Source of the DNA: a virus
Lineage: Duplodnaviria > Caudoviricetes
IMG/VR virus record: IMGVR_UViG_3300020042_004075
Span: 1-25,140 of that record
Length of the DNA stretch: 25,140 nucleotides
Direction: 5' to 3' (one strand)
Positions 1 to 25,140 of the stretch are shown piece after piece (the first letter of the stretch is position 1; each line of letters opens with the position of its first letter). The notes below the pieces were generated by a model. That model had not been told where the DNA came from. It saw only the letters and a list, made by a program, of their open reading frames with translations, and made no database searches. The translations under genes were made by a program, and so were the position numbers.

Positions 1-74
1 ATTATATCGGGGACGGTGACCCCGCCGAAATTCTAGGCTAAGCTAAACGGTATAGTAAGGTAAGCTATAGGTTA

Positions 75-115
75 TCTATCGCTCTCTCTTCACGGTAGGG
101 AGAGAGGGCGGTAGA
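75..115 (+). promoter_or_regulatory. 17-bp intergenic RNA hairpin A upstream of clamp-like gene
   Basis: 75-91 pairs with 99-115 (14 Watson-Crick + 3 U.G), loop ACGGTAG; the wobbles work only on the + strand. Confidence 0.7.
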
Positions 116-155
116 GGGCAAGTAGCCCTAAGTAGATGCGAAAGAGAGAGAATAT

Positions 156-758
156 ATGAACACTATGGAAGAGAATAAAGTAGATCTCACTAGCTTAGAG
201 CTAGAGGGCGGGCTATTGCTAGAGCTATTGGAGGGCGTAAGCTCTCACGCGGGCAAGGATAAGAGCTTGCCTACACTTAACGCGGTACATATTGCAGGGG
301 CGGGCGGTGATCTAATCGCTAAGGCTACCGATAGGTATCGCTTAATCGAGGGCGCGGTACGCTACGGTGACGGCGGGCTAGAGCCTAGCCTTGTATCACT
401 AGAGGATATTAAGCGCATCATCACACTATGCAAGGCGCATAAGGCTAACCTAGTAAGTATTACCCGATTAGGTAATGCTATTAGCGTAAGCTCACTAGGC
501 GATGTAGCTACTTTCGATCTCTTAGGCGGTACCTTTCCACCTACGGAAGAGCTCTTCGCTAAGAGTGAGAGTGACCCCGTAGCTATTGAAGGCGTAGCCT
601 TTAACCCTGCGCTTATGGCCGATTATGCGAAGATAGCGGGCAAGGGTGCAGCTATTAAAGTGTACTTTACGGGCGCGGGTAAGCCTATGCGCGTAAGAAT
701 TACGGGCGATAAGATTACGTGGCGAGCCTTGCTTATGCCTATGCGTTACGTAGATTAG
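156..758 (+). CDS. DNA polymerase III beta-clamp-like protein (domains II+III only)
   Basis: Motifs AGKDKSLPTLNAV, ATDRYRL, GTFP, AFNPALMAD, KPMRV and LLMPMR parallel the DnaN central and C-terminal motifs; 200 aa; GA-rich RBS at 141-150. Confidence 0.8.
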   Translation: MNTMEENKVDLTSLELEGGLLLELLEGVSSHAGKDKSLPTLNAVHIAGAGGDLIAKATDRYRLIEGAVRYGDGGLEPSLVSLEDIKRIITLCKAHKANLVSITRLGNAISVSSLGDVATFDLLGGTFPPTEELFAKSESDPVAIEGVAFNPALMADYAKIAGKGAAIKVYFTGAGKPMRVRITGDKITWRALLMPMRYVD

Positions 759-769
759 AGATAGTGGCG

Positions 770-829
770 TACTATCGTACTTTACCTATACGGTAGAGTG
801 CGGTAGTATCTTACTAAGAGCTAGTGAGA
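770..829 (+). promoter_or_regulatory. 17-bp intergenic RNA hairpin B plus second 8-bp hairpin
   Basis: 770-786 pairs with 792-808 (3 U.G), loop TATAC; then TCTTACTA-agagc-TAGTGAGA (809-829). Confidence 0.7.
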
Positions 830-851
830 TAGTTTAGAGAGAGGGCAAGTA

Positions 852-977
852 ATGGATAAAGAATTACTTATTAAGGCCTTAGATATTGCTATTAGCGTGT
901 TCGATTATGAGCAAGATTTTTTTAAGGCCGATGAGCTGCGTGATTACCGAGATAAACTAGTGAAAGAGGGAGAGTAA
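852..977 (+). CDS. small hypothetical protein (41 aa, MDKELLIKAL...KEGE)
   Basis: Translated by hand; AGAGAGAGGG RBS; TAATG coupling to next ORF. Confidence 0.75.
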   Translation: MDKELLIKALDIAISVFDYEQDFFKADELRDYRDKLVKEGE

Positions 978-1147
978 TGCAACTACAAGAGATAGATACC
1001 TTGCAAGACCTAATTCTATGGGTCGAAGAGAATATGCAGGGGGCGAGGGTCACGCAGGATAGCGCGGGCGATATCGTCATACACACGGGGCTAATCTCCA
1101 CTATGGGTGGATACCTACACGAAAGAGAGGGCGAGGGTGATGAATAA
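977..1147 (+). CDS. small hypothetical protein (56 aa, MQLQEIDTL...EGDE)
   Basis: Translated by hand; GAAAGAGGGAG RBS; overlaps both neighbours. Confidence 0.75.
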   Translation: MQLQEIDTLQDLILWVEENMQGARVTQDSAGDIVIHTGLISTMGGYLHEREGEGDE

Positions 1148-1325
1148 GGTTAAGAGTGGCGATACGGTAGTGTTTAACAAGCCGATTGAATTCTTAAACG
1201 GCAAGGTACTTCAAGAGCTACGATTTATTAAACGCTCACAATTCTTAGATCCGATTACGGGGCAGGGCTATCATATTGTGGCGTGGCGTAACTATCCGCA
1301 CACTATTAAGGGAGAGGGAGAGTAA
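1140..1325 (+). CDS. hypothetical protein (61 aa, MNKVKSGDTVVF...)
   Basis: In frame with ORF 1107..1325; start moved to ATG 1140 behind GA-rich RBS. Confidence 0.7.
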   Translation: MNKVKSGDTVVFNKPIEFLNGKVLQELRFIKRSQFLDPITGQGYHIVAWRNYPHTIKGEGE

Positions 1326-1681
1326 TGAGTACTTTATATCTATGCGGTAAGTGTTTAACGCGTGAAGATAAAGAGAGGGCGGTATTAGATACCCCACCCG
1401 CTAAAAATTATGTAGAGGTAAGTAACTGCCCTGATTGTAGAGAGGGTTTAGATACCGATACGATAAGCGAGGTAGAGGTGTTAAGCCTATTGCAATCGCA
1501 GGATAGCTACTCTAATCAAGTAGAGAGGGAGGGCGCGTACGCTGCCACTACCCTAGATCTAATTAAGGGAATTATGGCCTTAGACCCTGAGAATGATGAA
1601 GAGTATAACGATTACGCCCTAGTGGATATGATCGAGACGGCTATTAAGTATCACCGTAATCATCAGGATAGGGAGGACTAG
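1325..1681 (+). CDS. hypothetical protein with N-terminal zinc ribbon and acidic C-terminus
   Basis: CGKC...CPDC; TAATG coupling. Confidence 0.75.
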   Translation: MSTLYLCGKCLTREDKERAVLDTPPAKNYVEVSNCPDCREGLDTDTISEVEVLSLLQSQDSYSNQVEREGAYAATTLDLIKGIMALDPENDEEYNDYALVDMIETAIKYHRNHQDRED

Positions 1682-1682
1682 C

Positions 1683-1844
1683 GTGAACGATTACTACTAC
1701 GCGGTAGATCCCGCCTTTGATGATAATTCTGAATGGATCTCTTGTGATACGTGCAAGAGAGAATATGACCGTAAAGAATATAATTCTGATACGTGCGTAG
1801 AGTGTGAAAATAAACTAACTATCAAAGAGAGAGAGGGCAAGTAA
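1683..1844 (+). CDS. small zinc-ribbon protein (53 aa)
   Basis: GTG start after GGAGG; CDTC...CVEC. Confidence 0.7.
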   Translation: MNDYYYAVDPAFDDNSEWISCDTCKREYDRKEYNSDTCVECENKLTIKEREGK

Positions 1845-2002
1845 TGAAACTATGGGATGAATGGGAATATAAGACGGGCGATATAGAGCACGATAAAGAC
1901 GGCAACAAGGTAGTGAGGATCGAACTTATTCTTACTACTACCCTAGACCGACACGATGTAATAAACGCTATATCTGATTTTCTAGAAGAGGGGTTAAAGT
2001 AA
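1844..2002 (+). CDS. small hypothetical protein (52 aa, MKLWDEWEY...)
   Basis: Translated by hand; TAATG overlaps at both ends. Confidence 0.7.
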   Translation: MKLWDEWEYKTGDIEHDKDGNKVVRIELILTTTLDRHDVINAISDFLEEGLK

Positions 2003-2169
2003 TGAATAAAGAATATCTAATTGCTAAGGCGGATCTATGCAAGGATCTAGCCATCGAGCAGCTCACCAACGGTGATGAGAGGGAGGGCGTGGAAAATCTC
2101 AAGCGTATGATCCGTGCCTTAGAAGAGATCAACCTTATTAACTACTTAGAAGAGAGAAGAGGGCGATGA
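2002..2169 (+). CDS. small helical hypothetical protein (55 aa, MNKEYLIAKA...)
   Basis: Translated by hand; TAATG and ATGA coupling. Confidence 0.7.
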   Translation: MNKEYLIAKADLCKDLAIEQLTNGDEREGVENLKRMIRALEEINLINYLEERRGR

Positions 2170-2318
2170 GTAAAGTAACGGGGTTTACTATCTTTAACAA
2201 GGCAACGGGGCAGAAGCTAGCAACGCTACCCTTGTCTATCCCTATCGGATCAACGGTGGATGCGTACAAGAGAGAAGGTCACGATATATCTTGGGGTTGG
2301 GAGGAGAGTAATGACTAG
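2166..2318 (+). CDS. small hypothetical protein (50 aa, MSKVTGFTIF...)
   Basis: Translated by hand; ATGA overlap, GA-rich RBS. Confidence 0.7.
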   Translation: MSKVTGFTIFNKATGQKLATLPLSIPIGSTVDAYKREGHDISWGWEESND

Positions 2319-2559
2319 CTTTCATCCTAAAGAATATGATCTTATCAACCTATATGAAGTCACCGATGAGCAAGGTATAGCCCTATGGGGCGGTAATAAT
2401 GAGGGTGAAGCCATAATTTGGTGGCTTAAAGGCAACCAAGCTGGCCGTATATTGGTTTCAGCGTGGGATAGCAATGAGGAGGATGCCTATATGATCGGTA
2501 GACCGATAGATATTACCGATATCGTGGCCAGAACCTACGATTATTATGGGCTAGACTGA
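2311..2559 (+). CDS. hypothetical protein (82 aa, MTSFHPKEY...)
   Basis: In frame with ORF 2260..2559; start moved to ATG after GGAGGAG. Confidence 0.7.
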   Translation: MTSFHPKEYDLINLYEVTDEQGIALWGGNNEGEAIIWWLKGNQAGRILVSAWDSNEEDAYMIGRPIDITDIVARTYDYYGLD

Positions 2560-2648
2560 TGAGCTTTACTATCGGGATCATCATAGTATTACTGATAGCC
2601 TATGCACTTATAGTTACGGAGGAGAAATTTAATGACGGAGATCGCTAG
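2559..2648 (+). CDS. small single-pass membrane protein (29 aa)
   Basis: MSFTIGIIIVLLIAYALIVTEEKFNDGDR; TGATG coupling. Confidence 0.6.
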   Translation: MSFTIGIIIVLLIAYALIVTEEKFNDGDR

Positions 2649-2931
2649 AAGGATAGAGTCTGCCAAGCGTAGCGCGGTGGTCTATCGAAATTATAGGCGG
2701 GCGAGGGAGAGGGCTATGACTCGCCTATCCAATGCTTACCCTGAGACATACAAAGAGTTACTCGAACAGGAGAAAATTGTAGATGAACAGATGGGTAAGA
2801 AGTGGCTCGATATTGACGGCAGCACTAGCCAGTCTATGGATCTTAGTGCCAGTGCATCACCTACGGGTGGAGGAGAAGGCAACCAAGCCAGCTCCGGTCC
2901 AGACCAAGGCAACGATGGAGGAGAAGCGTGA
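2632..2931 (+). CDS. basic helical hypothetical protein
   Basis: GGAGGAG RBS; Arg-rich N-terminal helix; C-terminus overlaps next gene by 149 nt. Confidence 0.65.
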   Translation: MTEIARRIESAKRSAVVYRNYRRARERAMTRLSNAYPETYKELLEQEKIVDEQMGKKWLDIDGSTSQSMDLSASASPTGGGEGNQASSGPDQGNDGGEA

Positions 2932-3202
2932 AAATAAAGCACTTATCGTTAGTTACCTCCGTGCCCTCGGTTACGATGGGCAGCAAAGAAACTGTGCCAT
3001 CACGCTTTGGACCCGTGAGAGCAGGCTTGACCACCTCGCCGATAACCCAAGATCAACGGCTTTCGGAATTGCTCAGCTCCTTAGAGAGCGTAGTAGAAAA
3101 CCTGAACTACAAATCCTTCACGCTATACGATATGTTGAACACCGCTATCGAGGAAATTTCTGCAGTGCTCTCAAACACTCAGACCGAAGAGGGTGGTACT
3201 GA
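2783..3202 (+). CDS. secreted/anchored lytic transglycosylase (SLT/lysozyme-like)
   Basis: N-terminal hydrophobic segment; LWTRES catalytic Glu, AFGIAQ, QI..AIRYVEHRY, C-terminal GWY. Confidence 0.8.
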   Translation: MNRWVRSGSILTAALASLWILVPVHHLRVEEKATKPAPVQTKATMEEKRENKALIVSYLRALGYDGQQRNCAITLWTRESRLDHLADNPRSTAFGIAQLLRERSRKPELQILHAIRYVEHRYRGNFCSALKHSDRRGWY

Positions 3203-3363
3203 TGTTTAGGTACTGGCTTATGTTCGGTATCAAGAGAGGGTGGATAAGTAAACCTTACTGCGCCACACACGATGGCAACTTTGACTATATGACTGAAGAA
3301 GAACTCTATGAATGGAATGAAGGTGGCGATCCCTGCCACGTAGCTATATCCGTGTTACAATAA
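3202..3363 (+). CDS. small putative metal-binding protein (53 aa)
   Basis: MFRYWLMFG...CATHDG...GGDPCH; TGATG coupling. Confidence 0.7.
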   Translation: MFRYWLMFGIKRGWISKPYCATHDGNFDYMTEEELYEWNEGGDPCHVAISVLQ

Positions 3364-3377
3364 TCTTCTTTCCTTCC

Positions 3378-3429
3378 AGCACAACCTAGCCCTCACCGTT
3401 ACCTCTTTCCGGTGGGGGTTAGTGCTTTA
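3378..3429. terminator. hairpin between convergent early and replication operons
   Basis: CTAGCCCTCACCG / CGGTGGGGGTTAG 13-bp stem with outer AGCAC/GTGCT; lies between stop 3363 (+) and stop 3427 (-). Confidence 0.7.
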
Positions 3430-3597
3430 TCCACCGTTGCTGTAGAACCCTGGACCCTTGAAGGTGATAGCGGGCGAAGACCAGATGCGAGACATAGAAC
3501 TATGGCAGTCAGTACACATAGGCTCAATAACCTCAGCGTGGATAGACTGCTCGATCTCTCTGGTACTGCCACACTCACACTTGAAAGCATAGATCAT
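3427..3597 (-). CDS. FmdB-family zinc-ribbon protein (56 aa)
   Basis: MIYAFKCECG...CTDC..SMSRIWSSPAITFKGPGFYS, the typical CxxC_CxxC_SSSS / FKGxGFY signature. Confidence 0.8.
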   Translation of the reverse strand: MIYAFKCECGSTREIEQSIHAEVIEPMCTDCHSSMSRIWSSPAITFKGPGFYSNGG

Positions 3598-3734
3598 AGC
3601 TTTACTGCCTCTTCGATGGCCTTATCACCGCAAAATACACAAAGTAATTTATCTACTGGTCGGTCCTCAAACTCTTCGTGCACTTTACCAAAAGGTGAAC
3701 CTTGATTATCACAATTACTGCACTTACCAATCAT
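3594..3734 (-). CDS. small zinc-finger protein (46 aa)
   Basis: CSNC...CVFC; ATGA overlaps at both ends. Confidence 0.65.
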   Translation of the reverse strand: MIGKCSNCDNQGSPFGKVHEEFEDRPVDKLLCVFCGDKAIEEAVKL

Positions 3735-3964
3735 CCCAACACCTTCTCAATAGCCTGAATAGTAGAACACGGCCAATTTGCTGTCGAGTAATCAGTACAT
3801 TCTCTACAAAGAAGAACCCCGTCTGGCTTATGAGGTTTTGATGGATAGGGCTTATGTAATTCCACTACTGCAAGTAAAGCAGCAGCCAACTCACTGGGTA
3901 CTACATTAGTTTCAGGTGTGATAGATAGCTTGGCTATCCTTGCCAGCAATTCTTCGTGTGTCAT
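3731..3964 (-). CDS. hypothetical phage protein with H-CxxC-C metal motif
   Basis: VVELHKP...CREC...WPCSTIQAI, a pattern common in actinophages. Confidence 0.7.
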   Translation of the reverse strand: MTHEELLARIAKLSITPETNVVPSELAAALLAVVELHKPYPSKPHKPDGVLLCRECTDYSTANWPCSTIQAIEKVLG

Positions 3965-4356
3965 TTGGACTCCTCTAAATACTTTTCAAATTCTTCCGCT
4001 CGTGGTTTGGTTGCTTCGTAATGTCCTAAAGCTCTGTTGCATTTATTACAAAGCAATCCTCTAACCTTGCCTGTGTTATGGTCGTGGTCCACACATAGCA
4101 TACGCACCTCATCACTGTTATTCTTTCTAGTAGTCTCAGGCATACAGCATATTTTACAGACTCCACCCTGTGCGTCAAGCATCAGGTTGTATTCTTCAAG
4201 CGTAAGGTTAAATCTTAACTTAAGCATCACATTCTTACGCTTATCTTTGTTGTTATCCCGATACTTCTTTTGGTATTCTCTTTCTTTAGGAGAGTTTCTC
4301 AAGCGACGCTTACGCTGGTACTCCCTGTGGTATTTTCTTTTATCTTCTATATTCAT
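3961..4356 (-). CDS. endonuclease VII-family (His-Me) nuclease
   Basis: QGGVCKIC...VDHDHNTGKVRGLLCNKCNRALG; basic N-terminal arm. Confidence 0.9.
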   Translation of the reverse strand: MNIEDKRKYHREYQRKRRLRNSPKEREYQKKYRDNNKDKRKNVMLKLRFNLTLEEYNLMLDAQGGVCKICCMPETTRKNNSDEVRMLCVDHDHNTGKVRGLLCNKCNRALGHYEATKPRAEEFEKYLEESK

Positions 4357-4736
4357 AAGCGAACCGCTTCATCCACGTCCAAGTAACCTACTAACTTGTA
4401 AACCTTATCCTTGTTCTCAAATTCAGTAGACACTGGCATCACTTGTGTATACCATTTAGGTTCTGGCAGATCCATAAGATCAAAAGAATATATACCAAGT
4501 GGAGTCGAGTTGATGTAGTACGGGATCAGATCTCGTTCTGCTGCCTGAGTGATGAGCTTGCGGTACTTAATCTCTTCGATAAGTAGGGTGGGATAGTGAG
4601 TCTGTCTGCATTTAAGTTCGATGTAGTGGGCAGCCTTCTCACTAGTGCAGTCATAAGTATCATAGATCCCAGGACTTTTAACCAAGTCAGGGTAGAGACT
4701 GCCTTTGAGATAATTAAATAACTCTTCTTCTTTCAT
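4353..4736 (-). CDS. PD-(D/E)XK restriction-endonuclease-like protein
   Basis: N-terminal E helix, YD...IELKCR. Confidence 0.65.
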   Translation of the reverse strand: MKEEELFNYLKGSLYPDLVKSPGIYDTYDCTSEKAAHYIELKCRQTHYPTLLIEEIKYRKLITQAAERDLIPYYINSTPLGIYSFDLMDLPEPKWYTQVMPVSTEFENKDKVYKLVGYLDVDEAVRL

Positions 4737-5365
4737 CGCCAGGGTGTCTCCCCGCCTAGTTCATCCTGCAATCTGCGAAGAGCGTTGGTGCATCTACGAT
4801 CAGCAGTGGACACTGCACACTCTAGGAAGGCAGCGATCTGTTGCAGCGTAGCGTTATCGTAGTGGCGCATACGCAGTAATTCTTGATCCTTCTGATCTAG
4901 TTTAAGATAACACTTCTTAATATCTATCAGGCTAGCAAGCAGGTTGCCACCTTCTGATGGGCTAGATGATCCGCGTGGCTGTCCATCGTTAATCATCTCC
5001 TGCATCTGCTCTAGCACTGTGCCATCTATGATGGATGTAATAACAAATGGCAGTAGCTGACCAAGGGTAAAGGTCTGGTAATACACTTCATCGTTAGTCT
5101 GATAGCCAGACTTGTTAGCCTTCTCCTTGCGTGCATAGCGTTCGACTGCACGCTTCATCTGCCAAGCGATACGGCTTTGGTTATATTCTAATTGTTTAGG
5201 ATCTTCAACGCTCATCTGCTCAGTGATGTAGGCGTTACGCGTAACACCCCACGCAATACACTCCTGAGTAACATCTTCTCGCTCTACCCAATGCTTGTAG
5301 CGCCGGTGTACTGCATAAGCAACAGACGGCGCTAACTCATAGATAATCGGATGCAGCTCAGTCAC
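4733..5365 (-). CDS. sigma-70-like factor (region 2 / region 4 HTH)
   Basis: EREDVTQE region-2-like; L..KDQELLRMRHYDNATLQQIAAFLECAVSTADRR region-4 HTH; start moved to GTG 5365 overlapping the upstream stop. Confidence 0.75.
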   Translation of the reverse strand: MTELHPIIYELAPSVAYAVHRRYKHWVEREDVTQECIAWGVTRNAYITEQMSVEDPKQLEYNQSRIAWQMKRAVERYARKEKANKSGYQTNDEVYYQTFTLGQLLPFVITSIIDGTVLEQMQEMINDGQPRGSSSPSEGGNLLASLIDIKKCYLKLDQKDQELLRMRHYDNATLQQIAAFLECAVSTADRRCTNALRRLQDELGGETPWR

Positions 5366-5759
5366 AATCAGTAACTTCAACCTCTGGCCATACGCCATCT
5401 AAGACCATCATCGCAATAGCAGAGTAGTTCAATAGATCGAGGAATGAATCACGCAAGGACTCGTTGCTAGGTTGCACATCAGAGTCAACCAAGTTGTTGA
5501 TGCGAGCTATCTTATCCCACATACGTACACGCAGACCATTAAGTGGTCCACCTGGTGAGTGAGCAATATTCTTTGGGCCGTAATCGTGATGCTTACGGAT
5601 AAGTAAGTTACCTGCTGCATCCATAATACGCCAGACATCTGAAGCAAACTCAGGGTTTACCTTGTCGGTGTAGGGCGCAGTAGAACTGTCTCTGTCTCCG
5701 TATTGATCTCTAGGATCTGGAAGCCCATATGCTGCAAAGTCTGTATCATCTGTTGCCAT
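5358..5759 (-). CDS. nucleotide modification associated domain 1 (Nmad1/DUF1599-like) protein
   Basis: KHHDYG...RMWDKIARINNL...ESLRDSFLDLLNYSAIA. Confidence 0.8.
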   Translation of the reverse strand: MATDDTDFAAYGLPDPRDQYGDRDSSTAPYTDKVNPEFASDVWRIMDAAGNLLIRKHHDYGPKNIAHSPGGPLNGLRVRMWDKIARINNLVDSDVQPSNESLRDSFLDLLNYSAIAMMVLDGVWPEVEVTDCD

Positions 5760-5769
5760 TCTTCTCTAC

Positions 5770-6420
5770 TCACCCTTTCGGTTCACCCACTAGCAAAGCA
5801 CGCGTAGCCTCAACTCCGTGTGCTAGGTAGTAGTCATTGATGTCCATACCTGGTGGTAGTGTAACAATAGTTGAGTTCAATATCTCATTTGCGACACGCT
5901 TAGCAAAGTCTGCACCTGGGTTACTGCCATCTTCTTTGATGTCGTTATCGCCTACAACAAAGACTGTTTCATATCCTGTAAATAACTTAGGAAAGTGTGG
6001 CTTCCAAGACTGTACTCCAGGGACACCCACTGCTGGTATACCTAACATCCCGCTAGTAACTACTGCATCTAGCTCGCCTTCGCAGATAACTATGTAAGGC
6101 GATAGCGGTAGCACATCTGCCACGTTGTAGAGGTGTGCCTTCTGTCCAGTAGGTGATCCATACTTAGGCTTGCCATCATCTAAGCGCCGGAACTTAAAGC
6201 CTACGCAACTACCACCGGCGGTGATGTAAGGGATAGAGATCCATCCTTCATACATCTCGTGACCATTCATCGGATCGGTCACTGTGCCTAGTTGGAACTT
6301 AGCTGCTACAAGTTCAGAGATCCCACGTTCGTCTAGTGCGACTAGGGTTTCCGGACTTACCTCTTGGGCGTATCGCTGCGCCGCTTCCAGTAGCAATTTC
6401 GACTGCGCGTTTGAGGCCAT
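5770..6420 (-). CDS. DNA primase, TOPRIM catalytic part
   Basis: IPY, FKFRR, KY, ICEGELDA, GVPG, VGDND, DINDYY. Confidence 0.9.
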   Translation of the reverse strand: MASNAQSKLLLEAAQRYAQEVSPETLVALDERGISELVAAKFQLGTVTDPMNGHEMYEGWISIPYITAGGSCVGFKFRRLDDGKPKYGSPTGQKAHLYNVADVLPLSPYIVICEGELDAVVTSGMLGIPAVGVPGVQSWKPHFPKLFTGYETVFVVGDNDIKEDGSNPGADFAKRVANEILNSTIVTLPPGMDINDYYLAHGVEATRALLVGEPKG

Positions 6421-6697
6421 CCTTAAACTCCAAGTTCTCTATGATGCAGACTATGTTCACTGCATTTCCACCCTTACCGCAGGTGTGGCAAAAGTATAAA
6501 TTCTTATACGTATTGATTACCGCAGACCTGCGTGTGTCACTATGCAAGCAACACTTGACCGATACATCTTGTCCTTCTCGTACTTCCCCACCGAAGTAGG
6601 TAACGATTGGACCTATGGGGATTGAGTTTGCATCAGTGGAACCGGAACTCCCTCGACCTTTACCCAACCTGGACCAGTCTTGTGCTGGCATACGCAT
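6314..6697 (-). CDS. DNA primase zinc-binding (CHC2) part
   Basis: CCLHSDTRRSA...YFCHTCGKGGN; start 6697 or 6691. Confidence 0.85.
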   Translation of the reverse strand: MRMPAQDWSRLGKGRGSSGSTDANSIPIGPIVTYFGGEVREGQDVSVKCCLHSDTRRSAVINTYKNLYFCHTCGKGGNAVNIVCIIENLEFKDGLKRAVEIATGSGAAIRPRGKSGNPSRTRRTWDL

Positions 6698-6786
6698 CCT
6701 TCACACTTCTCGTGCCAGTGTGCAGCACGCTTTAGATGGTTGAGTGAGTTCTCCTCACCTGCCTTAATACAATTATCGCAGATCAT
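6613..6786 (-). CDS. small Cys/His-rich protein (57 aa)
   Basis: MICDNC...HWHEKCEGCVCQH; ATGA coupling upstream; overlaps CHC2 gene. Confidence 0.65.
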   Translation of the reverse strand: MICDNCIKAGEENSLNHLKRAAHWHEKCEGCVCQHKTGPGWVKVEGVPVPLMQTQSP

Positions 6787-6950
6787 TCTTCTACCTTCTT
6801 ACTCTCTAGTTCTTGTTGACCCTTCTGCCAAGCAACGCCTGCATCAAAGCCAGCGTTGTACCCTTGATCAAAGGACTCACTCTTTGCAGATTCATAACCT
6901 AGCCCCGCGAGTCGCCTACGATTTTCAGGTAGACCAATCTTGGTTGTCAT
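6783..6950 (-). CDS. small hypothetical protein (55 aa)
   Basis: MTTKIGLPENRRR...FDQGYNAGFDAG; ATGA overlaps at both ends. Confidence 0.7.
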   Translation of the reverse strand: MTTKIGLPENRRRLAGLGYESAKSESFDQGYNAGFDAGVAWQKGQQELESKKVEE

Positions 6951-7216
6951 ACTTTCTTTGCTCGCTTCTTAGGCGCTGTCTTCTCAACGATGTACTCTTC
7001 GACTGCTGATTCAGCATCAGCCGCAGCAATAGCTGCATCAATTACAGCATCAAGTTCTTCTGCAGATTTTGGTACAAGTATCTCCGACGTGGTGATTTCA
7101 CCCTGTGGTATTGGCATCATTGTTACTACTTTCCCCCATCTCTGGGATTGACTCATTGGCTTACCGCGTTGTGCAGTACGCCTTCTTTGACCAAGAGGTC
7201 TAATGGTTGCTGCCAT
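6947..7216 (-). CDS. hypothetical protein
   Basis: AAGGAG RBS; basic termini, Ala/acidic core. Confidence 0.6.
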   Translation of the reverse strand: MAATIRPLGQRRRTAQRGKPMSQSQRWGKVVTMMPIPQGEITTSEILVPKSAEELDAVIDAAIAAADAESAVEEYIVEKTAPKKRAKKV

Positions 7217-7571
7217 CTGACTTCTCCTTCAACCATTGTGTTAGATCCTGGATGACCCAAGCCTTATCTATACCAGAGTTGCGACGCTTAACTACAACGT
7301 AATGCAGTGGCACTTCCCCAATACCACGAGCTTTAGCGTAGTTAAGCGCCTCAACTTCTGCTTGCCTCCAGAACTCCGGCAAGTTTAGTCTCGCCGTGTT
7401 CTTGAGTTCTAGTATGTAGGTCTTTCCCGCGACAACACATACTAAATCTCCCTCGTCATCTTTACCCGCTAGACGTAAGCGGTCAGCTACTTGACCCATA
7501 GATCGTAGCCACTTCATAACATCTATCTCAAAGGCAGCACCCTTAGCCTTATTGTACTTCGGGTTGCTCAT
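7200..7571 (-). CDS. Holliday junction resolvase (Hjc-like PD-(D/E)XK)
   Basis: KAKGAAFE, EGDL, ILELKN. Confidence 0.85.
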   Translation of the reverse strand: MSNPKYNKAKGAAFEIDVMKWLRSMGQVADRLRLAGKDDEGDLVCVVAGKTYILELKNTARLNLPEFWRQAEVEALNYAKARGIGEVPLHYVVVKRRNSGIDKAWVIQDLTQWLKEKSDGSNH

Positions 7572-7761
7572 CTACCAGTACTACCTTGTTGATCTTGTAG
7601 ACAACATCGCCTGCTTCATCCTTAACTAACTCGACGATACCAGATTGCAGCAAGGCACCAACGAAGTTGGTTAGGTCTACCTTGATTGCATCAACGTCTG
7701 TACGCAGTGCCTCGATCTTAAGATTATCTCTATACTTGTTTGTTAACTGTACTTCAGCCAT
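7549..7761 (-). CDS. hypothetical protein
   Basis: ORF in operon, GGGA RBS. Confidence 0.65.
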   Translation of the reverse strand: MAEVQLTNKYRDNLKIEALRTDVDAIKVDLTNFVGALLQSGIVELVKDEAGDVVYKINKVVLVDEQPEVQ

Positions 7762-7773
7762 TAGATTCCCTAT

Positions 7774-8628
7774 CTATTGTTGGACTATGTAATCGCCTTG
7801 ATATCCACTTACTGCATCGTTTCTTAGCATAACACCCCACGCATTTTTATCCGATATCTGACAAGCAGCGTAGTTTACGAACAGTGTTACGTAGTCCTTG
7901 CCATCTGCAGCGTGTGGCCCAAAGCGGTTCTTTACTGCAGCTACCTTGAGTTCACCATTGGATGGGTCATAGCCCAGCGTTAGGATCAGCGCCGGTAGTT
8001 GACTTACCTTGCCGTGAATGGCACGTCTAGCAGGTGGATTAGATGGTGATCCGTACTCACTCTGCTCAGATACGTGGTGTAGCACAAGTACGCAGGCTTC
8101 AGTCTTACGTGCCATATCGTGCAGCTCCATCATTATCGCACGCAAGCCAGCCCACTCATTGTCAGTCTCTGCTGCTACGTTCATTAAGTTGTCTATCACA
8201 ATTAACTCTGGAGCCTTGCCATAGAGTTCTACGTATGCCCTGATCTCTAACTCGATATCGTCCAGTGATGGTGATGAATCAAAGACCCATTTAATATGTT
8301 CTAGTTTTCCAAAGTGTTTATCGTAGTAGTGCTTATCCTTAGATAAGTTTAGCTCCACCGATACCTGCGAGTGACCAGATGCAACAGATGCTGCTCTCAT
8401 CATCACGGTTGTAGTATCGGTATCTGCTGAGAAGAAGAGCGTTGATACATTTGCTTTCATCGCATAGACGAGAGCAAACATAGACTTACCAGCGTTAGGG
8501 GCCGCAGCTACCATACAGACTTGTCCTCGCCGGAACTTGATCTGCTTTAGTGATAGCCCCTGCCACACGTCAGGTAGTGGTGTTGCCTTGGTAAGCACCC
8601 CACTCCAAGCGCGTGATAAGTCAAGCAA
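7774..8628 (-). CDS. DnaB/RecA-family helicase (ATPase domain only)
   Basis: Walker A AAPNAGKS, Walker B LIVIDNL, KNRFGP. Confidence 0.9.
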   Translation of the reverse strand: MLDLSRAWSGVLTKATPLPDVWQGLSLKQIKFRRGQVCMVAAAPNAGKSMFALVYAMKANVSTLFFSADTDTTTVMMRAASVASGHSQVSVELNLSKDKHYYDKHFGKLEHIKWVFDSSPSLDDIELEIRAYVELYGKAPELIVIDNLMNVAAETDNEWAGLRAIMMELHDMARKTEACVLVLHHVSEQSEYGSPSNPPARRAIHGKVSQLPALILTLGYDPSNGELKVAAVKNRFGPHAADGKDYVTLFVNYAACQISDKNAWGVMLRNDAVSGYQGDYIVQQ

Positions 8629-8887
8629 TGCCTTCCCCCTTTAATGTTATACGTCGTTTACGTCTGATTAGCCTGCGTTCACCTTCAGCAACGCCACCCC
8701 AGATACCGTGCATCTCATTTTGTATTCCCCATTCAAGACACTCTGATTGATGTGGACACCTTCTACAAATTGATTTAGCCATAACCATCTCGGTACTGTT
8801 AGAACTTCCAGCTACCTTTTCAGGAAACCAGAAGTCGCCACCGACTGTCGCGCAAGCAGGATTCTCATAGAACCTTGGCTCGCGCAC
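8621..8887 (-). CDS. whiB: WhiB-family Fe-S transcription factor
   Basis: Four Cys (C...CRRC.....C), FWFPEK, GIWGG turn, basic ERRLIRRKRR tail. Confidence 0.95.
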   Translation of the reverse strand: MREPRFYENPACATVGGDFWFPEKVAGSSNSTEMVMAKSICRRCPHQSECLEWGIQNEMHGIWGGVAEGERRLIRRKRRITLKGEGIA

Positions 8888-8890
8888 CGA

Positions 8891-9265
8891 TCATCGGACC
8901 CAGATAGTTTCGCACTTATCTGTTGCGCCCTTTGGTGCAGCGCACATATGACCCTTCCAAGGTCCCTTGCTTGATGTTCCTTCACGAAATGACATCACGC
9001 CGTGACGACAGGTTTGTACTCCATATGTTGCAGGAGCATCAGCAACTGGTGTTGCATTAAATGCTGCAGCTACTGCTGCAACTGTTGGCGCTGGTGCTGC
9101 TGAGCTGGCACCTAGTTCGACACCGGTTGCCTTGATGTTAAGTGCGTTCATAGCAAGATCTGCTAGTCCAGCTTCTAGTTCTGTAACTGTTGCAGCATAA
9201 AGATTGATAAGTGTTCCATCAGATAACTTGTAGTTAACCTGGAACTTTGTTCCTTCTGTAGCCAT
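8891..9265 (-). CDS. hypothetical protein with Ala/Pro linker and C-terminal C-H-C-C zinc module
   Basis: CRHG...WKGHMC...KC; sits beside Cas4-like exonuclease as in other actinophages. Confidence 0.7.
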   Translation of the reverse strand: MATEGTKFQVNYKLSDGTLINLYAATVTELEAGLADLAMNALNIKATGVELGASSAAPAPTVAAVAAAFNATPVADAPATYGVQTCRHGVMSFREGTSSKGPWKGHMCAAPKGATDKCETIWVR

Positions 9266-10222
9266 TTATTTTCCTCCGCTAGGTTTGATGTTTAGTCTTG
9301 CAGTTTCCTCACCTACACTTACTGGGACAAAACCAATAAGTTCTTTTACTTTTTCTTTGTCAACTGTCTCACGACCTTTAACCTTTGTCCAACTGATTTC
9401 AATACCACTGGCTGTGACACCAACGGTTCCCTCAAATGAACTCTTGATTGAATCTCTTTCAGTTTCCAGATCTTTAATCTTACGATCTAATTGTAGAAAG
9501 TGCAGAGCGTTCTTGTCAATCTGCTCGTCCTCAATGATTACTTCACTCAGGACGATACGTTCTTTTTTTAAGCCAACACAACCCATCATTCCTGATGCGT
9601 CGTAGTACTGGCAGTAGTGCTTACAGAATGATTCATCCTTCTCAGGTTCTGGAGCTGACTCCATTGCCTTGATCTCAGTTAACCACTCCATAGCCTCTAG
9701 TGCAACATCTTCATCGTAAGGTTCTGAGTGAACCTTGACATCCTTCTCAGCACCATCACGAGCTATAGCAACTAGGTTTACAGTGTTAACTGTGTGACCA
9801 TTCTGCGATAGCAAGTATCCATAGATCTGTACCTGCCAACGCTGTTGCTTTGATGGGAAGTAAGAAAGGTTCTTGACCTTGCTTGTCTTCCAGTCAATGA
9901 CTGCACCAGTACTAGGTATAAACAAGTCCACGTGTGCTTTCATATCACCGTGTGCTACTGCAGTTTCAACTAAGTAATCTTTACCATCTGGATCTAGGTG
10001 ACCGATAGCATCTTCGATTGCAGCGTGGATAGCAGTACCCATAATTGCTGCCAGCTTTGACTGGTTCTCATTAGTCTCTGGCTGACCATTCAATCGGTAC
10101 CAGACCTTACGGCGACATCCACCTATCTCTGATGGACCTACCTGTGTCTGAGTACTGCGATCACGAGAGGCATCCTTAGCGTGGAGCACTGTTAATAGCA
10201 GTTCCTTGGGATCTGTAATCAT
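9266..10222 (-). CDS. Cas4/RecB-like PD-(D/E)XK exonuclease
   Basis: GPSEIGGC, GTAIH, HVD, IDWKT, QVQIY, C-terminal CKHYC...C (Fe-S ligands). Confidence 0.9.
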   Translation of the reverse strand: MITDPKELLLTVLHAKDASRDRSTQTQVGPSEIGGCRRKVWYRLNGQPETNENQSKLAAIMGTAIHAAIEDAIGHLDPDGKDYLVETAVAHGDMKAHVDLFIPSTGAVIDWKTSKVKNLSYFPSKQQRWQVQIYGYLLSQNGHTVNTVNLVAIARDGAEKDVKVHSEPYDEDVALEAMEWLTEIKAMESAPEPEKDESFCKHYCQYYDASGMMGCVGLKKERIVLSEVIIEDEQIDKNALHFLQLDRKIKDLETERDSIKSSFEGTVGVTASGIEISWTKVKGRETVDKEKVKELIGFVPVSVGEETARLNIKPSGGK

Positions 10223-10425
10223 TGCGGGTTCCTTACTATTTTTACTGCTTTGTGTAAGCCATCGTTATAGCCTTCTTCGTATTTGCCATACGCAACAGGA
10301 AGATATTGATCTTCTATGTCCTGTGCGATCTGCTCACGCAGTTCTATCTCCATAAATACTGGTGTTGCTGATCTGCGACCAGAAAGTATTGCTTCCTCTA
10401 TCGCATACTTAAGTGTCTTTTCCAT
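10219..10425 (-). CDS. hypothetical protein
   Basis: ELREQIAQDIE...GYNDGL..A..IVR; coupled starts and stops. Confidence 0.7.
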   Translation of the reverse strand: MEKTLKYAIEEAILSGRRSATPVFMEIELREQIAQDIEDQYLPVAYGKYEEGYNDGLHKAVKIVRNPQ

Positions 10426-10511
10426 TATCGCTTATCTCTATACTGTAGAAACGCATCGAAGGCATACGCTGATACAAAGCCAAGCAGTAATCCAAATAAA
10501 AATCCGAGCAT
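10425..10511 (-). CDS. small membrane protein (28 aa)
   Basis: MLGFLFGLLLGFVSAYAFDAFLQYRDKR; GAAAGGA RBS; TAATG coupling. Confidence 0.65.
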   Translation of the reverse strand: MLGFLFGLLLGFVSAYAFDAFLQYRDKR

Positions 10512-10514
10512 TGT

Positions 10515-11069
10515 TTATCCTTTCTCTTGAGTAACTAATTGAATCGGAGGACAGGTGTTCACGTCAAGTACCGACGCGATCTTTATTGCGCGTTCTGCTA
10601 CCACCTTAGACATAAGCAGAGACTTGTAGGAACCAGGCTTGAGTGAGTAGAGGTAGCCCAGAGCAAACGCTCCACCGCTACCTGCTGCAAAGAGTCCACG
10701 CTCGCTGGCGTTGAATGACAGATCTGATCCTATAGAAAATAACATCCCATCAAAGGCGATGAGGTAAGCAAAGCTGGCTTCCTTATCGGATGGATCGTAT
10801 CCATTATCCTTAAAGGCAGCGTAGATACTTGGCAGTACTCGCTTACCCATCCACTCGACAGGATCGTAGCTCTTATACGTTGGTGGTTTCCAATTAAAGG
10901 CGAGGATATCTCCAGGTCGTGAGTCGCCTGTGATACCTATCAGGTACTCACCTACGCTTACGATCTTAGGTGTCTGGGTAGATATGATGCGCTGATCGTT
11001 ATCGGTGATCTGCGAATCAGCAGCGAGTACTACGAAGTCAGGTCCTTGGATACCTACCAGAGTTGTCAT
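10515..11069 (-). CDS. proteasome beta subunit / HslV-like Ntn-hydrolase
   Basis: M-TT N-terminus (Thr1), AADS (Asp17), PKI (Lys33-equivalent), ITGD, AGSGG.FALGYL, ASVLDVNT. Confidence 0.85.
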   Translation of the reverse strand: MTTLVGIQGPDFVVLAADSQITDNDQRIISTQTPKIVSVGEYLIGITGDSRPGDILAFNWKPPTYKSYDPVEWMGKRVLPSIYAAFKDNGYDPSDKEASFAYLIAFDGMLFSIGSDLSFNASERGLFAAGSGGAFALGYLYSLKPGSYKSLLMSKVVAERAIKIASVLDVNTCPPIQLVTQEKG

Positions 11070-11093
11070 TGGCAGATCATATCACGGCGTGTC
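11069..11093 (-). promoter_or_regulatory. leaderless extended -10 promoter with GACACGCC box
   Basis: GACACGCC-G-TG-A-TATGAT-ctgcca-ATG: -10 hexamer at -12..-7 from the start A, no SD, GACAC at -24..-20. Confidence 0.75.
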
Positions 11094-11105
11094 TATATCG
11101 GAGAT

Positions 11106-11132
11106 TAGACATCGGGCATTACAATATGAGCC
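11106..11132 (+). promoter_or_regulatory. divergent promoter with GACAT box and TACAAT -10
   Basis: GACAT 11108-11112, TACAAT 11120-11125; same 12-nt offset as the opposite promoter. Confidence 0.55.
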
Positions 11133-11188
11133 GTAGGCGAATTAAACAGACGGCCCTTATCGGGCCGAGGAGTAGGAGGCCCGACACT

Positions 11189-11449
11189 ATGCGGCTCCGT
11201 CTACCAACCCTGCAATCTTTACGATGGCGCAGAAGTACCCTTCCTGAGCCTTACGGGGCCGATCTGAGGGCTTTAGGACCGATCCACGCCTGTACTTGTG
11301 GCTGCACTATGTTCAACATTATGGCAGCCTTTGAAGATTATGACATAGCCTGGTGGCACCTCGACGGAACCTGTGCCAACTGCGGAAATCTGGTAACAAT
11401 CCCTTGCCCTGTGGATAACCCTGATGGACCACAAGCTAACGGATATTGA
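11189..11449 (+). CDS. Cys-rich zinc-ribbon protein
   Basis: In frame with ORF 11063..11449; start at ATG after AGGAGG; HACTCGC...CANCG...C. Confidence 0.7.
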   Translation: MRLRLPTLQSLRWRRSTLPEPYGADLRALGPIHACTCGCTMFNIMAAFEDYDIAWWHLDGTCANCGNLVTIPCPVDNPDGPQANGY

Positions 11450-11774
11450 TGAGTCTGCCAGGACTGGCACCTGCTCAATCTGTGGTCACACTAAGATCAA
11501 ACTCAGAGACAAGAACAATCCCCTCTCTAGTAGGTATCGGTGCAAGACAGTCTATAAACGTAACATCATCAAGAACCAGTACCCGTACGCAGTCCACAAG
11601 AAGGATGCCTGCGAGCACTGTGGTTTCATCCCAGTCCACAGCAGTCAGCTTGACGTTGACCACATTGACGGCAACGGTAGGAACCACGACCCGTCTAACC
11701 TACAGACGCTCTGTGCTAACTGTCACCGCTTAAAGACACACTTGCATAACGATAACGACTCTGGTATTTTTTAA
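11424..11774 (+). CDS. HNH endonuclease
   Basis: CEHC...LDVDHIDGNGRNHDPSNLQTLCANCH; extra N-terminal CSIC. Confidence 0.9.
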   Translation: MDHKLTDIDESARTGTCSICGHTKIKLRDKNNPLSSRYRCKTVYKRNIIKNQYPYAVHKKDACEHCGFIPVHSSQLDVDHIDGNGRNHDPSNLQTLCANCHRLKTHLHNDNDSGIF

Positions 11775-11810
11775 GCAGTGGGGAAACCAAGTACCCACGA
11801 GTGCTGGACT

Positions 11811-11853
11811 AAACCTCTACAGACTTCGCGGCCTGTAGGGGTTTCGTTCTTTT
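11811..11853 (+). terminator. intrinsic terminator of HNH unit
   Basis: AAACCTCTACAG / CTGTAGGGGTTT 12-bp stem, then CGTTCTTTT. Confidence 0.7.
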
Positions 11854-11860
11854 CAGACAT

Positions 11861-11904
11861 AAAAAAAGAAGCCCCCCACCCAGGATTTCTCCTGAGCAGG
11901 GGGC
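11861..11904 (-). terminator. intrinsic terminator of late operon
   Basis: 15-bp stem GCCCCCTGCTCAGGA-GAAA-TCCTGGGTGGGGGGC followed by TTCTTTTTTT. Confidence 0.85.
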
Positions 11905-11928
11905 CATTGCCTCGCGCTTATGGGCTAA

Positions 11929-12123
11929 TTACTTAGCTCCACGTCCAAACTCTGATGCCTTTGGGTCTAGTGCCTTAAGCAATGGACCTGCGATAGCAGC
12001 GATACCTGCTGTTGCTAAAGCCTTTGGATCTGTCACTCCGGCAAGGTATAGCGCAATTACTGACGCTACTCCAGCACGGAGATATGTTGCGAGCATTGAT
12101 TTCATCTTTGCATTGATTTTCAT
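11929..12123 (-). CDS. putative holin
   Basis: 64 aa, two hydrophobic segments, directly after the endolysin. Confidence 0.7.
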   Translation of the reverse strand: MKINAKMKSMLATYLRAGVASVIALYLAGVTDPKALATAGIAAIAGPLLKALDPKASEFGRGAK

Positions 12124-12572
12124 TTATCCTCTTTCTTCTTAGGTAAAGGCTTAACTGCTGCCTTTACTTTGTTGATAGCCTTTGGCTGGGGCAGCCAAGG
12201 GAACCAAGGTGAGGTGTCGTTGCCGCACCCTTCCTTGATCGAAATATGTAGGTGCTTGTTGTGCTTGTTGGAACCGGTGTAGTCACGGTCACCCTTTTCC
12301 TTTGACCAGATTCTGCCTTGGAAGATCAGGTACTTCACTCGTGGATCATTACGCAGATCTATGTAGGCAATGGTGCAGTCAATACCCTTATCAGGATCGT
12401 GTGTGATATCTACTGCAAAGCCTGAGTTGTGGTCTGAGTTAGGGTTTTGATGGACGTGTGTTGCACTAGGTAGCAATCCATCTGATGCCTTCTTGCGCTT
12501 AGGAAAGTGTGCTGTTGCTTGACGCAGCGCTGCAATAGCAGCAGGTGTGGCCTTCTTTGCTAATGGGATCAT
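12120..12572 (-). CDS. endolysin, peptidase M15-like zinc peptidase
   Basis: SDHNSGFAVD (H-x6-D) and HLH (H-x-H) zinc ligands; lysis cassette position. Confidence 0.75.
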   Translation of the reverse strand: MIPLAKKATPAAIAALRQATAHFPKRKKASDGLLPSATHVHQNPNSDHNSGFAVDITHDPDKGIDCTIAYIDLRNDPRVKYLIFQGRIWSKEKGDRDYTGSNKHNKHLHISIKEGCGNDTSPWFPWLPQPKAINKVKAAVKPLPKKKEDK

Positions 12573-12772
12573 AGTTCCTTCTTCTGTATCAGGATCTGGT
12601 AGAGGATCTCTACCTTCTCTTCTAAACGGATTACTGAATCCTTAAGTGAACTGCCAGAGTTAGGCTTGAGTTCATTGAGGTAGTGCTTTACTAACCATCT
12701 GACTGCTGTAGCAAAGCCACCAATGATGGTGACTACTGCTACTGCTACCGTTGCATAGTCTTGTGCTTGCAT
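12569..12772 (-). CDS. small membrane protein of lysis cassette
   Basis: N-terminal TM, PNSGSSLKD, coiled-coil C-terminus. Confidence 0.7.
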   Translation of the reverse strand: MQAQDYATVAVAVVTIIGGFATAVRWLVKHYLNELKPNSGSSLKDSVIRLEEKVEILYQILIQKKEL

Positions 12773-14679
12773 TAGACCGTCCGAATCGTGATGAGGAGTG
12801 TGCCGCCAAAGCCTGAGAATCTCTTATCCTCTGGAGTCTTATTGATGAAATCCATCTCTTCGATGATACCTAGGTATGACTCACCGGTTCTAAAGTCTTG
12901 AACTCGGATGGTGTCACCAACATTTTCAACAGATTCAAGTTGAGACATACGAGCATAGGCAGATCCTTCATAGCCTACTTCGTTGCTGAACTTATCGCTC
13001 TCGTGGTCATAGCAGAAGACTGGATATTGAATCAGACGCTGACGTGGAACTGCAGGTAGTGACTTCAACTGGTAGCCAGTAAATAGTGGACCCTTACTGA
13101 CATCAGTAGTTGATCGAAGCAAAGTAAACTTAAATCCAAGGTATTCTTGTGCAGTAGTTGGATAGTTAACGTTGATCTCTGGAACAACTGCACCTTGTGA
13201 GAAGGTACCAATATTGTATTCAGTATCTTTTGAATCAATAGAATTGATGTTAATGCCACCGTTGGCTGTATCAATACGAGCTTGTAATAGTTTATAGATC
13301 TTAGTCTCAAGTGTGTTGTAGCGGATATAACCGGTACGCAAGTATCCACTTGCTACTACGCTAGTTGTAGATTCAGCATAGATAGTATTACCTGTAGCAA
13401 ATGCTGCTCGATCTGAGTTACCAAAGAAGGCAACTTGAGATGCAGTTGTGCCAGCACCAGAGGCAATAAGATCCCAAGCCCAAGGAAAATACAGAGCGTT
13501 AGCGATCACAGTTGTAGACAAGTCAGTGCGTACTAGCCCTGCTTCACCGTCTACAAGGGTTGCAAGATAGGCATAACTATCTCTGAAAGCAATAGCAGTA
13601 CAGGCAGCGTCTCTAAAGAGAAGTGGTCCATACTGGATGTCTCCAGTTGCATCAGCAACGCCTATTCTAAAACCTAGGCTGGTTGCAAGGACTGCATATG
13701 TACCAAGGTAGACATCAAAGTCATTAATGTATTCACCATTTGGTAGGTCAATAATAACAGTAGGTGTTTCTAGTGTTGGAAACCCTAACGAGTTGGGAGT
13801 TGTAGCATCTAGGGTAATCTTAAAGACAGATGATGAAGTTCCATTTGGATCATAGCCTGAGATATAGATAGCCTGTGGTCCTTCTGCAATACTAGACCAT
13901 ACCCAGGATGAGTTAGGATGTGTATAGAGCGCAGCAGGCAGTGAACCGCCACCGTGATTAGCATCTAATTCATAAATAACATTACCGATAGCAGCAATAA
14001 GACGCTGCTTTACATACCGGATAGTGGCACGAGTAGTGCCAGATGCGTTATAGATTTCAGCATCGGCAGGTGTAGCACCGACTGAGCCTCTATGGATGTG
14101 GGTACCATTAACAAAGAAATACTGCTTGCCATTAGTAGTAAGGCTATAGATAGTAGAGGCTGTACCAGCTTGAGCAATAGTTGTAGAAGCACCGGCGCTA
14201 GTAATCTTCTTGAGAGCAGTTCCATCTGTTACAAAGATGCAGTCATTGGTGCCATCATTGACACCGATCATCTGAGCAGGGGCAGCACCTGAATAGAATG
14301 AAGCAGTATCGTTAAGCAGAGTTGCCTGTCCTCTAGTCCAGACATCTATACCTTTAGACTCTGTGTACTGAAAGCGCAGTGACTCTTCTTGGATAGGCTC
14401 AAAATACTTAATCCCCGCTCCGAAGTGGAACGAGGATTGAGATCTAACCCACCAACCGGTGAGTGTCTGCTCACCAGGTTCACGCGTCTGGTCAATCTGT
14501 TGCTTGCGGTACTGCGCTGTGACTCGACGATAAGGTTGCTCATCGGAGGCAGCAAGAAAGAACGGAAGTGCAGCAAAGGCTACATCGTAGGCTGGCCCAG
14601 TTGGAGTATAGGTAGTAGATCCTGCAGGGTTGGAAAGTACATAGGGCAAGCCCTCGGTGATATCGTCGCCGTATGGCAC
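12772..14679 (-). CDS. tail protein, probable beta-propeller nozzle (tail tubular B-like)
   Basis: 635 aa, beta-rich, last structural gene; AAGGAG RBS with GTG start; specific role inferred. Confidence 0.6.
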   Translation of the reverse strand: MPYGDDITEGLPYVLSNPAGSTTYTPTGPAYDVAFAALPFFLAASDEQPYRRVTAQYRKQQIDQTREPGEQTLTGWWVRSQSSFHFGAGIKYFEPIQEESLRFQYTESKGIDVWTRGQATLLNDTASFYSGAAPAQMIGVNDGTNDCIFVTDGTALKKITSAGASTTIAQAGTASTIYSLTTNGKQYFFVNGTHIHRGSVGATPADAEIYNASGTTRATIRYVKQRLIAAIGNVIYELDANHGGGSLPAALYTHPNSSWVWSSIAEGPQAIYISGYDPNGTSSSVFKITLDATTPNSLGFPTLETPTVIIDLPNGEYINDFDVYLGTYAVLATSLGFRIGVADATGDIQYGPLLFRDAACTAIAFRDSYAYLATLVDGEAGLVRTDLSTTVIANALYFPWAWDLIASGAGTTASQVAFFGNSDRAAFATGNTIYAESTTSVVASGYLRTGYIRYNTLETKIYKLLQARIDTANGGININSIDSKDTEYNIGTFSQGAVVPEINVNYPTTAQEYLGFKFTLLRSTTDVSKGPLFTGYQLKSLPAVPRQRLIQYPVFCYDHESDKFSNEVGYEGSAYARMSQLESVENVGDTIRVQDFRTGESYLGIIEEMDFINKTPEDKRFSGFGGTLLITIRTV

Positions 14680-14688
14680 TGTAACTCC

Positions 14689-14919
14689 TTAGTTGTTTGT
14701 TATTGCTGCGATCTCTTCACCTGATAGGCCAAGTGCTGCCAACTTTGCTTGAGCAGATAACTTGGCATCAGCCTTAGCCTGCTCTGCTGCTTCACGCTCT
14801 GCCTTTTCAATAGCAGCAGCCTGTGCATCTACTGCACGCTGCTCGATCTCTTCAGGCGTTAGGTCTACGTAGCTCTGTGTACCTTTAGCAAGGTCAACGA
14901 TTAGTTTCTTATCAGCCAT
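14689..14919 (-). CDS. hypothetical tail-associated protein
   Basis: DLTPEEI...AKLAALGLS.EEI, Ala/Glu helix. Confidence 0.65.
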   Translation of the reverse strand: MADKKLIVDLAKGTQSYVDLTPEEIEQRAVDAQAAAIEKAEREAAEQAKADAKLSAQAKLAALGLSGEEIAAITNN

Positions 14920-15217
14920 TTGTTTCCTCCAAGATGATTACGTGCGTAGCATCTGGACAAGACCAGGTGCAAGTATCTTCATCAAAGACCACGCTGTCGT
15001 GGCACTCTGGCTTAGGTGCAATGAAGGCATCGCGGGTTGCATCGTATGTGTAACCGATACCTGCGTAGTTCTTGCGGATGTTCCCGTTGTAACTGGTCTT
15101 AACCCAGGTACCACCGAGTGAGTTCATAAAGGCTTCGCCTTCATCTGGCTCGCTGTTATCGCCTACGAGTACTCGCAAGACAATGTTGTTCTCGTCTATC
15201 TCTGCCCAATGTGACAT
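14912..15217 (-). CDS. putative tail fibre accessory/chaperone
   Basis: HWAEIDENNIVLRV...WVKTSYN...RKNYAGIGYTYD..RDAFIAPKP; follows the glycine-rich genes. Confidence 0.6.
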   Translation of the reverse strand: MSHWAEIDENNIVLRVLVGDNSEPDEGEAFMNSLGGTWVKTSYNGNIRKNYAGIGYTYDATRDAFIAPKPECHDSVVFDEDTCTWSCPDATHVIILEETNG

Positions 15218-15229
15218 TTTATTTCTCCT

Positions 15230-16555
15230 TTATGCTGCTGGGTATCTAATAATAACAATTCCTGAACCACCGTTGCCACCTAAATAAGAGTTGGTAACGG
15301 AGCCACCTCCACCACCACCACCACCACGATTTGCAGTTCCATTTTGGGCAATAGTTGCACCAGATGCTCCATTACCACCACCACCTGTACCGCCTGCTGC
15401 GCCACTTAAATAATTGCTTCCACCACCACCGCCACCTGCGTAGGTAATTGATGTTCCCGTGAGAGTGTTTGCTAAACCATTTCCACCAGCACCAGCAACA
15501 CCATTGCCACCATTTGTGCCAGCGGCTCCTGCTCCACCACCACCGCCGCCACCTGAAGTAGTAGCACCGCCGCCATAACCACTGCCGCCTGCGTTTCCTT
15601 GACCTGATGGCGAAGCTGCGCCACCTGCAGAAATAACTCCTACGGTTCCATCTGTTCCACCACCGCCACCAGAACCACCTGCGCCACCTGGTTGAAATGC
15701 ACCACCACGCTGTCCACCATAACCGCCACCTGTGGATGTGATAGAACTAAATACAGAGTTAGAGCCATTAGTTCCAGGCGTAGCGGCTCCACTGCCACCA
15801 GCACCAACTGTGATTGGCAATGAAGTTAAACTTGCAACAGATAAACCACTGCCTGTTTTGAATCCACCACCACCGCCGCCACCACCAATATCAGCAAGCG
15901 AAGCGCCACCGCCACCTGCAACTACCAAGTAGTCACAAATAAGTCCTGTTTGCGGGGTAAAGGTTCCTGATGAAGTAAAGGTGTGAATCCAGTAAGTGCC
16001 GTCAAAGTCAATGATGTTTCCACCGCTAGCCTTTGGCGCAACGGTAGGTGTAGTGCCAAGGGCAGCTACGCCGTACAAGGAGAAGGTTGAGTTGGCTACT
16101 AGTGTTGTATTTAAGTGAGTCAATGTAATTGATGTGATAGCAGCAGTTGTAGTTGAAAGACAAGCAAGCATAAACAATTCACCAGCAGTACCGTTTGTTT
16201 CAAGAGCAGTATCTACTGAGAAAGACTTTTGGTTGCTGGATCTATAGTTTGGAATATAGATTTCTGAATTAGAAAATGTATTAGCAGTCATTGAACTTGT
16301 ATCAACGTGCAATGAATAAGCATCAGTTCCAGAAAGAGATGATGCAGAAGAACCATTGCCATAGATACGTCGCCAAGAGTAACCAGTAGTAACTCCATTA
16401 AACTCTATCTTTACTGGACTATCGGTTCCTGAAGTTCTACCACTTACAACAATCTTCAAATCCGTATAACCAGTCTGCGGAATATTGGCAAAGGTTACCG
16501 AAGTAGCAGAAGCGTTAAGTTCAGTGCGTTCGAGTAGGACATAGTTATTTGGCAT
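15230..16555 (-). CDS. glycine-rich virion protein (beta domain + polyglycine domain)
   Basis: N-domain ending SLYGV; C-domain YLVVAGGGG...GGSGIVIIRY. Confidence 0.75.
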   Translation of the reverse strand: MPNNYVLLERTELNASATSVTFANIPQTGYTDLKIVVSGRTSGTDSPVKIEFNGVTTGYSWRRIYGNGSSASSLSGTDAYSLHVDTSSMTANTFSNSEIYIPNYRSSNQKSFSVDTALETNGTAGELFMLACLSTTTAAITSITLTHLNTTLVANSTFSLYGVAALGTTPTVAPKASGGNIIDFDGTYWIHTFTSSGTFTPQTGLICDYLVVAGGGGASLADIGGGGGGGGFKTGSGLSVASLTSLPITVGAGGSGAATPGTNGSNSVFSSITSTGGGYGGQRGGAFQPGGAGGSGGGGGTDGTVGVISAGGAASPSGQGNAGGSGYGGGATTSGGGGGGGAGAAGTNGGNGVAGAGGNGLANTLTGTSITYAGGGGGGSNYLSGAAGGTGGGGNGASGATIAQNGTANRGGGGGGGGSVTNSYLGGNGGSGIVIIRYPAA

Positions 16556-16564
16556 TATCTCCCC

Positions 16565-17740
16565 TTACGCCTTCAAGTAACGAACAATTACTAGACCTGA
16601 TCCACCGTTGCCGCCAGTTCCACCACCGCCACCACCACCGCCACCGCCACCGCCACGATTTGCAGTTGCTGGGCTAGGAGTTCCATTACCGTTTTGCCCT
16701 GTTGCACCGCCGCCTAAACCACCAGGACCACCGCACGAACCACCACCGCCACCACCACCAAGATAGTAACTTCCACCTGAAAGTTGTCCTGCTCCTGTAG
16801 CAGCACTCCAAGTGCTATAAGTAGCAGTTCCTATACCACCAGTTGAACCACTGGCAGAACCGCCAGCACCAGGACCACCTGTACAACCAGTTTGGTTTGT
16901 TCCAGCGGTACCACCTGACGATGTATATGTTGAGTTAAAAGTAGATGAGCCACCAGCAGTAGCATTTGATGTAGGAACATCTCCTGAGCCATTGCCACCA
17001 GCTCCAACCGTTGCGGTATATCCAGTAGCAGTTAAAGAAATTCCACTATTCAAAACAGGTGTTGAACCACCACCACCACGAGCAGAAGTGTTATTCCAAG
17101 AAGTTCCACCACCACCACCGCCGCCAACTGTTAATATATCAGCGGTAATTGACTGCTTAGGAGTAAATGTTCCAGATGATAAGAAGGTGTGGTAATAATA
17201 AGTTGCATCGGAAGTAATAATACCGCCAGTTGCTTTAGCTGCTGCTTCTTGAGAGGCTATGCCATAAAGTGAGAGAGTTGTTCCGTTTCCGTAAAAATTT
17301 GCCCCTGCCGCAAAAACAGTTAAAGAAGTAATAGCCGCAGTATTACGCCAAAGTCCAGCAATCGCGGAAACTCCATAGCTTGGTGCGCCCGATGTTCTTC
17401 CTAAACCAGTCTTAAAAGTTGTCGTGTTTGCATAGTTAAAAATATGACTTATAGATACTCCTCGACCTGTATCTAAATTAGGCAATCCCATACTCGTATC
17501 GTTAGAGGCTCGGCCACTGCTGACGGAAGATCCGTTTCCATATAAATATGTTCTTGAATAATTAGCGCCAGTGTCACCGTTAAAACGAATTGGAAAATCA
17601 ATATTTGCTCCAGTGGAAGTGCCTTCAATAACTAAAATTAAATCGGTATAACTTTGTGAAATAGAACTGAAAGTTACAGTGTTAGTGCTTGTTCCGCTGA
17701 TGGTTACTTTGTCCAGCGCTACGTAAGTATTAGTTGCCAT
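16565..17740 (-). CDS. glycine-rich virion protein, paralog
   Basis: Same two-domain layout (SLYGI; GGSGLVIVRY). Confidence 0.75.
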   Translation of the reverse strand: MATNTYVALDKVTISGTSTNTVTFSSISQSYTDLILVIEGTSTGANIDFPIRFNGDTGANYSRTYLYGNGSSVSSGRASNDTSMGLPNLDTGRGVSISHIFNYANTTTFKTGLGRTSGAPSYGVSAIAGLWRNTAAITSLTVFAAGANFYGNGTTLSLYGIASQEAAAKATGGIITSDATYYYHTFLSSGTFTPKQSITADILTVGGGGGGGTSWNNTSARGGGGSTPVLNSGISLTATGYTATVGAGGNGSGDVPTSNATAGGSSTFNSTYTSSGGTAGTNQTGCTGGPGAGGSASGSTGGIGTATYSTWSAATGAGQLSGGSYYLGGGGGGGSCGGPGGLGGGATGQNGNGTPSPATANRGGGGGGGGGGGGTGGNGGSGLVIVRYLKA

Positions 17741-18310
17741 TTAGTTTATCCCATACAGTGCGAAGGATGAGTATTGAACGAATGATTGGCTAGATGGGGC
17801 AGTAAATGTAATTGAAGTTACCGCAGCAGTATTGCGCCAAGCACCAGATGCCAACGCCATAAGGCCAGAACCGTTTGCGTCATATCCAGTTAATGCTCTT
17901 ATTGTTGTAAATTTATTAGTATCTGTATAATCTAAAATGTCAATTACTCCAGCCCCAAAAACGGATGCAGTTACTCCACCAAAAGGTGCATCGGGTCCCC
18001 ACATATAATTAGTATTGGCATTTCCTTGTGCGCCAGTTGCGCTGCCAGTTCCATAGAGAAGGTGATAATTGTAATTTGTAGATGTATCTGAGTTTAAGGT
18101 AACTAATGCGCCGCCTTCATTTGTACCAGACCCACTGTATCTGCTTATTGCTCTAATCTGCAAATGTTTGTAAGTGCTAGGAATACCAGTAAAGGTTATC
18201 GTTGATACTGCAGTTGATCCAACCGTTACTGTAGCCAAAGAGTCGTAGGCTCCTGCTGGTTGCCAAAGGTTGGCAGACATTGCCGAAGCCATAATTCCTA
18301 GAATTGGCAC
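17741..18310 (-). CDS. virion protein, stand-alone copy of the beta domain
   Basis: FTGIPSTYKHLQ...LYGTG...WRNTAAVTSIT...ALYGI. Confidence 0.75.
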   Translation of the reverse strand: MPILGIMASAMSANLWQPAGAYDSLATVTVGSTAVSTITFTGIPSTYKHLQIRAISRYSGSGTNEGGALVTLNSDTSTNYNYHLLYGTGSATGAQGNANTNYMWGPDAPFGGVTASVFGAGVIDILDYTDTNKFTTIRALTGYDANGSGLMALASGAWRNTAAVTSITFTAPSSQSFVQYSSFALYGIN

Positions 18311-19146
18311 TAGAAAGTCACCGTTCCTGTTCCTGCTGTAAATTCATAAACTCTATAACCACTGCGTGTTGGTTGTGTATAAGTCAGACCAACGCTAATT
18401 GATGTAAGAGGTGGATAAATATCTTGGTAAGCAATGATTACAATTCCAGAACCACCAGGTTGACCAGATACGCTACGTCCACAGCCGCCACCGCCACCAG
18501 TATTTATGCCACCTGCTTGTGGGTTATCGTTGGTAGAAGTTCCACCGTTACCTCCACCACCTGTGCCACCTGTGGCAACTGTTGTACTTGATGATGCACG
18601 ACCAGCTCCACCGCCACCACCTCTAGTGGTTGCAGTTCCATTGATTGAAGATGTTAAACCGTTGCCACCTTGACCGCCTGTATCACCGCTAGCACCTGAA
18701 GCACCAGCAGCACCAGCACCACCACCGCCACCTGACCAAGAGTTTGATGAACCACCAGCGTTACCTTGTCCTGCTGGAGAGGCAGCGCCACCAGTGAAAG
18801 TGTTATATCCAGCACCACCGCCTGAACCGCCAGCGCCACCATTGCTGCCTGATCCACCATTACCACCACCGGCTGCAGTGATAGAAGAAAAGACTGAAGC
18901 ATTACCAACAGCGCCTGCTCCTCCGCCTGCGCCAACAGTTACAGTTAATGGACTGCCTTCTGTTACAGCAAATGCAGTAGAAGTTAAATAACCACCAGCA
19001 CCACCACCGCCTTGAGAGCTGCTTGCACCAGCACCGCCACCACCTGCGACAACTAGGTACTCAACAGTAGGAGTAACTAATCTTCCAGAAGTAAAGCCGT
19101 AAGCCTTTGCAGACAAGCCGCCTCTTGATCCAAGTATTGGTGACAT
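18310..19146 (-). CDS. glycine-rich virion protein, stand-alone polyglycine domain
   Basis: VEYLVVAGGGG...GGSGIVIIAY...YRVYEFTAGTG. Confidence 0.75.
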   Translation of the reverse strand: MSPILGSRGGLSAKAYGFTSGRLVTPTVEYLVVAGGGGAGASSSQGGGGAGGYLTSTAFAVTEGSPLTVTVGAGGGAGAVGNASVFSSITAAGGGNGGSGSNGGAGGSGGGAGYNTFTGGAASPAGQGNAGGSSNSWSGGGGGAGAAGASGASGDTGGQGGNGLTSSINGTATTRGGGGGAGRASSSTTVATGGTGGGGNGGTSTNDNPQAGGINTGGGGGCGRSVSGQPGGSGIVIIAYQDIYPPLTSISVGLTYTQPTRSGYRVYEFTAGTGTVTF

Positions 19147-19155
19147 TGTTTCCCC

Positions 19156-20118
19156 TTATGCAAATTTTGTTTGTGAACCAAGGACTGTGTAAGTTGGAGT
19201 TGCTGCTGTCTTAATAATATTTAACGAGTAAGCATCAATAGATGAAGCGTTACCAGCACTAGGTGCAGTTCCGCCTTGCCACTTTGGAGTAACGGCAACA
19301 CCATCTATCTGATAGACAGTTGGGTAGTATGCAGTTGTACCGTTGGTGTTAAGGAATACAACAGTGATTGCATCACCCACAGCTAGCATTGAACTGAGTG
19401 TGGCACCTGAACTGCCTCGAATATTCAAGGTCCAGTTAGCAGTAGCGTTGGTTGTGTAGTACAAGACGCTCTGAGTAATAGCGTCAAAGTTAATTGTGCC
19501 AGTTGCTGCTGTAGCAGATACCGTTGTGCGTTCTTCTGGCGATATAAGGATACTGTTAGTACTTGTACCACCGGTAATTGTTGGAGTAGCCAAGGTGCCA
19601 GTATTGATTGTTGGGCTAGTAAGAATCTTGTTAGTTAGCGTATCGCTAGTTGCCTTACCTACCAAGGTGTCAGTTGCAGCAGGTAGCGTTAGCGTTGTAC
19701 TGCCAGCTACTGCAGTTGCCTGCACTGTGGTAGTTCCAGATGTAGATCCGCTAAATGCAAAGGATGATACAGGTGAGGCATTGTTACGGAAGAAGATTAA
19801 ATCAGATGAGGTAAGCACGTGCTTGATGGTTGCGCCAGCAGTATGTGATAGACCAGATACTCCAGCAGTTCCTGTGCCAGCCTGACCTCGACTGATGGTG
19901 AGTGTGTCACCAGATACGTTTGTTACAAAGACGATCTCTTCGTTGACCGTATCTACATCTAGTGCAACGGTGAAGATATCTACGTTTCCTGCAGCTAATG
20001 TAATACCACCCATTAAGGCTGTAGCAGTACCAGTTGCTACTGTTAGAGTAGTAGCAGTTGTATTGATACCACTGGCAAGCGTTGTCTCAACGCTAATACT
20101 TGAATATTGTCTAGTCAT
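19156..20118 (-). CDS. tail fibre/spike protein
   Basis: Thr/Ala/Gly-rich; TLTLPAATDTLVG, TLTNKILTSP, KWQGGTAP. Confidence 0.7.
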   Translation of the reverse strand: MTRQYSSISVETTLASGINTTATTLTVATGTATALMGGITLAAGNVDIFTVALDVDTVNEEIVFVTNVSGDTLTISRGQAGTGTAGVSGLSHTAGATIKHVLTSSDLIFFRNNASPVSSFAFSGSTSGTTTVQATAVAGSTTLTLPAATDTLVGKATSDTLTNKILTSPTINTGTLATPTITGGTSTNSILISPEERTTVSATAATGTINFDAITQSVLYYTTNATANWTLNIRGSSGATLSSMLAVGDAITVVFLNTNGTTAYYPTVYQIDGVAVTPKWQGGTAPSAGNASSIDAYSLNIIKTAATPTYTVLGSQTKFA

Positions 20119-20127
20119 TTATCTGCC

Positions 20128-21024
20128 TTACTTGGTGTAGTGGATGCGGATTGGATACTTGTCTTGAAGTTTAAGCGCTTCGTCATTGAGTCTTTGTTGG
20201 AACAAAGCGTAGATATAACGAGATGATGCAACGCCTGCTGTGCTTGGAATCTTGGTATCGTTGAGATCAGCCTCTGCTGAACTTAGGTTGATACGACCAG
20301 CATCTACATAAGATAGCAACTTGTAGCAGGCTCCGAGGATTACTACCTCAACAGATGAACTAGGTAGTCCTGTTACGTCTGCATAGTCATCTGTGTTGTT
20401 ATCTAAAGTATTAGGAGTAGTTGTGTAGTACACCTGTACTGTTCGTCCAGGCTGGATGTTCTCGTAGATATTTACTGTGTTTGTTGTATTAAATGTTGCA
20501 ATGTTTGCCATTGGGTCTGCACGCCAACGGTTGATAGGTAGCCATTCAAGGCTAGAACCAGTTGTCTGCCAAGACATATAAAGGATTGATTCAACATCAT
20601 CTGGCAGGGTATATGTTGTCTGGCTTGCATTAAAGGTAAAGGTAGTTGAAGCAACAGACCAGAGCTTAGGATAGAGGCTATTGATTACATCGTTGATAGC
20701 CTTCTTAATCATTGATCGTGGAAAGGTTGGACTAAGAGTTACTTGAGCATATTGTGCGTGTGGTGAGGCTGGCGTGTTCTGGTAGCCTCGACCAAATCCT
20801 GGAGCTGCATTAAGTGTGCTGCTTGCTTGGCTAAAGTTATCAATCCAGATAAGTTCATCATCAATTTCAATGATGCCCTTGGCTAGGTTAGAGCTTGAGC
20901 CAATAGTTATAGCAGTAGCAGTAGATGTTATAGCACTATCTAGGTAGGTTATTCTATCTTGGCGCAGGGTATAACCTGCTAGAGATGAGCGAACCTCATC
21001 TATCATATCGCTAAGTGTTGGCAT
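20128..21024 (-). CDS. tail adaptor / tail tubular protein A-like
   Basis: TLSDMIDEVR, AINDVIN..YP, TYTLP; position after head genes. Confidence 0.6.
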   Translation of the reverse strand: MPTLSDMIDEVRSSLAGYTLRQDRITYLDSAITSTATAITIGSSSNLAKGIIEIDDELIWIDNFSQASSTLNAAPGFGRGYQNTPASPHAQYAQVTLSPTFPRSMIKKAINDVINSLYPKLWSVASTTFTFNASQTTYTLPDDVESILYMSWQTTGSSLEWLPINRWRADPMANIATFNTTNTVNIYENIQPGRTVQVYYTTTPNTLDNNTDDYADVTGLPSSSVEVVILGACYKLLSYVDAGRINLSSAEADLNDTKIPSTAGVASSRYIYALFQQRLNDEALKLQDKYPIRIHYTK

Positions 21025-22085
21025 TATTTCCTCTCATACCAGCCATCTCCCCATAGAGTTAGCAGTCTTGCAAAGTATTGCTCGTATTGTGGTGCAATAG
21101 CATCTAATGAATACAACGCTACTGCTCTCTTATGTATTGCTACTGGGTCTAAATCCTTGACCCATTCTGTTGCTACTGCAAACTCCATTGCATTTCTGCA
21201 ACGGTATCCAGTTACTCCATTGGGGTTAGTCTCTGTGAAGGCTCCCCAGTCTGTGGTAATTGTCGGAGTTCCGCAGGCTTGCGCCTCGATCACCACATTA
21301 CCGAAAGGTTCTATGTAAAGCGTTGGAGCAAATAGGGCAATAGCACCGCCCATTAACTTTGCTCGTTCTTCTGGACCAACCGGTCCTACCCATTCACCAT
21401 ATTCAATCTTTGGGTTATTGCCTGGGCCTGCCATAATTAACTTAACGCCTAGCTCTTTGCAGACGTGTTGTGCTACAACTAAACCTTTACGATCTACCAT
21501 ACGTCCTACGTATAGGTAGTAATCTTCCTTCTTCTCCTGTAGCGGAAACATCTCTGGTTCTAAGTAACCAGGTATTACCGCATCATAGAAGTTACCATCT
21601 ACCATAGTAGGGTTCTTAAAAGCAGCATAGATGCTGTGCATCCAAGCGTAAGACTCAAAGACTTTGTACTGACTAAATACTCCGCCATAGCCAACGCCGA
21701 ACTCTACGCTCATATAGTCTGGATAAGCATCTGCGATAGGCTTCTGTGAAGAGCCACCGATAAGACAGATAAAATCTTTCTTCTGTAGACGCTTGCCTAG
21801 TTGAATGATGGCGTTACTATTAAAGATCTGCCAGTGAGGTAGTGAATTATCAAAGGCAGCTTCGGTGTAGTGCTTACCGTCAAGTGCTTCATCCTGCTGT
21901 TCTTTAGTGATGCAGGTGATGAGTTCATCAACCGGTGCTTCGTTATCTTCTCCAGCATAGAGGTAGACCGTATGGCCTAGACTCTTCATCATTATACAAA
22001 AGCGCCTTACCTTTTCGGTATAAGCGCAGTTGACGTAATCTTTAGTTGTTTGTGTATGTGGCAGACTTATTACGTGGAATCTCAT
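21024..22085 (-). CDS. GT-B family 4 (group 1) glycosyltransferase
   Basis: YVGRMVDRKG, EPFGNVVIEAQACGTPTI (E-x7-E). Confidence 0.9.
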   Translation of the reverse strand: MRFHVISLPHTQTTKDYVNCAYTEKVRRFCIMMKSLGHTVYLYAGEDNEAPVDELITCITKEQQDEALDGKHYTEAAFDNSLPHWQIFNSNAIIQLGKRLQKKDFICLIGGSSQKPIADAYPDYMSVEFGVGYGGVFSQYKVFESYAWMHSIYAAFKNPTMVDGNFYDAVIPGYLEPEMFPLQEKKEDYYLYVGRMVDRKGLVVAQHVCKELGVKLIMAGPGNNPKIEYGEWVGPVGPEERAKLMGGAIALFAPTLYIEPFGNVVIEAQACGTPTITTDWGAFTETNPNGVTGYRCRNAMEFAVATEWVKDLDPVAIHKRAVALYSLDAIAPQYEQYFARLLTLWGDGWYERK

Positions 22086-22094
22086 AGTGCGAGA

Positions 22095-22940
22095 TTATAC
22101 TATGTCCCCAACGATCAAGAAGGTGTTGCTGGCCGTACAGATCACTGTGGCGGCAGACTTGTTAGTTCTCAACTTGGGAGCAGTTGTTGTTGCTCCCGTT
22201 GAAAGAATAGTTACTCCAGCACCTTGAGCAAAGCTCACCTGACCTGCTCCATATTGAACTACGTGGACTTGGTCATTAGCGCTAAAGACTGATGGTGGCA
22301 CTGTAAGGGTAATAGCAGCAGCGTTATTAAGAGTAACAATATCGCTAAGATCACCAATAACTAGCGTGTAAGAAGTACCAGTCTGAGTGTTAAACCCTGC
22401 GATGTTACCAACGCCAGTAGCACCAGTTGGTCCGGTAGGACCAGTTAAACCTGTAGGTCCTGTTGGGCCAGTGGCACCAACTGCACCAGCAGGTCCTGTA
22501 GCACCAGTGGCTCCAATGCCTCCTGTAGTACCCGTTGCTCCTACTGGTCCTGTAGCCCCGACAGGTCCTGTTGCACCTGTTGGACCTGGGACAGTACTGT
22601 CAGCACCAGTAGGGCCTGTGGCTCCTACGGGTCCTGTGGCTCCTGTAGGGCCTGGAACTGTACTGTCAGCACCTGTGGCACCTGTCGGTCCTGTGGCCCC
22701 TACAGGGCCTGTAGGACCCGTAGGACCAGGGACTGTGCTATCAGCACCAGTTGGTCCAGTAGCGCCTGTAGCACCTGCAGGACCAGTGGCACCTGTAAGT
22801 CCAGCAGGACCGGTTGGACCAGCAGCACCAGTAGGACCAGTTGGGCCTGTGGCTCCAGCAATACCTTGTGGACCTTGCTGTGCTGAGAATACTAAGGATT
22901 GGTTAGGTGTAATGGATTCAATAACTACATAAGTTGTCAC
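22095..22940 (-). CDS. collagen triple-helix repeat protein
   Basis: Long Gly-X-Y tract (GPT/GAT) followed by a globular C-terminal domain. Confidence 0.9.
22407..22874 (-). repeat. Gly-X-Y coding repeat with three GADSTVP interruptions
   Basis: 9-nt periodicity; recurring gtactgtcagcacc / gtgctatcagcacc units. Confidence 0.85.
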
Positions 22941-23278
22941 AGTGTTACAGCCCCCGTTACGATAAATAAACCTTCAAGATATCTAGTGATAGTAGATCCG
23001 CTATTTAGTACTAAGTCATATGAATAACGACCAGGAACGATTGGCTCTGTAAGAGCTGCAGACAGGGTCACAGTCACAGTGCCTGTACCACCAGTAATGA
23101 CCATACGACCATTTTCAGTAGTGGCAGTGATAGTGGTAGTAGTTGACCCTACGAATGGGCGCACTGTCATAGTTCCGGTGTAACCAGTAAGGTTAATCGG
23201 AACAGCATCGTTGTTGATCGAGAATTGAAAATTAAATGTTGTTGCTTGTTCGCAGATTAGATTAAATTTAGCACTCAC
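22937..23278 (-). CDS. small beta-sandwich structural protein
   Basis: EQATTF...PINLTGYT...YSYDL...RYLEG.F.V; ATGA-coupled to the collagen gene. Confidence 0.65.
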
Positions 23279-23559
23279 GTAGAGACTCCTCTAAGAGCTT
23301 GCGCTGCAGGTAGTTGAAAAGTACCAGCGATGAGGTTACATACGCCGCTATAGTCAAGGCGGTTAGCGCTAGTCGTCCCCGCAATCGCATTTAATACTCC
23401 TACTGTGTCTGTTAAGTTTGTACTTACTGAACGCTGGACAGCCCACTGGCGAGCAGCAAGTGCTTCATCTACCATCTCACCTGGTGCTCGATAGGTGCCA
23501 CCATTAGCAAGACGATTGAGTTCGTCTAATAGCGTTGTACCGTATTCTCCTAGTGCCAC
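23275..23559 (-). CDS. hypothetical structural protein
   Basis: GAGGAG RBS, GTG start; internal LNRLA/LNAIA/CNLIA repeat. Confidence 0.7.
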   Translation of the reverse strand: MALGEYGTTLLDELNRLANGGTYRAPGEMVDEALAARQWAVQRSVSTNLTDTVGVLNAIAGTTSANRLDYSGVCNLIAGTFQLPAAQALRGVST

Positions 23560-23570
23560 CTATATCTCCT

Positions 23571-23729
23571 CTACTTCTTCTTGCGTGATACTGCTGCGTT
23601 ATCAACCAAGTTTGGATATGGTCGTCCTGCTGCTTGAGCACGCTTCTTTGCTGCTGCCTTCTGTGCAGGCGTTAGCGCCTTTGATGTTTTCTTAGGATTC
23701 TTCTTATCCCAAAATGCTACTTTCTTCAT
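23571..23729 (-). CDS. small Lys/Ala-rich basic protein (52 aa)
   Basis: MKKVAFWDKKNP...AGRPYPNLVDN; ATGA coupling. Confidence 0.75.
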   Translation of the reverse strand: MKKVAFWDKKNPKKTSKALTPAQKAAAKKRAQAAGRPYPNLVDNAAVSRKKK

Positions 23730-24004
23730 TTACAACTACAATCCCAAGCACGAAGTGACTTGTTAATTCTTGAGTTCGGATCTTTAGCTGTCTTGCTAGA
23801 AGTATTCTTTGCCTTCATTCCACACATACGACCACAGAAAGACTTGCGCCGTCCTGCAGACTTAGGTGACTTGGCAGCCTCAGCCTTCTTGACCGGAGGC
23901 TTGAGATTCATCCCCTGCGCTTTGGCAGAGGCGCGACCCTTGGCATTAAGGCCACCCTTTGGGTTCTTGCCTTCTGCTCTTTGCCACGCTGGAGACTTAG
24001 CCAT
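23726..24004 (-). CDS. basic protein (DUF6321-like)
   Basis: GKNPKGGLNAKGR...RRKSFC.RM...KDPNSRINKSLRAWDC. Confidence 0.7.
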   Translation of the reverse strand: MAKSPAWQRAEGKNPKGGLNAKGRASAKAQGMNLKPPVKKAEAAKSPKSAGRRKSFCGRMCGMKAKNTSSKTAKDPNSRINKSLRAWDCSCK

Positions 24005-24177
24005 TACTTCTTCTTACCCATCTTCTTCTTAGACATCTTTGCTTGTGATAGTGCAATAGCAACTGCTTGCTTCTTGCCTGTAACTACTGGTCCTCTATTA
24101 GACCCAGAGTTTAGAGTTCCAGCCTTAAACTCTTTCATTACTTTGGCAATCTTGGCTTTCTTAGCTGCGTTGTTCAT
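24004..24177 (-). CDS. basic protein (57 aa, DUF6496-like)
   Basis: KVMKEFKAGTLNSGS..GPVVT.KKQAVAIALSQA; TAATG coupling at both ends. Confidence 0.75.
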   Translation of the reverse strand: MNNAAKKAKIAKVMKEFKAGTLNSGSNRGPVVTGKKQAVAIALSQAKMSKKKMGKKK

Positions 24178-24320
24178 TACTTGGCAGCCTTGCCCATTGC
24201 ACCTGTCTGGATTGATTCGTAGGTGCAGTACTTCATAGCACCTTCGTATTGCTTGTCAGGTGTTGGGTACTTTGTGATGTACTCGTCTGATTCCATTTCC
24301 ATCTTTGCGTAGTTTTCCAT
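24177..24320 (-). CDS. small hypothetical protein (47 aa)
   Basis: AAGGAG RBS; MENYAKMEMESDEY... Confidence 0.65.
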   Translation of the reverse strand: MENYAKMEMESDEYITKYPTPDKQYEGAMKYCTYESIQTGAMGKAAK

Positions 24321-24329
24321 TATTGCTCC

Positions 24330-24596
24330 TTAGTTTTTGAAGGTCATTGCAATTCCATCGAAAGCCTTACCAGCCTCGTTGGAAAGTTTAACTGCTGCAT
24401 CTATATCTTTAGACTTAGTAGAACGTGGTTCTATTCCTTGACGTGTTGCATCATAATAAGACTGTAGTTCTTTATCGTGCTGCTTAGCGGTAGGAATACC
24501 GTTAGCTCTCAGAGAGACTTCATTAACTTGTAAGCCTAGAACCTTGCAACCAAAGCAGGTTGCTACTGGTTCAGGATGATCTTCCCAATGCTTCAT
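24330..24596 (-). CDS. hypothetical protein with H-H-CxxC motif
   Basis: Start moved to ATG 24596 (ATGA overlap); HWEDHP....CFGCK. Confidence 0.7.
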   Translation of the reverse strand: MKHWEDHPEPVATCFGCKVLGLQVNEVSLRANGIPTAKQHDKELQSYYDATRQGIEPRSTKSKDIDAAVKLSNEAGKAFDGIAMTFKN

Positions 24597-24916
24597 ACCG
24601 GAGTAACCCAATCGCCGTATCCTGCATCAATGAGTACCTGTGCTTGGTAATCACTGATCTCGTACTCGTGACCGCCAAGGAAGTAATAACTAGCTGCTGC
24701 TAGATCATCTTGGCTAGGAGTCAATGTCAAAGTGACATTAGTTCCATTAACAATAAGTGTCTGACCACGTGCTACATCTGTCAGGCTGATTGGGATAGGA
24801 CCGTCAATAGTGCCACCGTTAAAGCGGCGTCCAGCAAGGCGTGAGTACTTGGTGAACTCACTAGTTCCTGCGCCCCAGGTTTGCCACTGGTACGGTGTCA
24901 TTAGCGTATATGCCAT
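24593..24916 (-). CDS. hypothetical virion protein
   Basis: GGAAAGG RBS; YYFLGGHEY...LIDAGYG; first gene after capsid. Confidence 0.7.
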   Translation of the reverse strand: MAYTLMTPYQWQTWGAGTSEFTKYSRLAGRRFNGGTIDGPIPISLTDVARGQTLIVNGTNVTLTLTPSQDDLAAASYYFLGGHEYEISDYQAQVLIDAGYGDWVTPV

Positions 24917-24934
24917 ATCTAACCTTTCCTAAGT

Positions 24935-24964
24935 GACAGAGGTGGGTTTGACCCCACCCCTGCC
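24935..24964 (-). terminator. post-capsid hairpin (partial terminator or mRNA stabiliser)
   Basis: GGCAGGGGTGGG-gtcaaa-CCCACCTCTGTC 12-bp stem, no strong U-tract. Confidence 0.6.
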
Positions 24965-24979
24965 GTTGCACTAGCGGAA

Positions 24980-25140
24980 TTATCCGTTTGTTGCTGCAGA
25001 CTCAATGCGATAGAGCGCTGCTTCACGAAGGCGTGCAAAGCCTCCGAAGTAGTACCAACCGATTGTGCGGAAACGACGGAGTGCATCAATCTCTGGACCG
25101 ATAACGGTTGAGATGTCTGCAGCCTGTGCTTCAGCCAATG
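24980..25140 (-). CDS. major capsid protein, C-terminal fragment (N4-gp56-like)
   Basis: ...LAEAQAADISTVIGPEIDALRRFRTIGWYYFGGFARLREAALYRIESAATNG*; runs off the window edge. Confidence 0.8.
   Translation of the reverse strand, partial: LAEAQAADISTVIGPEIDALRRFRTIGWYYFGGFARLREAALYRIESAATNG

Follow-up and report, generated by a model that had tools for sequence, protein, structure and literature searches.

Genes and promoter signals at the divergent junction

The window (the whole stretch of DNA analyzed, 25,140 nt) is a 25-kb virus record in which a junction separates a leftward operon from two rightward genes. The operon includes genes for a peptidase, an exonuclease, WhiB, a DnaB-like helicase, a resolvase, and parts of a primase, and a sigma-like gene. 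Its first product is an HslV/proteasome-beta-like peptidase (positions 10515 to 11069, minus strand; PF00227, phrog_1040), which appears to open a leaderless transcript and whose partner ATPase was not seen among the ORFs scanned. The WhiB-family protein (8621 to 8887, minus strand; PF02467, E value 9e-15) belongs to a phage-specific clade, and the operon also includes a Sigma-70 region-4 protein (4733 to 5398, minus strand; PF04545), a possible rival reader of the box described below. On the other side of the junction lie a small cysteine-rich, putative zinc-finger protein (11189 to 11449, plus strand), with a homologue in phages F5 and E7, no Pfam or PHROG match, and only unnamed clusters in the Atlas, and an HNH endonuclease (11424 to 11774, plus strand; PF01844). 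A hairpin with a T run at 11811 to 11853 (plus strand), read by eye and missed by the hairpin scan (it has a loop of 10), is the candidate end of the rightward transcript, and a terminator-like hairpin at 11870 to 11905 (minus strand) ends the converging minus-strand (late) genes. An Rfam scan of the window matched no family. Among the 22 window ORFs scanned, which were part of the total, no WhiA family was matched, in line with the earlier note on this DNA, which saw no whiA in the window.

The phage family has relatives among the viruses of freshwater actinobacteria. Of the window ORFs, 23 (one of them an opposite-strand shadow) have a match in F5, a phage in culture on Planktophila LanE-43 (PMC10202952), and because of this kinship with F5/E7 the likely hosts of the window phage are Nanopelagicales. 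Searches elsewhere gave five peptidase relatives in INPHARED, all distant; 19 distant matches of the phage WhiB in genome_contigs, without a host clue; and seven sequencing runs matching small shares of the window, the four examined being contigs from which no transcript start, strand, or level can be read. Relatives for the comparison were collected by protein only (223 entries, of which 216 had the rightward gene and 215 the 200 nt upstream of it), giving 138 distinct promoter regions. Geometry was counted over 110 cores in which our scripts placed both -10 elements, the relatives being non-independent lineages. The counts come from protein-led sets, and scans that were motif-led, limited in rows, or limited in spacing served as leads.

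Leftward transcription would start at a promoter (PL) with an extended -10 element, TG-n-TATGAT (11076 to 11084, minus strand), 6 nt before the start codon. The minus-strand letters read previously, GACACGCC (11093 to 11086), G, TG (11084 to 11083), A, TATGAT (11081 to 11076), 6 nt, and the ATG at 11069, are all in place, and the proposal of a leaderless extended -10 promoter is supported by the relatives: TG is found in 91 of the 110 cores, and the start codon, as called by script, follows the -10 by 6 or 7 nt in all 110. Some relatives (L039, L041 to L043, L064, L071, L075, L089, and L158) have extra genes, several of them nuclease-like, right behind the leaderless PL start, and the promoter stays.

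Rightward transcription is assigned to a second promoter (PR) with the -10 TACAAT (11120 to 11125, plus strand), 26 nt after GTGTC. A consensus -35 is absent in the window genome, and the start probably lies near 11132 to 11133. The assignment is backed by 15 relatives in which the zinc-finger gene begins 5 nt behind this -10. The ATG at 11126 was rejected as a start codon; it lies upstream of the expected transcription start and reads ACG, TGC, or TCG in 11 of 138 regions. The rightward leader (11126 to 11190) is conserved, with one to three hairpins, is wholly lost in one subgroup, and has no Rfam match. The arms of its GC-rich hairpin at 11151 to 11167 (plus strand) co-vary in distant relatives, as read by eye; consensus folding of 10 close leaders gave a different fold with no compensatory pair and did not recover this hairpin.

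Conservation and geometry of the WhiA-type box

Between PL and PR lies a WhiA-type box, GACACGCCG (11085 to 11093, minus strand; family consensus CGACACGCCG), one site common to both promoters. The word matches the published WhiA consensus over 9 to 10 bases; ChIP and in vitro selection gave GACACGCC, and an earlier study CGACACGCCGn (PMC13473873). In the window GACACGCC alone is not beyond chance (one found, mean of 0.49, 41 of 100 shuffles), and its combination with an extended -10, a pattern chosen after seeing the arrangement, occurred in none of 100 shuffles. We count the box as real because conservation, not rarity in the window, decides the matter. GCGTGTC is present in 136 of the 138 distinct promoter regions; the remaining two (L340 and L341) have it in place but turned around. 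Elsewhere in the same loci this 7-mer occurs at 0.126 per kb, about the chance rate, and there is one copy per genome region. Among the 136 relatives with the box, 124 have GACACGCC and 106 CGACACGCCG. Across 22 diverse representatives the flanks are conserved at 0.27 to 0.64, and the two bases after the anchor at 0.91 and 1.0. In unrelated higher-GC viral contigs (L085, L103, L107, L109, L110, and similar) the same 10-mer stands 12 nt before an extended -10-like hexamer.

The earlier note had named two boxes, of which only one is real. The second, GACAT at 11108 to 11112 on the plus strand, is present as described, 7 nt before TACAAT at 11120 to 11125, but a GACA-N-7 nt-(-10) arrangement is found in 1 of 110 cores, that of the window, and the word was not counted as a site. 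Similarly, the letters of the TGTCTA/TAGACA inverted repeat are as given, but 1 of 138 distinct regions has it. The comparison across relatives that had been proposed as a check was run, and GACAC proved conserved, but neither the fixed leftward spacing nor the GACAT twin did. What stands is a selected WhiA-type site flanked by promoter signals that point away from each other; the named pair does not.

The distance from the box to the left -10 varies from 7 to 15 nt over the 110 cores (sd, 2.29), with 48 cores at 7 nt, 12 at 9, 31 at 11, 7 at 12, 11 at 13, and 1 at 15, contrary to a fixed position at -24 to -20. The distance to the right -10 is 25 to 30 nt (sd, 1.15). The box overlaps the PL core in every one of the 110, and the flipped version remains adjacent to it, an overlap that may be forced by compactness, since the two -10 elements are only about 40 to 47 nt apart. 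On the other strand, 87 of the 110 do have a genuine second GACAC, at 4 nt from the first in 45 and at 8 to 11 nt in 42. In these 42 wider pairs the second site lies 25 to 28 nt before the left -10, the mirror of the first. The idea of two inverted sites thus holds for many relatives, though not for the pair that had been named.

In the solved complex, base recognition falls to WhiA, WhiB forms the link to sigma-A, and the box lies upstream of the -35; in general it may be on either strand and its spacing varies (PMC10243135). By our counts, 38 nt separate it from the -10 both in sepX and in the dnaE1 template. The earlier note had placed activation in the spacer between -35 and -10, which is wrong, since the solved box is upstream of the -35 and the sepX and dnaE1 boxes are, as counted here, 38 nt from the -10. 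A forward box at about 38 nt, the sepX-type arrangement, is not what PL has (7 nt in the window, 7 to 15 nt in the family), and for PR it is approached only by the two flipped relatives, where the box is forward and 41 to 42 nt before the right -10. PR of the window falls instead into a reverse-box class, with GTGTC at 26 nt in the window, 25 to 30 nt in the family, 26 to 29 nt in a sister clade, and 24 to 28 nt in hosts. This class (host mcdR/bldO, phoH-type, and Microbacteriaceae rRNA promoters, with GTGTC adjoining the -35 position, 24 to 29 nt ahead of the -10) was defined here from sequence, and its activation by WhiA is a presumption. Box orientation was described as unlinked to the sign of regulation (Bush 2013). 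In a published list, 7 of 25 exact forward motifs lie 15 to 27 nt from a start site; these are candidates and were counted against the present interpretation.

The same module in cultured phages and hosts, and the phage WhiB

In F5 and E7 a terminator-like run is followed by a reverse box with a -10 at 29 nt, which points toward an AT-rich tract and then the replication operon. The whiB of these phages is in a different operon on the opposite strand, outside the one led by the box. A protein-led collection of the sister clade (80 loci, less 16 too short and 10 duplicates) left 54, of which 45 have the reverse core and nine lack it. The -10 follows at 26 to 29 nt in 40 (one of these, mis-called by the script, was corrected by eye), and a TTG -35 at 17 nt is frequent. 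The transferable unit is thus the reverse box plus its -10. A motif-led scan gave 49 loci, 42 of them F5-type; at least two (L646 and L648), read by eye, have an extended -10 also on the other strand. Most sister-clade loci, like F5/E7, have no gene diverging from the module. Behind the box-led -10 of F5-type loci (L624, 32650 to 32830; L627 to L674) there is a very AT-rich stretch of about 100 nt with a small GC hairpin, resembling an origin or an Lsr2 site.

All five Nanopelagicales genomes examined encode WhiA and a canonical WhiB2. The 8-mer is rarer in hosts than its reversed control (39 versus 112), and 20 of 30 fetched sites were non-coding by an ATG-only test; the 10-mer occurs in 57 of 61 family genomes versus 40 of 61 for the control. 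In the five hosts the 10-mer has nine matches, located ahead of nrdR, of a DUF4193 gene, and of a hemolysin-III gene. At the DUF4193 gene (L570 to L573, around 1500), the match of which is presumably Rv2699c, the WhiA word lies, as read by eye, inside a GGAAT-N18-GTT promoter that we take to be ECF-sigma-like. Another -10-like hexamer follows it at about 37 nt, which makes this a host example of one WhiA word between two promoters. The reverse core stands 28 nt before the -10 at mcdR/bldO in all five hosts (one by script, four by eye) and 24 to 26 nt before it at five sites of phoH type, of which three were identified from the ORF and two from the context. A motif-led scan of GTDB returned, among the best 120 of about 550, mainly mcdR/bldO and rRNA promoters with the reverse layout. 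A forward box right before an extended -10, the layout of PL, showed no excess in the five hosts (2 matches versus 7 in the control). No box was found at Nanopelagicales rRNA promoters (0 of 60, several of the 450-nt segments ending near the -35) or at Nanopelagicales whiB2 promoters. A McdR-WhiB2 loop appears to be present in Nanopelagicales, since five of five whiB2 promoters (L549 to L553) carry a McdR/BldO-like palindrome over the -10. At Microbacteriaceae rRNA promoters (L397, L401, and others) a reverse WhiA word stands 2 to 3 nt before TTGAC.

Published data on these genes are mixed. A WhiA footprint is described for nrdR of Streptomyces (PMC3781837). In depletion data, loss of either WhiA or WhiB2 lowers mcdR and phoH2. 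WhiA binds at whiB2, which goes up (log2 +1.49) when WhiA is depleted; the response is weak or absent for nrdR (+0.33/-0.08), Rv2699c (+0.09/-0.38), and the hemolysin-III gene, which was unchanged (PMC13473873). WhiA/WhiB2 also activate dnaB and dnaE1 in vitro. Published activation of mcdR does not test the reverse geometry, because the mycobacterial mcdR box that was assayed is forward, and we found no case, structural or experimental, in which a reverse box activates at a spacing of 25 to 30 nt.

The gene whiB is an actinophage marker with a largely unknown role in phages (PMC8612146). The protein of the window has the hallmarks of the Wbl family, with four cysteines (invariant in 22 of 22 members) and the G(I/V)WGG turn, and scores about equally against the solved WhiB (48.3 bits) and WhiB1 (47.4 bits). 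Nine phage WhiBs form a clade of their own (support, 94/92), with 27 to 39% identity to host WhiB2 and 21 to 29% to other host Wbl classes, and keep 2 to 5 of 23 WhiB2-diagnostic residues. They lack the near-invariant core and the FPEKGGSTREAK loop of the WhiB2 subfamily and do not group with host WhiB2; the DNA-contacting loop K37-K45 of WhiB, invariant in hosts, differs in length and sequence in the phage versions. The FPEK motif from which membership of the WhiB2 class had been proposed is there, and in 11 of 22 family members, but the class assignment fails on the diagnostic residues and the separate clade.

Inside the exonuclease gene, upstream of whiB, there is a box-free internal promoter candidate of consensus type, TTGACA-18-TACAAT (9490 to 9519, minus strand), retained in 55 of 99 distinct segments. 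Its synonymous codons rank 1 of 19, 2 of 41, and 3 of 26 in a post hoc comparison; held by synonymous codon choice, it would serve the gp49-like, whiB, and helicase genes. The positive feedback proposed earlier is not supported: the box overlaps the core of the operon promoter, whiB has this box-free candidate, and in F5 whiB is outside the box-led operon. A self-amplifying loop through the box is unlikely, since the protein falls outside the WhiB2 class and its gene has a box-free promoter candidate.

A predicted WhiA/WhiB2 site between PL and PR, and its alternatives

Host WhiA, together with host WhiB2, very probably binds the box between the back-to-back promoters. Bound there, just upstream of the -35 position of PR, the pair would probably activate PR, and there is a somewhat better than even chance that it represses PL, since the leaderless promoter of the peptidase-exonuclease-replication operon has its core overlapping the box and would be occluded. 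With the site empty, PL would fire from its extended -10. To the whole reading, in which one box both activates PR and blocks PL, we give an even chance; that PR of the window serves just two small genes was counted against it. The phage would thereby read the WhiA/WhiB2 (division) state of its host, and cell-cycle sensing of this kind is plausible. The weakest step is the part of the phage WhiB, which likely binds sigma-A region 4 but has lost the WhiB2 signature and would therefore more likely clear the site by displacing host WhiB2 than stand in for it; other phage Wbls bind sigma-A region 4 (PMC13013590), and displacement of WhiB2 was described for the WhiB of mycobacteriophage TM4 (PMC8612146).

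Several other explanations fit part of the data. WhiA/WhiB2 may activate PR only, with the PL overlap a packing by-product without regulatory effect, as the modules of F5/E7 and most of the sister clade that lack a divergent gene and the leftward drift from 7 to 15 nt would allow; we consider this improbable, given an overlap kept in 110 of 110 cores, a flipped box that still abuts, and a 17-nt WhiA footprint (PMC10243135) that would cover the extended -10 region. The model of the earlier note, in which spacer-bound WhiA and the phage WhiB activate the leftward replication/whiB operon in positive feedback, can draw on a box that lies on the PL non-template strand, on 7 nt as the commonest spacing (48 of 110), on a phage WhiB nearer to WhiB2 than to other host Wbl classes, and on an F5-type box that leads the replication operon together with the in vitro activation of dnaB and dnaE1. 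A mode like sigma adaptation would be conceivable for it because the WhiA recognition domain resembles sigma region 4. A spacing range of 8 nt, or the greater part of a helical turn, a box that flips in two genomes, a solved geometry of 38 nt, the lack of any host excess of the PL layout, the lost WhiB2 signature, and the box-free promoter candidate upstream of whiB all make it quite unlikely.

We attach a similarly low probability to the module acting mainly at a replication origin, with WhiA-activated transcription into a hairpin-bearing or AT-rich stretch licensing phage replication. The very AT-rich stretch of about 100 nt with its small GC hairpin, before any gene in F5-type loci, and the small hairpins retained in window-type leaders would suit it; at 11100, however, the window has neither an AT-rich tract nor a skew turn, and 15 relatives have no leader. 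Least probable of all is that WhiA plays no part and the word serves as a -35-like element for a phage protein, for instance the one with sigma-70 region 4. The gene of the latter is present in the window and in F5, and region-4 domains do read GACA-like words (PMC10243135), but a sigma element would neither flip nor vary by 8 nt, there is one copy per genome region, and the word matches the host consensus over 9 to 10 bases and is in use at host promoters.

A more elaborate version of the preferred reading, that of one box activating PR and blocking PL, can also be drawn. In phage lambda, OR is one operator region between back-to-back promoters that activates one and blocks the other. In a lambda-like switch of this kind, each of two inverted WhiA sites would turn on the promoter farther from it and shut off the nearer one, and the phage WhiB would flip the switch by taking sigma-A from host WhiB2, so that a whole phage family would gate its replication operon on the division state of the host. 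The fully mirrored pair is found in 42 of 110 relatives and is reduced to one site in the window, and we regard this version as unlikely. Unlike in OR, the sites here would be those of a monomeric host factor, and a phage repressor was not identified here.

Among known systems, the closest are the sigma-A promoters of Actinobacteria co-activated by WhiA/WhiB (WhiB2), namely sepX of S. venezuelae (PDB 8DY7 and 8DY9, PMC10243135), those of the mycobacterial regulon (PMC13473873), and mcdR (PMC9040748), which have the same word and, like PR, a site upstream of the -35 position. As in sepX, the window promoter has no consensus -35 and the host has both factors; unlike sepX, the box is on a phage, is reverse at 25 to 30 nt rather than forward at 38 nt, and is common to divergent promoters, binding here being predicted. 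Sites of a host cell-cycle regulator at phage promoters are likewise described for CtrA in phages of Alphaproteobacteria, as "lytic deferment" (PMC9437464), in another phylum, with another regulator, and as dense clusters with binding shown, whereas here one or two predicted sites lie at one junction and a relative of the protein that partners the regulator is among the phage's own genes. The TM4 WhiB is a further phage Wbl possibly acting on the host WhiB2 circuit, but it belongs to the WhiB2 subfamily, whereas that of the window belongs to its own clade with a variable loop; the accessible parts of the TM4 accounts describe no phage WhiA site (PMC8612146, PMC13013590). Our literature search, which took in few subscription papers, gave no paper on WhiA sites in phages among the matches listed. 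New here are the single junction found across the family, the occasional flips of its box, the pair of mirrored sites, and the connection with a phage and host in culture.

A conserved WhiA-type site heading a replication operon gives the role of phage whiB a concrete target. The reverse box adjoining the -35 would be a second WhiA promoter geometry common to phages and hosts, if activation from it is correctly presumed, and the natural flips and mirror copies are features for which any structural model must account. Because the cultured pair of Planktophila LanE-43 and F5/E7 carries the module, it is testable now. Should the lambda-like switch be true, it would explain why freshwater actinophages carry whiB.
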